DNA from: Chitinophagales bacterium
Lineage (GTDB): Bacteria; Bacteroidota; Bacteroidia; Chitinophagales; BACL12
Length of the DNA stretch: 64,000 bases
Assembly (NCBI GenBank): GCA_019694895.1
Contig: JAIBBA010000001.1
Coordinates: 13,403-77,402, forward strand
Reading direction: 5' to 3'
Positions 1-64,000 of the stretch are shown here, one piece after another. The notes beneath the pieces are model-generated. The model was not told where the DNA came from and did no database searches. It saw only the letters and a program-made list of their open reading frames with translations. The first letter of the stretch is position 1, and each line of letters begins with the position of its first letter. Both the position numbers and the translations under genes were made by a program.

Positions 1-48
1 GGTTTATGGAATCCATGATACCATTGCATCATACTGCAAAACAATATT

Positions 49-1716
49 ATGAAATCTCTCTGCACTGCACTTCTGATCTGCCTTTCCTTGCCTACATGGG
101 CCCAAAAGTCCATCGTTGTGAATACTGATATTGAAAAGGCCACCGTGTTTTTGAATGGGGCTCAACTATTTCATACGGCTTCAGTTCATATCCCCTCAGG
201 ACCTTCGGAAATCGTCCTGCAGGGCTTTTCAAATTCCCTCGATCAAAACTCCATACAGGGTGGGGGGAAAGGTGATTTTACTATTCTGGACATCCAATAT
301 CGATTGTTCTACCCCGAACCGGTTGATGTCACACCCGAATTATCGGCAATTGACAAGAAAATAAAAATCAAACAAGATTCAATTGTTGAAGTAGACTATG
401 ATTTGCGCGCTATTGCTGCAAAGCAAGAGGCTTTGAATGTGCAGAAAATGATGTTGATGAACAATGCACTTTTACATAATACAAATAATGATTCACTTGA
501 ATTACTTCAACATTCAATAGCATATTATGAATCAAAATTGAGTGAGGTGTTGGACAAATTATTAGAGCTCGACAAGCAATCATATGTATTGAACAACAGA
601 AGAGCAGCAATTACTGCAAGGATATCTGAACTATATGCTTATAGAAGTCAGCAAGCAGCCGGATCAAATCCCAACGCTATGATTCCTCAGGTGGTTATGC
701 AAGTTTATGCTGATGCCGCCGTTGATGCAAAAATGGAAGTGAATTACATCACGTACAATGCAGGTTGGTATGCAACATATGATATTCGTGCTAACGATAT
801 CGCCAAACCGGTTGAACTTGCCTACAAAGCAAATGTTTGGCAGAATTCAGGTATCGAATGGAAAAATGTGAAATTGACATGTTCAACCGGGAATCCTATG
901 CAGGGTAATACATTACCTGAGCTTACTGCATGGTATCTGGGTTATTACCAATATTATTACGACCGCGATGTGCAAACATTATCAGGCGCAACAGCTCCGG
1001 CTGCAGCAACAAAATCATTGGAGGAAGTGGCAGGATATGATGATTTTAAAGATGAATCGTTGCAAAAATCTACAAATGCATCAAACTTCACCACACAAAA
1101 TGCAACTGTTGCCAATGTCGAATTTGAAATCAACTTGAAGTATACTGTGCCAAGTGATGGAAAGGGACATGTTATTGCCTTGCAATCAGAGCAATTGAAA
1201 ACAAAATATAATTATCTGATCATTCCGAAGCTTGAACAATCTGCATTCCTGATTGCACGCATTACAGATTGGGAAAAAATCAATTTACTTCCCGGCAATG
1301 CCAATATTTATTTCAACAATACCTACGTTGGCAAAACATATCTTAATCCTCTTACTTTAAGTGATACACTTTCAGTATCCATGGGTCGCGACAGATCCAT
1401 TGAAGTGAAGCGTGAATTGCTTGCCGATAAATCAACCGATAAAATTTTGAATGCAAAAGCACATAAGACAATGAGTTATACCATTGATGTGCGCAATACC
1501 AAAGCCATTGGCATTGAGATAATCCTAAAAGACCAAGTGCCTCTTTCAAACGATGACGATGTGAAGGTAGAGGTGCTTGAGCAGAGTGCTGCTCAACTCA
1601 ACGAGGATACCGGTATCCTCACCTGGAGAGAAACCCTCGCTTCCAAACAGAAGAAAACCTGGACCTTCGGATTCGAAGTAAGTTATCCAAAAGACGAACC
1701 ACTCAGTTTGCAATAA
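49..1716 (+). CDS. DUF4140/DUF4139-family (MuiA-like) secreted protein
   Basis: 555-aa ORF with ATG at 49. Signal peptide MKSLCTALLICLSLPTWAQ. The N-terminal block ATVFLNGAQL...IVLQGFSNSLDQNSIQ, a central coiled-coil and a beta-rich C-terminal half match this family from memory. A strong hairpin terminator follows. Confidence 0.6.
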   Translation: MKSLCTALLICLSLPTWAQKSIVVNTDIEKATVFLNGAQLFHTASVHIPSGPSEIVLQGFSNSLDQNSIQGGGKGDFTILDIQYRLFYPEPVDVTPELSAIDKKIKIKQDSIVEVDYDLRAIAAKQEALNVQKMMLMNNALLHNTNNDSLELLQHSIAYYESKLSEVLDKLLELDKQSYVLNNRRAAITARISELYAYRSQQAAGSNPNAMIPQVVMQVYADAAVDAKMEVNYITYNAGWYATYDIRANDIAKPVELAYKANVWQNSGIEWKNVKLTCSTGNPMQGNTLPELTAWYLGYYQYYYDRDVQTLSGATAPAAATKSLEEVAGYDDFKDESLQKSTNASNFTTQNATVANVEFEINLKYTVPSDGKGHVIALQSEQLKTKYNYLIIPKLEQSAFLIARITDWEKINLLPGNANIYFNNTYVGKTYLNPLTLSDTLSVSMGRDRSIEVKRELLADKSTDKILNAKAHKTMSYTIDVRNTKAIGIEIILKDQVPLSNDDDVKVEVLEQSAAQLNEDTGILTWRETLASKQKKTWTFGFEVSYPKDEPLSLQ

Positions 1717-1731
1717 GCTGATTGGGTAAGT

Positions 1732-1775
1732 GCAGCAGCACCCCGGCGCTCAAGTCGGGGTGCTGCTTTGTGTTT
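1732..1775 (+). terminator. Rho-independent terminator
   Basis: GCAGCAGCACCCCG / CGGGGTGCTGC stem followed by TTTGTGTTT, 16 nt after the stop at 1716. Confidence 0.7.
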
Positions 1776-1962
1776 GATATCCCTGAATGGGTGTGGATAA
1801 CAGAGGTTTAGGCTGCGCTTAAATCGTGTAATTTTACATATGTTTCCGATGGAGCTCAATAAAACCATAAAAAATATTGGTCTTTGTCGGAATTAAAAGT
1901 CTTTTTACAATGTTATGATTTAGAAAGCGTTAATTTTGCACCTTCCTTTTCAACAACGAACG

Positions 1963-2604
1963 ATGTACACCCTGCCCAAATTCACAAAATCACTTGCAAT
2001 GGTGGCCGCAGCTATCCTCCTGACGGTATCTACCAGCCTGTATGCCGGCAACGGAAATTACAGGAATTCACCTTACGGACGCGATCCTAACCCTGTTCGT
2101 GTTTACTATTTTGGTTATGACCTTACCAATCCCGGTTTTGGAATTGGCACGGAAGTTAACCTCAGCTGGACAAAAATGGAAAAAAGCGGCTGTAAAGGTT
2201 CTCGTATATCTGATCGCCAGTTTATGATGATTCCTAATCTTGGTATGTTCACCAATGAGGCCGGTTCTCAAAGTATCTTCGGAAACCTTGAGTTTGCGTA
2301 TGCGGTAACATATCGCCACGGACTTACCCTTGAGGTATTCGGTGCCGGTGGTTATGCCCAAATGCTCAGCGAATTGACCAACGACCAGGCTGATAACTCT
2401 AAAATTACAAACGGAACAGCATCAGAAACGGCCTACAGCGGTTTTATGCCATCTGCCGGAGTTGGCATTGGCTACGATTTCCAGAAACTCAATGGCAAAG
2501 ATTTTCCGTTGGAACTGAATTTCCGTGGGTTGGCCACTTCTACAAATATTGGTGAAAGTATTATCACTCCTGCTTTTCAGACAGGTTTGATCTATAGCTT
2601 TTAA
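1963..2604 (+). CDS. hypothetical outer-membrane beta-barrel-like protein
   Basis: The ORF track starts at a TTG (1936). ATG at 1963 gives MYTLPKFTKSLAMVAAAILLTVSTSLYA, a signal peptide. Gly/aromatic-rich alternating strands and a C-terminal ...GLIYSF (terminal Phe) are typical of OMPs. Confidence 0.5.
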   Translation: MYTLPKFTKSLAMVAAAILLTVSTSLYAGNGNYRNSPYGRDPNPVRVYYFGYDLTNPGFGIGTEVNLSWTKMEKSGCKGSRISDRQFMMIPNLGMFTNEAGSQSIFGNLEFAYAVTYRHGLTLEVFGAGGYAQMLSELTNDQADNSKITNGTASETAYSGFMPSAGVGIGYDFQKLNGKDFPLELNFRGLATSTNIGESIITPAFQTGLIYSF

Positions 2605-2631
2605 CGAATAATTCAGATAAAATTCTTCTTT

Positions 2632-2671
2632 GGGGTCAAGGGTTTCATTACCTTTGACCCCAAATTTTTTT
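2632..2671 (+). terminator. Rho-independent terminator
   Basis: GGGGTCAAGG ... CCTTTGACCCC stem (one bulge), then AAATTTTTTT ending immediately before ATG 2672. This argues against the 2630 start in the ORF track. Confidence 0.75.
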
Positions 2672-5068
2672 ATGAAAAAATATACACTTCTGGTATTGAC
2701 CCTCGCCATTTCTATGGGTCTGAAGGCTCAATACCCTCTCGTGGAGATCTACGACATCCAATATAAAGATGCTGCCGCCCTGGCTGCAGAAGATGATCTT
2801 TCTGCGTACGATGGCGATACGGTCAGAATACAAGGTATCGTTACTTTTAACCCTTGCGATTATGCCCTGTCATCTACCGGAAGCCGCATGGGAACATGGT
2901 TGCAGGATGAAGACGGCGGTCCATTCTCAGGAATTCACGTACTCATCGACTTCTCTGCCATCGGTTATACCGATCTTGAATCTTTAAATGATGCAACCTT
3001 GTTTGTAGATAATTTCCAGGTAGGGAATATCGTAGAATGCACAGGTATTGTTAACTCCTTTGAAGGAAATACTCAATTCTTGCTGTTACCGATAGAAACA
3101 AGTATTGTTGGCTTCACAACCTTGCCGACTCCTGTTCCTGCTGAAGTGAGCGAGCTTGAAGTGAGTGATGGCGCAGGCGGACAGGTAATTAATACAGTCG
3201 ACGGAGAGCAATATGAAGGACGTTATGTGGAGTTTACGAATGTGTATGTTACTGATGTTACACCTTCGGGATTGCGTTGGTTCTGGTACTTACAGGATGC
3301 TGATGGAAACAAGATTCAGATCCGCGATGTGAGTGGCCACTTCCGCAATGATACTTACGACGATGAATGTAATATGTGGGCCGGTGGTGCAGCAGGTGAA
3401 ACGAATACACCTGATGCCTATACACCGCCTGCAATTGGAACTAACCTGGCTTATGTAAGAGGTGTTATTCTGGAATTCACCGCTGCTACCCAATATGGTA
3501 TCGCTCCATTAACATTGGAGGATATTGGCCCTTCTTTGTTGTCACCACCTATCATTACAGATATTACCAGAACACCGGTAGTAGCAACACCTGCTGATGA
3601 GGTTACTATTTCTTGTTCAATTACTGATCTCGACGGCACAGTTGCTTCAGCTGATCTTTATTACAGCTATGGCTATGGCAGCACTGATTGGAACCTTGCA
3701 ACTATGTCTAATACCGGTGGCGATAGCTGGGCCGGCGCAATTCCGGGTCCCGGTATTGACAGTACTTATGTAAATTATTATATCACAGCTTTTGACGATG
3801 ATGGCAATAGTATTTCAAACCCGACTGCCGCTGCTCCCAATACATATATTGTATATGCCGATGGTATAAACTCCATCGTTCAAATTCAGAATACACCTTA
3901 TACTTCAGGAGCATCTGTTTGGGCAAATGATAGCATTGCCGATATGCAAATCGAGGCCATCGTTACCTCAACTACACAGACCTACGATCTCGGAATGGTC
4001 GCTGTGCAGGAAGGTGAAGGTGCCTATGAAGGTATTTTTATCAAATCTGTCCCCGGCGATGGCACTGATGTGTTAAACCGCGGCGACCTGATTCGTATTA
4101 CCTCAGGTAAAGTGATTGAGGAATTTGGTGTTACCAAACTCACAAACATTACCTATACCAAACTTTCTGAAATGAACGACCTCCCTGCTTTCCATACAGG
4201 GTTAAATCCGTTGGATGTAGACGCCAAGCTATATGCCGCTACTGAACCATGGGAAGGGATGCTTGTGCGTTTCGACAATGCTTTTGTTACCTCAAACAAT
4301 GCTGATGCCGCTACCGGCGGTGCTTTTGGCGAGTGGAGGGTGAACCTCAGCAATACCCCTGAAGTTGGCATGCGCTGCGATGACTACTCTTATGAGTTGC
4401 CTTTCGAATTTGGCACAGACAGCCTTGCTATGGGGCAGTCGCTCAGCTATATCCAGGGCTTGATGTATTACAGTTTTAGTAACTGGAAACTCCTTCCTCG
4501 CGATAAAAATGATATCGATGGATACCACACCACCTATCCAAACAGTATCGTCCTTTTCAATTTCACCACTCCGGTAGCTAGCGGAGCTATCGATCAGGCA
4601 GCAGGTACTATCACCCTGACCGTACCGGTAGGAACTGATGTAACAGCCTTAGTGCCCACTATAGACTACACAGGACAGTATGTTGACCCGGTAGGAGGGG
4701 TAGCTCAAAACTTCACTTCTCCGGTCAATTATACATGCTTTTCACCGGTAGATTATACGCCTAAAACCTACGTGGTTACGGTGAATTTCGGGGTTTCGGC
4801 AACTGCACTTGCCATGGCTGAAATGACCGTTTCCCCTAACCCTGCGACTGACGAAATGACCGTTGAAATTGACATGCCGTCAGCATCAGACATTACCTTC
4901 GATCTTCTGGATTTAGAAGGACGTAAAGTGCTGACAACCAGCGAGTTATGTACTGTGGGAAAAAATATTTTCAGATTTGATTTGAGGGGACTTTCAAACG
5001 GATTATATTTGCTTCAGTTAAGTTCTTCAACAGAAACTACGATACGAAAGATAGAGGTTTCCAGATAA
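2672..5068 (+). CDS. T9SS C-terminal-sorting-domain secreted multidomain protein
   Basis: Signal peptide MKKYTLLVLTLAISMGLKAQ. The last ~80 aa (VSPNPATDEMTVEIDM...GLYLLQLSS...IRKIEV) form a typical Por/T9SS type A CTD. The body contains three IYDIQ/IVQIQ-type OB-like modules and Ig-like modules. Confidence 0.8.
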   Translation: MKKYTLLVLTLAISMGLKAQYPLVEIYDIQYKDAAALAAEDDLSAYDGDTVRIQGIVTFNPCDYALSSTGSRMGTWLQDEDGGPFSGIHVLIDFSAIGYTDLESLNDATLFVDNFQVGNIVECTGIVNSFEGNTQFLLLPIETSIVGFTTLPTPVPAEVSELEVSDGAGGQVINTVDGEQYEGRYVEFTNVYVTDVTPSGLRWFWYLQDADGNKIQIRDVSGHFRNDTYDDECNMWAGGAAGETNTPDAYTPPAIGTNLAYVRGVILEFTAATQYGIAPLTLEDIGPSLLSPPIITDITRTPVVATPADEVTISCSITDLDGTVASADLYYSYGYGSTDWNLATMSNTGGDSWAGAIPGPGIDSTYVNYYITAFDDDGNSISNPTAAAPNTYIVYADGINSIVQIQNTPYTSGASVWANDSIADMQIEAIVTSTTQTYDLGMVAVQEGEGAYEGIFIKSVPGDGTDVLNRGDLIRITSGKVIEEFGVTKLTNITYTKLSEMNDLPAFHTGLNPLDVDAKLYAATEPWEGMLVRFDNAFVTSNNADAATGGAFGEWRVNLSNTPEVGMRCDDYSYELPFEFGTDSLAMGQSLSYIQGLMYYSFSNWKLLPRDKNDIDGYHTTYPNSIVLFNFTTPVASGAIDQAAGTITLTVPVGTDVTALVPTIDYTGQYVDPVGGVAQNFTSPVNYTCFSPVDYTPKTYVVTVNFGVSATALAMAEMTVSPNPATDEMTVEIDMPSASDITFDLLDLEGRKVLTTSELCTVGKNIFRFDLRGLSNGLYLLQLSSSTETTIRKIEVSR

Positions 5069-5098
5069 CATTTTTGCCATTGGAAACCTGTTTTGGTT

Positions 5099-5137
5099 AA
5101 CCCGTTCCGGACACAATCCGTAACGGGTTTTTTTTTG
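5099..5137 (+). terminator. Rho-independent terminator
   Basis: AACCCGTT(CCGGA...TCCG)TAACGGGTT stem followed by a T9 run. Confidence 0.75.
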
Positions 5138-5215
5138 ATTGTAAAACATCATCAATAAATCATACAATCAAAAAGTGAAGTATTTATTGCACGGTAAAAT
5201 TTGAATTCGTTGCAG

Positions 5216-5244
5216 CAAAAAAAAATCCGGCAACATGGCCGGAT
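5216..5244 (-). terminator. Rho-independent terminator of ndk
   Basis: ATCCGGC / GCCGGAT stem with an A-run on the plus strand, which is a T-run on the minus strand, just downstream of the ndk stop. Confidence 0.7.
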
Positions 5245-5269
5245 CTTCTTTTCTTTTCGTGATTTATTT

Positions 5270-5689
5270 TCAGAAGCGTTCCAATTTGCTAAAATGAAAA
5301 TCGCCTTCGATAGCTGCATTCTCATCACTGTCGGAACCATGCACTGCATTTTCACCAATGCTGGCAGCATATAATTTACGAATGGTGCCTTCATCAGCTT
5401 TTGAAGGATCAGTTGCACCAATCAGTTTGCGGAAATCTTCAACTGCATTTTCTTTTTCAAGAATTGCAGCAACGATCGGACCAGAGCTCATGAAATCTAC
5501 CAGTTCACCATAGAACGAACGTTCTTTATGAACAGCATAGAATTCACCGGCTTTCTCTTTGCTCAGCTTAGTGTATTTCATTGCAACAATGCGGAAGCCC
5601 GCTTCGTTGATCATTTTTAAGATGGGACCGATGTAGTTCTTTTTAACAGCATCGGGTTTGATCATGGTTAATGTGATATTTCCTGCCAT
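5270..5689 (-). CDS. ndk: nucleoside-diphosphate kinase
   Basis: 139 aa. [10 protein letters not shown]..., [27 protein letters not shown] (active-site His context) read as full-length canonical Ndk. Confidence 0.95.
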
Positions 5690-5752
5690 AACATATTATT
5701 TTCGGGCGCAAAGATACGTATTCGTAACGTCCATTTTAATAAAAAATAAAAA

Positions 5753-6802
5753 ATGGTGACCTTAGTACCCGAATTAACTATGGAACTGACCAATCTCTTT
5801 AACTGGCTCAAGCAACCAAGAAGGATTACATTGCTTACTCATGTGCGTCCCGATGGCGATGCAATAGGCTCGGCACTTGCCATGAAAATGTACCTCGAGA
5901 AGAAAGGTCATACCGCCAATGTAATCGCACCTGACGATTTTCCCGACTTCCTCGATTGGATGCCGGGTAGTAAACAAGTATACATCCATCAGCGCAATCG
6001 CAAGACCTGCTTTGCTATTCTAACACAGTCAGATGCTATATTCTTTCTCGACTTTAATGCCATCAAACGTATTGAAGCTTTGGGGGAAGATGTAATGAAA
6101 CTGACAAGACCATATGTAAGCGTGATGATAGACCATCACAGGGAGCCGGATAATTTCACGGATTACAGATTGTGGAACGACCATGCCAGTTCAACTGCTG
6201 AATTGGTATATACATTTATGGAGATGGCAGGTGATATCCATCTGTTGGATCAGGATATGGCTGCGTGCATTTATGCAGGAATTGCACTCGATACCGGTAT
6301 ATTTCAGTATAGCAACACAACCGCACACGTCCATGCTATTGCAGGGAAGTTGATGGAATATGGCATTAAAGTTGATCGTATTCATAACGACCTCTATAAT
6401 CAATATGGAGAAAACAGAATACGCTTTATCGGATATCTCTTATCGCAAAAATTGCAGATCATACCTGCATATAGAGCAGCATACATGAGTATAACCATGG
6501 CAGAAGCTGAACAATATAAATTGAGCATAGGTGATAAGGAGGGAATTGTTAATCTTCCTTTGGCGATGAAGGATATAGATATAGCGGTGCTTTTTACCGA
6601 AGACAAAGGAAAAGTTAAAATGTCGCTGAGGTCTAAAGGCGATGTGAATGTTGAGATTTTGGCACGAAATTTCTTTAATGGTGGTGGACATATGAATGCT
6701 TCCGGCGGCTCATCAAAGCAGTCGCTTGAGGATACCATAAAAACCTTTGAAGAGGTGTTGCCAAAATTTTATGCCATGCCTGAAGCAAATACAAATCAAT
6801 AA
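5753..6802 (+). CDS. nrnA: DHH-family bifunctional oligoribonuclease/pAp phosphatase NrnA
   Basis: DHH motifs HVRPDGDAIGS and MIDHH, plus DHHA1 motif GGGHMNASG. The true start could be the internal ATG at 5780. Confidence 0.85.
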   Translation: MVTLVPELTMELTNLFNWLKQPRRITLLTHVRPDGDAIGSALAMKMYLEKKGHTANVIAPDDFPDFLDWMPGSKQVYIHQRNRKTCFAILTQSDAIFFLDFNAIKRIEALGEDVMKLTRPYVSVMIDHHREPDNFTDYRLWNDHASSTAELVYTFMEMAGDIHLLDQDMAACIYAGIALDTGIFQYSNTTAHVHAIAGKLMEYGIKVDRIHNDLYNQYGENRIRFIGYLLSQKLQIIPAYRAAYMSITMAEAEQYKLSIGDKEGIVNLPLAMKDIDIAVLFTEDKGKVKMSLRSKGDVNVEILARNFFNGGGHMNASGGSSKQSLEDTIKTFEEVLPKFYAMPEANTNQ

Positions 6803-6817
6803 ATCAATAATCGTGAT

Positions 6818-7459
6818 ATGAAAAAAACAAGTGTATTGTTATTACTAGCCGTGCTGATGCATTCGGCAGTATTCGGTCAAAGTGATCGTAAAAAATACAA
6901 GCATCTTCCCGATGGATTGTATGCCGAAGTGCAAACAACAAAAGGCAATATCCTGCTATTTCTGGAATTCCAGAAAGCGCCTCTCACAGTTGCCAACTTT
7001 GTGGGACTGGCAGAAGGAAAAATTGAAAATACCGCTAAACCACTGGGCACACCTTACTACGATGGACTAACCTTCCATCGTGTCATTGCTGATTTCATGA
7101 TACAGGGTGGTGATCCTTCAGGCAATGGCTCCGGCGGACCGGGTTATGCTTTCAAAGATGAATTCCATAGCGACCTTCGTCATACAGGTCCGGGAATTTT
7201 ATCAATGGCAAATGCCGGCAAATTCACCAACGGAAGTCAGTTCTTTATTACGCACAAAGAAACGCCATGGCTCGACAATAAACATGCTGTTTTCGGACAT
7301 GTGGTTGAAGGCCAGGATGTGGTGAACGCTATTCAACAAGGCGATAAGATCAATCATATCAAAATCATACGCAAAGGAAAAGCAGTTAAAAAATATGACC
7401 CCGCTGCAGTTTTCAAATCATTTGAAGATAAAGGCGATGTAAAACGCCAGGGTAAATAA
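6818..7459 (+). CDS. cyclophilin-type peptidyl-prolyl cis-trans isomerase (secreted)
   Basis: Signal peptide, then FHRVIADFMIQGGDPSGNGSGGPGY...SMANAG..TNGSQFFIT, the canonical cyclophilin core. Confidence 0.92.
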   Translation: MKKTSVLLLLAVLMHSAVFGQSDRKKYKHLPDGLYAEVQTTKGNILLFLEFQKAPLTVANFVGLAEGKIENTAKPLGTPYYDGLTFHRVIADFMIQGGDPSGNGSGGPGYAFKDEFHSDLRHTGPGILSMANAGKFTNGSQFFITHKETPWLDNKHAVFGHVVEGQDVVNAIQQGDKINHIKIIRKGKAVKKYDPAAVFKSFEDKGDVKRQGK

Positions 7460-7463
7460 CAAC

Positions 7464-7496
7464 AAAAAAGGCGATGAGTGATCATCGCCTTTTTTG
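7464..7496. terminator. bidirectional Rho-independent terminator
   Basis: AAAAAAGGCGATG agtgat CATCGCCTTTTTT between convergent genes. Confidence 0.75.
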
Positions 7497-7510
7497 TTAA
7501 TTGTATTTTG

Positions 7511-7909
7511 TCAGATCACTGCTTCAAGGTAATAAACCTGATTAGTATCTGCATTGCGATCTTCTAAAGTCATTTCATTATTCGTAAGCGTTAAAACATT
7601 AAACACACGCGATTGAAATTCATCTGACAATGTCAGAATATTATCGCCATCGCTGAAAATGTAAATACCGGTAATAGTAACAGGTGTTGCACCTACGGTA
7701 TATGTTTCAGTATAATCCTGATCTTTCTCACAAACTAAAGTGTAGGTGCCATATGTGGCTACAAATAATGGCGTTTGATCGTATCCGTCAACTTCATATT
7801 TGTAAACCGTCCATGTGCGTGTGATATGTTCAATAGCTTCACTCTCCTTGAAATTATCGCAGGAGGTGAACGAAATAATAACAGCTATGATCAATATCAG
7901 TTTTCGCAT
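7511..7909 (-). CDS. lipocalin-like small lipoprotein (hypothetical)
   Basis: Lipobox MRKLILIIAVIISFTSC. The TWTVYKYEVDG...TLTNNEMTLE pattern resembles lipocalin-like domains common in Bacteroidota. Confidence 0.55.
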   Translation of the reverse strand: MRKLILIIAVIISFTSCDNFKESEAIEHITRTWTVYKYEVDGYDQTPLFVATYGTYTLVCEKDQDYTETYTVGATPVTITGIYIFSDGDNILTLSDEFQSRVFNVLTLTNNEMTLEDRNADTNQVYYLEAVI

Positions 7910-7928
7910 TTTGCTTTTCGCAGCAACA

Positions 7929-9320
7929 TTAATTTAGTTCAGGCACGGATGACTCAGTTGGTAAATCAGTTTTCTTGATTCCTGTCCATCCGTTTCGCAC
8001 ATTTACAAAATTGTTTAAACCATTCGCTTTTAAAATTGATGCTGCCATCATACTTCTGTAACCTGCCGCGCAATGCATAATATATTGTTTGTTAGGTTGC
8101 AATTCATGTAAACGAGCACCAATCTCACTTAATTGTATATTAATGGCGCCACTGATATGTTCGTTTTCGAATTCAGATGGTTTGCGCACATCCAGCACAA
8201 TATAATCGTCATTACCCATATATGGTTTAATGCTGCCAGGGTCGATGGTGGTTACCGTTTCAATAGTTCTGCCTGATTGTATCCAAGCATCAATTCCACC
8301 TTCAAGAAAACCTAATACATTTTCATATCCAACGCGTGCAAGTCGCAACACTGACTCCGATTCTTTTCCTGGTTCAGTAACCAAAACAAGCGGTTGATCG
8401 ATATCAACCAAAGTGCCTACCCAAACAGCAAACATTCCGTTGAGGCCGATATTTAATGCATTAGGAATAAATGCTTTTTCAAAAATATCGGCAATTCGGG
8501 TATCTAATATTAAAGCACCTGATTCCACCGCGGTTTCAAATGCTGTTATTGAAAGTGGTTTTGCATTTTTTGCCATTACCATTTCTACATCTTCATAGCC
8601 CTGCTTGTTAATGCGTGCATCTTCGAAAAAATATTTTGGTGGTTGCGATAAACCATCGGTAACGGCGGCGATAAATTCATCACGCGTCATTGGCTGCAGT
8701 GCGTAATTAGTTTGCTTCTGAATGCCAATGGTGGAAAATGTTTCTTTCCCCATGCTTTTACCACAGGCACTTCCAGGGCCATGAGCAGGATATACTACAA
8801 CATCATCTGCTAACGGCTTTATTTTATTATTCAGCGAGTCATACATTTTGGATGCCAGTTCTTCTTTGGTCATAATACCATCCAAAAGATCCGGACGACC
8901 AACATCGCCAACAAATAATGTATCACCGGTAAAAATGCAGTGGTCTTTTCCATTGGCATCTATCAACAAATAACAAGTAGATTCCAATGTGTGACCCGGC
9001 GTATGTAATGCGCGAATTTGAAGTGAGCCTACATGAAATATTTCACCATCTGCAGCATTTACTACATCATAGGATGTATTTGCCTCTGGTCCGTAAACAA
9101 TTTGAGCTCCGGTTTGACGAGCTAGATCAATATGGCCTGAAACAAAATCTGCGTGAAAATGTGTTTCAAAAACATATTTGATTTTTGCCCCGCGAGAAGC
9201 AGCTTTTTCAATATATGGAGCCGTATCGCGAAGTGGATCAATGATAGCTGCCTCGCCATTACTTTCAATGTAATAGGCCGCTTCAGCTAAACAATTCGTA
9301 TATAGTTGTTCTATGTACAT
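7929..9320 (-). CDS. MBL-fold persulfide-dioxygenase-like protein fused to rhodanese domains (CstB/Blh-like)
   Basis: Metallo-beta-lactamase motif ETHFHADFVSGH and HTPGHT. The C-terminal half holds two rhodanese-like modules, the last with active-site loop HCAAGYRS. Confidence 0.8.
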   Translation of the reverse strand: MYIEQLYTNCLAEAAYYIESNGEAAIIDPLRDTAPYIEKAASRGAKIKYVFETHFHADFVSGHIDLARQTGAQIVYGPEANTSYDVVNAADGEIFHVGSLQIRALHTPGHTLESTCYLLIDANGKDHCIFTGDTLFVGDVGRPDLLDGIMTKEELASKMYDSLNNKIKPLADDVVVYPAHGPGSACGKSMGKETFSTIGIQKQTNYALQPMTRDEFIAAVTDGLSQPPKYFFEDARINKQGYEDVEMVMAKNAKPLSITAFETAVESGALILDTRIADIFEKAFIPNALNIGLNGMFAVWVGTLVDIDQPLVLVTEPGKESESVLRLARVGYENVLGFLEGGIDAWIQSGRTIETVTTIDPGSIKPYMGNDDYIVLDVRKPSEFENEHISGAINIQLSEIGARLHELQPNKQYIMHCAAGYRSMMAASILKANGLNNFVNVRNGWTGIKKTDLPTESSVPELN

Positions 9321-9353
9321 GTGTGTGGTTTATTGATATGAAAAACCAATAAA

Positions 9354-10655
9354 TTATAATTCGCGTTCAGTATCAAATCCTTCCAGATAATCAGCTACGC
9401 GTTTCAGGAATGATCCGCCCAACATACCGTCAACAACTCGGTGATCGTAACTCATACTCATAAACATCATATGTCTGATGGCAATTACATCACCTTGTGT
9501 GGTTTCCAACACTACAGGACGTTTTTTGATAGCACCAACTGCCATAATAGCTACTTGTGGTTGATTGATGATGGGTGTTCCCATCAGGCTGCCAAATGAC
9601 CCAACGTTGGTAAGCGTGAATGTGCCATCCTGAATTTCTTCCGGCTTTAATTTATTGGCACGCGCTCTGTTTGCAAGATCGTTCACGACCATGGTTAATC
9701 CAACCATATTCATGCGATCGGCATTTTTAATTACCGGAACGATAAGATTACCACTTGGCAATGCAGCTGCCATTCCGATATTGATGTCTTTTTTGTAAAT
9801 AATATTATTGCCGTCAACAGAAATATTAATACCCGGAAAATCTTTAATTGCTTTTGCAATTGCCTCAATAAATATTGGCGTATAGGTTATTTTCTGTCCT
9901 TCGCGTTGTTCAAATTTTCCTTTGATACGATTACGCCATTCAACAATTGGCGTCATATCTACTTCAACATACGATGTAACGTGTGGCGAAACGCGTTTAC
10001 TCATAACCATATGATCGGCAATAAGTTTGCGCATACGGTCCATTTCGCGGATCTCTACATTACCACTTACTGAAGCAGTTTTTACAATTACCGGTTCTTC
10101 AGTTTTAGTTTGTGTAACAGGTGCTTGTTGTTCTACCGGTGCCTGTGTTGTGCCGGCACCTCTATTCTGCACGTAATTGAGAATATCGCCTTTAGTAACG
10201 CGATTATCTTTTCCTGTTCCCGGAATACGCTCTAATTCGGCCATTGAAATGCCTTCCTCGCGTGCAATATTTAATACCAGTGGACTATAAAACCTGTCAC
10301 CGGCAACTACAGGAACTTCAGTTTGCACTACCGGCGCAACTACCTTAGGTGTTTCTACAACTACTTCAGTCTTTACTGCCGGCTCCGGTGCAGCAGTTTT
10401 TGTTGTAACTGATCCGTCGCCATCAAGTATTGCAATCGCCTTACCTATCTGAACAACATCCCCTTCCTTAAATAATATCTTGGTCAAAGTACCTGCAAAG
10501 GGTGAAGGAACCTCGCTGTCTACTTTGTCTGTAGCAATTTCCAAAACCGCTTCATCAACGCTAACGGTATCGCCTTCTTTCTTCAACCACTTCAGAATGG
10601 TTGCTTCCATAATACTCTCGCCCATCTTGGGCATGATCAGTTCTTTCTGCGCCAT
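9354..10655 (-). CDS. 2-oxoacid dehydrogenase complex E2 dihydrolipoyl acyltransferase
   Basis: Lipoyl domain EIATDKVDSEVPSP, E3/E1-binding domain SPLVLNIAREEGI..., catalytic HMMFMSMSYDHRVVDG. I chose ATG 10655 (MAQKELIMPKMGES) rather than the 9-codon extension in the ORF track. Confidence 0.9.
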   Translation of the reverse strand: MAQKELIMPKMGESIMEATILKWLKKEGDTVSVDEAVLEIATDKVDSEVPSPFAGTLTKILFKEGDVVQIGKAIAILDGDGSVTTKTAAPEPAVKTEVVVETPKVVAPVVQTEVPVVAGDRFYSPLVLNIAREEGISMAELERIPGTGKDNRVTKGDILNYVQNRGAGTTQAPVEQQAPVTQTKTEEPVIVKTASVSGNVEIREMDRMRKLIADHMVMSKRVSPHVTSYVEVDMTPIVEWRNRIKGKFEQREGQKITYTPIFIEAIAKAIKDFPGINISVDGNNIIYKKDINIGMAAALPSGNLIVPVIKNADRMNMVGLTMVVNDLANRARANKLKPEEIQDGTFTLTNVGSFGSLMGTPIINQPQVAIMAVGAIKKRPVVLETTQGDVIAIRHMMFMSMSYDHRVVDGMLGGSFLKRVADYLEGFDTEREL

Positions 10656-10741
10656 GTTTAATTCGAATTGTAAATAGTACACTAGTCGTAACCCACAGAC
10701 ACACCATGCCTATGTTAACAGTATTCGCAAAAATAAGCCCT

Positions 10742-11998
10742 TTAAGATGGTTTAACAAGGATTTCAGTCAACAGTAAGCGCATCTCATGCAGCGCAAACA
10801 TGCAAGCATATTCAATATTGATCTCTCGATTCTTGTTGAAAAAATATTTGTGGACCACTTTTTTGCCTCCTCCGGCTACTCCAACCCATACGGTACCAAC
10901 CGGTTTATCGGCAGTTCCGCCTGTCGGGCCGGCAATTCCACTCGTTGCAATAGCGAAATCGGTCCCCAAAACGGTTAAAGCGCCATCCAGCATAGCAGAT
11001 ACCGTTTCTTCACTTACGGCACCAAATTGGGAAATGATGGATTCATTAACCTGCAAAATATTGATTTTCAATTGATTATCGTATGCAATCACCCCGCCTT
11101 TAAACCAATTGGAACTCCCCGGAATAGCAGTGATCTTATGCGCAATCTTGCCTCCTGTGCAACTTTCAGCGCATCCTAGAGTTGCCTTGCCCTCGACAAG
11201 CAATTTTCCTAAATGTTCCTCTATCGAGATAGGTTCCTCAGCATAAATACCGGATCCCAGTATTCGTCGCATTTCATTGCTTAACATCTCTAATTCTGCC
11301 TTGAGTGTTGCAGCATCGGAGCCTCTTGCTGTCAATCGCAACTTTACAACTCCGGGCGATGGGAGGTAGGCTAATCCAATATGACCGGGCAACATAGCCT
11401 CCAGTGGCTCGAGTTGACGAGCCAGAAAACTTTCGCTGATACCACTTGTCATAAAATATTGGTTAAGCAGGGTAGGGAATTGCAATTCTTCCCTTAAACG
11501 AGGTAATACCTGGTCGGTCATGAGACCTTTCATCTCAAAAGGGACCCCGGGTAAACTTACAATAACGCTGCCATTTCGCTTGAAAAGCATGCCCTGAGCG
11601 GTTCCTAGAGCATTATGCAGCACCTCGCAGTTGTGCGGATACATGGCCTGATCGCGATTGTTTTCCGTAAATGGAATGTTTCGCTTGGCGAAGGCAGCTT
11701 TTAACCTGTCGTAAATGTCTTGATGGAATTCGAGGGTGCTATCGAAATAGCGGCAGAGCGTTTTTTTCGTGATGTCATCTTTGGTTGGGCCCAGGCCTCC
11801 TGTAATGATGATAATTTCCATTTCGCCAACATAGGCGTGCAGCGTGCCGAGTATATGATCTGCATGATCAGAAATAGCCAGCACCTCATGAATATCTACA
11901 CCCAACGGTTGCAGTACTGTTGAGATCCAACTTGCATTGGTATTTATTGTCGTGCCATTAAGAATTTCGTCGCCAATGGAAATGAGTGCAGCCCGCAT
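10742..11998 (-). CDS. cinA: competence/damage-inducible protein CinA (MoCF-binding domain plus NMN amidohydrolase domain)
   Basis: MRAALISIGDEILNGTTINTN..GGLGPTKDD at the N-terminus and LGCAESCTGGKIA...VGTVWVG in the C-terminal CinA domain. Start moved to ATG 11998. Confidence 0.88.
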   Translation of the reverse strand: MRAALISIGDEILNGTTINTNASWISTVLQPLGVDIHEVLAISDHADHILGTLHAYVGEMEIIIITGGLGPTKDDITKKTLCRYFDSTLEFHQDIYDRLKAAFAKRNIPFTENNRDQAMYPHNCEVLHNALGTAQGMLFKRNGSVIVSLPGVPFEMKGLMTDQVLPRLREELQFPTLLNQYFMTSGISESFLARQLEPLEAMLPGHIGLAYLPSPGVVKLRLTARGSDAATLKAELEMLSNEMRRILGSGIYAEEPISIEEHLGKLLVEGKATLGCAESCTGGKIAHKITAIPGSSNWFKGGVIAYDNQLKINILQVNESIISQFGAVSEETVSAMLDGALTVLGTDFAIATSGIAGPTGGTADKPVGTVWVGVAGGGKKVVHKYFFNKNREINIEYACMFALHEMRLLLTEILVKPS

Positions 11999-12132
11999 AT
12001 TTGTATTTTGTAGTAAAGGTATAAGTTGTGAAAGGGAATTACTGACCATAACAACAAATTATACTGATAATTGTGCGATGCATGCCCAACATTTCAAACA
12101 AAGATTTAATTTGGCATCAAAATGCAATTGTC

Positions 12133-12858
12133 ATGTTTAGAAATTTCTGCTTAGCCGCAATCACCATGTATTTATTTACAGGGGCCACTTGCGATCCTCA
12201 GGTAATGGAGGATGTTTTAAATACAGTTATGAGCACCACGATTACCGATCAGGAAGCCTCTAATGGATTGATAGAAGCCTTGGTGCAAGGGGCTTCCAAT
12301 GGTTCAGCTACACTGGCAAAAGTGGATGGTTACCTGAAAAATCCATCTGTGAAAATTCCATTTCCTCCGGAAGCGCAGAAAATAGAAACCACGCTGCGCG
12401 ATCTTGGATTGAATAAAATGTGTGATGATGTGATCAATTCTGTAAATCACGCCGCTGAGGATGCTGCTGCTGAAGCTAAGCCGATTTTGGTTAACAGTAT
12501 TCGATCTATGACATTTAGCGATGCCATGAATATTTTAATGGGTGCCGACGATGCTGCCACTGAGTATTTGAAAAAAACAACAACAGCACAATTAACAGCA
12601 AAATTCAAACCCGTTATTGACAAATCGCTCAGTGAAGTAGGTGCAACAAAATATTGGAGTGATGCCGTTAATTATTATAATAAAATACCATTGGTAGAGG
12701 ACATGAATCCCAATTTATCAGATTATGTGACTCAAAAAGCGTTGGATGGGCTATTCTATATGATAGAACAGGAGGAGCTTAAAATACGCCAGGATCCGGC
12801 CGCCAGAGCCTCAGAAATCGTTCAAAAAGTGTTCGGTTACTACGATACCCACAAGTAA
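12133..12858 (+). CDS. DUF4197 domain-containing protein
   Basis: KIPFPPEAQKIE...AAEDAAAEAKPILVNSI...ATEYLKKTT...KFKPVI...YVTQKALDGLFYMIEQEELKIRQDPAARASEIVQKVFG closely matches my memory of DUF4197 proteins. ATG 12133 gives a hydrophobic N-terminus. Confidence 0.75.
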   Translation: MFRNFCLAAITMYLFTGATCDPQVMEDVLNTVMSTTITDQEASNGLIEALVQGASNGSATLAKVDGYLKNPSVKIPFPPEAQKIETTLRDLGLNKMCDDVINSVNHAAEDAAAEAKPILVNSIRSMTFSDAMNILMGADDAATEYLKKTTTAQLTAKFKPVIDKSLSEVGATKYWSDAVNYYNKIPLVEDMNPNLSDYVTQKALDGLFYMIEQEELKIRQDPAARASEIVQKVFGYYDTHK

Positions 12859-12881
12859 CAAAGAGGAAAATTTGTTAATAA

Positions 12882-12916
12882 GTCCCCGGTGTATTCACTT
12901 TCGGGGCTTTTTTTTA
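12882..12916 (+). terminator. Rho-independent terminator
   Basis: GTCCCCG ... CGGGGC stem followed by T8. Confidence 0.75.
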
Positions 12917-12948
12917 CCTGAAAATTGCTAAAAAATCAGAAAGACGTT

Positions 12949-12956
12949 TAAGTTTG
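12949..12956 (+). promoter_or_regulatory. candidate Bacteroidota -7 promoter box (TAnnTTTG) for the susC-like gene
   Basis: TAAGTTTG matches the TAnnTTTG consensus, 80 nt upstream of ATG 13036. The motif is short, so this is weak evidence alone. Confidence 0.3.
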
Positions 12957-13035
12957 TTGTTTAAAGTATTTTAACATTAGACTTTACAGGGTCAGTTAAA
13001 AGATTAAACCTATTATTTCATTCAAAACCAAATCT

Positions 13036-16000
13036 ATGAGAAAACTAGCTGCCTCGGTGCTGCTGTTAATGTTTGGTATGGTATCTGTGGCCTTCGGGCA
13101 GGGCAAAACCATTACCGGAACAGTAACGTCGGCAACCGACAATCAGCCTCTGCCAGGCGCAACCGTCATGGTAAAAGGCACAACGGTGGGCACAGTTACA
13201 GACCTGGATGGTAAGTACGTGCTTGTTGTTCCGCAAGACAAAGATGTTTTAGTATTCACATTTCTTGGCTTTAAAACGCTCGAGGAATCCATCGGCAGTA
13301 AAAATGTGGTGAACATTGCGATGGACGAAGACGTGTTAGGTCTGGAAACGGTGGTTGTAACCGCCCTGGGTATCCCGAAAGAAAAACTTTCGTTAGGGGT
13401 ATCTACACAGGAAGTGGGTGGCGACCGCCTCGCAAGTTCCGGTGAGGAAAACCTTGTGGAAGCACTTTCAGCGAAAGCTGCAGGTATCCAGGTGGTTGGT
13501 TCTGCAGGAACTCCCGGTGCATCTGCTAAGATCATTATTCGCGGTCCGAGTACTTTTACCAACGAAAATCAACCACTTATTGTAATTGACGGGGTGCCAA
13601 TCGACAACTCTACTACTAGTACTGTTGCGGGCGACTATCCTTTCAACCCAACATTGAATGGTGTAAGTAACTCAAACCGTGCCATTGACATCAACCCTGA
13701 TGATGTTGAAAGCATCAACATCCTAAAAGGACCTGCAGCCGCTGCGCTTTATGGTTCACGCGCAGGTTCGGGTGCTATCATTATCACAACAAAACGTGGT
13801 AATAAAGCAGGTGATAAAGCAGTCCACATTAATTTCTCATCTTCACTTGAAGTGAGCCAGGTAAATAAAATACCTGCTCAGCAACAATTGTATGCTCAAG
13901 GTTCAGGTGGAGGTTTTACAGATGCTGATGGAAACGTTGATCCTGAAGGTAATTATATTACTTCTGATCCGGGTCCTGACTTCCTTTGGGGAACAGATGA
14001 CGATGGTTCTGCAGGTACCGCCAATTCATGGGGACCACTGATGTCAAATATTGGCATCACGCCAACCGACAACCCCGGAGAATTCTTCCAAAATGGTATG
14101 ACCTATAATAATAACTTGAGTGTTTCCGGTGGAACTGATCGCGGATCTCTGCGTCTTTCTATTGGTAATACACAAGATAAAGGTATTGTTCCAAATACAG
14201 AATTCGACAGAACTTCAGTTCGCGTTAATTCAGACATGCGAATTTATGATAAACTGAAAGTTGCCGTTGATGCCAACTATATCACCAGTGGTGGTACTCG
14301 CGCTCAAAATGGTAGTAACCTTTCTGGTGTAATGTTATCATTACTTAGAACACCAACAAGCTACGATCTTGGAGCCGGTTATGAATATCCTTCAGGCGAC
14401 AACCGCAACTATTTCTCAGCATATGATAATCCATACTGGACTGTAAATAATAACCCGTACACTGATAATGTAAATCGTTTGTTGAGCAATGTTTCAGCAA
14501 CTTACACTCCTTGGACCTGGTTAAATGTTACTTATCGCGTTGGTGCTGATAACTATACTGATTTGCGTAAACAGATTTTCTCTATCGGTTCTAACGACCC
14601 TGCAAATGCGCCGGGTGGACAAATCGAAGAAAATACTATTCGCTATCGTCAGATATACAGTGACCTTATTGCAACAGCTACACATCAAGTAAATGAAGAC
14701 TTAGGAATTACATTAACTGTAGGTAATAACCTCACTGATATTGATATCAACAATCAATATTCACGCGGTCGCGACCTTACCATTCCTGATTTTTATAACT
14801 TGTCGAATGCTGCCGACTTGTATTCTTCACAGTATACAACTAAACAACGTAACGCAGCCTTCTTTGGCGATCTCGAGTTTGATTATCGCGAATTATTATT
14901 CTTGACTTTGACAGGTCGTGATGAATTTTCATCTACTTACGGACCTAATCAAAGTTCAGCATTCTTCCCATCAGCCAGCGTTGCATTTGTATTCAGCGAT
15001 ATCCTGACTACAAACAATATCTGGTCATTCGGTAAATTGCGTTTTGCTTATGCACAAGCAGGTATCGAACCTCAACCTTACAGTGCTGACACTTACTTCA
15101 TACCACCACTGTATACCGATGGTTTCACAGATGGTTATAGTTTCCCTTACCTCGGACAATCAGGTTTCGGTTACTCACAATTGAATACATTGGGTAATCC
15201 TGATCTTAGCCCTGAGCGTTTGACAGGAACTGAATTTGGTCTCGAATTGAAATTCTGGAAAGGACGTATCGACCTCGATGCCGTTTATTATATCCAGGAA
15301 TCATCTGATATCCTTCTCACCAAACCGATTGCATCTACATCAGGTTTCTCTTATGTATATGACAATGCAGGTGCGATGACAAATAAGGGTATTGAATTGA
15401 CATTGAATGCAGATATCATTAAGAAGAAAAATCTGACATGGAATGTTGGTGGTAACTTCAGCAAAAACGAAAACGAAGTAACACAACTTGCTGATGGTGT
15501 TGATGAAATTGAGATTGAAGCAGGTTTCGGTGATCCGGGTGCTTATGTGATCGTTGGTCAGCCTTATGGTTTACTTTACGGTTCACAGTGGGCATATAAT
15601 GAAGATGGTGATTTATTAATCGATCCATCATCAGGCTTACCAATTTTCGATACAGTGAGTGGTGTTATCGGCGATCCATATCCGGATTGGTTGATGAACA
15701 TCAGCACTGCACTTACTTACAAAGGATTCACTGTAAGTGGATTGCTTGATATTCGCAAAGGTGGTGACATCTGGTGCGGAACTATTGCTCGTATGAACCG
15801 TATCGGTATCAGCGAAGCTTCAGGCGATCGTACTGAAACTTATGTAATCGATGGTGTAATTGAAAATGCTGATGGCACATATTCACAAAATGACATCGCT
15901 ATTTCACCTGCTGATTATTGGCAAAGCTACCAGGGCGATTTCGGCGCATCTTCACAAGCTGTTTATGATGGCGGATGGGTGCGTTTGCGCGAAGTAAAAC

Positions 16001-16209
16001 TCGCTTACGAATTCAACCTCGATAAGAAGAATGTGATCAAAGGCCTTACAGTGGCTGCAACAGGTCGCAACCTCTTCCTCAAAACCGATTACCCAGGTGT
16101 AGATCCTGAAACAAGCCTTACAGGTGCAGGTTCAAACATCTCAGGTTTCGACTGGTTTAATAACCCTGGAACTAAATCATATTTATTCACAGTAAGCGCT
16201 GCTTTCTAA
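13036..16209 (+). CDS. SusC/RagA-family TonB-linked outer membrane protein
   Basis: 1057 aa. Signal peptide, carboxypeptidase-regulatory-like domain (TGTVTSATDNQPLPGATVMVKGTTVGTVTDLDGKY), plug (NILKGPAAAALYGSRAGSGAIIITTK), long beta-barrel, terminal ...TVSAAF. Followed 18 nt later by a SusD-like gene. Confidence 0.93.
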   Translation: MRKLAASVLLLMFGMVSVAFGQGKTITGTVTSATDNQPLPGATVMVKGTTVGTVTDLDGKYVLVVPQDKDVLVFTFLGFKTLEESIGSKNVVNIAMDEDVLGLETVVVTALGIPKEKLSLGVSTQEVGGDRLASSGEENLVEALSAKAAGIQVVGSAGTPGASAKIIIRGPSTFTNENQPLIVIDGVPIDNSTTSTVAGDYPFNPTLNGVSNSNRAIDINPDDVESINILKGPAAAALYGSRAGSGAIIITTKRGNKAGDKAVHINFSSSLEVSQVNKIPAQQQLYAQGSGGGFTDADGNVDPEGNYITSDPGPDFLWGTDDDGSAGTANSWGPLMSNIGITPTDNPGEFFQNGMTYNNNLSVSGGTDRGSLRLSIGNTQDKGIVPNTEFDRTSVRVNSDMRIYDKLKVAVDANYITSGGTRAQNGSNLSGVMLSLLRTPTSYDLGAGYEYPSGDNRNYFSAYDNPYWTVNNNPYTDNVNRLLSNVSATYTPWTWLNVTYRVGADNYTDLRKQIFSIGSNDPANAPGGQIEENTIRYRQIYSDLIATATHQVNEDLGITLTVGNNLTDIDINNQYSRGRDLTIPDFYNLSNAADLYSSQYTTKQRNAAFFGDLEFDYRELLFLTLTGRDEFSSTYGPNQSSAFFPSASVAFVFSDILTTNNIWSFGKLRFAYAQAGIEPQPYSADTYFIPPLYTDGFTDGYSFPYLGQSGFGYSQLNTLGNPDLSPERLTGTEFGLELKFWKGRIDLDAVYYIQESSDILLTKPIASTSGFSYVYDNAGAMTNKGIELTLNADIIKKKNLTWNVGGNFSKNENEVTQLADGVDEIEIEAGFGDPGAYVIVGQPYGLLYGSQWAYNEDGDLLIDPSSGLPIFDTVSGVIGDPYPDWLMNISTALTYKGFTVSGLLDIRKGGDIWCGTIARMNRIGISEASGDRTETYVIDGVIENADGTYSQNDIAISPADYWQSYQGDFGASSQAVYDGGWVRLREVKLAYEFNLDKKNVIKGLTVAATGRNLFLKTDYPGVDPETSLTGAGSNISGFDWFNNPGTKSYLFTVSAAF

Positions 16210-16227
16210 ACCATTAAAATCTGAATT

Positions 16228-17616
16228 ATGAAAAAGATTATAATGATACTTGCTCTCCCTGCCATCATTATGGCACAGGGTTGCAGCGGCTGGGTTGATG
16301 AGGTAAGTACCTCGCCAAACTCTCCGACAGAAGTAACGCCCGATCTGTTGCTCTCAGTTTCTGAGGTTGCAATGCAGACACTTTATACCGGGCAACTTAC
16401 CCGCACCGCTTCTATTCTGACACAGCAGTGCGCCGGTAACGATTTCCAAATGATTGATATCCGTGATTATAAAATCACTGAATTAAGTAATACCAACGAA
16501 TGGAAAACTGTATACGCCGATGCTTTAATCAATCAACAAACATTGATTGATATCGCCGGTGATGAAAATCCATATTATCGCGGAATTGCACGCGTATTGA
16601 AATGTATGACTATCGGAATCGCTACAGATTTCTGGGGCGATGTGCCATACTCTCAAGCGCTTCAAGGACTCGATGGTACCGATGCGGCTTTGAATCCTGA
16701 ATATGATGCACAAGCAGATATCATTGCTGCTATGCAATCAGAACTAGATGCAGCTATAGCCGATTTATCAATGCCATCAACCTCAAATGCTTTCTTGCCT
16801 GCTTCGGATGATTTCATCCATAATGGTGATGTAAGCATGTGGATCAAAGCTGCTCATATGATGAAGGCTCGTTATGCCAATCGCTTGAGCAAACGCGATG
16901 CAACAGGTTCTGCTAATGAAGCATTGATGCATATCGCTGAATCAGGTGTTACCTCTAATGCAGATAACACGAATGCAATCTTTGGTACAAATGGAAATGA
17001 ATTGAACCCTTGGTTCTCTTTCAATACCACTCGCGCTAATTACATCAAAATGGGTGCATTCTTTATCGACTTATTATCTTCAACCAACGACCCACGTCTG
17101 CCTTTGTATGCAACTACGGATGATGGTGGCGGATACTCAGGTGTAGCTACAAACAGTGTGGATCCTGCTGCATCAAATACTGGTGAATTGTATTCATCTG
17201 ATGCATCACCATTGCCATTGCTCACTTACTATGAAATGAAATTCATCGAAGCTGAAGCTAACCTCCGTCTTGGCAATAATGATGCTGCCGCTGCCGCATT
17301 AAACGATGCAGTGAAAGCGAATATTCTCGCCACGGTAGGTGCTCCTGATCCTGTTTATGAAGCAGCTCACGCAAGTGAAACCGGCGCTTCAATCACACTT
17401 GATAAGATCATGACGCAGAAATATATCGCTATGTTCACTCAGCCTGAATCTTGGGCCGACTGGCGTCGCACAAATATTCCTGCATTGACACCAAATCCGG
17501 ATGCGATCTATGATGAAATTCCTCGTCGCTTCCCAACTTGTATTGATGAGCGTCTCTACAATAGCAATGTGCAAGTTGTAGGTGATATCACTTTACCTGT
17601 TTGGTGGGATGAATAA
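16228..17616 (+). CDS. SusD/RagB-family nutrient-binding outer membrane lipoprotein
   Basis: Lipobox LPAIIMAQGCS. The position immediately after SusC, the helical TPR-like composition and the C-terminal ...WADWRRTNIPAL motif are typical of SusD-like proteins. Confidence 0.82.
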   Translation: MKKIIMILALPAIIMAQGCSGWVDEVSTSPNSPTEVTPDLLLSVSEVAMQTLYTGQLTRTASILTQQCAGNDFQMIDIRDYKITELSNTNEWKTVYADALINQQTLIDIAGDENPYYRGIARVLKCMTIGIATDFWGDVPYSQALQGLDGTDAALNPEYDAQADIIAAMQSELDAAIADLSMPSTSNAFLPASDDFIHNGDVSMWIKAAHMMKARYANRLSKRDATGSANEALMHIAESGVTSNADNTNAIFGTNGNELNPWFSFNTTRANYIKMGAFFIDLLSSTNDPRLPLYATTDDGGGYSGVATNSVDPAASNTGELYSSDASPLPLLTYYEMKFIEAEANLRLGNNDAAAAALNDAVKANILATVGAPDPVYEAAHASETGASITLDKIMTQKYIAMFTQPESWADWRRTNIPALTPNPDAIYDEIPRRFPTCIDERLYNSNVQVVGDITLPVWWDE

Positions 17617-17644
17617 TTAAATCATAACACTTTAATAAAAAGAC

Positions 17645-17675
17645 AAAAGCCCTGCTCTATTGAGTGGGGCTTTTT
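17645..17675. terminator. bidirectional Rho-independent terminator
   Basis: AAAAGCCCT ... GGGGCTTTTT hairpin flanked by an A-run and a T-run, between convergent susD-like and pbpC genes. Confidence 0.7.
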
Positions 17676-17713
17676 GATTATTAAATGTATCAAGCTGCAC
17701 ACTACTTGCTACC

Positions 17714-17783
17714 AATCGTGAATCGTGACTCGTGAGTCGTGAATCGTGAGTGGTGAGTGGTGAGTGGTGAGTGGTGAGTCGTG
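17714..17783 (+). repeat. phased heptanucleotide tandem array, 10 units
   Basis: AATCGTG AATCGTG ACTCGTG AGTCGTG AATCGTG AGTGGTG AGTGGTG AGTGGTG AGTGGTG AGTCGTG, head to tail with no phase break. Confidence 0.95.
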
Positions 17784-17806
17784 AATTTTTACCTGATACC
17801 TGTCAA

Positions 17807-17845
17807 CTCACCACTGACCCACTCACCCACTGACCCACTCACGAT
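17807..17845 (-). repeat. inverted arm of the same repeat family (GTGAGTGGGTSAGT units on the minus strand)
   Basis: CTCACCACTGACCCACTCACCCACTGACCCACTCACGAT is the reverse complement of ATCGTGAGTGGGTCAGTGGGTGAGTGGGTCAGTGGTGAG. It is near-identical to 50796-50828 and complementary to the 17749-17783 array. Confidence 0.85.
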
Positions 17846-17850
17846 TTCCC

Positions 17851-20190
17851 TCAAAAGAACTCGACCATGATCTCGATATCGACATTCCTGCCTTTATCAT
17901 CACTGCAACTGATCTTTGTTTTTCCTTCAGCGGGATCGAAAAATACAGGTTCTCCTGCATTAACTGAAGTGAGTAATTTATCGTTGATATACCAGAATAT
18001 GGTTTTGACATCTGAAGCAACATTGGCTGACAACATGATGCGCTGAGGATCATCTTTTTCAATCAAATATTCCATTTGATCAGCAGGAGATGTAATTGAA
18101 GGCATCTGATCGCTGAACATGCGTTCACATTTCGGGTTGTGTGGAGGAATACTTTCAAATGGCAAATGTTTTTCCTGCATCCAGCTGATGATCTGAGGAG
18201 AATAATTTTGATATTGTTTGACTTTATAACCCGTTTCAGGTTTACAAGTATTGCAATAGCTTATAGTTTCTTTCGGATCAACCATTACATCTATTAAATG
18301 TGTGCAACTATCATTTTTTGAAATGCCGGGTATGAAATAATCCATTACTACATGCGAACAATTTGCAGTAGGAATTTCACCACTAACTTCACATACATAT
18401 CTGAATTGAACAGATTCCGGCATGCGATTCCAGTCCGCATCAACATCTGACCCTAAAACCTGAAAAATATTAAATAACAATGGTGTAGCCACATTTGCAC
18501 CACTCAATTCTGGAACACCGCGTCCACTGAAATTGCCAACCCATACGCCAACCGTATATTGTTCATTATAGCCGATACTCCAGGCATCCCGACGACCGTA
18601 GGATGTCCCGGTTTTCCAGGCAACACGAGGAACTTTCTTAGCATTCTGGTAAAATAATGGAAGATCAGGTCGGGTTAATTCGCTCAGAATTTCTGTAGTC
18701 ATGAATGCGGCGGCTTCCGTAAATACAGGCGTTGCGGTTGTATCATTGTCGGATTGTAAATACCTGATATGCGGCGATTTCCCGTTATTTGGAAATGCGG
18801 AATAGGCACGTGTCAATTCCTCCAGCGTTATACCACAACCTCCTAATGCTACAGATAATCCAAGATCTTTTCTTTGATTGGTGAGTGATGAAAATCCTGC
18901 GCGCTGTAACATGTTCAGAAAATCTTCCATCCCAATTTCATGCAAGGTTTTTACAGCCGGAACATTCAAAGAATTTGCGAGTGCATAAGTTATAGAAACA
19001 TTTCCATGATAGTCTTCATCATAATTTTCCGGTCGGTAACCGGTGTAATTAATCGGGACATCACTTACAATAGATTGAGGTGTGTATATCCCTTTATCAA
19101 AAGCCATCGCATATAATAGCGGCTTTAACGTACTTCCCGGAGACCGGACTGCTTGCACACCGTCTACTTGACCGCCATCACGCTCATTAAAGAAATTTGC
19201 AGAACCAACATAAGCCACCACTTTGTGACTTTTATTATCAATGACTATTGCAGCCCCATTATTGATATCTAGCGCCCATAATTGACCAACATAATTACTC
19301 ATGACTTCCTCACATTGCGATTGCAGTTGTGGTTGGAGTGTAGTTTTAATAATTGGATCGGCAGGAAATTCCATCCGCATACGTGTGCTGAAATGTCTTG
19401 CCAGTTGCGGGATTTCAGTTCGCTTTGCGTTAAACGGTTCTGCAAGCGCGTCATCTATGATGTCATCTGAAAACAAATCTGCATTTCTGAATTTTTCCAA
19501 CCATTTATTTCGCTCAACAATGATCTGTGCATTGTTTTGACCGGGCACCAGTGAGGTCGGCCGATTAGGAATAATGCTCAATGCCGTTAATTCTGAAAGT
19601 GATAATACTGCCGGCATTTTTTGCAGATAAAGTATGGATGCAGCTTTTACGCCTTCAATATTACCGCCATAAGGAACCAGATTCAAATACATTTGCAATA
19701 TCTCTTCTTTAGAATACAGCATGTCCAATTGCAAGGCGCGGAACATCTCAACAACTTTATTTCCGTAAGTGCGATCCTTGGGTTCCAGCATACGAGCTAC
19801 TTGCATGGTGATGGTACTGGCCCCTGATGTTCGGTGCCCGGTGCGAATATTATTGAACAGCGCTCTGCATATCGCAAGAGGATTTACTCCGGGATGTAAT
19901 TCGAAATATTTATCCTCCTTAAAAATTATTGCTTTTTGCATTTCCGGCGTGATCTCCGACAACTCAGTCATCATGCGCCATTTATCGTCAGTGGTCAGAA
20001 ATGCGTGCAGTACTGTTCCATCAGCTGCAGTTACAGTCTGCGAATAATCAATCTTAACATGCATCGGAAATACCAGGTTCAACAGCAGAAACAAGGTGAA
20101 AACTATCAGCACTGTGGCAAGCGCATGATGAATTATCCGCAAAATACGTGCACGTGAAAAGAAGTTTCTAAATGTAGGGAGTAATCCCAT
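17851..20190 (-). CDS. pbpC: penicillin-binding protein 1C (bifunctional glycosyltransferase/transpeptidase)
   Basis: N-terminal TM anchor. GT51 motifs EDKYFELHPG and GASTITMQ. Transpeptidase motifs STLK, SLN, KTG. A ~100-aa C-terminal beta domain, as in PBP1C. Confidence 0.9.
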   Translation of the reverse strand: MGLLPTFRNFFSRARILRIIHHALATVLIVFTLFLLLNLVFPMHVKIDYSQTVTAADGTVLHAFLTTDDKWRMMTELSEITPEMQKAIIFKEDKYFELHPGVNPLAICRALFNNIRTGHRTSGASTITMQVARMLEPKDRTYGNKVVEMFRALQLDMLYSKEEILQMYLNLVPYGGNIEGVKAASILYLQKMPAVLSLSELTALSIIPNRPTSLVPGQNNAQIIVERNKWLEKFRNADLFSDDIIDDALAEPFNAKRTEIPQLARHFSTRMRMEFPADPIIKTTLQPQLQSQCEEVMSNYVGQLWALDINNGAAIVIDNKSHKVVAYVGSANFFNERDGGQVDGVQAVRSPGSTLKPLLYAMAFDKGIYTPQSIVSDVPINYTGYRPENYDEDYHGNVSITYALANSLNVPAVKTLHEIGMEDFLNMLQRAGFSSLTNQRKDLGLSVALGGCGITLEELTRAYSAFPNNGKSPHIRYLQSDNDTTATPVFTEAAAFMTTEILSELTRPDLPLFYQNAKKVPRVAWKTGTSYGRRDAWSIGYNEQYTVGVWVGNFSGRGVPELSGANVATPLLFNIFQVLGSDVDADWNRMPESVQFRYVCEVSGEIPTANCSHVVMDYFIPGISKNDSCTHLIDVMVDPKETISYCNTCKPETGYKVKQYQNYSPQIISWMQEKHLPFESIPPHNPKCERMFSDQMPSITSPADQMEYLIEKDDPQRIMLSANVASDVKTIFWYINDKLLTSVNAGEPVFFDPAEGKTKISCSDDKGRNVDIEIMVEFF

Positions 20191-20192
20191 TT

Positions 20193-21356
20193 TTATTCGA
20201 GGGAATAGAATTTGTATTTATTCGGGATCTCACTATACATCAGTAAGGTGTTATTCAAACTGAAATCTAATACTATATTTTCGGAAACATCAACAGATGT
20301 ATTTAAATAAAATGCCTTCAATCGTTTGTCCAGATCCATATAAGCCAATACTTCACCATCAGCTTCAATACGCGATGGGGTATAGGTTTCTACAATCGAT
20401 AATTCACCATTGCAAAATACTTTCAGATAGTCATTTTCGTCTGTATAATATAAAACTCTGTCGACCACGGTATATTGTTTTGGCGGCTGACTTTCCAATG
20501 CAACAATATTGCCTTTGTAGAATACATTAAATCGCCCCATATCATCGATATAGGCAACCATGTCATCGCCCACTTGGAAAACAGGTAGTTCGCTTTGAAC
20601 GTCTGTGACTACCGGACCATTACACCATGAAGCAAGAAGAGGGTCCCCTGAACTTGTAGTGCTAAGACAATTTATTTCCGGTAAATTAAATAATTCATGA
20701 ATGCTACCTTGATAATATACTTTCATGTATTGGTAATTATCGATGTAAGCGATGATACTTCCGGCAGCCTGTGCAGTGATGGGAGCGTAATCATCAAGAT
20801 CAACCTTATTACCTTGATAATAAGCTTTAAACTGACCAATATGATTTACGTATGCGAGAATATTGTCACCTGCAATTACCTTTAAAACCGGTTGATTTTC
20901 CAATTCGATGAACAAGTCATTTACATAGGTATAGAAATATCCGGAATAGTCGTGCACAGCTGCAATGCTATCGGCGAAGGCATACGGATATTGTTGTATG
21001 TATCCCAGGTACTTGCGTTCTTTACCATTGTACACGGAAAAACTTCCTCCTGTGCTGTAATACAAATAGTGATCGGTATTTTTATAAAAAGTGGGGTTGG
21101 TGATATCCAGCTTTACCTGTTCATGATTACTGTAATATACCAGATTTCCCGTGTTTGAAATATAAGCGATGCTGTTTGCAGCCGGTTGTGAAGATTTTAC
21201 GCGAAGATGTTCCAAATGCACTATCCTTCCACTGTCGCTTACATAATAATCACCTTGCATATCAGTATAACCCAACATAGCCTGGGAAAAGGCGGAAAAG
21301 GGGAGGAAACTCAGTAACAACAATATATAACGTGTGAGAATAGAAATAGACATCAT
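20193..21356 (-). CDS. secreted repeat protein of unknown function (about 8 copies of an [IL]AY[IV]D..G.FK.YY.G motif)
   Basis: Signal peptide ...FLPFSAFSQA. Repeats include SIAYISNTGNLVYY, NILAYVNHIGQFKAYYQG, SIIAYIDNYQYMKVYYQG, DMVAYIDDMGRFNVFYKG, EVLAYMDLDKRLKAFY. The stop codon (20193-20195) lies 2 nt from the pbpC start. Confidence 0.6.
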   Translation of the reverse strand: MMSISILTRYILLLLSFLPFSAFSQAMLGYTDMQGDYYVSDSGRIVHLEHLRVKSSQPAANSIAYISNTGNLVYYSNHEQVKLDITNPTFYKNTDHYLYYSTGGSFSVYNGKERKYLGYIQQYPYAFADSIAAVHDYSGYFYTYVNDLFIELENQPVLKVIAGDNILAYVNHIGQFKAYYQGNKVDLDDYAPITAQAAGSIIAYIDNYQYMKVYYQGSIHELFNLPEINCLSTTSSGDPLLASWCNGPVVTDVQSELPVFQVGDDMVAYIDDMGRFNVFYKGNIVALESQPPKQYTVVDRVLYYTDENDYLKVFCNGELSIVETYTPSRIEADGEVLAYMDLDKRLKAFYLNTSVDVSENIVLDFSLNNTLLMYSEIPNKYKFYSLE

Positions 21357-21432
21357 AACCTTGCAGCAAAAAAAACGCCTAACTTTTCAATAAAGGTATG
21401 ATATTTGTTAAAATTCAATAAAAACCCCTCAA

Positions 21433-22992
21433 ATGAAGCGTTTGATGCTATTATCGATATTTTCAGTTTTTAGTTCCCTTTTTGTTAAGGCACAAAGCGG
21501 CGATGTGAATGATTTGCCTCCAATTGATGAACTCGGCACAGGCACTTTTATGGGTCGCCAGGGTGGATTATATCCCAATGGCAGCAATTCCATGCCTGCT
21601 GCATTCTATGCCGATGCAATGGCTATGGCTCAGTCGGTTCAACCACTCGACAAGTCCGGGAAACCGGATCCTAAGGGTAGGATAGGGGTTATTGCCCTTG
21701 GTGCAAGTACCGTTGCCATGTTTAGCAAGGGCTTGGAACATCAGATTCCGGAAGCAGCAGGAGTTAATAAGGAGCTAACGTTTGTAAATTGTGGGATTGG
21801 CGGACAGGATTTGAGTGATATCATGAATCCTGCAGCAAACTATTGGAGTGTTATAGACCAGCGCGTTAGGGAAGCAGGAATGGATCTTAATCAGATTCAG
21901 GTTATTTGGTTTCAAGAGGATAATCTCCGCAATCGCGAGAATAATTTCGATTTACGCATTGCCCAACTGACAAAGGAGTTCACCTACATGGTTAGGTTTT
22001 GCAAGGAGCATTATCCGAATGTAAAATTGTTTTATGTATCCGGCCGACATACAACTGATTTTATGCCTGCCGATGCAAAGGATAAACATCGCGAACCGAA
22101 AGCATATATCAATGGATGGGTGTGTAAGCAATTAATAGAAAATCAGATCAATGGCAGCGAGGAATTAGCTTTCAAAGGTGCAAATGCCGTTTCTCCGTTG
22201 ATACTTTGGGGACCGTATTTCTGGACGCAAGGTGAGAAACCACGCAAAGATGGCTATACCTTAACCAGAGATATGATTTCAAATGATGGAGTCCATCCTA
22301 CTGAAAAGGGAATTGAAAAAGTATCGAAAGATCTGGTTGATTTCTGGCGAACTGACCCCGTTTCGCAACAATGGTTTTTGGAAAATCCCGGAGAGGTTAC
22401 GGTTGATACAATAGGTGATGAGACTGCTGCCGATATGCAAACTATGGCGTTTATTATCAATAGCAAAACCATTCTCAACATCCCATATGATAAAATTGCA
22501 GCGACATATAAGTTGACGGTTTTAAAAGATTCAGCCGTTGTTTTCAATAACGATGCCGCTCAGGTTGGGCCAACGCTGGAATTAGATATAGCAGGAGCCG
22601 GAAATTATAAATATCTCATTTCTGACGGAACAAATAATTATGCAGGAAAAGTTGTGGTGGATGATGCATTACAAGTTACCGTAGTAAAAGACACAGTAGT
22701 ATCCGGAAAAGGTAAGCACCCTATAGATCCAAACTCACCTGCATGGGTAGTAAATGGTGCCAATAAAATGGCAAAATTGCAGCATGTTCTACGCCCGAAT
22801 ACAAATGTAAAAGTGATTTTAACGGATGATAAAGGGAAAGAAGTGCTGGTAGTAGAGGATTTTCTAAATAAATATACAGATGTAAATGAAGCCTTGGATA
22901 GAGGAGAGTATAAAATGACATTCTACAACGAAAAAGGATCTGTAATTTCTGTTCCGGAGGAGTTTAATAGTAGTATTCGAGTTAAGTATTAA
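21433..22992 (+). CDS. secreted SGNH/GDSL-like hydrolase with C-terminal beta-rich extension (tentative)
   Basis: Signal peptide. Candidate SGNH blocks: I VIALGASTV, II FVNCGIGGQ, V NDGVHPTEKG. Block III is degenerate. The last ~190 aa are unassigned. Confidence 0.5.
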   Translation: MKRLMLLSIFSVFSSLFVKAQSGDVNDLPPIDELGTGTFMGRQGGLYPNGSNSMPAAFYADAMAMAQSVQPLDKSGKPDPKGRIGVIALGASTVAMFSKGLEHQIPEAAGVNKELTFVNCGIGGQDLSDIMNPAANYWSVIDQRVREAGMDLNQIQVIWFQEDNLRNRENNFDLRIAQLTKEFTYMVRFCKEHYPNVKLFYVSGRHTTDFMPADAKDKHREPKAYINGWVCKQLIENQINGSEELAFKGANAVSPLILWGPYFWTQGEKPRKDGYTLTRDMISNDGVHPTEKGIEKVSKDLVDFWRTDPVSQQWFLENPGEVTVDTIGDETAADMQTMAFIINSKTILNIPYDKIAATYKLTVLKDSAVVFNNDAAQVGPTLELDIAGAGNYKYLISDGTNNYAGKVVVDDALQVTVVKDTVVSGKGKHPIDPNSPAWVVNGANKMAKLQHVLRPNTNVKVILTDDKGKEVLVVEDFLNKYTDVNEALDRGEYKMTFYNEKGSVISVPEEFNSSIRVKY

Positions 22993-23228
22993 AAAATGCC
23001 TGACGCCGGTTAACTAACGCACTGTAAAAAAAGTTCATAAAATTTTTTCCCGCAGATTTTTTAATAGTCGATAAACTTCATCGCATCAATAACTCAAGCG
23101 CGCCCTCCGCGCGAAAAAACCGACACCACCAATCCACACCACATGCTTCGCGCCTTGCGCCCCTTCCCGTCTTAGTACGAAAAAACCCACACCACAAACA
23201 ATAAAAACAAATTGAATTTATAAGGTAT

Positions 23229-23257
23229 AAAAAAAGGGGCTTTAACACCCCTTTTTC
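23229..23257. terminator. bidirectional Rho-independent terminator (serves the A2M gene)
   Basis: AAAAAGGGG ctttaaca CCCCTTTTT, 5 nt beyond the A2M stop codon. Confidence 0.75.
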
Positions 23258-23262
23258 ATTTC

Positions 23263-26200
23263 TTATTTTTTAATGGTCACCCATCCTCCGCCATTGTAAG
23301 AATGATATTCCTCATTATACATGGCATCAGCCATTATCGGTCCCATTTTAAATGTTCCGGTAGTAACTGCTCTGACTGTATAATAGAAATATTTTTCCTT
23401 AGCCGTAGCATCCGTGTACAATAATATCCTGTCATCGCGAATATCTTCATGTTGTGCTTCCGACTGATTTTGAATCCATGGCATAGAATTAGTGGCACGG
23501 AGTCGGTCGTTTTCAATTTCAAATCCTGCAGGAAGTATATCCGTAATCGCGATATTTTCAACGTAGGTGCCGGTAGCACTTACCAAGCTGATCTTAACAA
23601 CAACCAAATCATTCTGATGGATATTTTTAAGATCTATTGGTTGACCCCATCGATTAAAAAATGACTTGCGAACCCTCAAAAAATTATCTTCAAGTTTTAC
23701 GGAGCCGTCAGCAGAAACACCTTCCTCATACCAGAAATAATAAACGCGACCACTACCTGAGGAATTAAGTGTTACCGGTGAAGAAGCCATTTTGGTATCT
23801 TCAATAACTAAATCCGTGCCATCGAAAGTGCCTGCTTCTTTGCCTCCGATTTTAATTACAACTTTCGCATTATGTTCTTTCGACTGTTTCGCTAATTTTC
23901 CGAATGCAAGGAAGGTAAATGCGCGTTCCTGCGTATTCATATAGCGAGCATTTTTTACCATCTCTGATAGTTGTTGTGACAAGCGTCCTATTTGCTGATT
24001 ATTAGGATCTGCCTCCAACATACAGTTCAAGGCAATTGCCCTGTCGCGAATCGGACTGTTGAAGCTGCCATTGAATTGTTGTTTGGGATCTGCATCGGTA
24101 AAGCCACCCGGCAACAATTTATCTGCACTGCGTTTATCACCTGCCAGCATATAACTCATGGCCAAAAGATATTTACCATCCTGTGGTACCATGCTGAGAT
24201 TCGCTTTGTAATAATTCATCATCGACATTTCAGCCTTTCCCGATACCGCCAGAACATACATAGAATAAAATACTTCCTGTGCAGCCATTTCAACACTGAG
24301 ACCTTTATCATAATAATACACATAGGTTTTTTTCTGCTTCAACATCGTGCGTAAATAACCTAATAGTTTATCTAGTGTTTTTTGGTCTACATCGTAACCG
24401 GCTTTTTTCGCTTCAAGCAAGAAATGTGCGGCATAAATACTTCCCCACCAACTTTCATATCCACCTCCGGGCCAGTATGTCAACGCGCCATTATACATTT
24501 GCATGCTTTGCAAAATGCGTATAGTTTCCTGAACATTATATGCAGGGTCAAGATCCGGACGCTCCTTACTGTAGAATGATTTCACCATATCGGCATAATA
24601 CAGTTGCGGGAACGCACTTGAAGTCATTTGCTCAACGCAACCATGCGGATATTGCACCAGATAATCAAGATCATCGGCAAATTGAACAAGAGGATTATAA
24701 CTGATCATCAGGCGAGCCTTGGCAGATGAACTGATAAGGTTTGGTTGCATATTAACCGTTATCGATTTATTGCCGTCAAGGTAACCTTCCCCACTGTATT
24801 TCTGCAATCCTGCAGGCGGTCTTACCGGAATTTCAGTAATGTCGGTAAATGTTTCTCCTAATGCTGAAGATTGGACTTTCACCTTCGCATTTCCTGTAGC
24901 TCCCCAGGCAACAATTTTAAATACACTTCGAGCTTCTTTGTTCGCATTTGCATTGAATTGTTGTGTACTGCTGCCAACCACTTTGATCGGTCCTTCAATA
25001 GACATGGTCACTTTACCGCTTGCTTTTTTATCTGTTGTATTGGCAAGTGTAATTGGCACATCTATCGTATCTCCGGGAGTGAGGAAGCGGGGTAGGGAAG
25101 TAGTCATTACCAATGGATCGCTCACTTTCATATGCGATTCACTGGCACCAAACTGATCGTTGCGATATGCTGCAACCATTACACGCAGATCTCCGGAGAA
25201 TTGAGGAATATCAATGGTGTATGCTATTTTTCCGGATGCATCTGCCTTTAGGATACCACTCCAATAACTCACAAGCTTTACTCTGTTTGCGGTCATGGGA
25301 TTCAATCTGCCTTCATTCATCATGGCATCGCCACCGCTCAACATCTTCTTAAGATAAATTTCAGGATACAAATAAGCATAGAGATCATAACTGAACACAC
25401 CTAAAGCATGTTGCATGTAAAACCAGTTGTAAGGATCCGGTGTGGTGAAATTCTTGATTTGCAAAATGCCTTCATCAACAACAGCAACAGTTACCTGCGC
25501 ATTTGGTGCCGTCTTTATATTGATAGTTTGTTTCGTATTTGCGCGTGAATGATCTTCATGCGTCACTGTCAACGGTATCGCCTTCGCAGGATTTTTTACT
25601 TCTACATTGATGATGCCATGAGCAACTGTCAAAGGCATACCACTTTCGTCGTTTGGTCGGAATAAAGTGGCTGTTACAAATACATTCGGCACGTGCGACT
25701 GATTCATTTTTATTTTTAATGAAGCAGCTTTCTTTTCAGTGTCCAGGTAATGATATTCAATTACCTTTTCGCGTTCAACGGTAACCAATAGTTTTCCATT
25801 GAATGGGGTAGTGAATAAGAATTCAGCTTCTTCGCCAAGATCATACTTTGGTTTATCGGAAATGATATTGATGTTACCTTCTGTATTTACTTCAAACGAA
25901 TTGTTTTGTGTTGAACCCCATCCATAAGCATAGAATGACTTTTCAACGTATGCTTTAGCATCTTTTAAATATAAGCGTATTTGATATTCTCCGGATTGTT
26001 GCGGGGTGAACCAAATGCCATCCTGATCGCCACTGATTTTCTTATCATAGGATTGAAGCATCTTCTCTTTTCTGTTTGAGCGATATGAATAATAATTGCG
26101 ATGTTTCTCGATCACCGTTTCATAATCGTATTTAATGATTTCTACATGGGCGTCCTGAGTTTTATATCCTTTATCGTCTTTGTCGACAGCAATCATCGGA

Positions 26201-28659
26201 ATACGCAATGGCGATTTTACTTTTACATAGTAATCAAATTCGCCTATACCTAATAGATTGCTTTGTGTGATGACGGTGAAATTCTGCACTTGGTAAACAG
26301 GTCGGCCCGATTCGTCAAAAACAGTATTTAAAATCCGACCGTCGAGAAGACCAACCTTGCTGTAGGTTTGATCTATGGTGTAGGATTGAACAGCTTGACC
26401 ATTTTCATCTGTCTGGCCTTCGGCATTTTGCGAAGGGAAATAGGTGGTGCCTCCGGAAATCTGAAAATTATAAGCAGGATATTTTTTTGAAGAGAAAAAA
26501 TGCTGTTGCAAATTAAATTCACTTTCGTAATTGCGCTCAGCTGCGGGAGTGCCGTATAGATTATTGGCAACTATGGTCGACTGAACACTTTCACCGGGAT
26601 AGTAATTCTGTTTATTGAGTGAACCGGAAACCTTGATTCTATCAGGCATAAATTCTTCAATGCTGATATATTCCGATGCCAATAAAATATCATTCGACGA
26701 AAACAATTGAACGGTGTATGTTCCTGTAACGGCATTTTTCGGGATATCGATTCCTGTTTCAAATCCACCTTGATCATCGATAGTTTTTCGGAGTGTTTTG
26801 AAATCCTTTCCGCTCGGCGAGATTACTTTGATCTTCACGGGGATACGGTCAAGCAATTGCCAGTCGTATGTACGCAAAATGCCTGCAATATGCATGGTTT
26901 CGCCGGGACGATACAAATCGCGCTCGGGATACAGGAAAGCATCTATATCAGAACTATTTAATCTTTTACCACCTACATCAAATCTCGAAGTGCTTACTTC
27001 AGTTTCGCTAAAGGGAAGGTAATTATAGTCGCTTCCATTTTTTGCCGTGATTAGATTTACATTGAAATCGGGCATGTTTTGTTTCAATCCCGTAAACCTT
27101 GCAACTCCGTTTTTATCGGTGCTTGCCGTATACAGTTTCTGATTGTTGGAACTGATAAATGATACTTTAATACCACTCATCGGTTCAGCGGTCTGAATGG
27201 AATTGGCAAATACTACCAGTTCATCCTCCGTTGCTTTTGCTATGAGGCCGATGTCTGAAATTGAAACGATTTGAGCATCGGTTAGCCATACTTTTTCAGC
27301 AGCACTAACGGTTACTACATATATACCATCGAAGCGTTCCAATTTATCTGTAAAATCGAGATGCAATACTCTGGCGGAATTATACTTTTCGAGTTTCGAA
27401 GTTTCTATTTCTTCCGTATAAACAACGTTGCCATACAACGATGTATTTACATTTTGATAATCGTGGTAGTCCCAATATTCTTCTTCTGCATCATATGATT
27501 CATACCAATCCCATGAGAAGCCGTCGCGCAAGAATGCAAGGATATTGTTTTCATAAATTTTCACAACATTGACCTGCACTTTAGGAACATTGACAATTCT
27601 TACTGAAATATTACGTTCTCCCTTACCGCCGAGATAGCGTGCTTTTTGTTGTGTGAATTCAATGGATGGCTCCAGTTCTCCGAAGGTGACAGATTGCTGA
27701 TAGGTATCTACCATTTTTCCTCCGGCTACACCTCTCAATTTATCTGAAAGTATAATCACATAGGTTTGTGAGGCATTAAATTGCTCGCTGGTTACGACTA
27801 GTCCGTTCAAAGTTTTTTCAATGGTAACTGGAATGGAGGGTTCAATTTTCACCAGTTCTTCAAGATTAGTATTGCTGAACTGTTGATTTGATTCTACCGT
27901 TATAGTTCCCACTATGCCGTCATGGTTTGCAGTAATATCTCTGATCTCAAGATCTTCCACCGGAGCAACAGGAACTTTCATATGCAAAGGTTTCGGCGTT
28001 TTGTAACGTGAACCCGGTGATCCAATTCCGGCGCGAATGTCTATGTTCAGGTCTTGATCTTTAGCTTTTGGAGATATGCCACTGATGGTAACTGCCATAT
28101 TATCAGCTGATTGAGTGGAGGTAATACTTGAAGTTTTATTAGTGCCATCAACTTTCACTGTTAACATATCGCCAAGTGTTTGCGGATCCACTGAGGCTGT
28201 AAATTGCAGTCCGGCATTCAATTTTACTTCCCCTGAAGTGGGTTCCAGAAACCAATATGTATTCACTGCCGTCAGGTCGAGCAAAGTAGTATGAAAGTTT
28301 ACCGGTGCTGATTTCAGTGCTAATTTCAGATCGGTATAATTGAAAAGATCCTTACCAAGTGTTGCTGTATAGGCTTCACTTTCTGCAAATCCTTTAGAAG
28401 GCGAGAAATAGAAAGCATCGCTGGAAACGATTTTAAAACGCCCTTCTACGGGTGGATCTATCTGCAACAAATCGGCGTCAACCCATTTGTCGAATAGCGA
28501 ATCGTTAAATACATGCTGGTTGAGATGTATTTCCAGATTCTGCCTGAGTTCTATTGTTTCAGGGAAATCGCCGGTTTTGATGGCTATTGTATTCCTGTCG
28601 GCGTTACAAGCGTACAAACCTAGTGCAAGAAGCCCAGGCCAGATGAGTTTTGCCCGCAT
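23263..28659 (-). CDS. alpha-2-macroglobulin family lipoprotein with intact thioester (YfhM/ECAM-like)
   Basis: About 1800 aa. Lipobox LLALGLYAC. Long run of MG-type beta-sandwich sequence. Thioester motif YPHGCVEQ, with CVEQ encoded at 24628-24639. Alpha-helical TED-like region after it. Start taken at ATG 28659 (MRAKLIW), with 28683 also possible. Confidence 0.92.
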   Translation of the reverse strand: MRAKLIWPGLLALGLYACNADRNTIAIKTGDFPETIELRQNLEIHLNQHVFNDSLFDKWVDADLLQIDPPVEGRFKIVSSDAFYFSPSKGFAESEAYTATLGKDLFNYTDLKLALKSAPVNFHTTLLDLTAVNTYWFLEPTSGEVKLNAGLQFTASVDPQTLGDMLTVKVDGTNKTSSITSTQSADNMAVTISGISPKAKDQDLNIDIRAGIGSPGSRYKTPKPLHMKVPVAPVEDLEIRDITANHDGIVGTITVESNQQFSNTNLEELVKIEPSIPVTIEKTLNGLVVTSEQFNASQTYVIILSDKLRGVAGGKMVDTYQQSVTFGELEPSIEFTQQKARYLGGKGERNISVRIVNVPKVQVNVVKIYENNILAFLRDGFSWDWYESYDAEEEYWDYHDYQNVNTSLYGNVVYTEEIETSKLEKYNSARVLHLDFTDKLERFDGIYVVTVSAAEKVWLTDAQIVSISDIGLIAKATEDELVVFANSIQTAEPMSGIKVSFISSNNQKLYTASTDKNGVARFTGLKQNMPDFNVNLITAKNGSDYNYLPFSETEVSTSRFDVGGKRLNSSDIDAFLYPERDLYRPGETMHIAGILRTYDWQLLDRIPVKIKVISPSGKDFKTLRKTIDDQGGFETGIDIPKNAVTGTYTVQLFSSNDILLASEYISIEEFMPDRIKVSGSLNKQNYYPGESVQSTIVANNLYGTPAAERNYESEFNLQQHFFSSKKYPAYNFQISGGTTYFPSQNAEGQTDENGQAVQSYTIDQTYSKVGLLDGRILNTVFDESGRPVYQVQNFTVITQSNLLGIGEFDYYVKVKSPLRIPMIAVDKDDKGYKTQDAHVEIIKYDYETVIEKHRNYYSYRSNRKEKMLQSYDKKISGDQDGIWFTPQQSGEYQIRLYLKDAKAYVEKSFYAYGWGSTQNNSFEVNTEGNINIISDKPKYDLGEEAEFLFTTPFNGKLLVTVEREKVIEYHYLDTEKKAASLKIKMNQSHVPNVFVTATLFRPNDESGMPLTVAHGIINVEVKNPAKAIPLTVTHEDHSRANTKQTINIKTAPNAQVTVAVVDEGILQIKNFTTPDPYNWFYMQHALGVFSYDLYAYLYPEIYLKKMLSGGDAMMNEGRLNPMTANRVKLVSYWSGILKADASGKIAYTIDIPQFSGDLRVMVAAYRNDQFGASESHMKVSDPLVMTTSLPRFLTPGDTIDVPITLANTTDKKASGKVTMSIEGPIKVVGSSTQQFNANANKEARSVFKIVAWGATGNAKVKVQSSALGETFTDITEIPVRPPAGLQKYSGEGYLDGNKSITVNMQPNLISSSAKARLMISYNPLVQFADDLDYLVQYPHGCVEQMTSSAFPQLYYADMVKSFYSKERPDLDPAYNVQETIRILQSMQMYNGALTYWPGGGYESWWGSIYAAHFLLEAKKAGYDVDQKTLDKLLGYLRTMLKQKKTYVYYYDKGLSVEMAAQEVFYSMYVLAVSGKAEMSMMNYYKANLSMVPQDGKYLLAMSYMLAGDKRSADKLLPGGFTDADPKQQFNGSFNSPIRDRAIALNCMLEADPNNQQIGRLSQQLSEMVKNARYMNTQERAFTFLAFGKLAKQSKEHNAKVVIKIGGKEAGTFDGTDLVIEDTKMASSPVTLNSSGSGRVYYFWYEEGVSADGSVKLEDNFLRVRKSFFNRWGQPIDLKNIHQNDLVVVKISLVSATGTYVENIAITDILPAGFEIENDRLRATNSMPWIQNQSEAQHEDIRDDRILLYTDATAKEKYFYYTVRAVTTGTFKMGPIMADAMYNEEYHSYNGGGWVTIKK

Positions 28660-28739
28660 GGTAGTGGAGGGTTTAGGGTTCACATGAGAAGATGCATAGA
28701 ATAACGCATGAAAATTACCTGTTTCGTATGAAATTCATA

Positions 28740-28747
28740 CAAAAATA
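28740..28747 (-). promoter_or_regulatory. candidate -7 promoter box (TATTTTTG on the minus strand) for the A2M gene
   Basis: Plus-strand CAAAAATA is TATTTTTG on the minus strand and matches TAnnTTTG, about 80 nt upstream of ATG 28659. Weak on its own. Confidence 0.3.
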
Positions 28748-28903
28748 TGTATAGAAACCCCGTTTTTTTATTCGCCACAAAAGCAATGCCAGAAATGATG
28801 AAATTAAACGAAAAAAACCTCACTTTTTTCTTGGAAATATCGAAAAAGCGGGCTAGTATCGTGGTATATTGCAATACAATTTTCTCACCTAAATCGAACA
28901 ATT

Positions 28904-29170
28904 ATGGTTATCACATTCGAAGAGTTGCGACACATCAAAGATGCCTTGCCACACGGCAGTATGGAGCGCATCGCCGAGGAACTGCACATTGAAGTGGATG
29001 CCGTCAGAAATTATTTCGGAGCTGAACATTTTGAAGCTCCGGGAAAAATTGCCGACGTCCATTTTGAAAAAGGAATCAGTGGCGGTGTAGTGCGATTGGA
29101 AGATACTGCTATTTTACAAAGTGCCATGCGCATACTTGATGAAGCTAAACATTTGCAAACACTGAATTAA
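28904..29170 (+). CDS. small hypothetical protein with HTH-like segment
   Basis: 88 aa with a non-repetitive, charged composition. SMERIAEELHIEVDAVRNYFG looks like a helix-turn-helix. Divergent from the A2M gene. No family recognised. Confidence 0.45.
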   Translation: MVITFEELRHIKDALPHGSMERIAEELHIEVDAVRNYFGAEHFEAPGKIADVHFEKGISGGVVRLEDTAILQSAMRILDEAKHLQTLN

Positions 29171-29436
29171 TTCGGCGTTTACAGATTGCGTAATTAGAAT
29201 GATTATGTAGAACACATCTCAATAATACCTTTGGTGTCTTTTCTATGTCTTCGCCCTTTATTCTTCGTTACTTGAATGGCCTTTACAACCTTCAGTAAGC
29301 CTGCCCGCCGCAAGAATCCAGGCGGGGGCTGCTTCAAGTGCCCCGGCTAAAGTGCGAATACTTGAAAATACTAACTCAAATCTATTTTTGAGCTGAGTTC
29401 AAATCGCAAGCAATTTCTTTTCATACTTGAACAACT

Positions 29437-29476
29437 TACCCCTCCGGTTGAAAAATTGGTGGGGTATTTTTATTTT
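29437..29476 (+). terminator. candidate plus-strand Rho-independent terminator with no CDS immediately upstream
   Basis: TACCCCTCC ggttgaaaaatt GGTGGGGTA (8 bp plus one mismatch) followed by TTTTTATTTT. It lies 267 nt after the nearest plus-strand stop codon. Confidence 0.55.
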
Positions 29477-29484
29477 AGGGATAT

Positions 29485-29515
29485 AAAAAAAAGGATGGGG
29501 TTGCCATCCTTTTCT
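29485..29515 (-). terminator. Rho-independent terminator of sucC (bidirectional shape)
   Basis: AAAAAAAAGGATGG ggttg CCATCCTTTT, 24 nt beyond the sucC stop. Confidence 0.75.
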
Positions 29516-29538
29516 ATTTTAAAAAGTTAGAATTCACA

Positions 29539-30729
29539 TTATAGCACAGCTTCCTTAACCAGTGCTGCAGCTTCTTTCAGAAGAATTGCAGAACGCACCT
29601 GAAGTCCACTGTCGTCGATCATTTTCTTAGCTTCTTCGGCATTAGTACCTTGTAAGCGCACGATAATTGGCACCGGAATATTGCCGATGTTTTTATATGC
29701 ATCGATAACACCTTGTGCAACGCGATCGCAACGCACAATGCCACCGAAAATATTTACAAGAATTGCTTTTACATTCGGATCTTTCAATATGATCTTAAAT
29801 GCCGTTTCAACGCGTTTTGCATCTGCCGTTCCACCCACATCCAAAAAGTTAGCGGGATTACCGCCTGATGCTTTAATGATATCCATGGTTGCCATCGCCA
29901 ATCCGGCTCCATTCACCATACATCCCACGTTGCCATCTAATTTAACGAAGTTGAGACCTGCTTCACCGGCTTCTACTTCCGTCGGATCCTCTTCAGTGAT
30001 ATCGCGCATGCCCATAATATCTGCATGGCGATACAGCGCGTTGCCATCTACAACACATTTCGTATCAACCGCAATGATCTGGTCATCAGAGGTTTTCAAA
30101 ACCGGGTTTATCTCGAGCAGTGAACAGTCGTTACCCACGTATGCATTATAAAGACTCGTCACGAATTTCACCATATCCTTGAAGGCAGCACCGCTCAAAC
30201 CGAGGTTGAAAGCAATTTTTCTAGCCTGAAATGCCTGGATACCTACAGTAGGGTCTACCCATTCCTTATGGAGTTTGTCCGGATGGTGTTCAGCCACCTC
30301 TTCTATGTCCATACCACCTTCCGTAGAATAGATAATTACATTGCGGCTTTTCTCGCGGTCGAGCAGGATGCTCATGTAAAATTCTTTGGTATCAGAGGCG
30401 CCGGGATAGTACACATCAGCTGCAACAAGCACTTTATGGACTTTTTTCCCGTTTGCACCTGTTTGTGGGGTAATGAGTGTAGCACCTAATATTTTTGAAG
30501 CCTTTTCATACACTTCATCAAGGCTTTTTGCCACTTTCACACCTCCGGCCTTACCTCGACCGCCGGCATGGATTTGCGCCTTTACCACCCAAATATTAGC
30601 ACCTGTAGCTGCCTGTAACTGACGTGCGGCTTCAACTGCTTGCTCCGGAGTATCTACCGGAATGCCTTCCTGAATCTTAACGCCAAAGCGTTTTACGAGC
30701 TCTTTACCCTGATATTCGTGCAGGTTCAT
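29539..30729 (-). CDS. sucC: succinate--CoA ligase (ADP-forming) subunit beta
   Basis: MNLHEYQGKELVKRFGV..., ATP-grasp region, and the C-terminal ...VNIFGGIVRCD..A.GV ligase-CoA domain. The canonical start at ATG 30729 replaces the 40-codon extension in the ORF track. Confidence 0.95.
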   Translation of the reverse strand: MNLHEYQGKELVKRFGVKIQEGIPVDTPEQAVEAARQLQAATGANIWVVKAQIHAGGRGKAGGVKVAKSLDEVYEKASKILGATLITPQTGANGKKVHKVLVAADVYYPGASDTKEFYMSILLDREKSRNVIIYSTEGGMDIEEVAEHHPDKLHKEWVDPTVGIQAFQARKIAFNLGLSGAAFKDMVKFVTSLYNAYVGNDCSLLEINPVLKTSDDQIIAVDTKCVVDGNALYRHADIMGMRDITEEDPTEVEAGEAGLNFVKLDGNVGCMVNGAGLAMATMDIIKASGGNPANFLDVGGTADAKRVETAFKIILKDPNVKAILVNIFGGIVRCDRVAQGVIDAYKNIGNIPVPIIVRLQGTNAEEAKKMIDDSGLQVRSAILLKEAAALVKEAVL

Positions 30730-30935
30730 GTATTTTGCATTTTGAGGGCAAATATACACAATGCGCTTGGCTTCATTTCGATTAAAATAGGCTAATGTGT
30801 TGGTAATCAGTACATCACAACTATTAACCGCTAATTCTGTGATAAGCATATTTCACAGCATTGTCAAATTCAATCAAAATTGAAGCACCGATGCATTTCC
30901 GATATAATTTTGCAATACACCTTCGTTTTACTGTT

Positions 30936-31247
30936 ATGAAGCGTTGCATCATTATCCTTTTTGTTATTGCGGCCATGCCTGTGTTCGGACAGTCGGCACG
31001 CATTTCTCCGGCGGCCTTCACTTCATTGTCTGTCGGATTTGTTCAACATACAGAACCTGTTCCACATGGTGGGCAAGGAATAGCTGCTACCACTGTTAAT
31101 CCAAATCCAAATGTCGGCACTTCGAATATTGTAGTGCAGGAAGAATTACTTGCCGGAAGGAAATCAAACCCGGGTTTGCGCGAGAAAATTACTTCCCGAG
31201 AACGCAATACTAACAAGCAGCCTTTATTTAAAAAGAAAAGGCATTAA
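30936..31247 (+). CDS. small hypothetical secreted protein
   Basis: ATG 30936 gives the signal peptide MKRCIIILFVIAAMPVFGQ. The remainder is low-complexity and basic. No family recognised. Confidence 0.35.
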   Translation: MKRCIIILFVIAAMPVFGQSARISPAAFTSLSVGFVQHTEPVPHGGQGIAATTVNPNPNVGTSNIVVQEELLAGRKSNPGLREKITSRERNTNKQPLFKKKRH

Positions 31248-31300
31248 TGATAGCTGCAGGTTTTATCTAAATTACCATTGTTGAATACCTGAAAAGGATA

Positions 31301-32164
31301 TTACGATAATCCTGCCACAAATGAGCGCATGGAAACGGCGCCCATGGTATTTTTTTCATTGAAGTATGAGATCGCTTCTTTGGTATCGGTAACGCCGAGT
31401 GTATATATCAATGGCAAAAAGTGATCATTGGTTGGCACTGACAGTAATGCCGATTTACCCAAATCTTTATAATTGATTACACCTTGGTGATTTCGCGCGT
31501 CAATGAATTCTTTGATCTTCGTGTCAAATTCAATCGCCCAATCATACGCAGTATCTGCCCATTGCACCATGCCAAGATTATGCACAATATTGCCACTGCC
31601 CATTATCAATACCCCTTTTTTGCGGAGTGATTTCAATTCTTCAGCCAATGCATAGTGATAAGCAGGTGTTTGATAATAGTCGATACTCAATTGATATACC
31701 GGGATATCGGCATTTGGGAACATTTTATTTAATACACTCCAGCATCCATGATCAAGGCCCCACTCAAAATCAAGTTCTACTTTTGTTTTGGTGATGACAG
31801 TGCTGGTTTCTTTTGCAAATTCCGGTGATCCGGGAGCAGGGTATTGCACATCAAATAAGGTTTGCGGGAATCCGCCGAAATCATGAATTGTTTCCGGTTT
31901 TTCCATGGCAGCTACTCTTGTTCCTCGCGTGAGCCAGTGGGCTGAAATACATAAAATTGCTTTGGGAACAGGTAATAACTTTCCCTGGGCCTCCCATCCG
32001 CGACTGAATTCATTGTCTTCAATGGCGTTCATCGGATTTCCATGCCCAACAAACATTGCAGGCATTACGATATCTTGTTCCTGTTGAAAGGTATTGCTGA
32101 ATTCCTTTAGTTGCATGGCTAATAAGCTAAATGTTCCTGCTTTAATGAATTTCCTGCGCTCCAT
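31301..32164 (-). CDS. 4,5-DOPA dioxygenase extradiol-like (class III extradiol dioxygenase, YgiD/LigB family) with Tat-like leader
   Basis: MPAMFVGHGNPMNA...SAHW...HDFGGFP...GSGNIVHNL match YgiD-type proteins. They are preceded by MERRKFIKAGTFSLLAM, a twin-arginine-like signal. Confidence 0.88.
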   Translation of the reverse strand: MERRKFIKAGTFSLLAMQLKEFSNTFQQEQDIVMPAMFVGHGNPMNAIEDNEFSRGWEAQGKLLPVPKAILCISAHWLTRGTRVAAMEKPETIHDFGGFPQTLFDVQYPAPGSPEFAKETSTVITKTKVELDFEWGLDHGCWSVLNKMFPNADIPVYQLSIDYYQTPAYHYALAEELKSLRKKGVLIMGSGNIVHNLGMVQWADTAYDWAIEFDTKIKEFIDARNHQGVINYKDLGKSALLSVPTNDHFLPLIYTLGVTDTKEAISYFNEKNTMGAVSMRSFVAGLS

Positions 32165-32298
32165 AGGGCTAAATTACGCATTTGTATGTATATACATATA
32201 AATAAAATAAATAGTTCAGTTACGGCAGCTTGATAAGTCATACAATGATACTCAAAATGCCACAAATCGGCATGCTGAAGGCGATAGGGCAATAATGG

Positions 32299-32306
32299 TT
32301 ACCTTT
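32299..32306 (+). promoter_or_regulatory. candidate -7 promoter box (TACCTTTG)
   Basis: Matches TAnnTTTG, 17 nt upstream of ATG 32324. Confidence 0.35.
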
Positions 32307-32323
32307 GCGGCAATATTTACACT

Positions 32324-32839
32324 ATGGCTTCGAAGCGTGTTTCAGAATCGGCAACCACCTTTACGGAGATCGTTATGCCGAACGATACCAATCCTATGCA
32401 CAACTTAATGGGAGGAAATCTATTGAAATGGATGGACATTGCCTGTGGTATATGTGCCAGCAAGCATGCCAATAGAGTAGCAGTTACCGCTGCGGTAGAT
32501 AATGTGAGTTTCGGTCGTCCGATCAAAATAGGGGACATCGTAACTATTTCGGCGCGTATGACGAGAGCATTTAATTCGAGTATGGAGATATTCGTAGAAG
32601 TTTTCAAAGAAAATTTCCGCACGCATGAAAAAGTAAAATGCAATGAGGCTTATCTCACTTTTGTTGCGTTGGATGATGACGGCAGACCGGTTTCCGTTCC
32701 GGAAATAGAACCTGAGAATGACGATGAGAAGCGCCGCTTTGTTTCGGCGTTGCGAAGAAGAGAATTGCGTTTGATTTTAGCCGGACGTATGAAACCGGAA
32801 GAAGCAAAAGAACTCAAACAGATTTTTTTGAACGAGTGA
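32324..32839 (+). CDS. acyl-CoA thioesterase (hotdog fold, YciA/BFIT-like)
   Basis: IVMPNDTNPMHNLMGGNLLKWMDIACGICASKHA...VTAAVDNVSFGRPIKIGDIV is the typical hotdog thioesterase core. Confidence 0.88.
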   Translation: MASKRVSESATTFTEIVMPNDTNPMHNLMGGNLLKWMDIACGICASKHANRVAVTAAVDNVSFGRPIKIGDIVTISARMTRAFNSSMEIFVEVFKENFRTHEKVKCNEAYLTFVALDDDGRPVSVPEIEPENDDEKRRFVSALRRRELRLILAGRMKPEEAKELKQIFLNE

Positions 32840-32855
32840 CGATAAATTACAGCAA

Positions 32856-32890
32856 TAAAAAAACCTCCGCAATTGACGGAGGTTTTTTTA
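32856..32890. terminator. bidirectional Rho-independent terminator
   Basis: AAAAAAAACCTCCG caattga CGGAGGTTTTTTT between convergent genes. Confidence 0.8.
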
Positions 32891-32907
32891 TACCATGAAT
32901 ACCGCAA

Positions 32908-34236
32908 TCAATACGGTTTGTTTTTCTTTTCCTTTGGTGTTGTTTGAGGGAAATCAGCTTCAGAAATAGCAGATTTTTTACCCAAATATGTCCAAACAAT
33001 GGCATTGCTGTATTTGTCGAAAACAGCATTAATGTCTTCAAGTTTCAGGCTGTTTACAGCAGCGGTTATTTTATCAAGATTTTCCCATCCACCGCTCATT
33101 TCCGCCATACCCAATGCATTGCTTTGATTAGCAGTTGTTTCGAGTGTGAGGTAATAGGTAGTTAAGAATTCCTGTTGTTTATCGCGCAATTCTTTTTCAG
33201 TAAAACCTTCTTTTTTGATTTTATTTAATTCATCCACCATCACCTGCATACTTTGTTTAGGATCGATGGTAGTGATATAAATAACGCCATAAGGATTGGT
33301 GATACCTGCGTTTGCATAGAAAGCTGCCGGAGCATAGCTGAGACTGCGTTTTGTGCGCAATTCGGTGAAATATCTGTCACCAACAATTGAAATCGCTACG
33401 CGATACGCAATACCTTCCGCATCGTTCGCAAATGGAGCACTCATGATACCACGAATGTAATTGGTTGCGATGTCGCGATCTTCAATATATGTTTTAGGTT
33501 GCGTGATCAATGTGCGACTTTCAGATGATGCCGGGCTTCCGCCGGGTAATGCTGCAAGCGTATTGTGAATTTTGGCAGTCAGGTCTTCTTGAGAAATATT
33601 TCCAACTACTACAAGGAATACGCGTTTTTTGCCTATTGTTTTCTTGTAATAGGTTTTAACATCATCGAGTGTGATGCCGGTTAGCGTTTCCGGAGTTCCT
33701 TCCGGTGCTTTAGCATAATCCTTATTTTCAAATGCTACCTGGCGGGATAATAAGGCTAGATACGTGTCAGGATCTGCCATGCTTTGTTGTGCACCTGCAA
33801 TTAATTGTTCGCGGAGCAAATTGTATTCAGCTTCGCCAAATGCAGGATGGAGTATAGCATCGGAAAAAAGTTTCCATGAATCGTCCCAAAATAGTTTAAT
33901 GCAATTCATGCTAAGTGTGCCTGCGTCTATATTGCTGCCGGCATTAAACGTAGTGCCGATTTTTTCTGCGGCTGATTTGAATTCGAGTTTCGACATGCCG
34001 GTTGTGCCGCCATCCATCATCAAATTCAATGTGAGATTCTCAATACCTTGTTTGTCTTTCGTGTAATTGGCAGTGCCACCTTCAATAAATAGCTGCACGC
34101 TGATTACATCTTTAGGTACCTGTTTATGAATGACCTTGATGCCATCCACCATATATTCTTTGGTATCCTGTGCTGTCAAGCGATTTGCTGAAAGCAGTGT
34201 CACCAATAAAACGATGGTTATTTGTATTTTTTTCAT
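32908..34236 (-). CDS. M16-family peptidase-like protein, non-catalytic subunit type (no HxxEH)
   Basis: Signal peptide MKKIQITIVLLVTLLSANRLTAQ. M16 fold-like sequence, but the zinc-motif position reads NLTLNLMMDGG. It lies directly downstream of an HxxEH-containing M16 gene. Confidence 0.85.
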   Translation of the reverse strand: MKKIQITIVLLVTLLSANRLTAQDTKEYMVDGIKVIHKQVPKDVISVQLFIEGGTANYTKDKQGIENLTLNLMMDGGTTGMSKLEFKSAAEKIGTTFNAGSNIDAGTLSMNCIKLFWDDSWKLFSDAILHPAFGEAEYNLLREQLIAGAQQSMADPDTYLALLSRQVAFENKDYAKAPEGTPETLTGITLDDVKTYYKKTIGKKRVFLVVVGNISQEDLTAKIHNTLAALPGGSPASSESRTLITQPKTYIEDRDIATNYIRGIMSAPFANDAEGIAYRVAISIVGDRYFTELRTKRSLSYAPAAFYANAGITNPYGVIYITTIDPKQSMQVMVDELNKIKKEGFTEKELRDKQQEFLTTYYLTLETTANQSNALGMAEMSGGWENLDKITAAVNSLKLEDINAVFDKYSNAIVWTYLGKKSAISEADFPQTTPKEKKNKPY

Positions 34237-34263
34237 AACGTATTTTTCGAGGTTCAAATGTTA

Positions 34264-35637
34264 TTATTGTTTTACTTCAAATCCAAGTGCTTTCACATCA
34301 ACCATCTGAAGCATATCCGGATGTAACAATAATCCGTTTACATGCGGCTTGTCGATGATATAAGTTTCAACATAACGCTGAATATCTTCACGAGTCACTG
34401 CCTGAACATTTTTAATGTAATTTGTATTGTAGTCCAGCGATGCAGATGCCCACCAATAGGTAACAGTATGTACATAATTGCTGATGCTTTCTTTGTCATA
34501 AGCATCCTGAATGGCTAGCTGATTTTTAGCTGTTTCCAATTGTTCATCGGTGAAGTAATTCGGACTAGCCCATTGCCCGATATTTTCCTGTAATGTTTTC
34601 CATGCTTCGCTCACTTTTGCAGGATTTGGTACAAGGAAAATATTGATAGGTCCGGTGTATTTACATGTTTGATAACCAACATTGACATCATAAGCAAGAC
34701 CTGTTTCCACTAGCTCCTGGCGCAGTTTGCTGTCCGACAGATTTAATAAGTAACTAAAAACATCGGCAGCATAAGTAGCTTTTACATCATTTCGAGTATC
34801 CGGGCCATGATAGCCTGTGATAAACATCGGGATCTGAGCATTTTCGTTAATAGTAACAAAATTCTCAACACCTTTCAAAGGTTCGAATTCAGGTATAGGC
34901 CATTTCTGGAATGGGTCGAAGCCACCCGGTTTCCAATCGCCATAGATTTTTTCTACTTGTGCAAATACATCATCATGTTTTACATCGCCGGCAATGGCAA
35001 TAAGACTATTGTCAGGATAATAATATTTCTCCTGGATGATACGCATTTTTTCAGGTGTACAGGTAAGAATCACATCATGTAAACCGATAGCATTTTTGCG
35101 ATAGTAATTTGATTTCCACATATGACGATTCAAATCGTCGAACAGGAAGAATACAGGGTTAGATTCGTTGCGTTGAAATTCGCCGTCAACAACAGGATTT
35201 TCATTTTTCATTTCCTGCTCCAGAAATAATGGGTAGCGAATGGCATTATTCATAAATACAAGACCTTCGCCTAATTTCGCATTGCTTAATGTGATGAAAT
35301 AATTTACGCGTTCATTACTGGTGGTGCCATTAAATACTACACCCAGTTCTTGCACTTTTTCGAGGAAAGCTTCCTGACTTGGCAGCGATTTATTCGCCTT
35401 GAAAAACATGTGTTCATACATGTGCGAAAGGCCGTTGAATGTGCTGTCCTCAGTATAAGAACCATTCTTTACAACAATTTCAATCGTAGCAAGTGGAACG
35501 GTAGGGTCTTCAATCACCAGCATTTGCAAGCCATTGGGCAAGGTTTTGAGGAAGAAGTTGGAGGGTAGTGGAGATTGCGCATGCATGATTCCTGCCAGCA
35601 GGAGTAAACACATGCTTATCATCATTCGTTTTCTCAT
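34264..35637 (-). CDS. M16-family zinc metallopeptidase (pitrilysin/insulinase type)
   Basis: Signal peptide and the inverted zinc motif HMYEH (HxxEH) in GLSHMYEHMFFKANK. The start could also be 35658. Confidence 0.88.
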   Translation of the reverse strand: MRKRMMISMCLLLLAGIMHAQSPLPSNFFLKTLPNGLQMLVIEDPTVPLATIEIVVKNGSYTEDSTFNGLSHMYEHMFFKANKSLPSQEAFLEKVQELGVVFNGTTSNERVNYFITLSNAKLGEGLVFMNNAIRYPLFLEQEMKNENPVVDGEFQRNESNPVFFLFDDLNRHMWKSNYYRKNAIGLHDVILTCTPEKMRIIQEKYYYPDNSLIAIAGDVKHDDVFAQVEKIYGDWKPGGFDPFQKWPIPEFEPLKGVENFVTINENAQIPMFITGYHGPDTRNDVKATYAADVFSYLLNLSDSKLRQELVETGLAYDVNVGYQTCKYTGPINIFLVPNPAKVSEAWKTLQENIGQWASPNYFTDEQLETAKNQLAIQDAYDKESISNYVHTVTYWWASASLDYNTNYIKNVQAVTREDIQRYVETYIIDKPHVNGLLLHPDMLQMVDVKALGFEVKQ

Positions 35638-35719
35638 ATAGGTATTATTATAAGGCATAAAGGTAATTAAGAAGGATGGCAGATTGCCTTACAGTGCGGT
35701 TAAACTGTGTTAATTGGTC

Positions 35720-36550
35720 TTAATAGCGCAAAACAACATGCTGCGGCTGACGGAATTCCGGGCGAAAGGCAATTATTCCTTTGTAGAAAAGATCGATGCT
35801 GCAAGTTACCCGCGCATCGGATTTGATGACATTCCATGCCTTATCCATTCCGGTACTCCAGTGTATGTCGTCAAACACCAATATAGAGTGTTCGTGTAAA
35901 TATGGATAAATAGACTCAAAATAGGCGACCGTAGGTTCAAATCGGTGGTTGCCATCGATAAAAGCCAGGTCTATTTTTTTTAAGGCATTCAGTGCTGAGG
36001 GTAGGGTAGCATTGAATTCGCCTTCCATTATTGTAATATTCTTTGCATCCAGTGCTATATGTTGTTTTCGGGCTATTTGTGCAATCGCACTGCTGCCTTC
36101 AAGCGTGATGAGTTGTGCACCAGGGACAGCTTTAGCCATATACAAGGAGCTAATTCCTAGCGATGTGCCCATTTCAAGGAGGGTAACCGGTTGTAAATAC
36201 TGTACTAACCGGTAGAGCATTTGTCCGAAATGTGGGGTGATCAGGCTTGTTTTGGCAATATCGGAAACCCGTCGTTCCGGGGATTTATGCACATGGCTGC
36301 CGGCGCCAAAATCGCTCACAGAAATGGTTTGATCTTCAGCAAGCAGTAACTCCCTGCGATATTCAATCTCATCAAAGGCGTAGAAATGGCGCTTGTCGTG
36401 CAGTACTTTCTCTTCCAAATCGAATAGAAATGGCGAATGCAACTCGTAGCGACTCAATGCGCGCACTTGATATCGCAAAAACTGACCGGCCATATGCACG
36501 TTGAACATGGAGCGAAGATACGGGGTAAATTTTGTTTCTAGGTTTGACAT
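35720..36550 (-). CDS. class I SAM-dependent methyltransferase (O-methyltransferase-like)
   Basis: Motif I LLEMGTSLGISSLYMA and a post-motif DLAFIDGNH...ILVFDDI. Substrate unknown. Confidence 0.75.
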   Translation of the reverse strand: MSNLETKFTPYLRSMFNVHMAGQFLRYQVRALSRYELHSPFLFDLEEKVLHDKRHFYAFDEIEYRRELLLAEDQTISVSDFGAGSHVHKSPERRVSDIAKTSLITPHFGQMLYRLVQYLQPVTLLEMGTSLGISSLYMAKAVPGAQLITLEGSSAIAQIARKQHIALDAKNITIMEGEFNATLPSALNALKKIDLAFIDGNHRFEPTVAYFESIYPYLHEHSILVFDDIHWSTGMDKAWNVIKSDARVTCSIDLFYKGIIAFRPEFRQPQHVVLRY

Positions 36551-36766
36551 TCAGTGACATGGTAAACAATAAAATATATCCACAAAAAAATATTTAAAAT
36601 ATTGATATACAGTAATATAGGAATTATAAAATAAGGAAATATGTGACAAATGAGTACTACCCTCCACGAACTGTTTTATATACATAAAAAGGCTAAATTG
36701 TTGATTGCCTTCATAGTGAAATAAACAAAGGTTGTATATTCGCTGCGAACGATCCAACCAATTGGT

Positions 36767-37606
36767 ATGAAAAAAGCGACACTACTCATCATTGCCTTCC
36801 TGGGAATAGCAGGTGTAGCCTCCGCACAGCAGGGACTGCATTTTGGTTTCCATGCACAGATGAACAGCATCTGGATAATTAATCAGAATAATTACGAATA
36901 CTCACAAATGGACTATGAGTATAAGTATGGCAAGCTCGGCGGTATGTCGCTGGGATATAACTGGGATGATAATTTCGGCTGGCAGGTAGAACTGAATTAC
37001 AGTCAAATGGGGCAAGATTATTCCGATATCATTAAAGACTTCGGTCCTATTACCGATTCAACAAAGCCTGATTTGCGCACAAAAGTGCTTACTTACAGAT
37101 ATGTTGATTTGACTTACTTGCAAGTGCCTGTATTGTTTAAATACATGGAGGGTGATTCCAAGGATGCGATCAAATATCAGATGTTAGGTGGTTTGCAATT
37201 TGGCTATTTACTTGGTGCAGACCAGCAGTATACGGCTGATTTATATGATTTGGATCCTGATGATCAAAAACCGGTAGAGCAGGCAGGATTTCATGCTCCA
37301 TTTGATGCTGTTCCTGATTTTAGCGGAAATGCGGGTTCAGACGGGACAGAATTTTTTACAAAACTTGATGTTGGCGCTTTGATTGGAATAGGTGCAGACA
37401 TTTATGTGAATGATAAGCTCTATTTCACGCCATCGTTCCGCGGTTATTTCGGATTGTTTGATATCAATGCGAAGGAAACTCGTGAGTTACGTCCTGCACA
37501 AGGCGAGAACAGATATCTTGCTTCGCACAATGCATTTGTAGGTTTCCACCTCGGAATCAGCTTTATGTTCCCTGATGCTCGATTGGGCGGTGGTTCTGAT
37601 GAATAA
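36767..37606 (+). CDS. porin-family outer membrane beta-barrel protein
   Basis: Signal peptide MKKATLLIIAFLGIAGVASAQ. Alternating aromatic/Gly strands, ending ...GFHLGISFMF before a short tail. Confidence 0.7.
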   Translation: MKKATLLIIAFLGIAGVASAQQGLHFGFHAQMNSIWIINQNNYEYSQMDYEYKYGKLGGMSLGYNWDDNFGWQVELNYSQMGQDYSDIIKDFGPITDSTKPDLRTKVLTYRYVDLTYLQVPVLFKYMEGDSKDAIKYQMLGGLQFGYLLGADQQYTADLYDLDPDDQKPVEQAGFHAPFDAVPDFSGNAGSDGTEFFTKLDVGALIGIGADIYVNDKLYFTPSFRGYFGLFDINAKETRELRPAQGENRYLASHNAFVGFHLGISFMFPDARLGGGSDE

Positions 37607-37631
37607 TTAATAAACTTCTTTAAAATATTTG

Positions 37632-37657
37632 AACCCGCTTTTGGCGGGTTTTTTTAT
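37632..37657 (+). terminator. Rho-independent terminator
   Basis: AACCCGC ttttg GCGGGTTTTTTT. The T-tail overlaps the stop codon of the convergent pseudouridine synthase gene. Confidence 0.75.
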
Positions 37658-38349
37658 TGTTGTTCCGCAACTTTCAAGCAGGCATTCCAGATGACATCCT
37701 GCGGTGGGGGAGCTATGATGGTGATTGCAGCATGTGTAACAGGATGCTCAAAACTTATTGAACGCGCATGCAGATGTATGGAACCATCCGGATTACTCCT
37801 GTCAAATCCATATTTCAAATCGCCCTTTATCGGACAGCCAATTGCCGATAATTGTGCGCGAATTTGATGATGACGACCTGTTTCTAAAATTACTTCAAGT
37901 AGATGGTATCTTTCAAGTGAGTAAATTAATCGATAGTGCAGCACTGCTTTTTTGGCACCACCTTTTTCATTTTTTGCCACAAACGATTTATTCATCTGTG
38001 CATTTTTTAACAAATAATTTTCCAATCGGCCTTCAGGCTCCTTGGGCATTTGCTTCACTACCGCCCAATAAGTTTTTTTAAATGCCCTGTCTCTGATCAT
38101 CTGCGAAAGTCGCTCTGCAGCTTTACTCGTGCGTGCAAACAGCAAAACCCCACTTACCGGTCGGTCAATGCGATGAACTAGTCCGACGTAAACATTCCCG
38201 GGCTTGTTATATTTTTCTTTGATAAACAGCTTTACATCCTCCAGCAAACTTACATCGCCTGTAACATCAGATTGCGAGATCTCTCCCGGCTTTTTATTGA
38301 TGGCAATCAGATGATTGTCGATATATAGTATTTGGTCTTCACTTATCAT
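37654..38349 (-). CDS. RluA-family RNA pseudouridine synthase
   Basis: Catalytic motif GLVHRIDRPVSGVLLFAR and GRHHQIRAQL. No S4 domain. Confidence 0.9.
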   Translation of the reverse strand: MISEDQILYIDNHLIAINKKPGEISQSDVTGDVSLLEDVKLFIKEKYNKPGNVYVGLVHRIDRPVSGVLLFARTSKAAERLSQMIRDRAFKKTYWAVVKQMPKEPEGRLENYLLKNAQMNKSFVAKNEKGGAKKAVLHYRLIYSLERYHLLEVILETGRHHQIRAQLSAIGCPIKGDLKYGFDRSNPDGSIHLHARSISFEHPVTHAAITIIAPPPQDVIWNACLKVAEQQ

Positions 38350-38721
38350 TTACTTCAAGGCATTCAGTTCTGCCTGCAATTTTTTCGGAAGGCTATCAAC
38401 AACAAGCGAATAGGAATGATCGATCAACGATTTTAATTCTTTAACAGGAATGCTCCCGTCAACCATTACTGTATTCCAATGTCGCTTATGCATATGATAG
38501 CCGGGTTGAACAGCAGGGTATTTATCGCGAAGTTCATCAATATGTTCTGTATTATATTTCAAGTTCATCGAAAAACCTATTTCATCGAGCCCCGACAATG
38601 CGAACATTTTACCCATTACTTTGTAGACAAGTGTATCTGGACCAAAAGGAAATTCTTCGGTAACACCTTTTTTCGACAAACAGTAGTCGCGGAAAGCTTC
38701 AATATCGAACAGCGATGCCAT
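38350..38721 (-). CDS. MmcQ/YjbR-family protein
   Basis: FRDYCLSKKGVTEEFPFGPDTLVYKVMGKMFAL...PGYHMHKRHWNTV...IDHSYSLVV is the typical YjbR sequence. It abuts the downstream gene with no gap. Confidence 0.85.
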   Translation of the reverse strand: MASLFDIEAFRDYCLSKKGVTEEFPFGPDTLVYKVMGKMFALSGLDEIGFSMNLKYNTEHIDELRDKYPAVQPGYHMHKRHWNTVMVDGSIPVKELKSLIDHSYSLVVDSLPKKLQAELNALK

Positions 38722-38773
38722 GGCGGTTTAAATGGATGCATAAAGTAAAGATTTTTTCTACATTTGACCTACG

Positions 38774-39397
38774 ATGGGCAGCAGATTTTACTTCTCGTTA
38801 ATGGGGTGCGTGTTGATATTGTTTGCATCTTCCTGCAGGCAAAAGCAAACAACATTACCCGATCCTCATTTGAGTTATGCGCAGGTCATTCAAAAGCAAA
38901 GAAATGATCAGCAGGCATATTTTGCAGGCGAAGGGAGTCCGTTGAGCGACAGCGCCAGAGCTAATTTCAAGGGTTTGCAATTTTACCCCATTGATTCAAG
39001 CTATAGGGTATCAGGGAATTTCTCGCCTATCGCCAATGGTCCCATATTTACCATGCAAGCTACCGGCGATGTGGCTGATATCTATCAGATTGCCGGCAAT
39101 ATCCAATTTAAACTGAAGGACACTATTTGCATGCTGGAAGTATATCGAAATGTCACCTACTATCAGGTTGAACATAAGGAATCTTATTTTGTTCCGTTTT
39201 ATGATAAGACAAATGGACAGGAAACTTATGAAGGGGGAAGGTATCTTGATGTGCATAAGCTTCAACCCGGCGCAATGCAATTAGATTTTAATTTAGCCTA
39301 TCAACCTTATTGTTTTTATAGTCATAATTATTCTTGTCCTATACCGCCACGAGTAAATAGTTTACCGGTTTATGTAAGAGCCGGTGAGAGGAAATAA
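38774..39397 (+). CDS. DUF1684 domain-containing protein
   Basis: FYPIDSSYRV..., FVPFYDKTNGQETYEGGRYLD, NLAYQPYCFYSHNYSCPIPPRVNSLPVYVRAGERK are family-typical. Confidence 0.85.
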   Translation: MGSRFYFSLMGCVLILFASSCRQKQTTLPDPHLSYAQVIQKQRNDQQAYFAGEGSPLSDSARANFKGLQFYPIDSSYRVSGNFSPIANGPIFTMQATGDVADIYQIAGNIQFKLKDTICMLEVYRNVTYYQVEHKESYFVPFYDKTNGQETYEGGRYLDVHKLQPGAMQLDFNLAYQPYCFYSHNYSCPIPPRVNSLPVYVRAGERK

Positions 39398-39405
39398 GAA
39401 ATACG

Positions 39406-40044
39406 ATGCAAAAATTCCTTCCCATATTTCCACTAAACCTTGTTGCCTTTCCGGGCGAGCAGCTCAATCTGCACATATTTGAACCTCGTTATAAGCAATT
39501 GATATCAGAATGCAGTAAGGAAAACAAAACTTTTGGCATTCCTGTGGTTGACAACAATCAAATGCTTGACCATGGCACTGAAATGGAATTAATCAAGATC
39601 CACAAGGTATATCCGAATGATGAAATGGATATTCAGGTGCGGGGATTGCAAGTATTTCGGTTGTTGGAGGTAGTGCGCGAAATTCCCGACAAATTATATG
39701 CCGGTGCAATCATCTCCTTATTGCCGAATGTAGAAGACAAGCACAGCAGGTTGGCATTGGAATTAGAGGAGCTGACTGTAGAATTATTCTCGCTTTTAGA
39801 TGTTCGCGAGCAGATGGAGAAACCTGATTTTGCATTTAAATCATTTCGACTAGGGCATTACGTTGGTTTCGATCTTAAAGATGAGTACGAATTGCTGCGA
39901 CACGTGCGAGAAACGGAGCGGCAAAAGCTCATCGTAGAGCATATCAAACGCATTTTGCCAAGTGTAAAACAGGTGTCAGATATGCGTGAAAGAGCGAAGT
40001 TGAATGGGCAATACCGCATGGTGAATCCACCTGATTTTTTGTAA
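39406..40044 (+). CDS. LON-protease N-terminal substrate-binding domain protein
   Basis: LPIFPLNLVAFPGEQLNLHIFEPRYKQLI is the typical start of standalone LON_substr_bdg proteins. Confidence 0.85.
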   Translation: MQKFLPIFPLNLVAFPGEQLNLHIFEPRYKQLISECSKENKTFGIPVVDNNQMLDHGTEMELIKIHKVYPNDEMDIQVRGLQVFRLLEVVREIPDKLYAGAIISLLPNVEDKHSRLALELEELTVELFSLLDVREQMEKPDFAFKSFRLGHYVGFDLKDEYELLRHVRETERQKLIVEHIKRILPSVKQVSDMRERAKLNGQYRMVNPPDFL

Positions 40045-40070
40045 TTTGATATTGACTAAAATATAGACAT

Positions 40071-40110
40071 AAAAAAAGCCGGTAATTAACTAATTACCGG
40101 CTTTTTATTT
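40071..40110. terminator. bidirectional Rho-independent terminator
   Basis: AAAAAAAGCCGGTAATTA ac TAATTACCGGCTTTTTATTT between convergent genes. Confidence 0.8.
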
Positions 40111-40122
40111 GATTCATATAAA

Positions 40123-43100
40123 TTATTTCGAGGCAAGGTTGCCACCGGGATAAACGGTGCGCATATTGCCTTTATAATCATAAACATCAACTTGTTTTAC
40201 GAGTGGTGTTATGCGGATTGATTTAGCGCTTTGACTAAGATAGCCGCTTCCACTGTATAATTCAACGCGAGTGGTTTTGCCGTCGGTGCGAGTCACAATT
40301 GCATAAGCATCTGCTGCTGCCAGCTCGATAGTTTTTGTTGGTTTTACAAGGCTGAATGCAAGCATTTTACCTTGGCTGTTTCCTGCAAGAATTACCGGTT
40401 GTTTGGTTTTAGAATCGAGTAGGGTAGCTAATGCTTTCGCATCGCCATCGCTCTTGAATCCATTGATATATGAGCGATTAGGTGTAAAAGTGCCATCACC
40501 CTTTCCGATCAACAACAGGCCGGTTCCGGCATCGTGACGTGTAATCTCGATTTCAGTATTGTAGAAGTTACCATGCATCAGGATATCCTGTATGCCATCT
40601 TCATTGAAATCATCGATAATAGTACCAAACATGGTAGAGATCTGTGCTTCGTTTGGCAGGAATTTCATCGTGAACTTACCATTTCCATCATTCATTAAAA
40701 CTGAAGAATGGAAGATGTAAGCGGTGCGATGAATGGCATTATCCAGATCTTTGCCAAACATATCTTGAACGGTAGCGATACCATATTCATTCCATGTTGG
40801 GAATTTCTCTTCAAATGAAGGAATCTGTTCAATCATACGCTCACGCGTTTTAACAGGGAAAAGTTTATCATGCTGATAATAGCACATGATATAATCTTCC
40901 TGACCGCTCTTATCGAAATCGTATAAGAATGCTTCCAGTGGCAATGGTTTTCCTTGTGAAGAAACGGTGTTTTTATAGCGTCGGTTAGTTCCGAAATTGC
41001 CTACCACATAATCCATATCACCGTCATTATCCAGATCGGCACCGGTAATACTTTGCCACCATCCTGTAGCATTGTTCAATCCTGTTGAAGCGGTAACATC
41101 GGTGAATTTACCGCCAGAATTTTTCAGGAAGGTAATAGACATCCAATCGCCTGTAAGAATGAGGTCGATATTATTATCGTTGTTGAAGTCTGTCCACAAA
41201 CCACTAGTTACCATACCAATATCCTTCAACATTGGTGCCACCTGCGCGGTAGCGTCAGAGAATTTACCACCATCATTTTTAAGGATATAGCTTGAAGCAG
41301 GTGCAAGGTATCTTCCGGGAACCTGGCGACCACCAATAAATAGATCGATATCACCATCTTTATCAAAGTCGCAACCTGAAACAGAAGAACTGCTACTATT
41401 AATGGCAGGCAGTACACTACTATCGTAAGTGAAATTGCCCTTGCCATCATTGCGATAGAATCTATCTGCATAGCGTTTATCGTTGGAAGCAAATTCGTTG
41501 CTACCTGAAGCTACATACAAGTCATTATCGCCATCGCCATCGGCATCAAAGAATAAGGCACCGGCATCTTCAGATGCTAGACCGTCATTCATGCCTTGAG
41601 TCCAGCTTGAGCGGGTGAATTTTCCATTTTCGTTTTGCGTATATAATGCACCTGATTGACCGGCTGCACCACCGATATAGAAATCGTCAGTGCCATCGCC
41701 ATTTACATCACCAACAGCTATTCCGGAACCGAGTGTGCTCATTTTATGAGGCAACATGAATTCGCGAAGGAAGTCGTCGTAATCAGCTTCCTTATGTTCG
41801 AAATCTGTACCTAATGATTCGGTGTTATTAGCAAAAATTTTATCGCCTTTCACACGCACAGGGAATTGCACTGATTTAGATGCCTGTGCATGATCAAGTT
41901 TTACAACCTGATTAACCGGAACATCAGTAAGCATCAATTTCGTACCATCCAACCATTCAACTTCCACGCGATCGATTTTTGTTGCTTTGCCAACGCCGAA
42001 GTGGATGTTGTCGATAATGGTAGTGATATAACCGCGACTTGCAGTGTATTGAATGTACTGCATATTATCGCCGGTGAAAATGCGCACTTTAGTACCTAAA
42101 CCGGCAGTATTTTTTGCATATCCACCAACTTTGAAGTTGATGTAGTTATTGCCGGTATTCATTTTCTCGCTGTTATTGCGATATACCCAAGGTGATTGAT
42201 TCACGTTACTTGTAATCATATCGATATCACCATCGCGGTCAAGATCGGCATAACCTCCACCGTAAGTAATGGAAGGGTAGTAGATACCCCAATCATCGCG
42301 TTTATCTTCGAAGGTAAGATCACCATTATTTCGATAGATGTAGTTAGGGTGATCGAGTACATAATTAGGAAGTTCCTTTCTCACTTCGTAATAAACTGTA
42401 CTATCTTCGATGCGCACTGCACGGCGTAATTTGTGATAAGTTTCTGATTCATCCACATGGAAATCGCGAAGAAATCCGTTAGCTATGAAAAGATCTTTCC
42501 AGCCATCGTTATCGAAATCTGTAAAGAATGTTGTCCAACTCCAGTCGGTAGTAGAAACATTTGCAGTACGAGATATTTCCGAGAAAGTGCCATCGCCGTT
42601 ATTCAACTGTAATGAGTTAGAGCGGTTTTGATAACCATAACCGGCATTGATAAGAATGCGCATCACTTCCACTTGACTTGAAAGCATGAAAGTTTTATAG
42701 GTATAGTTATCTTCCATGTCCATGTCAACAACAAACATATCGAGGAAACCATCATTATTAAAGTCGCTGATATCAGTTCCCATTGAGTTGATGGAAGTCT
42801 TTTTGATAGCAGTGAGCGACTCATCGCGGAAAGTACCATCGCCGTTGTTTATGTAGAGATAGTCATACATGGCGTAGTCGTTAGAAACGAATACGTCCTG
42901 ATATCCATCGTCATTCACATCACCAACGGAAGCACTCAATCCATATCCATGGTTATTGATACCGACTTTCAAATGAGATTCGGTATATGTACCGTCACCA
43001 TTATTGATATAAAAATGGTTACTCAGGTTTTTACCTTGCTCAATTTTCTGAAAGTATTTGGTTTTGTTTTTGTCGATAAAGTCAACCGGATGTGTTACCA

Positions 43101-43743
43101 GATAAATATCCAAATCGCCGTCGTTGTCATAATCGAAGAAATTGGCGTGTGTTGAATAGGAGTTATCGGTAAGGCCAAGGTCTTTTGCTTTTTCGGTAAA
43201 AGTGCCATCGCCATTATTCACCCACATTTCGTTTGCGCGTCTTTCAGGTTGATCCCAGCGACTCATACACACGTAAATGTCGAGGTCATTGTCGCCATCG
43301 AAGTCGACCATAGATGCACCATAAGGCCATTTATCTTTATTGCTGGTGATACCTGCTTTTGCAGTATAATCTTCAAATTTCAAGTTGCCTTTATTGATAA
43401 ACAAGCGACTTGGAACAAGATTACCTGTAAAAAAGAGATCCGGCAGGTCATCATTATTTACATCGCCGATACAAACTGCACCGCCATTATAAATATATGA
43501 ATATCGCCACCAGTTTACACTGTAATTTTCAGTGAGGTCGTTTACGAAAGTAATGCCGGTTGATTTGTCTGTAAGGATATCAAACAATTTTCCGTTATTA
43601 CCGTCGAGTTTCACCTCGCGTTTTGGGTCGATGATCGCGGTACCCCGCGTATCGACATCGCCACCTGAAAACAGCTTGCACGATGCCACTGTGAACATCG
43701 CAAATGCTGCAATCAGAACCGATACATTGTGAATCTTCATCAT
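40123..43743 (-). CDS. FG-GAP/VCBS-repeat plus ASPIC/UnbV-domain lipoprotein (CRTAC1-like), paralog 1
   Basis: Lipobox FTVASC. Many Ca-binding-type loops (GDVNNDDLPD, DFDGDNDLD, DYDNDGDLD, DLDNDGDMD). Two UnbV/ASPIC-like segments: GLGTKVRIF...ASRGYIT..HFGVGKATKIDRVEVEWLDG, and a C-terminal ...YSGSGYLSQSAKS.... Confidence 0.88.
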   Translation of the reverse strand: MMKIHNVSVLIAAFAMFTVASCKLFSGGDVDTRGTAIIDPKREVKLDGNNGKLFDILTDKSTGITFVNDLTENYSVNWWRYSYIYNGGAVCIGDVNNDDLPDLFFTGNLVPSRLFINKGNLKFEDYTAKAGITSNKDKWPYGASMVDFDGDNDLDIYVCMSRWDQPERRANEMWVNNGDGTFTEKAKDLGLTDNSYSTHANFFDYDNDGDLDIYLVTHPVDFIDKNKTKYFQKIEQGKNLSNHFYINNGDGTYTESHLKVGINNHGYGLSASVGDVNDDGYQDVFVSNDYAMYDYLYINNGDGTFRDESLTAIKKTSINSMGTDISDFNNDGFLDMFVVDMDMEDNYTYKTFMLSSQVEVMRILINAGYGYQNRSNSLQLNNGDGTFSEISRTANVSTTDWSWTTFFTDFDNDGWKDLFIANGFLRDFHVDESETYHKLRRAVRIEDSTVYYEVRKELPNYVLDHPNYIYRNNGDLTFEDKRDDWGIYYPSITYGGGYADLDRDGDIDMITSNVNQSPWVYRNNSEKMNTGNNYINFKVGGYAKNTAGLGTKVRIFTGDNMQYIQYTASRGYITTIIDNIHFGVGKATKIDRVEVEWLDGTKLMLTDVPVNQVVKLDHAQASKSVQFPVRVKGDKIFANNTESLGTDFEHKEADYDDFLREFMLPHKMSTLGSGIAVGDVNGDGTDDFYIGGAAGQSGALYTQNENGKFTRSSWTQGMNDGLASEDAGALFFDADGDGDNDLYVASGSNEFASNDKRYADRFYRNDGKGNFTYDSSVLPAINSSSSSVSGCDFDKDGDIDLFIGGRQVPGRYLAPASSYILKNDGGKFSDATAQVAPMLKDIGMVTSGLWTDFNNDNNIDLILTGDWMSITFLKNSGGKFTDVTASTGLNNATGWWQSITGADLDNDGDMDYVVGNFGTNRRYKNTVSSQGKPLPLEAFLYDFDKSGQEDYIMCYYQHDKLFPVKTRERMIEQIPSFEEKFPTWNEYGIATVQDMFGKDLDNAIHRTAYIFHSSVLMNDGNGKFTMKFLPNEAQISTMFGTIIDDFNEDGIQDILMHGNFYNTEIEITRHDAGTGLLLIGKGDGTFTPNRSYINGFKSDGDAKALATLLDSKTKQPVILAGNSQGKMLAFSLVKPTKTIELAAADAYAIVTRTDGKTTRVELYSGSGYLSQSAKSIRITPLVKQVDVYDYKGNMRTVYPGGNLASK

Positions 43744-43770
43744 TGTTGTATTGAGCGGTTGATTAGGGGT

Positions 43771-46700
43771 TTATTTTTTATTCATTGAAACTTGCTGGCC
43801 AAAAATTGTGCGAGCAGTGCCTTTATTATCATATACCACAACTTGCGATACAGCATCATTTACAACAACGGCGCGCGCACTTTGGCTGAGGTAACCTGCT
43901 CCATTGTAGAATTCCTGTTTGCGTTGTTTGCCATCACTGAAAGTGATAACAGCATATGCATCGTTGGCATTCACACCTACTGCGGTATTTTTTGCCAGTT
44001 TGAAGGCTTCCATTTTGTTGTTTGAATTGGTTGTAAGTAAAACCGGAGTTTTAGCTGCACCAACTTTTATCATGGCAAGCGATTTTGCATTCATGGCAGA
44101 ATAGAATCCGCTGTAACGTGCGTGTAATGGTGTAAATGTGCCATCGCCATTTCCTAACAACACATTACCGATACCGGCGTCTTGAGTGTTAGTTTCAATT
44201 TCTGTTTCATAGAAGTTACCATGCGCAACGATATCCAGATTGCCATCCTGATTTACATCCATTGGCACGATACCGAATGTCGATGATATCTGGATATCAT
44301 TTGGTAAGCGTTTCACTGCAAATTTGTTGTTGCCTTGGTTTTCTATATAGCTGGTATAGAATGAATTTGCTTTGTAGTGCAATTGAGAATTCTCCATGCG
44401 TTTTTTACCATAGAAATCCCAAACTTCAGCACGTCCGTAGCTATCCCAGTCAGGGAAAATAGTTTCAACATCCTTGATCTGTTCAATCATACGTTCACGT
44501 GTTTTTTCCGGATATAGTTTGTCGTGCTGCCAGTAACCCATGATGATATCGTGTGTGCCGTTATTATCGTAATCGTCATAGAACAATTCGATTGGTTTTT
44601 CTTTCGGACGATATTTCAGGTTAGTACCAAAATTTCCGGCAACATAGTCCATATCGCCATCGTTATCGAAATCACCGGCAGTTAAACTATTCCACCAGCC
44701 GGTAGATTCTGAAAGGCCTGCTGCGTTAGTGATATTTTTAAATTTACCGCCATTGTTTTCGAAAATAGTAATCGGCATCCATTCACCGGTAAGCATGAGG
44801 TCATAATCACCGTCATTATTTACATCAGTCCAAATAGCTGCTGATACAAGTCCGATTTTTTCGAGATCAGGTGCAACAGACGACGTAATGTCTGTGAATT
44901 TACCTTTGTTATTTTGGAGAATATAGCTCTTGGTAGGATAAGGATAATTACCCGGAATGATGCGTGTTCCAACAAACAAGTCGAGGTCGCCATCTTTATC
45001 GAAATCCTGAGCAGCTACAACTGAACCGCTGGAGATCATTTTAGGCAATGCATCTTTAGCCCATGAGAATTTTCCATTTCCATCATTGATATACAAACGA
45101 TCTTGCAAATGCACATCATCTTTAGGGAAATCTGAACCGCCACTTACAACATACAGGTCGTTATCATTATCACCATCAGCATCGAAGAAAATGGCACCCA
45201 TGTCTTCACTTTGGATATCTTCAGTTCCTTCAGCAAAGGAAGTTTTCGCAAATGTGCCATTTGCAGTTTGTGTGTAGATGGCACCGCTTTGATTTTTAGC
45301 ACCTCCAACAAAGAAATCGTCCATGCCGTCACCATTGATGTCTCCAACAGCAACACCGGGACCGAGATTGCTGAGTTCTTTAGGAATGAGGAATTCGCGA
45401 TCGAAATCATCGAATTCATTTTCTTTATGTACGAAATCAACTTTCAGATCTTCAGTTGCATTTACAAATAATGCATCCGGTTTCGGAACAGCAGATTTTA
45501 TAGGTTTCATTGCAGTGCTGTGATCAACAACAACTGTTTGATTTGCAGCAACATTTGTGAGCACATTTTCTTTTCCATCTAGCCAACGTACAACTAATTG
45601 ATCAACTTTTTCAGCTGAGCCAATTCCGAAATGGGCAACCGGTTCTGAACATGAAAGGTAACCTTTCACCGTTTCCATTTGCACCATTTGTGTGCCTGTA
45701 GAAGTTGTTACATACACTTTTGCTCCAAGGCCTTCAGGATTTCCTTTTTCGCCTTTGAGGTCGACACGTAAATATTTGTTGGTATTTAATTTACTGCTGT
45801 TATTGCGGGCAATAAATGCTTCCATATTTGCATTACTAACTACGATATCTACGTCGCCATCATTATCAAAATCGGCATAGGCAGCGCCATAAGAAGTAGA
45901 TGGGAAATACAATCCCCAGTCTTCACGAACATCAGTGAACGTTAAATCACCATTGTTATGGAACATAGCGTTAGGCCATTCGAGTACTGAGCTTTCAGGT
46001 ATTTGTTTACGCAACTCATAATATTCTGTAGAATCAGATAAGCGGTTTGCGCGAGTCAATTTCACGTAAACTTCCATGATATCCATATGGCTATCTTTCA
46101 GGAAGCCGTTTGATACATAAAGGTCTTTATAACCATCATTATCATAATCGGCGAACAATGGGCTCCAGCTCCAGCCGGTAGTAGATACACCTGCAAAGTT
46201 TGCAACCTCGGAGAATTTACCGACACCGTTATTTAATTGCAATGCATTGCGACCATATTGTTGCAAATAACCACCGTTCACCAATGTGCGGAGGAATGTT
46301 TGCTTATTAGATTGCATAAATGTTTTCGTGCCGTAATTTCCTTCAATGTCCATATCAACAGTGAACATATCGAGGAGCATGTCATTATTATAGTCGGCCA
46401 GATCGGTACCCATACCATAATATGCTGTTTTCATCAACACATCGCGGCTAGATTCTTTAAAGGTTCCGTTACCTTGGTTCAGGTAAGTATAGTCATGCAT
46501 GATGTAGTCGTTTCCTACGAACACATCCATCCAACCATCGTCGTTGATATCACCTGTAGTTACAGATAATCCGAATCCGTGGTTATTGATACCTACTTCT
46601 TTATGGCATTCTGTGAATTTGCCATTTCCTTCATTGCGATAGAAGCGGTTACTCATGTTGGTACCTTCTTCTATTTTCTGGAAGTTCTTTTGTTTGTTTT

Positions 46701-47373
46701 TGTCTTTGAAATCGGTAGGGTGGGTTACTACATACAAATCAAGATCTCCGTCGTTATCGGCATCGAAGAAGTTGGCATGCGTTGAATAGCTATCATCGTC
46801 GATACCGTATTCTTTTGCTTTTTCAGTAAAAGTGCCATCGCCGTTATTTACATATAACAGATTGCGGCGTTTTTCAGGATCTTCGAATCGTGCGCGACAA
46901 ACATAGATGTCTTTCCATCCATCTTCATTGATGTCAACAACGGTAACACCGGTACTCCAGCCCGGTTTTTTGTTGATACCACTTTTTGCAGTAACATCTT
47001 CGAATTGCATGCCACCTTTGTTGAGGAACATGCGATCCGGAACTACGTTTCCTGCAAAATACAGGTCTTGAAGACCATCATTATTGAAATCGCCCACACC
47101 TACACCGGCGCCATTATAGGAATAGCCATAGCGGTAATAGTTGAGGTCAAAGGTTTCAATAAGTTCATTATTGAAGTTGATCCCTGTCGTTTTGCTGGAA
47201 AGCAGATCAAACATCTTTCCTGACTCGCCATCGGTTTGTACGATTTTGGCTTTGTCGATGTTCTCAGTGAATTTCCAGTCGTTGAGATACTCTTTACTGC
47301 CCTTGTTAGAACCACAGCTGCTTAAAATGGTAAGCACACTTAGGCCAAGGATTACGGATTGTGAAGCTTTCAT
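43771..47373 (-). CDS. FG-GAP/VCBS-repeat plus ASPIC/UnbV-domain lipoprotein (CRTAC1-like), paralog 2
   Basis: Lipobox TILSSC. Collinear with and clearly homologous to the neighbour along its full length (same motif order, for example GLGAKVYV...VKGYLSCSEPVAHFGIGSAEKVDQLVVRWLDG). The gap to paralog 1 is 27 bp. Confidence 0.88.
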   Translation of the reverse strand: MKASQSVILGLSVLTILSSCGSNKGSKEYLNDWKFTENIDKAKIVQTDGESGKMFDLLSSKTTGINFNNELIETFDLNYYRYGYSYNGAGVGVGDFNNDGLQDLYFAGNVVPDRMFLNKGGMQFEDVTAKSGINKKPGWSTGVTVVDINEDGWKDIYVCRARFEDPEKRRNLLYVNNGDGTFTEKAKEYGIDDDSYSTHANFFDADNDGDLDLYVVTHPTDFKDKNKQKNFQKIEEGTNMSNRFYRNEGNGKFTECHKEVGINNHGFGLSVTTGDINDDGWMDVFVGNDYIMHDYTYLNQGNGTFKESSRDVLMKTAYYGMGTDLADYNNDMLLDMFTVDMDIEGNYGTKTFMQSNKQTFLRTLVNGGYLQQYGRNALQLNNGVGKFSEVANFAGVSTTGWSWSPLFADYDNDGYKDLYVSNGFLKDSHMDIMEVYVKLTRANRLSDSTEYYELRKQIPESSVLEWPNAMFHNNGDLTFTDVREDWGLYFPSTSYGAAYADFDNDGDVDIVVSNANMEAFIARNNSSKLNTNKYLRVDLKGEKGNPEGLGAKVYVTTSTGTQMVQMETVKGYLSCSEPVAHFGIGSAEKVDQLVVRWLDGKENVLTNVAANQTVVVDHSTAMKPIKSAVPKPDALFVNATEDLKVDFVHKENEFDDFDREFLIPKELSNLGPGVAVGDINGDGMDDFFVGGAKNQSGAIYTQTANGTFAKTSFAEGTEDIQSEDMGAIFFDADGDNDNDLYVVSGGSDFPKDDVHLQDRLYINDGNGKFSWAKDALPKMISSGSVVAAQDFDKDGDLDLFVGTRIIPGNYPYPTKSYILQNNKGKFTDITSSVAPDLEKIGLVSAAIWTDVNNDGDYDLMLTGEWMPITIFENNGGKFKNITNAAGLSESTGWWNSLTAGDFDNDGDMDYVAGNFGTNLKYRPKEKPIELFYDDYDNNGTHDIIMGYWQHDKLYPEKTRERMIEQIKDVETIFPDWDSYGRAEVWDFYGKKRMENSQLHYKANSFYTSYIENQGNNKFAVKRLPNDIQISSTFGIVPMDVNQDGNLDIVAHGNFYETEIETNTQDAGIGNVLLGNGDGTFTPLHARYSGFYSAMNAKSLAMIKVGAAKTPVLLTTNSNNKMEAFKLAKNTAVGVNANDAYAVITFSDGKQRKQEFYNGAGYLSQSARAVVVNDAVSQVVVYDNKGTARTIFGQQVSMNKK

Positions 47374-47532
47374 GCCTTGTTTACGGTTTGAACTGCAAAG
47401 GTAACCTGCTTAAAAGGGGGGTAAGTACGACCTCTGTAAATGTTTTGTTAATGGGGTGCCGATGGCTAAATTTGCTTAATTTTGCAGCGATTATTTCAAT
47501 CACTCAACTGCTAAACTAAAATCTTAGAAGTC

Positions 47533-48927
47533 ATGAAATTAAAACACTTACCTGTCGTTGTACTTACAGGTGCCGTGCTTTTTGCCACAGGATGCGGAAA
47601 AAAATCCGGTGGAGGAGAGAACCCACTTTACAACGATGCTTCCAAACCTTCCAGTGAAGAAAGCGCAGCTTTCCTTCTTGATTGGTGGAATGCGATGTTC
47701 CAATTTGTAGCCAGCGAACGTTTGTCTCCGCCAGATGCTGCGCGTATGTATGCATACATTTCTGTAGGCCTATATGAAGCACAGATAGCCGGTACGCCCG
47801 ATTATTTAACTCTTGAAGGTCAGCTTACAGATCTCAAAGGTCTTCCAAGACCTGAAAAAGGTCAAGTATATGACTGGCAAACATGCGTAACCGAAACCAT
47901 GTATTTGGTTCAGGATGGTATGTTGGCACGTTACTTCCCTGCAGGGGTAAGTACGTTGAATAAATTATACGATAAGCAAATGGAAAGCCGCAAAGCTGCC
48001 GGTGTTACCGATGAAGTAATTGAGCGTTCTAAAGCTTATGGTGAAGAACTTGCAGACGCGATTCTTGAATGGAGCGAAAACGACGGATACGTGCAAACTC
48101 GCTACAAGCAATATAAAGCGCCTTCACGCGAAGGACATCCGGAATTGTGGGAACCAACAGATTTCAACCAAACAGCGTTGGAACCATTCTGGGGTGAACA
48201 TCGTCCTTTCTTTATAAAATCTGCTTCACAGTGTGATATCGATAAGGCACCTGCTTACCACGGAGTTGGTGACACTACAGGAGAGCTTTACAAACAAGCA
48301 CTGAAAGTATGGCAGGTGGATAAAACATTGACTGAAGAACAACGCACCATCGCTCAATTCTGGGCTGATGATCCAAGTGAAACGTCTACGCCTCCCGGAC
48401 ACTGGATGGAAATCCTTGGTAATTTCGTTAAGTCTGAGGACATGAAACTCGACCGTGCAGCTGAGTTGTATGCGTTAACAGCTACAGCGATGAACGATGC
48501 CTGTATTGCGGTATGGTATACTAAATACCGTGTAAATCTGGTTCGACCAAAAACGGTTATTCATGAAAATATTGAACCAACTTGGGAACCATATGTTGAG
48601 ACACCTCCATTTGCAGGATATACTTCAGGTCACTCAGGATTCAGTGGTGCTGCGGCTACCATCATGTCCGGATTGATTGGAGACAACCTTGCATTTACAG
48701 ATAGTTCACATGTAAACATCGGTTTATTACCACGCAATTTTGCATCATTCCAGGCTGCTGCTGATGAAGCTGCTTACAGTCGTATGTATGGTGGTATTCA
48801 CTTCGACTGCGACATTCTTGATGGTGTTGAGCAAGGCCGTTGTGTAGGTAACTACTATCTCGAAAATATTAAAACACACCCTGCACGCAAAACTGCTGCA
48901 AAAGGTGAAGCCAAAAAAGAAGAATAA
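47533..48927 (+). CDS. vanadium-dependent haloperoxidase / PAP2-superfamily lipoprotein
   Basis: Lipobox LFATGC. All three PAP2/V-HPO motifs are present: KYRVNLVRP (Kx6RP), YTSGHSG (SGH), SRMYGGIHFDCD (SRx5Hx3D). Confidence 0.8.
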   Translation: MKLKHLPVVVLTGAVLFATGCGKKSGGGENPLYNDASKPSSEESAAFLLDWWNAMFQFVASERLSPPDAARMYAYISVGLYEAQIAGTPDYLTLEGQLTDLKGLPRPEKGQVYDWQTCVTETMYLVQDGMLARYFPAGVSTLNKLYDKQMESRKAAGVTDEVIERSKAYGEELADAILEWSENDGYVQTRYKQYKAPSREGHPELWEPTDFNQTALEPFWGEHRPFFIKSASQCDIDKAPAYHGVGDTTGELYKQALKVWQVDKTLTEEQRTIAQFWADDPSETSTPPGHWMEILGNFVKSEDMKLDRAAELYALTATAMNDACIAVWYTKYRVNLVRPKTVIHENIEPTWEPYVETPPFAGYTSGHSGFSGAAATIMSGLIGDNLAFTDSSHVNIGLLPRNFASFQAAADEAAYSRMYGGIHFDCDILDGVEQGRCVGNYYLENIKTHPARKTAAKGEAKKEE

Positions 48928-48950
48928 TAAACCATTAAACCACAGAAACA

Positions 48951-49487
48951 ATGAAAAGGATATTAAATATCTGCCTGATGGTTGCCTTTATAGGCCTCGC
49001 CGCTGTTAAGTCTAACGGACAGGTGGTGATGAAAGACTTTCTTACAGAGGACCATGTAGGTAAAGTTGATAAGGCAGCGAATATGAACGGTGGTGCTCTA
49101 TATTACAAATTCGAGTATGTAAGTACTGAAGGAGCACGTATCAATTACAAATTGCATTTGTATAAAGACAAAGGCATGTCAACGCCATGGATGAGCTTTG
49201 ATGTGTTGATGCGCAATCTTAACTGGACTTATTATGTCGATATTACGATGTCTAAGGACGGTGCAGACAAGGTAGCCGCATTGATTTTCAAAAAAGACCT
49301 TCGTTGGGGTCGTGTGAAATTCTCGCCACATGAAGGTTGTGGCCGAACAAACCCACCTGTATGGGAGCGTTACACCATCGGCGAACAAAAAGGAACACCT
49401 GAAGAGCTATATGCCGGTCTTTTGAATAATTACCTGATGCAGCTCGACAAAAACGTTGATTTTAATTGCTACGCAGGAAGTAAATAA
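48951..49487 (+). CDS. hypothetical secreted protein
   Basis: Signal peptide MKRILNICLMVAFIGLAAVKSNGQ. Starts 23 nt after the haloperoxidase-like gene and is followed by a strong terminator. No family recognised. Confidence 0.5.
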   Translation: MKRILNICLMVAFIGLAAVKSNGQVVMKDFLTEDHVGKVDKAANMNGGALYYKFEYVSTEGARINYKLHLYKDKGMSTPWMSFDVLMRNLNWTYYVDITMSKDGADKVAALIFKKDLRWGRVKFSPHEGCGRTNPPVWERYTIGEQKGTPEELYAGLLNNYLMQLDKNVDFNCYAGSK

Positions 49488-49511
49488 TCTGCCGTATCTA
49501 ATACATTCATG

Positions 49512-49546
49512 AAAGGCGTTGTGCACAACAACGCCTTTCTTATTTT
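49512..49546 (+). terminator. Rho-independent terminator
   Basis: AAAGGCGTTGT gcac ACAACGCCTTT followed by CTTATTTTT. Confidence 0.8.
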
Positions 49547-49557
49547 TACACCCACAT

Positions 49558-50706
49558 ATGCAACAACGCATTATAGTAAAAACATTTCAGGGATTTGAAA
49601 GCATACTGGCGTCAGAATTGTTTGCGCTTGGAGCTACGGATGTTGAGGTGTTAAACAGGGCTGTGCAATTTAAGGGTGATAAAGCCCTGTTATATGCCGC
49701 AAATATTCACCTGCGTACGGGATTAAAAGTGATGATACCGCTTTTAGAAGGCAGAGCCCGCAATGAACAACAATTGTACGACCTGGTGAAACAATTCGAT
49801 TGGGGTGATGTAATGCGTGTTGATGATACTTTTAGTATTTCTCAAGCCATTTATTCGAGGTTTTTTCCGCATGGAAATTATGCTGCATTGAAAATCAAAG
49901 ATGCCATTGCAGACCATTTCCGTGATGCTTTCGGAATGCGACCAAGTGTGGACAGGGATAATGCAGTAATTCAATTACACGTGCATATTGCTGAAGACCA
50001 GATTCAAATTTCACTTGATAGCTCGGGCGACAGTCTCCACTTGAGAGGATACCGCACCGGAACTCATGCTGCACCGATGAGTGAAGTGCAGGCAGCCGGC
50101 TTGATCTTGCTGAGTGGTTGGGATCAGAAAACTACATTTTATGACCCTATGTGTGGCAGCGGCACTATGCCTATTGAAGCAGCACTTATTGCTGCGAATG
50201 TTGCTCCCGGACTCATCAGAAAACACTTTGCATTTCAGCGTTGGCACGACTATGACACCGCTCTCTACCGACAGCTTATTTTGGATGCTGCAGCTAAGGT
50301 GAAGCGAAATAAATTACATGTGTTAGGATCAGATATCAATGGCAGGAACGTGGATCTTGCACAGGCGCATGCTATTGCCGCGCTTCCTGACATGAAGATA
50401 CCATTCTTCAAAAAAGACTTTCAGCTTGCAGATCCGCCTCCAGAAAAGGGTGTTGTGATTATGAATCCGCCCTATGGTGAGCGATTACAGCACGCCGATA
50501 TGATAGCATTTTATCAGATGATTGGCAACGTGCTCAAACAAAAATATGCCGGTTGGACAGCCTGGGTTTTCACCGGTAATCTGGAAGCAGCAAAGTTTAT
50601 CGGCCTCAAACCATCCGAAAAATACAAACTCAAAAACGGACCATTGGATGCCCTGTTTTTGAGATTCGATATTAGAGAAGGTAAGTTCTGGAAGGGGCAG
50701 GGGTGA
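49558..50706 (+). CDS. THUMP-domain class I SAM-dependent RNA methyltransferase (RlmL/K N-terminal-like)
   Basis: N-terminal ferredoxin-like/THUMP region, SAM motif DPMCGSGTMPIEA, catalytic NPPYGERL. ATG 49558 was chosen because the ORF-track start lies inside the upstream terminator. The stop TGA (50704-50706) lies inside the first unit of a tandem repeat. Confidence 0.88.
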   Translation: MQQRIIVKTFQGFESILASELFALGATDVEVLNRAVQFKGDKALLYAANIHLRTGLKVMIPLLEGRARNEQQLYDLVKQFDWGDVMRVDDTFSISQAIYSRFFPHGNYAALKIKDAIADHFRDAFGMRPSVDRDNAVIQLHVHIAEDQIQISLDSSGDSLHLRGYRTGTHAAPMSEVQAAGLILLSGWDQKTTFYDPMCGSGTMPIEAALIAANVAPGLIRKHFAFQRWHDYDTALYRQLILDAAAKVKRNKLHVLGSDINGRNVDLAQAHAIAALPDMKIPFFKKDFQLADPPPEKGVVIMNPPYGERLQHADMIAFYQMIGNVLKQKYAGWTAWVFTGNLEAAKFIGLKPSEKYKLKNGPLDALFLRFDIREGKFWKGQG

Positions 50707-50735
50707 GTGGGTGAGTGGTGAGTGGTGAGTGGGTG
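50700..50735 (+). repeat. tandem GGG(G)TGAGT / GGTGAGT array (about 4.5 units)
   Basis: GGGGTGAGT GGGTGAGT GGTGAGT GGTGAGT GGGTG. The array begins within the last codons of the THUMP methyltransferase gene. Confidence 0.9.
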
Positions 50736-50766
50736 CATTTGTCTCACTACTCAATACCCACTACCG

Positions 50767-50828
50767 AATCGTGACTCGTGAATCGTGAATCGTGAATCGT
50801 GAGTGGGTGAGTGGGTCAGTGGGTGAGT
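50767..50828 (+). repeat. phased heptamer/octamer tandem array homologous to 17714-17783
   Basis: AATCGTG ACTCGTG AATCGTG AATCGTG AATCGTG AGTGGGTG AGTGGGTC AGTGGGTG AGT. Flanks CACTACT...CTACC (left) and TTTACCT (right) are shared with the 17.7-kb locus. Confidence 0.93.
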
Positions 50829-50863
50829 TTACCTCGCCGAGAAGGCGGGTGGTGAGTTATTTC

Positions 50864-50889
50864 CCCGACCTGCGGTCGGGATTTTTTTT
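50864..50889 (+). terminator. Rho-independent terminator embedded in the repeat element
   Basis: CCCGACC tgc GGTCGGG A TTTTTTTT. Confidence 0.8.
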
Positions 50890-50901
50890 GCCTTTAATAA
50901 A

Positions 50902-50954
50902 ACTCACCCACTCACCCACTCTCCTTTCTCCTTTCTCCTCTCTCCTCCTTTTTC
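50902..50954 (+). repeat. inverted arm (ACTCACCC x2) followed by a CTCCTYY heptamer array in a 36-nt pure pyrimidine tract
   Basis: ACTCACCC ACTCACCC ACT, then CTCCTTT CTCCTTT CTCCTCT CTCCTCC TTTTTC. Positions 50919-50954 contain only C and T. Confidence 0.9.
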
Positions 50955-50980
50955 AACAGGTTATCCACATATGCCGAAAA

Positions 50981-51131
50981 TTGTGTACACAACTCCTGAA
51001 TCCCATGTACCGCAAGGCGTCTGTTGTACCTGAAACCCTGTACTGACAAGGGGTTTAAATTTCGAAAGGGGTAGGTACATGTGTGTGGATATTGTAGTTG
51101 TACCACATAAATGCCTCTGTACCAAAGTACT
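50981..51131. promoter_or_regulatory. cluster of TGTACC/GTAC motifs, including a 12-bp perfect palindrome (candidate regulator-binding array)
   Basis: GTAC starts at 50985, 51007, 51026, 51040, 51075, 51100, 51119 and 51127. TGTACC occurs 4 times on the plus strand and once on the minus strand. TTGTGTACACAA (50981-50992) is a perfect palindrome. The cluster lies upstream of the 51245 gene. Confidence 0.35.
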
Positions 51132-51244
51132 GTGTGCATTAGATTATTTCGTTGAGATAGTGGTTTCATTCAATTTTGAATAAGGCAAGGGGGCTATCTG
51201 CGGTCCGGTTCAACCGCAATGGCGAAAAATCCTGCCTGTCTTGT

Positions 51245-52231
51245 ATGAATGAAGAGAAGAAAAGCGGTACCCGTGGAAGGGTGCTGTACTTGTTACTCAT
51301 CCTACTTCTTCTGGGGATGAACGGATGGTTGTTCTTCAATGCGGCTCAAAACAAAGACGACCGCGAGAAGAGTGCCCGTTTGTTGGAAGAAGCCAAGATT
51401 GTAAACGCACAACTGGAGCAACAGTATCAGACTGCAAAGAAGCAGTTAGACGATCAGAAGGGTGATTTCACCCAGAAAGACAGTCTTATTGCGGTATTGG
51501 AGGCTGAATTGACTTCTCGAAGGAATGAGATCAATGCCCTGTTGAAGACTTGTGATTTCTTCAAAGGCAATGTAAAAACCAATGAGAAGAAAATTGATGA
51601 GGTGAAAGAGGAAGTGAAGACGATGGAAGTAGATTGTAGTTCTTACAAGGCTCAGCTCGACGAACTAAACGCGCGTTATCTGGCATTGCAGGAAGATTAT
51701 GAAGAACTGCAATTCTTGTATGAGCAGGAAGTTGAGCGCAGTGAACAGTTGCAATTTGACAAAGATTCGATTCTTGATCTTGCCGGTTTCATTTTGTCGA
51801 AAGACATCAATATTACCGGTGTTCGCAAAAAAGGAAATGGCAATGATTCAGAAGGACAAAATGCGAAGCATACTGAAATGTTGAAAGTATGTTTTGATGT
51901 GTTGCCGAATAGATTATCGGCGGGTAAGAATCAAACATTTTTACTGCGTATCATAAGCCCGACAGGTAAAGTGTTATACGATCAGACAAGTGGCTCAGGA
52001 GAGTTTGTGAATAAGGAAAAACCTGAAGACAATACTTATACCACCAGCCTTACAGTAAAATATGACGGAGGTGAAGTTGAGAGTCACTGTGTATATTGGG
52101 AACAATCAGATGAATTTAAACCGGGAACTTATACCGTAAAAATTTATCACAATGGATACCTTTCAAGTCGCAGTTCATTTACCTTGAAAAAACCGGTAAT
52201 GGAAGACTTGATGGATAAAGTTAAAGGGTAG
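51245..52231 (+). CDS. membrane-anchored coiled-coil protein with C-terminal beta-rich domain (hypothetical)
   Basis: ATG 51245 gives MNEEKKSGTRGRVLYLLLILLLLGMNGWLFF, an N-terminal TM anchor. About 170 aa of heptad-rich E/K/Q/L sequence follow, then a ~150-aa beta-type domain. The ORF-track start at 51176 is a TTG. Confidence 0.6.
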   Translation: MNEEKKSGTRGRVLYLLLILLLLGMNGWLFFNAAQNKDDREKSARLLEEAKIVNAQLEQQYQTAKKQLDDQKGDFTQKDSLIAVLEAELTSRRNEINALLKTCDFFKGNVKTNEKKIDEVKEEVKTMEVDCSSYKAQLDELNARYLALQEDYEELQFLYEQEVERSEQLQFDKDSILDLAGFILSKDINITGVRKKGNGNDSEGQNAKHTEMLKVCFDVLPNRLSAGKNQTFLLRIISPTGKVLYDQTSGSGEFVNKEKPEDNTYTTSLTVKYDGGEVESHCVYWEQSDEFKPGTYTVKIYHNGYLSSRSSFTLKKPVMEDLMDKVKG

Positions 52232-52257
52232 CTTTTTGCTATAAGTATGAAAGGAGA

Positions 52258-52284
52258 AACCTCGGGTAACACCGGGGTTTTTTT
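52258..52284 (+). terminator. Rho-independent terminator
   Basis: AACCTCGG gtaaca CCGGGGTT followed by a T-run. Confidence 0.75.
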
Positions 52285-52524
52285 ATAGGATGATTTTGAT
52301 GAGCCTTTTGTTATGCGTGAATATTTAATTTTATCAGAAATTAATTGTCGGCAGCTGCATTAGAAAATATATTGCTTTTTTCTGGTTAATTTTTGAATTG
52401 TTAATATCCCGGATTTAGCAAATAATTTGAAATTATACCCAAATATCGTGAATTCTTCTTTGGTGCTATTGCAATCGTCCATGTAGCTTTGACGAATCAA
52501 TTTTATTAAAAGTAATAAATTGTA

Positions 52525-54681
52525 ATGTTTATGAAAGCAGTTTCCTTTTTTGTTTTAGCCATTTGCCTGACAGTTAAATTTTTATATAGTCAGGCCCCGG
52601 GTATATTATGGCAAAACACGCTTCAGGGGAGTAAATCAGATTTGCCATATTCTGTTGTCAATGCTGCCGATGGGGCGTATTTCATATCCGGTATTTCGAA
52701 TTCGGAATCTTCACCTGATAAAAGTGAAAATAATAAGGGTGAATTTGATTATTACGATTATTGGGTTGTGAAAATGAGCAATTCCGGTTATGTGTTATGG
52801 GAGAACACAATTGGAGGTAAACGCGATGAAACAAATTCAGTTGTTTGCAGCACACCTGATGGCGGTTGTATTGTTGGAGGTACTTCGCAATCTACAGCAA
52901 CCGGTGATAAAACAGAGACGAGTATAGGGGGAGAAGGTGATGTAGATTTTTGGGTGTTAAAACTTGACGCATCCGGTAATATTTCCTGGCAAAATACAAT
53001 AGGAGGAACAGGATCTGATCAGATGCGTAATATATTAGCTACTGAAGATGGTGGATTTCTTTTGATTGGTGAATCAAATTCTAATTCAGGATTTGACAAG
53101 TCTGAGAATGGTTTCGGTGGATATGATTTTTGGGTTGTCAAAATTGATGCTATGGGAACAGTAGTATGGAATAAAACCTATGGCGGCAATTTGGATGATC
53201 TACCATTAAGTATTTTTCAAACGACCGATGACAATTATATCATTGCCGGATCCTCCACATCCGGTGTATCCGGAAATAAAACCACGCCCAATAAAGGAAA
53301 CAGTGATTTTTGGGTGATTAAGATTGATAATGTTGGCAATGTGTTGTGGCAACGTTCTTATGGCACTTCAAAATTGGACCATTTTTCAGATGCGGAACAA
53401 ACGATTGATGGAGGCATCATATTGGTCGGATATACAAACGCAGGTATAACCGGAGATAAAACGGTGGCGACATTTGGAATGAACGATTATTGGGTAATTA
53501 AGACGAATGCAATAGGCGATATTCAATGGCAGCTCGGCGCAGGTGGTAACAAGGATGACTGGGCAGATGCCGTTTCTATTAGTAATTCAGGTAACATTTA
53601 TATTGGTGGCAGCTCAATGTCCGGTGTATCCGGAAATAAAACTGTTGCATCGCTTGGAGGAACATTTGATAGTTGGATATTAAAACTAGATGCATCAGGA
53701 AATATAGTTTGGCAGAAGGACATCCAAGGAAATGACAGCGACTATTTTGGAGATATGGTGGTAAATGATGAAAATGAGCTGGTTGCCGCCGTATATTCAT
53801 TCTCGTCAAATTCTAATGACAAATTTGAGCCTTGGTATGGACTTTACGACTACTGGATATTCAAATTATCAGATACCTGTAACGCCGAATTTTGCAATGG
53901 TATGGACGATGATTGTGATGGGTTGATAGATGATGCAACAATGGACACTATTTATATTGCAGCTAATGAAGGCACTTCCTGTTGCGCAGGCGGTAATGTT
54001 AAATTGCAAGCATATCATAGTTCCGGTACTATTCAGTGGCTAAGAAACGGTAATCCTATCCCGGGAGCAACCGGCGATATCTATTTTGCCACAAAAAAGG
54101 GAAATTATTCCTGTAAATTAAATATTGCATGCGAATTGGTAACATCTAACATTATTGAGGTCAAAGTTTATAAATACCCTGTAGGAAACATTGTTGCCGA
54201 TGGTCCGACAACTTTTTGTGATGGTGATAGTGTAGTTCTTTCATGTACGAACTTGCCTGAAGAAGATTATACTTATCAATGGTATAATGGAATGGCATTT
54301 ATTCCGGGTGCTTTAGGCAGCACATTGACAGTTTTCGAGCCGGGAACGTATAAATGTCTCGTAATTCGTAATGTAGGAGGGTGTGGCGATTTTTCTAATA
54401 TTATAGATGTGCATGTTACTTGTAAAACTTCTTCCGAACTTTCAGAATTGCAAATTGCTCCCAATCCGTCAAATGGAAAATTTACCTGCTCGGTAGATCC
54501 TGAATTTGGACAAATTCAACAGTGCAAGATAGTTGATGTTGCAGGTCAAGTTGTATACAACGTCCTATTAAATGGGGGAGCCGATTTTACAATTGACACG
54601 AGTCTTCCAACCGGAATATACCAGGTATTGATATTCAATGACTATGGCGAAATGCAGTCTAAACCACTCGTGATTGAGTAG
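52525..54681 (+). CDS. T9SS C-terminal-sorting-domain secreted repeat protein
   Basis: Signal peptide. Six and a half ~60-aa repeats with core D[YF]W[VI][VIL]K[LI]D..G...W (for example DFWVLKLDASGNISWQNTIGG). Cys-rich CNAEFCNGMDDDCDGLIDD motif. Ig-like Cys-containing modules. C-terminal IAPNPSNGKF...GIYQVLIF CTD. Confidence 0.8.
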   Translation: MFMKAVSFFVLAICLTVKFLYSQAPGILWQNTLQGSKSDLPYSVVNAADGAYFISGISNSESSPDKSENNKGEFDYYDYWVVKMSNSGYVLWENTIGGKRDETNSVVCSTPDGGCIVGGTSQSTATGDKTETSIGGEGDVDFWVLKLDASGNISWQNTIGGTGSDQMRNILATEDGGFLLIGESNSNSGFDKSENGFGGYDFWVVKIDAMGTVVWNKTYGGNLDDLPLSIFQTTDDNYIIAGSSTSGVSGNKTTPNKGNSDFWVIKIDNVGNVLWQRSYGTSKLDHFSDAEQTIDGGIILVGYTNAGITGDKTVATFGMNDYWVIKTNAIGDIQWQLGAGGNKDDWADAVSISNSGNIYIGGSSMSGVSGNKTVASLGGTFDSWILKLDASGNIVWQKDIQGNDSDYFGDMVVNDENELVAAVYSFSSNSNDKFEPWYGLYDYWIFKLSDTCNAEFCNGMDDDCDGLIDDATMDTIYIAANEGTSCCAGGNVKLQAYHSSGTIQWLRNGNPIPGATGDIYFATKKGNYSCKLNIACELVTSNIIEVKVYKYPVGNIVADGPTTFCDGDSVVLSCTNLPEEDYTYQWYNGMAFIPGALGSTLTVFEPGTYKCLVIRNVGGCGDFSNIIDVHVTCKTSSELSELQIAPNPSNGKFTCSVDPEFGQIQQCKIVDVAGQVVYNVLLNGGADFTIDTSLPTGIYQVLIFNDYGEMQSKPLVIE

Positions 54682-54684
54682 AGT

Positions 54685-57144
54685 TTATTCCTTCACCTTT
54701 CCGATCCTGGTGTCTTCCCATTCAGTCCAGAGTCTGGAATTATAATATGCTTTTATCATAGCGGCATATTCAGGATTGCTCTTGTATGCCATCAGCAGGT
54801 TTCTTGCCGGAGATGATAATCGGTGATTGGTGCTCACAAGTGCATTGAATAAATTCGCAACTAACTCAGGATCGCAATAATTGCGATTGCTGATGGCATT
54901 GAATGCTGCCACACGGGTTCTGAATTCATATTGAGGGCTCGTGAATTTAATCAATTCGCTCATCGTGCCATTATTGTTATCCTTATTTTGCAATTCCAGC
55001 CAGGCCACGCGAATGTTATTTGTTGCTCCAAATTGTCCGGCTGTTTTTTGTAAATATTCTGAAGTTTGTTTTGGGTAATAATCACATAGCTTACGAAGTG
55101 CTAATTCAATATTCACATAATTATCGTCCTTTAAAAGTGTTTCGATATCCTTTCTCAGCTTTTCATTATCCTTGTTCCAATTTACTACCACCGATCTTCT
55201 TACAAGAGGGTCTGTATCATAAATTGCATTTTTTAAGGCTGCTACAGTTGCCTTATCATTGTCGCTGCTTAATTGTCGAATGATTTCTATCCTGATATTA
55301 TTAAATTTCTCTTTTTTCAATAGTGCCAGCAATGTTACTCTCTTTACTTCAATCGGCGTTTCGGTCATTGCGGATATCGCCTCATATCTGTCGATCATAT
55401 TTGGCGCATTAAACGCCTGATAGGTGAGCTCGTTAAAGGATTTATCAAAAACTACTTTCGACAATACCATATGATTCGGATCGAAAAGTACAAAAAGCAC
55501 TTGCTTGTGTTCCGGATTCTGAATGGTGATATCCTGTGCAGCATTTTTGATTACCACCAACTGATCATCAAAACTTCCGTCCATATAGTGAATCTGAATA
55601 TGAATCGGCATATTGAACAAGTGCACCGTTTCATTTGTTTGCTGGGTTTGTGAAACATGCACTACGGTAGCATTTTCGGTTGTATCATATTTCACGGTAT
55701 AAACCGGGAATCCGGCTCTATATAACCATTCATCAAAAAACCAATCCATATTCATTCCCAATGAGCGCATAAATTGCATTTGAAAATCTTGTGTACTTAC
55801 ATTCGCATAAGGATAGCGTTCTAGGAATTCCTGAATGGCCACATTAAATGCCTGGTCACCAACAACATATCTCAGCATATCAATTACAAAACTGCCTTTT
55901 TGATATACGCGCTGTGAGCCTGCTTCAGAATGCGCAATTGGAATATTATCTCTGCTGTCTGCATCTAAAGCAGTCAGCATCTCTTCGCGTCTTTTCCAGT
56001 CATAATAATCATCGCCGTTAATATGTTGGGCAAAATGCTTCGAGAAATATGTTGCGAAACTCTCCTGCAACCAGTGACTGGATCCGCTCCATGCAGTTAC
56101 GTAATCGCCAAACCATTGATGTGTTAATTCGTGTGCATTGATTTCGATATATTGTTTATCAGGATTGCTAGCAGGGCGTTGATAGAAGAAATCGCTGAAA
56201 ATAGTAGCGGTGGTATTTTCCATGGCGCCATATAAAAATTCCTGTACGGGAACATTTGCATAAGTAGACCATGGATATTTTAATCCGGTGGCCTGTTGCA
56301 TCCAATCCATTAATTCGGCAGTATACCGATAAGTGTTTTCAGCATATTCTTTCGTTCCGGGATAATAATATTGGCGTGTAGTGATACCATTTTTAGAAGT
56401 GAATTCCATCACATCGTATTTGCCTATAGCCAACATGACAAGATATAGTGCATGAGGATGTGGCATAGCATATCGCCATGTTTTAGTGCCATCAGCATTC
56501 GCGCTTACATTTTTTAGATTGCCATTTGATACAACTGTATATGTGGAGTCAAACGTTATATGCATCATGGTGAGGAGCTTGTCATTCACTCCGTCGTAAG
56601 AAGGAATCCAAAATCTGTTATCTACGCCTTGACCTTGTGTCCAAATTTGTTTTCTAATGATAGTAGGATCATTCGGATTATCAGTTGAAGCAACATTCCA
56701 ACCATTGAAATAGATACCTTTTTTAGGGTTCGCATCGTAGATGATGGCCATATTATGTACTGCTTCTCGTATTAGTGGTGGGTTGAAGTAAACAGTGATA
56801 CCGGCGCTATCCATTTTGAATTTAGTAGCATTGTTGTCAAGCGAAATTTCCTGCACTCTGATGCCAGGTCCATCAAGAAATACTGAATCAACAGTTGGCT
56901 CGAGCGCAGTGAAAGCGTATCGAGCAATGCCGCTTACCAATCCGTCTTCCGGTGCAAACTTCACATCTAGGTCAAGGGAAATAAAATCTACATTGTGTTC
57001 GCGAATGCTTCCACCTTGGTCAGGTAGGTAGCAATTAAATGTAGTATTCTGAGCGTTTATGCTTAAGGTGCTGCATATTGCCATGGCAACGAATGAAAAC
57101 AAAGAAAATACCGGCTTCTTCATCAGGTAAAAATAATTCTTCAC
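54685..57144 (-). CDS. M1-family zinc aminopeptidase with C-terminal HEAT-like region
   Basis: Signal peptide, exopeptidase motif GAMEN (LYGAMENTTA), zinc motif HELTHQWFGD plus the downstream Glu (WLQESFATY). Confidence 0.92.
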   Translation of the reverse strand: MKNYFYLMKKPVFSLFSFVAMAICSTLSINAQNTTFNCYLPDQGGSIREHNVDFISLDLDVKFAPEDGLVSGIARYAFTALEPTVDSVFLDGPGIRVQEISLDNNATKFKMDSAGITVYFNPPLIREAVHNMAIIYDANPKKGIYFNGWNVASTDNPNDPTIIRKQIWTQGQGVDNRFWIPSYDGVNDKLLTMMHITFDSTYTVVSNGNLKNVSANADGTKTWRYAMPHPHALYLVMLAIGKYDVMEFTSKNGITTRQYYYPGTKEYAENTYRYTAELMDWMQQATGLKYPWSTYANVPVQEFLYGAMENTTATIFSDFFYQRPASNPDKQYIEINAHELTHQWFGDYVTAWSGSSHWLQESFATYFSKHFAQHINGDDYYDWKRREEMLTALDADSRDNIPIAHSEAGSQRVYQKGSFVIDMLRYVVGDQAFNVAIQEFLERYPYANVSTQDFQMQFMRSLGMNMDWFFDEWLYRAGFPVYTVKYDTTENATVVHVSQTQQTNETVHLFNMPIHIQIHYMDGSFDDQLVVIKNAAQDITIQNPEHKQVLFVLFDPNHMVLSKVVFDKSFNELTYQAFNAPNMIDRYEAISAMTETPIEVKRVTLLALLKKEKFNNIRIEIIRQLSSDNDKATVAALKNAIYDTDPLVRRSVVVNWNKDNEKLRKDIETLLKDDNYVNIELALRKLCDYYPKQTSEYLQKTAGQFGATNNIRVAWLELQNKDNNNGTMSELIKFTSPQYEFRTRVAAFNAISNRNYCDPELVANLFNALVSTNHRLSSPARNLLMAYKSNPEYAAMIKAYYNSRLWTEWEDTRIGKVKE

Positions 57145-57168
57145 CCCCGCCTCAACAAATAAGGTTTG

Positions 57169-58206
57169 TTAACGGAAAGTGCGTTGCACATCGGCTGGTG
57201 CGGGAATTCCTGTGTTATGAAGAATATCATCCAACAGAATATGTGCATAATAAGGTGCCAGAAGGCTTCCTTTTGTTCCCAGGCCATTGAGAATATGCAG
57301 GCTTTTGTGAAGTGGATGTGTGCCAACAACAGGGGTTCTGTCGCGCATGGTTGGCCGCAACCCGGCTCTGTGTGCAATGATTTTGTAAGGAAGATTGAGC
57401 ATATCGCGTAACCCTTCAGTCAATTCATCCAGTTTGGCTTGAGTAGGATCATATGTGGCATCCGTAAAATCATTGCTGGCACCTATCCAATAGATATCTG
57501 AGCCGAATGGTACAATAAACACCTTTTTTTGGAGTATCACATTCGATTTCAAATGTGGAATATGTGCTATCAGGCATTCACCCTTAGCAGGCCATAAACT
57601 GATATGTCCAAACCATGGATTTTGCATTACACGGGAGCCTTCACAAAATACAATATGCCTATATTTTTCACCTTTCCATGTGATATGGTCATCATGGACT
57701 TCCAATTCAGCATAGTTAATTGATTCTTTCATACAATTTTCAGCATATATCTTCCGAAAAGCATTCATCATTGCAGTAGTATCTACGCGTTTTGCTTTCG
57801 GAATTTGTATGGCCCCAAATCGGTGATCCAGGTGTTTCTGCCATACATGTTGCTCAGCATCTTCACTCACCCAAGTCATTGTTTCAGGTGTTTTCCCTGC
57901 CATCAGCCAGGCTTCAAGGGCTTCTTCACTTTTATGCATTTTCCATATGCCGGAATGATGCAAAATACTTGTTTCCAATTGCCTCTCCATGGCAGCATAT
58001 ATGCGTTCTGCAAATGGCAATAATACTTCTATATGCCATTGCGGTTTATATTTTCTTCCGGTAATAGGATTTATTATACCGGCTGAAATATTTGTAGCGT
58101 TTTCTTCAAAAGGGTCAACAAGCACAAATGAACATTTACGTTGCATTGCTGCAAACGCTGTATGCATACCGGCATGACCGCCACCTATGATGAGAAAATC
58201 AATCAC
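57169..58206 (-). CDS. FAD-dependent oxidoreductase (DAO family), probable stand-alone MnmC oxidase-domain equivalent
   Basis: N-terminal dinucleotide-binding IIGGGHAGM and DAO-like length. It lies 14 nt downstream of mnmD. The functional assignment is by gene context only. Confidence 0.65.
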   Translation of the reverse strand: MIDFLIIGGGHAGMHTAFAAMQRKCSFVLVDPFEENATNISAGIINPITGRKYKPQWHIEVLLPFAERIYAAMERQLETSILHHSGIWKMHKSEEALEAWLMAGKTPETMTWVSEDAEQHVWQKHLDHRFGAIQIPKAKRVDTTAMMNAFRKIYAENCMKESINYAELEVHDDHITWKGEKYRHIVFCEGSRVMQNPWFGHISLWPAKGECLIAHIPHLKSNVILQKKVFIVPFGSDIYWIGASNDFTDATYDPTQAKLDELTEGLRDMLNLPYKIIAHRAGLRPTMRDRTPVVGTHPLHKSLHILNGLGTKGSLLAPYYAHILLDDILHNTGIPAPADVQRTFR

Positions 58207-58220
58207 AGGTCAAAAATAAA

Positions 58221-58889
58221 TCAGATTTTTATCGCACGCAGCATTTCGCGTTTTCCCGGAGGTCCGGGTAGCCGTTCTACTTTGAATCCTGCCGATTGCA
58301 TAGCTCTGCGAACATCTCCTTTAGCACAATAGGTTACTAAAATACCGCCGGAATGCATGAGGTTGAACAGGTTGACGAAATGTTCTTGCTTCCACATATC
58401 GGGCTGCACTCCGGGAGCAAAGGCGTCGAAATATATGAGATGATATTTGCTATTGGAGGTAAAATCCGACAGGGTGTCACGATATTTTATCAAGGTAAAC
58501 CGTTCGTGTAATACTGCCGCTTTCTCCCAAGGGACTTGGTGTAATGCATGAAAATACGCTGCACCTTCACCGAGTTGTTCTAAATGTGCAGAGGTAAATG
58601 CTGAAAGTATTTCATTGGCGGGAGGAAATGGCTCTATGGCGTGATAAGTTACATCAACCTGATTATGTATGACAGCATTTAATGTCAGCAGCAAATTAAA
58701 TCCTGTACCTAGGCCTACTTCGAGTATGGAAAGCGATGCATTATTTATTGCAGCTTCATCAAATCCGGCGCGAATAAATACATGCATAGATTCCTGAACA
58801 GCGCCGTGCACTGAATGATAATGTTCATTTAATTCAGGAACAAAAATTGTTGGTGATCCATCGGCCGTAATGACAAGAGTAGACCTCAT
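58221..58889 (-). CDS. mnmD: tRNA (5-methylaminomethyl-2-thiouridine) methyltransferase MnmD (DUF752, MnmC methyltransferase-domain type)
   Basis: TADGSPTIFVPELNEHYHSVHGAVQES, SAM motif ILEVGLGTGFN, YFDAFAPGVQPDMW, and the C-terminal GFKVERLPGPPGKREMLRA are typical of the family. Confidence 0.85.
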   Translation of the reverse strand: MRSTLVITADGSPTIFVPELNEHYHSVHGAVQESMHVFIRAGFDEAAINNASLSILEVGLGTGFNLLLTLNAVIHNQVDVTYHAIEPFPPANEILSAFTSAHLEQLGEGAAYFHALHQVPWEKAAVLHERFTLIKYRDTLSDFTSNSKYHLIYFDAFAPGVQPDMWKQEHFVNLFNLMHSGGILVTYCAKGDVRRAMQSAGFKVERLPGPPGKREMLRAIKI

Positions 58890-59614
58890 GTTCGGGGTTT
58901 ATCGTCTACTATGGTATATGTAATTTCAATGGGCTCATGTTCATGAGGTATCATTTCATCATCATCTTCAGGATCGTCTTCTAAAATAATCGGTGCCGGT
59001 CTGTCGACATTTCTAAAATAGAAGGCTGCTACAAATCCGCATACAGCACCCATCGCATGGCCTTCCCACGATATTTTAAAATCGATAGGAAACATTCCCC
59101 AAACAATACTGCCATATAAAAACACCACAAATAAGGAAAGCGCTATTGCTTGCAAATTTTTACGAAATACGCCACTGAAGAAAATGAAAAATGCCATACC
59201 ATAAATTAAACCGCTGGCACCAATATGATAATTCTCTCGACCTGTAAGCCACAGCAATAATCCACCGGCAAGATAAATGAATACAAATGCTTTAAATGCT
59301 ACCTTTCGATAATTGAAGATCATCAGAAATGACAGGATCAGAAAAGGTGCAGTATTGCTGATGAGATGTTGCCAATCGCCATGGATGAATGGTGAAAATA
59401 ATATACCGGGCAAGCCTTCAATATGTTTGGGCAAAATTCCATACTTGCCGAGGTCCATTCCTGTCACATACTCAAAGATGTGAACTATCCACATGATTGC
59501 TATAAAAACAACAGGCATGAAAATGCTGAGGAATAGCAATTTCTGTTCTTCATGCTTTTCCAGTTGCGGACTATTGTCGCCTGTAGATATATTCGTAAAT
59601 GAGAAAAAGGCCAT
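58886..59614 (-). CDS. rhomboid-family intramembrane serine protease
   Basis: Multi-TM protein with HLISN (HxxxN), catalytic GASGLIYG and a downstream His in WEGHAMGAVCG. ATG 59614 was chosen, 1 nt after the upstream stop. The stop overlaps the mnmD start (ATGA). Confidence 0.88.
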   Translation of the reverse strand: MAFFSFTNISTGDNSPQLEKHEEQKLLFLSIFMPVVFIAIMWIVHIFEYVTGMDLGKYGILPKHIEGLPGILFSPFIHGDWQHLISNTAPFLILSFLMIFNYRKVAFKAFVFIYLAGGLLLWLTGRENYHIGASGLIYGMAFFIFFSGVFRKNLQAIALSLFVVFLYGSIVWGMFPIDFKISWEGHAMGAVCGFVAAFYFRNVDRPAPIILEDDPEDDDEMIPHEHEPIEITYTIVDDKPRT

Positions 59615-59615
59615 A

Positions 59616-60233
59616 TTACTTTGACAGACAACGCTGAACAAAGCTCAGCAGTTCCTGTTGCAAAGGAATTGTTTTAGTTTGATTATACCAGTTCTGTAAA
59701 GATATGACGTAATCGTCATGTGGTATATTGTTGATTTTGGCGTCATCAACAATTTTCTGAGCATCGGCAGGCTTTGGTCCCCACCAGCCTAATTCTTCGC
59801 CGGTAAGCCTGTTAAAGGCTATCAGAACGGGAATGGAACGCGTATTCCGGAATTGGTACCGGTCGATGATGTCCGGATATTCATCGCGAAGGATGATGCG
59901 AAGGGGCACACCGATATGGTCGGCAATGCGACTTACAACAGGCAGGATTTGAGCGCCATCGCCACACCAGGTTTCCGTAATAGCCAGGAACTCGAGATTT
60001 TCAATGCCAAAAAGGGTGTCCCATTCAGGAAGCAGCTTCGTGGTTTTTATCAGGCGGTTAATGCGTTGGATATTGAGTTTAGTGGCATCAATGCGTGATT
60101 CGCTCTTCACAGGACCCGTTGTAGTGCCTTCAGCAACCATTTGTGCAGTCAGGGTCGTAAAGCCGGCAAAGTCATACACATTTGTCAGCGCGAAAGGGAT
60201 CTTTGTTTGTAGGTCGTTATCTGTGGCAATCAT
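59616..60233 (-). CDS. thioredoxin-fold family protein (single-Cys WCGDG type)
   Basis: LAITETWCGDGAQILPVVSRIA...LRIILRDEYPDIIDRY...RSIPVLIAF...WGPKP matches a ~200-aa thioredoxin-like family common in Bacteroidota. Confidence 0.8.
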   Translation of the reverse strand: MIATDNDLQTKIPFALTNVYDFAGFTTLTAQMVAEGTTTGPVKSESRIDATKLNIQRINRLIKTTKLLPEWDTLFGIENLEFLAITETWCGDGAQILPVVSRIADHIGVPLRIILRDEYPDIIDRYQFRNTRSIPVLIAFNRLTGEELGWWGPKPADAQKIVDDAKINNIPHDDYVISLQNWYNQTKTIPLQQELLSFVQRCLSK

Positions 60234-60357
60234 AATGCGTTCCGGTTAGTAGAACATCACAAAGGTGCAAAGCGTTCACGGGCGAAATGGTGATGTAGGT
60301 CACAGAGTGCCTTTGGTCACATAAGCCTATTCACATAGATTTTGATAATTTTGAGCG

Positions 60358-61419
60358 ATGTCATCTTTGCGTGCAGTAAAATATCTTGCCGGTTACAGCA
60401 TCCCGATCACAGCAGTGATTTCGATGAGCATGCATGGCATTGCTGTATTTATTACCCCATTTTATGCTTTTGTTTTCCTGGCTTTTTTGGAAATGATATT
60501 GCCTCCAGATCACAAAAATCTAAAGGCTATGGAGGCTGAATTGGCAAAGAAGGATAAGGTGTATGACATCCTGTTGTATTTTCATTTACCGGTTCAATTT
60601 GCAGTGCTTGTTTACTTTTTAATCCAAGTGAATGAGCAAGGTTTGGCAGGATATGAAATTGCAGGGCGCATCATTAGTATGGGCATTTGTTGTGGGGTGA
60701 TAGGGATCAATGTTGGGCACGAATTAGGCCATCGAGTAAATAAAACCGAGCAGCGCATGGCACAATTGTTATTGATGTCGTCGCTATATATGCACTTTTT
60801 TATTGAGCACAATAAAGGTCACCACAAGCGCGTATCAACTCCGGAAGATCCTTCTAGTGCGCGCATGCATGAGCCGATTTACTTCTTTTTCGTTCGCACT
60901 ATTATTTTTTCAATTCAAAGTGCCTGGCAAATTCAGTGTCAGGAACTTCGGGAGGCGGGAAGGAAAATTATTTCGGCACACAACACCTTATTAGTTTTTT
61001 TTATTGTTGAAACGATATTTGTACTTGCCATCGGATTTTTCATAGGTTGGGTGGTGATGAGCTATTTTCTGATAGCTGCAGGCATTGGTATATTATTATT
61101 AGAATCAGTGAATTATATTGAGCATTATGGGCTGCGTCGTCAATTAAAATCTTCGGGTTTATACGAGCGTGTGCAACCATGGCATTCATGGAACTCAGAT
61201 TTTGTGTTAGGAAGGGTAGTGTTGTATGAATTGACTCGCCATTCGGATCACCATTATCTTGCATCAAAAAAATATCAGACTTTAAACTATAGTGAGGAGG
61301 CCCCTCAATTACCTGCCGGTTATCCGGCAATGATTTTGCTTGCATTGATACCGCCATTATTTTTTCGTGTTATGCATCCACGAATCAAAGCATTGGAATT
61401 TCAACACTCAACAGTATAA
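60358..61419 (+). CDS. alkB: alkane 1-monooxygenase (AlkB, membrane di-iron hydroxylase/desaturase family)
   Basis: Histidine boxes HELGHR, EHNKGHH and LTRHSDHH, plus NYIEHYGL, and multiple TM segments. Confidence 0.9.
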   Translation: MSSLRAVKYLAGYSIPITAVISMSMHGIAVFITPFYAFVFLAFLEMILPPDHKNLKAMEAELAKKDKVYDILLYFHLPVQFAVLVYFLIQVNEQGLAGYEIAGRIISMGICCGVIGINVGHELGHRVNKTEQRMAQLLLMSSLYMHFFIEHNKGHHKRVSTPEDPSSARMHEPIYFFFVRTIIFSIQSAWQIQCQELREAGRKIISAHNTLLVFFIVETIFVLAIGFFIGWVVMSYFLIAAGIGILLLESVNYIEHYGLRRQLKSSGLYERVQPWHSWNSDFVLGRVVLYELTRHSDHHYLASKKYQTLNYSEEAPQLPAGYPAMILLALIPPLFFRVMHPRIKALEFQHSTV

Positions 61420-61428
61420 ATAGTTACT

Positions 61429-62034
61429 ATGTTCATCATTGGTATTGCCGGCGGGTCCGGTTCCGGAAAATCTACATTTGTGCGCAATCTGGTCAAACAA
61501 CTGGATGTTGATACAGTTTCGCTATTGATGCAGGATGCCTACTACAGACACATGCCTGAAATGCCGGAAGCAGAACGCAAGCAAATGAACTTCGATCATC
61601 CTGATGCGATAGAATGGGAACTATTGGCAGAGCATATGCAGACTTTGCAATCCGGAAATATCATCGCGCAGCCGCAATACAGTATGCTTACTTGTTTACG
61701 CGAGAATGAAACTACGCAGGTGAAGCCAAATAAGGTGCTTATTGTTGAAGGCATTCTGGTGCTTACTCAACCCATTGTTCGCGATTTGATGTCCCTCAAA
61801 ATATTTATTGATGCAGATGCTGATCACAGGTTCATGCGCGTAGTAAAGCGCGATATGGAAGAACGCGGACGGAATATAGACCAGGTGATGCAGCGTTATC
61901 TCAAAACGGTACGTCCTATGCATGAGACCTTTATTGAACCAAGCAAAAAACACGCCGATATTATTGTACCTATTGGTGGCGATAACCATGTTGCCATTGA
62001 TCTATTGACAGGGTATATCAGGTCGCGATTGTAG
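61429..62034 (+). CDS. udk: uridine kinase
   Basis: P-loop IIGIAGGSGSGKST, NFDHPDA, and full-length similarity to Udk. Confidence 0.95.
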   Translation: MFIIGIAGGSGSGKSTFVRNLVKQLDVDTVSLLMQDAYYRHMPEMPEAERKQMNFDHPDAIEWELLAEHMQTLQSGNIIAQPQYSMLTCLRENETTQVKPNKVLIVEGILVLTQPIVRDLMSLKIFIDADADHRFMRVVKRDMEERGRNIDQVMQRYLKTVRPMHETFIEPSKKHADIIVPIGGDNHVAIDLLTGYIRSRL

Positions 62035-62072
62035 AAGTCTTATTCAATTTGGTATCTTTAATTCCCGCTATC

Positions 62073-62669
62073 ATGAAAACAATAATTTGCATACTAATTC
62101 TAGCCTTGCCTGCTTCGCTGTTTGCACAGCGATACCCTACGGGGAAAGGTACTTACCGGGCAGGTGGGGGAGGTTCAATGTCAATTTCTGACAAGACAGA
62201 TTATTATGATTACAAGGTAACCATTACCCCGCGTTTTGGATATTTTGTTACAGATAATTTGCTCACCGGTTTCAGTATGAATTACACGATGGAACTGGAT
62301 ACGGCATTTACCTCTGCCATTAAATTCACACCACAAGCCAAGTATTTTTACAAGCTCAATCCGAGCACCTTTATTTTGGCAACTGCGGAATTCGGGCTCG
62401 ACAGATCAACAACATATGTTGATCCGAAATCAATTGTTGACCATAGCAGTGTGAGTTTTGGTCCGGGTGTTGCCTATTATTTCACAAGGAGGGTAGGGTT
62501 TGAGATTAACATCATGACTCAATTATATTTCCAACCCGATGGTTCGCATAATAATAAGGTGTACGCAGAAGGAGGATTTGTATTGAATGTGCTCAATAAA
62601 AATCAAAAGAAAAAGAATCCTTTCAAACAGAAGGGAGATTATGAAATAAAAGAAGATGATGATGAATGA
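62073..62669 (+). CDS. hypothetical outer-membrane beta-barrel-like protein with acidic/basic tail
   Basis: ATG 62073 gives the signal peptide MKTIICILILALPASLFAQ. Alternating beta-strand pattern, with tail NQKKKNPFKQKGDYEIKEDDDE. Confidence 0.5.
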   Translation: MKTIICILILALPASLFAQRYPTGKGTYRAGGGGSMSISDKTDYYDYKVTITPRFGYFVTDNLLTGFSMNYTMELDTAFTSAIKFTPQAKYFYKLNPSTFILATAEFGLDRSTTYVDPKSIVDHSSVSFGPGVAYYFTRRVGFEINIMTQLYFQPDGSHNNKVYAEGGFVLNVLNKNQKKKNPFKQKGDYEIKEDDDE

Positions 62670-62673
62670 TGCA

Positions 62674-64000
62674 TCACTTCCCTGCCATTTGTTTAATAAA
62701 GGAATATAACAGCCTCACGCCAACTCCACTTGCACCTTTTTGCTTATAGGCTTCATCATCCTTTAGAATAGCCGGACCTGCAATGTCGATATGCAGCCAA
62801 GGATAATCGGTAAAATGTTCAAGAAATTTCCCGGCAGTAGCGCTTCCACCTATTGCACCGCCAATATTTTTCATGTCGGCAACATCACTTTTCAGCATGT
62901 CGGCATATTCTTTCCAATAAGGTATTTCCCAGAGTCTTTCATAGGTAAGATCGCCACCTGCAATTAATTGTTCGCGATAGGTAGTATCCGTTCCCATCAA
63001 GGCGCTGCCGAGCGAACCGGTTATAGCTGCTGCTGCACCTGTAAGTGTTGCAAGATCGATTACGAGTGCAGGATTATATTTTTTAGCGTAGCTGAGTGCA
63101 TCACCAAGGATCAAGCGACCTTCAGCATCTGTGTTTAACACTTCAATGGTAGTGCCATCGTGCATGGTAATCACGTCGTCAGGCACTAATGCGTCTGAAT
63201 TAATGCGATTGTCTGTTGACGGGATCAATCCAATGCAATAAACAGGCAATTTATTTGTGGCGATGGCATACATGGCTCCGATCACAGCGGCAGCGCCACA
63301 CATATCCATTTTCATGCCCGGCATAGAAGCGCCTGTTTTAATACTATAGCCACCGGTATCGTAGGTAACACCTTTGCCCACAAAAATGAATGGGTCGATA
63401 TTAGTAGCGTTATCAGGTTTATATGTAAGGATAGAGAATGTAGGAGGCACGGAGCTACCGGCATTTACACCCAATAATCCGCCCATGCGAAGCGATTGAA
63501 TCTGAGCTTTATTCAGCACCTCAGTCTGAAAACCGGCGCGTTTCCCGGCTTCAACAGCAAATTCGCCAAGCTGAACGGAATTCAGACCAACAACAGGCTC
63601 GTTACCAAGGTCACGGGCAATATGGTTTGCAGCAATAACGGTATTCAGTTCATCAAGCTCAATGCCATCCACTGCGGCATCATCAATAAGCAAAGAGGTG
63701 AGGGAATTTACTTTTTTGTCTGATTTGTACTTCAGAAACTGGTAATTAGCCAACGCAACCCCTTCACAAAAGGCCAACAGTTCCTCCTTTGAGACGGAGG
63801 TTGAAGCCCTTAAGACAGTCGCCGATGTCACTTTTTCGTGATTTAAACGCTTGCAAATGTGACCGCCTTTTATCCTCGATTCCTCAAGTAGTTCTCCTAC
63901 TTTCGCGTTATCTGCAGGTGATTTCAATAAAACTGCCACTACATGCCCCATGCCGGAATGAAACAGGGTAATGCCGTTGTCCTTGTCATTGATCTTTGAA
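62674..64000 (-). CDS. pepA: M17 leucyl aminopeptidase (5' end probably beyond the window)
   Basis: VGKGVTYDTGGYSIK, MKMDMCGAAAV and NTDAEGRLILGD are canonical M17 motifs. The reading frame stays open upstream of the Met at 63951 up to the window edge, so the true start is uncertain. Confidence 0.92.
   Translation of the reverse strand, partial: SKINDKDNGITLFHSGMGHVVAVLLKSPADNAKVGELLEESRIKGGHICKRLNHEKVTSATVLRASTSVSKEELLAFCEGVALANYQFLKYKSDKKVNSLTSLLIDDAAVDGIELDELNTVIAANHIARDLGNEPVVGLNSVQLGEFAVEAGKRAGFQTEVLNKAQIQSLRMGGLLGVNAGSSVPPTFSILTYKPDNATNIDPFIFVGKGVTYDTGGYSIKTGASMPGMKMDMCGAAAVIGAMYAIATNKLPVYCIGLIPSTDNRINSDALVPDDVITMHDGTTIEVLNTDAEGRLILGDALSYAKKYNPALVIDLATLTGAAAAITGSLGSALMGTDTTYREQLIAGGDLTYERLWEIPYWKEYADMLKSDVADMKNIGGAIGGSATAGKFLEHFTDYPWLHIDIAGPAILKDDEAYKQKGASGVGVRLLYSFIKQMAGK

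What the first reader, a model, noticed from the sequence alone, without database searches (positions are those of the whole stretch)
50694..50920. Composite repeat element at the 3' end of the THUMP methyltransferase gene, supplying its stop codon
Seen: within about 230 bp the order is as follows. A GGG(G)TGAGT/GGTGAGT array (50700-50735). A CACTACT..CTACC segment. AATCGTG-type heptamers x5 (50767-50801). AGTGGGTG octamers x3 (50802-50825). A small CGCC/GGCG hairpin. A canonical terminator (50864-50889). An inverted ACTCACCC x2 arm (50902-50917). The TGA stop of the methyltransferase (50704-50706) is the TGA inside the first GGGGTGAGT unit, and the last codons (..KGQG) are encoded by the G-rich lead-in. 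The gene's C-terminus therefore appears to have been remodelled by the element. Segment 50796-50828 is near-identical to the reverse complement of 17807-17845. Inference: insertion or expansion of a repeat family at gene 3' ends, with the genuine terminator sitting in the loop of a larger potential hairpin.
Basis: partly seen in the sequence, partly recalled or inferred. Interest (0 to 1): 0.55.

Follow-up and report, generated by a model that had tools for sequence, protein, structure and literature searches.

The report
Heptamer-repeat hairpin cluster after a gene
The 250 bases after this RNA-methyltransferase gene are a real, fast-changing cluster of 7- and 8-base tandem repeats folded into nested hairpins, belonging to a known but unexplained class of bacterial heptamer repeats. 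It supplies the gene's stop codon but changes only the last three amino acids.

Summary
A TCTCCTT x4 array (50920-50946) also belongs to it. A second copy with the same architecture lies at 17700-17845. The source is a Chitinophagales MAG.

It is a cluster of heptanucleotide/octanucleotide simple-sequence repeats with unit GTGANTS. Forward and reverse arrays alternate and give nested hairpins. The real intrinsic terminator sits in the loop of one hairpin.

Copy number differs between metagenome samples in steps of 7 (2-6 units), as replication slippage would give. Sister species carry different repeat units (AATTAGC, GTGYCGAC, ATTCCTY) at the orthologous site. Two relatives carry none.

"C-terminal remodelling" is minimal. 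The repeat-free 88%-identical orthologue has the same length (382 aa, gapless). Only the last three residues (EKE to GQG) and the stop (TAA to TGA) differ.

Across 120 fetched loci from many phyla, GTGANTS arrays abut gene 3' ends with the TGA-bearing strand as sense strand (72 vs 22). About half of those contain the stop codon.

It is a new member of a known kind (Xanthomonas GGGAATC, cyanobacterial STRR, TAACTGA repeats). Its function is unproven. Moderate-low interest.

The parts
49558..50706 (+). THUMP-domain class I SAM-dependent RNA methyltransferase gene (382 aa); last codons AAG GGG CAG GGG TGA
   Evidence: Pfam RlmL_1st + THUMP + UPF0020. 100% identical to P0001, a Chitinophagales MAG protein.
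50692..50735 (+). Forward (F) array 1: G-rich lead-in AAGGGGCAGG, then GGGGTGAGT GGGTGAGT GGTGAGT GGTGAGT GGGTG. It holds the stop TGA 50704-50706.
   Evidence: TRF period 7, 4.3 copies. Sequence. L003 has two more GGTGAGT units.
50745..50765 (+). Reverse-type (R) degenerate heptamers CACTACT CAATACC CACTACC; 3' arm of hairpin 1
   Evidence: Pairs with GGTGAGT units in both RNA folds.
50767..50801 (+). F array 2: AATCGTG ACTCGTG AATCGTG AATCGTG AATCGTG
   Evidence: TRF period 7, 5.3 copies. Invariant in all samples.
50802..50830 (+). F array 3: octamers AGTGGGTG AGTGGGTC AGTGGGTG AGT; 5' arm of hairpin 2
   Evidence: TRF period 8. Inverted repeat I2, 92% complementary to 50900-50924.
50833..50857 (+). 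Small hairpin CTCGCC-GAGAA-GGCGGG, then a solitary GGTGAGT unit, inside the loop of hairpin 2
50864..50889 (+). Intrinsic terminator: CCCGACC-TGC-GGTCGGG followed by A T8
   Evidence: Terminator scan: 7 pairs, 6 G-C, loop 3.
50900..50921 (+). R array: (AA)ACTCACCC ACTCACCC ACTC; 3' arm of hairpin 2, lying beyond the terminator
50920..50946 (+). CT-rich heptamers TCTCCTT x3.9; they pair with the G-rich coding tail / array 1 as the outermost stem
   Evidence: TRF. Outer stem in the fold. L001 has one unit fewer.
17700..17845 (+). Second copy of the same architecture between convergent genes. In order: R-type CACTACT TGCTACC; xxTCGTG x5 (17714-17748); AGTGGTG x4 (17749-17776); AGTCGTG; loop (17784-17805); R arm ACTCACC ACTGACCC ACTCACCC ACTGACCC ACTCACGAT (17806-17845).
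   Evidence: There are 2, 3, 4 or 6 AGTGGTG units in different samples.
17636..17675 (.). Bidirectional-looking terminator of the SusD-like gene (ends 17616), upstream of the second copy
   Evidence: Sequence AAAAGCCCTGCTCTATTGAGTGGGGCTTTTT. Identified by reading the sequence, not by a scan.
17851..20190 (-). PBP1C-type penicillin-binding protein gene. Its stop (17851-17853) is 5 nt from the arm, which reads as a forward GTGAGT-type array on this gene's own strand.
   Evidence: ORF list. Pfam Transgly/Transpeptidase/BiPBP_C.

Best explanation
This is a cluster of heptanucleotide (and derived octanucleotide) simple-sequence repeats of the unit family GTGANTS (GTGAATC, GTGAGTC, GTGAGTG, GTGAGTGG).

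Architecture. Forward arrays are followed by reverse-complement arrays. On either strand the region reads 'GTGAGT-type arm, loop, ACTCAC-type arm' and can fold into long nested hairpins.

Dynamics. The arrays grow, shrink and mutate unit by unit through replication slippage. This makes the spacer hypervariable between strains and species. The variation is shown; slippage as its cause is inferred.

Effect on the gene. The forward strand carries TGA once per 7 bases, so TGA falls in all three reading frames within 21 nt. The reverse strand carries no stop codon at all. An array can therefore creep up to, and over, the end of a gene that reads into its forward strand without lengthening the protein. 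Here it has replaced ..GAG AAA GAG TAA-like codons by GGG CAG GGG TGA. That changes three non-conserved residues and the stop codon, but not the length.

Orientation rule. Purifying selection on translation signals would explain why the forward end of such arrays abuts gene ends. This step is inferred.

RNA level. The terminated mRNA carries two or three stable stem-loops between the stop codon and the terminator. The largest hairpin needs read-through or single-stranded DNA to form. A function for these structures, such as 3'-end protection or a brake on termination, is possible but unproven.
For: Anatomy and non-randomness.

Copy-number polymorphism in whole units between samples of the same species:
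- Locus B: +14 bp (two GGTGAGT units) in L003 and -7 bp (one TCTCCTT unit) in L001.
- Locus A: 2, 3, 4 or 6 AGTGGTG units. The right arm varies independently. Assemblies break or hold N gaps exactly there.

Turnover at the orthologous site:
- P0005 species: GTGYCGAC x5 or x2, plus ATTCCTY and GGTAGTGAGTAGTG arrays that differ between three samples.
- P0004 and P0003 species: AATTAGC(A/C) repeats whose first unit holds the TAG stop.
- P0006 and P0002 species: no repeats.

Minimal protein change: same length and gapless alignment with P0002. Tails are variable in all homologues.

The general class:
- In 823 kb around 120 hits, period 7 dominates: 441 arrays against 35 of period 6 and 93 of period 8.
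- 114 of 128 pattern hits lie in longer in-register arrays. Their consensus is G-T-G-A-(G/A)-T-(C/G), with variation concentrated at positions 5 and 7.

Orientation rule:
- Inverted partner downstream in 48 arrays against upstream in 2.
- Lone forward arrays start a median 4 nt after a co-oriented stop. The median is 32.5 nt for genes ending at the other side (p = 0.014).
- Among nearest arrays to gene ends, the sense strand bears the stop in 72 cases against 22 for this family. The stop codon lies inside the array in 35 of the 72.

The same positional preference and inter-strain length variation were reported for Xanthomonas GGGAATC and Nostoc GGGGA(C/T)T repeats (PMC4692102).
Against: - The two window copies share more than a unit. 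Both have a CTACC lead, exactly five xxTCGTG units including one ACTCGTG, then GTGAGTGG-type units, and both hold the rare GGGTCAGT variant. Independent local slippage does not predict this. It suggests duplication, dispersal or gene conversion.
- Related Lewinellaceae/Saprospiraceae MAGs have dispersed palindromic elements. There the same heptamer arms flank a conserved inner stem with compensatory changes. Part of the family therefore behaves like a mobile or structurally selected element.
- The orientation bias is significant only for the GTGANTN family. For other heptamer units it is 34 vs 27, not significant. The general 'stop-codon filter' is therefore not established.
- The polymorphism comes from assemblies, not reads.
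- Gene ends were inferred from longest open frames, not from annotation.
- No expression or 3'-end data exist.
Confidence: 0.65

Rival explanations
1. It is a copy of a non-autonomous mobile palindromic element (REPIN- or MITE-like). Its arms happen to be made of heptamers. It was inserted at gene 3' ends and afterwards blurred by slippage.
For: - The two window copies share order, unit counts and a rare variant unit.
- Several MAGs carry 5-14 copies each among the fetched loci.
- Lewinellaceae/Saprospiraceae copies have conserved cores and outer ends (CAGGCCTGTAAT...). 5 of 22 stem pairs show compensatory change.
Against: - There is no conserved core, fixed length or recognisable end shared by the two window copies. 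Their loops are unrelated, and one holds a terminator.
- A scan for the leader/array junction found no same-species copy.
- No further copy lies in about 18 kb of extra flank, so there are 2 copies in about 82 kb.
- Sister species have other units at the same site.
- There is no transposase among the Pfam-annotated neighbours.
- REP tags (unpaired GTAG/CGTC, stems of 5-13 bp; PMC3733652) do not fit.
Confidence: 0.2
2. It is a selected 3'-UTR module. The stem-loops between stop codon and terminator protect the mRNA 3' end, reinforce or make bidirectional the termination, or slow ribosome release at the stop. REP elements within about 15 nt of a stop codon do this in E. coli (Liang, Rudd & Deutscher 2015, cited from my own knowledge; not found in the library).
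For: - The folds are very stable.
- Hairpin 1 starts 6 nt after the stop.
- The arrays sit between stop and terminator at both loci. At locus A both convergent genes meet a forward arm first.
- F-loop-R order is 48:2.
- Stems are maintained with compensatory changes in related elements.
Against: - Arm copy numbers vary independently between samples: left 2-6 units, right 5-6 units.
- The largest hairpin's 3' arm lies beyond the terminator, so it is absent from the terminated RNA. The terminated RNA folds only modestly better than shuffles (z = -2.7).
- Two close orthologues do without any repeat.
- Lone arrays are as often next to gene starts as next to gene ends (59 vs 59 among all 127 arrays; 35 vs 36 among lone arrays).
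Confidence: 0.2
3. The arrays are binding sites for a sequence-specific factor, or form non-B DNA. Candidates are a heptad-spaced protein such as a cold-shock-type ssRNA/ssDNA binder, a GANTC methyltransferase acting on GTGA[N]TC units, or a G-quadruplex as proposed for GGGAATC repeats.
For: - Positions 1-4 and 6 of the unit are fixed while 5 and 7 vary, as in the Xanthomonas (GGGANTN)n repeats (PMC4692102).
- GTGAATC, GTGACTC and GTGAGTC all contain GANTC.
- Regulatory hints exist for Nostoc heptamers (bioRxiv 10.1101/2022.06.06.494920).
Against: - There is no canonical G4 motif on either strand at either locus.
- GTGAGTG/GTGAGTGG units lack GANTC.
- In viral contigs the unit is no commoner as a triple repeat than two permuted controls: 4 hits vs 5 and 10.
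- No candidate protein was identified.
Confidence: 0.07
4. It is a chance resemblance or an assembly artefact.
For: Some assemblies break or carry N gaps at the arrays.
Against: - Motif counts are 14-50 times the expectation, and no shuffle reaches them.
- The same sequence is found in independent ENA, Logan and NCBI assemblies.
- The arrays are shorter than a sequencing read.
Confidence: 0.01

Closest known systems
Xanthomonas GGGAATC / (GGGANTN)n and Nostoc GGGGA(C/T)T heptamer repeats (Rehm et al. 2015, PMC4692102)
   Same: - Intergenic tandem heptamers with heterogeneous units in which positions 1-4 and 6 are fixed.
- Some occur as inverted pairs.
[quoted passage not shown]
- Length and sequence vary between close relatives.
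- Function is unknown.
- The unit differs from ours by one base (GGGAATC vs GTGAATC).
   Different: - Position 2 is T here, so there are no G-tracts and no canonical G-quadruplex motif.
- Octamer derivatives occur here.
- Several arrays are stacked here into nested hairpins around a terminator.
- The host is a Chitinophagales bacterium.
Cyanobacterial STRR short tandemly repeated repetitive heptamers (Mazel et al. 1990; my own knowledge, cited within PMC4692102)
   Same: Dispersed intergenic heptamer arrays of a few unit families per genome, polymorphic enough to be used for strain typing.
   Different: The units differ (CCCCAGT, TTGGTCA, CAACAGT). The palindromic F-loop-R arrangement and stop-codon overlap were not described for them, as far as I know.
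TAACTGA direct repeats of Beggiatoaceae, Cyanobacteria and a few Bacteroidetes (MacGregor 2015, PMC4679880)
   Same: - A heptamer with a stop triplet, so stops in all frames in forward orientation.
- Intergenic, immediately next to ORF boundaries.
- Patchy cross-phylum distribution.
- TAACTGA-type arrays also occur in the loci fetched here.
   Different: They lie mostly a few nt upstream of start codons. They occur as direct repeats with almost no inverted copies. The unit is different.
REP / BIME / REPIN elements mobilised by RAYT transposases (PMC3116915, PMC3733652)
   Same: Intergenic, often after stop codons or between convergent genes. Inverted dimers give long hairpins. Proposed roles are in termination and mRNA stability.
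   Different: REPs are unique-sequence 20-40 nt palindromes with an unpaired GTAG or CGTC tag and a linked transposase. Here the arms are simple-sequence arrays that change copy number, and no tag, core or transposase was found.
Long simple sequence repeats of prokaryotes, with heptamers over-represented (Mrazek, Guo & Shah 2007; as summarised in PMC4692102 and PMC4679880)
   Same: Period 7 dominates among tandem repeats in the genomes that carry this family. Polymerase slippage is the proposed origin.
   Different: That work is a statistical survey. It does not describe this unit, the palindromic stacking or the stop-codon capture.

Membership tests
Intergenic heptanucleotide tandem repeats (long SSR / STRR-type) | Head-to-tail units of 7 nt, at least 2-3 copies | tested here: met
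   TRF found GGTGAGT x4.3, GAATCGT x5.3 and TCTCCTT x3.9, plus period-8 derivatives.
Intergenic heptanucleotide tandem repeats (long SSR / STRR-type) | Non-coding location close to ORF boundaries, with the G-rich strand downstream on the coding strand | tested here: met
   Both window loci fit. In the fetched loci the median gap to a co-oriented stop is 4 nt, and the sense/antisense count is 72 vs 22.
Intergenic heptanucleotide tandem repeats (long SSR / STRR-type) | Same unit family at several dispersed loci of one genome | tested here: inconclusive
   There are two loci in about 82 kb of this species. The whole genome was not available. Other MAGs show 4-14 loci each among the fetched hits.
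Intergenic heptanucleotide tandem repeats (long SSR / STRR-type) | Copy-number variation in whole units between strains | tested here: met
   Differences of +14 and -7 bp at locus B. 2, 3, 4 or 6 units at locus A. Arrays in sister species also vary. These are assembly-level data only.
G-quadruplex-forming heptamer repeats (GGGAATC type, Rehm 2015) | At least four G3+ tracts with loops of 1-7 nt | tested here: not met
   A regex scan of both loci on both strands found no match.
REP / REPIN | Conserved unique-sequence palindrome of 20-40 nt with an unpaired GTAG or CGTC tag | tested here: not met
   The arms are repeat arrays and the loops of the two copies are unrelated. GTAG occurs only inside degenerate units. 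Criteria are from PMC3733652.
REP / REPIN | Inverted dimer able to form a long hairpin | tested here: met
   Folds with z = -7.5, -5.5 and -6.5.
REP / REPIN | Cognate RAYT (IS200/IS605-type Y1 transposase) in the genome | not testable with these tools
   Only about 82 kb of the genome is at hand. No such domain appears among the Pfam-annotated genes.
MITE | Fixed length, conserved interior and terminal inverted repeats | tested here: not met
   Length changes with unit number. The interiors are unrelated. The leader junction does not recur in the same species.
MITE | Target-site duplication flanking the element, and an empty site in relatives | not tested
   The boundaries are fuzzy. Relatives have other repeats or a rearranged neighbour gene at the site.
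Intrinsic (Rho-independent) terminator | G+C-rich stem-loop directly followed by a U tract | tested here: met
   Met only for 50864-50889. The large repeat hairpin is followed by ACTCTCCTTTC.., not by a U tract.

The most novel reading that the evidence does not exclude
GTGANTS arrays would be a cross-phylum, orientation-constrained module rather than random slippage debris. The module would be a frame-independent stop cassette (TGA in all three frames) fused to a self-complementary arm. It would be repeatedly seeded at, or spread to, gene boundaries by an unknown sequence-specific process. It would capture stop codons and shape 3' UTRs in Bacteroidota, Chloroflexota, Proteobacteria, Gemmatimonadota and others. 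Three findings hint at this: the 48:2 F-loop-R order, the 72:22 sense bias, and conserved-core palindromic relatives with compensatory changes. The viral-contig control with permuted heptamers and the lack of bias for other units speak against it.
Probability: 0.12. Interest if true: 0.6.

Novelty: new member of a known kind. Interest (0 to 1): 0.33.

Why it matters
- **Open question.** Heptamer repeats are one of the commonest unexplained repeat classes in bacterial spacers. The papers read here state that their role 'remains to be elucidated' (PMC4692102).
- **A concrete case.** This locus shows an array reaching over a stop codon without changing protein length.
- **A testable rule.** The 120-locus survey suggests that the strand carrying TGA faces the incoming gene. 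That could explain the positional preference also reported for Xanthomonas and Nostoc.
- **Practical consequences.** Such arrays break short-read assemblies. They create spurious stop-free ORFs on the reverse strand. They make good strain-typing markers.
- **This window.** The biological consequence is small: three non-conserved C-terminal residues.

Tried and rejected
- **Rfam.** A permissive scan of 50400-51300 gave only sub-threshold chance hits: anti-hemB 22.5 bits against a gathering score of 49.5, and MIR529.
- **Exact-sequence literature search.** Six double-unit strings gave no relevant paper.
- **Metagenome scan.** The scan for the CTACC/AATCGTG junction gave 8 hits, all soil contigs of 57-65% GC and none from this species. 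The 'leader' is therefore not a conserved element end, and the same-genome census failed.
- **Extending the window.** About 10 kb to the left and 8 kb to the right held no further copy. One look-up failed because the ORF start did not match the record.
- **Viral-contig control.** (GTGAGTC)3 gave 4 hits, against 5 and 10 for two permuted heptamers. I therefore do not claim that this unit is specially enriched.
- **G-quadruplex.** No canonical motif.
- **GANTC methylation idea.** It fits only the ..TC units and could not be tested.
- **Splice-site or group II intron resemblance of GTGAGT.** Rejected. There is no intron-like structure or Rfam hit, and the motif is simply the repeat unit.
- **The 84-aa ORF 50792-51046 and the minus-strand ORFs called over the region.** Spurious, because the reverse strand of the arrays is stop-free.
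- **First gene-context script.** Its regex for array limits was too crude, so I replaced it (then).
Full report
**What is there**

The window comes from an uncultured Chitinophagales bacterium. The THUMP-domain RNA methyltransferase (49558-50706; Pfam RlmL_1st, THUMP, UPF0020) is 100% identical to a protein named from Chitinophagales MAGs. It is seen on dozens of contigs.

Downstream of ..TGG AAG GGG CAG GGG TGA the sequence runs as follows.
- A forward array GGGGTGAGT GGGTGAGT GGTGAGT GGTGAGT GGGTG (50700-50735).
- Three degenerate reverse-type units CACTACT CAATACC CACTACC (50745-50765).
- Five xxTCGTG heptamers (50767-50801).
- Octamers AGTGGGTG/AGTGGGTC (50802-50830).
- A small hairpin (50833-50849) and a solitary GGTGAGT.
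- A textbook terminator (50864-50889).
- The reverse arm ACTCACCC x2.5 (50900-50921).

The motifs occur 14- to 50-fold more often than in shuffles, and only at two places in the window.

**Structure**

As RNA, 50690-50950 folds at -125 kcal/mol (shuffles -87+/-5, z = -7.5) into a nested structure.
- The G-rich coding tail and array 1 pair with the CT-rich array.
- GGTGAGT units pair with the CACTACT units.
- The octamer arm pairs with ACTCACCC around the terminator.

The same long hairpin forms in single-stranded DNA (z = -6.5). The 3' arm lies beyond the T-tract. The terminated transcript (to 50889) keeps only the inner stem-loops and is only modestly more stable than shuffles (z = -2.7).

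**A second copy**

17700-17845 has the same order: R-type CACTACT TGCTACC, five xxTCGTG units, AGTGGTG x4, a loop, then ACTCACC/ACTGACCC units ending ..CCACTCACGATT.
- It lies between a SusD-like gene, which has its own terminator, and a convergent PBP1C gene.
- The PBP1C stop is 5 nt from the arm.
- Read on either gene's strand, the nearer arm is the forward, GTGAGT-type one.
- The octamer stretch of locus B matches the reverse complement of locus A at 30 of 33 positions, including the rare GGGTCAGT variant.

**It changes by whole units**

Independent assemblies of the same species differ at locus B. One has two more GGTGAGT units and one has one TCTCCTT unit fewer. Two Logan contigs end inside array 1.

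At locus A the samples carry 2, 3, 4 or 6 AGTGGTG units. The right arm has two alternative unit orders that are not tied to the left-arm count. Two NCBI MAGs have N gaps there. This is the behaviour of simple-sequence repeats under slippage. It also argues against strict selection for a perfect hairpin.

**The gene's C-terminus**

All homologues share ..F(D/E)I(R/K)(E/D)GK(F/Y) and then diverge.
- The nearest repeat-free orthologue (P0002, 88% identity) ends KYFREKE-TAA and is followed after 20 nt by a convergent gene.
- It aligns without gaps, and both proteins are 382 aa.
- The stop is therefore at the same position. Only EKE to GQG and TAA to TGA differ. Four of the five base changes are A to G, towards the repeat unit.

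Orthologues of 72-75% identity carry other repeats at the same place.
- In two species the TAG stop lies in the first unit of an AATTAGC(A/C) array. One of them has an inverted GGCTAATTGGCTAAT arm.
- In a third species the stop is TGA in GAGTGAGGGGTG. It is followed by GTGYCGAC x5 or x2, ATTCCTY arrays and GGTAGTGAGTAGTG units that differ between three samples.
- A fourth species has no repeat, only a plain terminator.

'The repeat supplies the stop codon' is thus true and recurrent. 'Remodelling' amounts to zero to three residues of an unconstrained tail.

**The family elsewhere**

- 114 of the 128 matches lie in longer in-register arrays.
- The unit consensus is G-T-G-A-(G/A)-T-(C/G), with variation concentrated at positions 5 and 7.
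- Hosts include Saprospiraceae, Lewinellaceae and Chitinophaga-type MAGs, each with several loci.
- Hosts also include Brevundimonas and Ferruginibacter isolates, Chloroflexia, Thermomicrobiales, Beta- and Gammaproteobacteria, Gemmatimonadota, cyanobacteria and others, at 35-70% GC.
- In these 823 kb, period 7 dominates all tandem repeats: 441 arrays against 35 of period 6 and 93 of period 8. There are 168 different units, including the published TAACTGA type.

A control in viral contigs tempers the cross-phylum claim. (GTGAGTC)3 has 4 hits, and two permuted heptamers have 5 and 10. I cannot say that this unit is specially favoured.

**An orientation rule**

- 48 of 127 arrays have the complementary array within 220 nt downstream. 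Only 2 have it upstream.
- For lone arrays, a co-oriented gene ends a median 4 nt before the forward end, with 83% within 25 nt. Genes ending at the other side stop a median 32.5 nt away (p = 0.014).
- I then took the nearest period-7 array to each inferred gene end. For this family the sense strand carries the stop triplet in 72 cases, against 22 with the stop triplet on the antisense strand only. The stop codon lies inside the array in 35 of the 72.
- For other heptamer units the bias is absent (34 vs 27).

The forward strand has TGA, and GTG, in every frame within 21 nt. The reverse strand has neither stops nor ATG/GTG/TTG start codons. I infer that selection on translation signals filters where each strand may touch a gene. 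Rehm et al. reported the same preference for GGGAATC and GGGGA(C/T)T repeats without explaining it (PMC4692102). Gene ends here were inferred from longest open frames, so these numbers need checking on annotated genomes.

**Mobile-element rival**

The shared composite order of the two window copies is not what independent slippage predicts.

Palindromic elements in Lewinellaceae/Saprospiraceae MAGs point the same way. Their heptamer arms flank a conserved inner stem (GTGAGTGGCATTCCGTTA...TAACGGAATGCCACTCAC), and 5 of 22 pairs show compensatory change.

Against this:
- The window copies share no core or ends.
- The junction scan found no other copy of this species.
- 18 kb of extra flank holds none.
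- The REP criteria of PMC3733652 are not met.

I rate dispersal of a composite unit as a real but secondary contribution.

**Comparison and verdict**

The closest described relatives are as follows.
- The Xanthomonas (GGGANTN)n and Nostoc heptamers: same fixed positions, one base different, same placement, inverted pairs, inter-strain variation.
- The cyanobacterial STRR repeats.
- The TAACTGA repeats.

It differs from them in three ways. It lacks G-quadruplex potential. It has octamer derivatives. Several arrays are stacked around a terminator.

It is a new member of a known, functionally unexplained kind. For this gene its consequence is small.

Noticed in passing
window 51176-52231; L127-L133: The DUF8429/DUF8428 gene after the THUMP gene is co-directional in the window species but on the opposite strand (convergent) in four related species. 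This is a single-gene inversion with one breakpoint in the repeat-filled spacer.
   Followed up: no
L016, L021, L032, L052, L092, L098, L104, L119 (around the pattern hit): Lewinellaceae/Saprospiraceae MAGs carry a dispersed palindromic element of about 110-130 nt. It has outer CAGGCCTGTAAT ends, heptamer arms and a conserved inner stem GTGAGTGGCATTCCGTTA..TAACGGAATGCCACTCAC. 5 of 22 pairs show compensatory changes. Saprospiraceae SJ208 has a second core, GGYRCTTCGCYCAA..TTGRGCGAAGYRCC.
   Followed up: partly
L001 3800-4075, L002 3855-4082, L003 3869-4096 (= window about 50860-51170, minus strand): Gene callers placed a 75-91 aa ORF with no Pfam hit over the repeat region. It is probably spurious, because the reverse strand of GTGANTS arrays has no stop codon in any frame.
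   Followed up: partly
120 loci L007-L126: Period-7 tandem repeats outnumber all other periods (441 of about 900 arrays), with 168 different units. Ten arrays are of the published TAACTGA type.
   Followed up: partly
L008, L105: Contigs labelled 'Caulobacter sp. UNC279MFTsu5.1' MAG have 41-46% GC and Bacteroidota-like repeat content. The organism label looks doubtful.
   Followed up: no
L171 12624-14896 vs L172 12624-15020 (window about 2672-5070): A Por_Secre_tail protein gene is one 798-aa ORF in an ENA assembly. It is split into 422 + 301 aa, with a 124-bp length difference, in an NCBI MAG of the same species.
   Followed up: no
L127 vs L128/L129, about 480-540 nt after the THUMP stop: In the sister species one sample has ..CATTTTCACACCATTCAC.. 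where two others have ..CATTCACCACTCACCCCTCACCACTCAC... That is a GTGAGTGG-type reverse array next to the convergent gene's terminator. The family is therefore shared, and replaced between samples.
   Followed up: no
window 50695-50702: The coding tail GGGCAGGG matches the E. coli KOPS consensus GGGNAGGG. This is probably coincidence.
   Followed up: no
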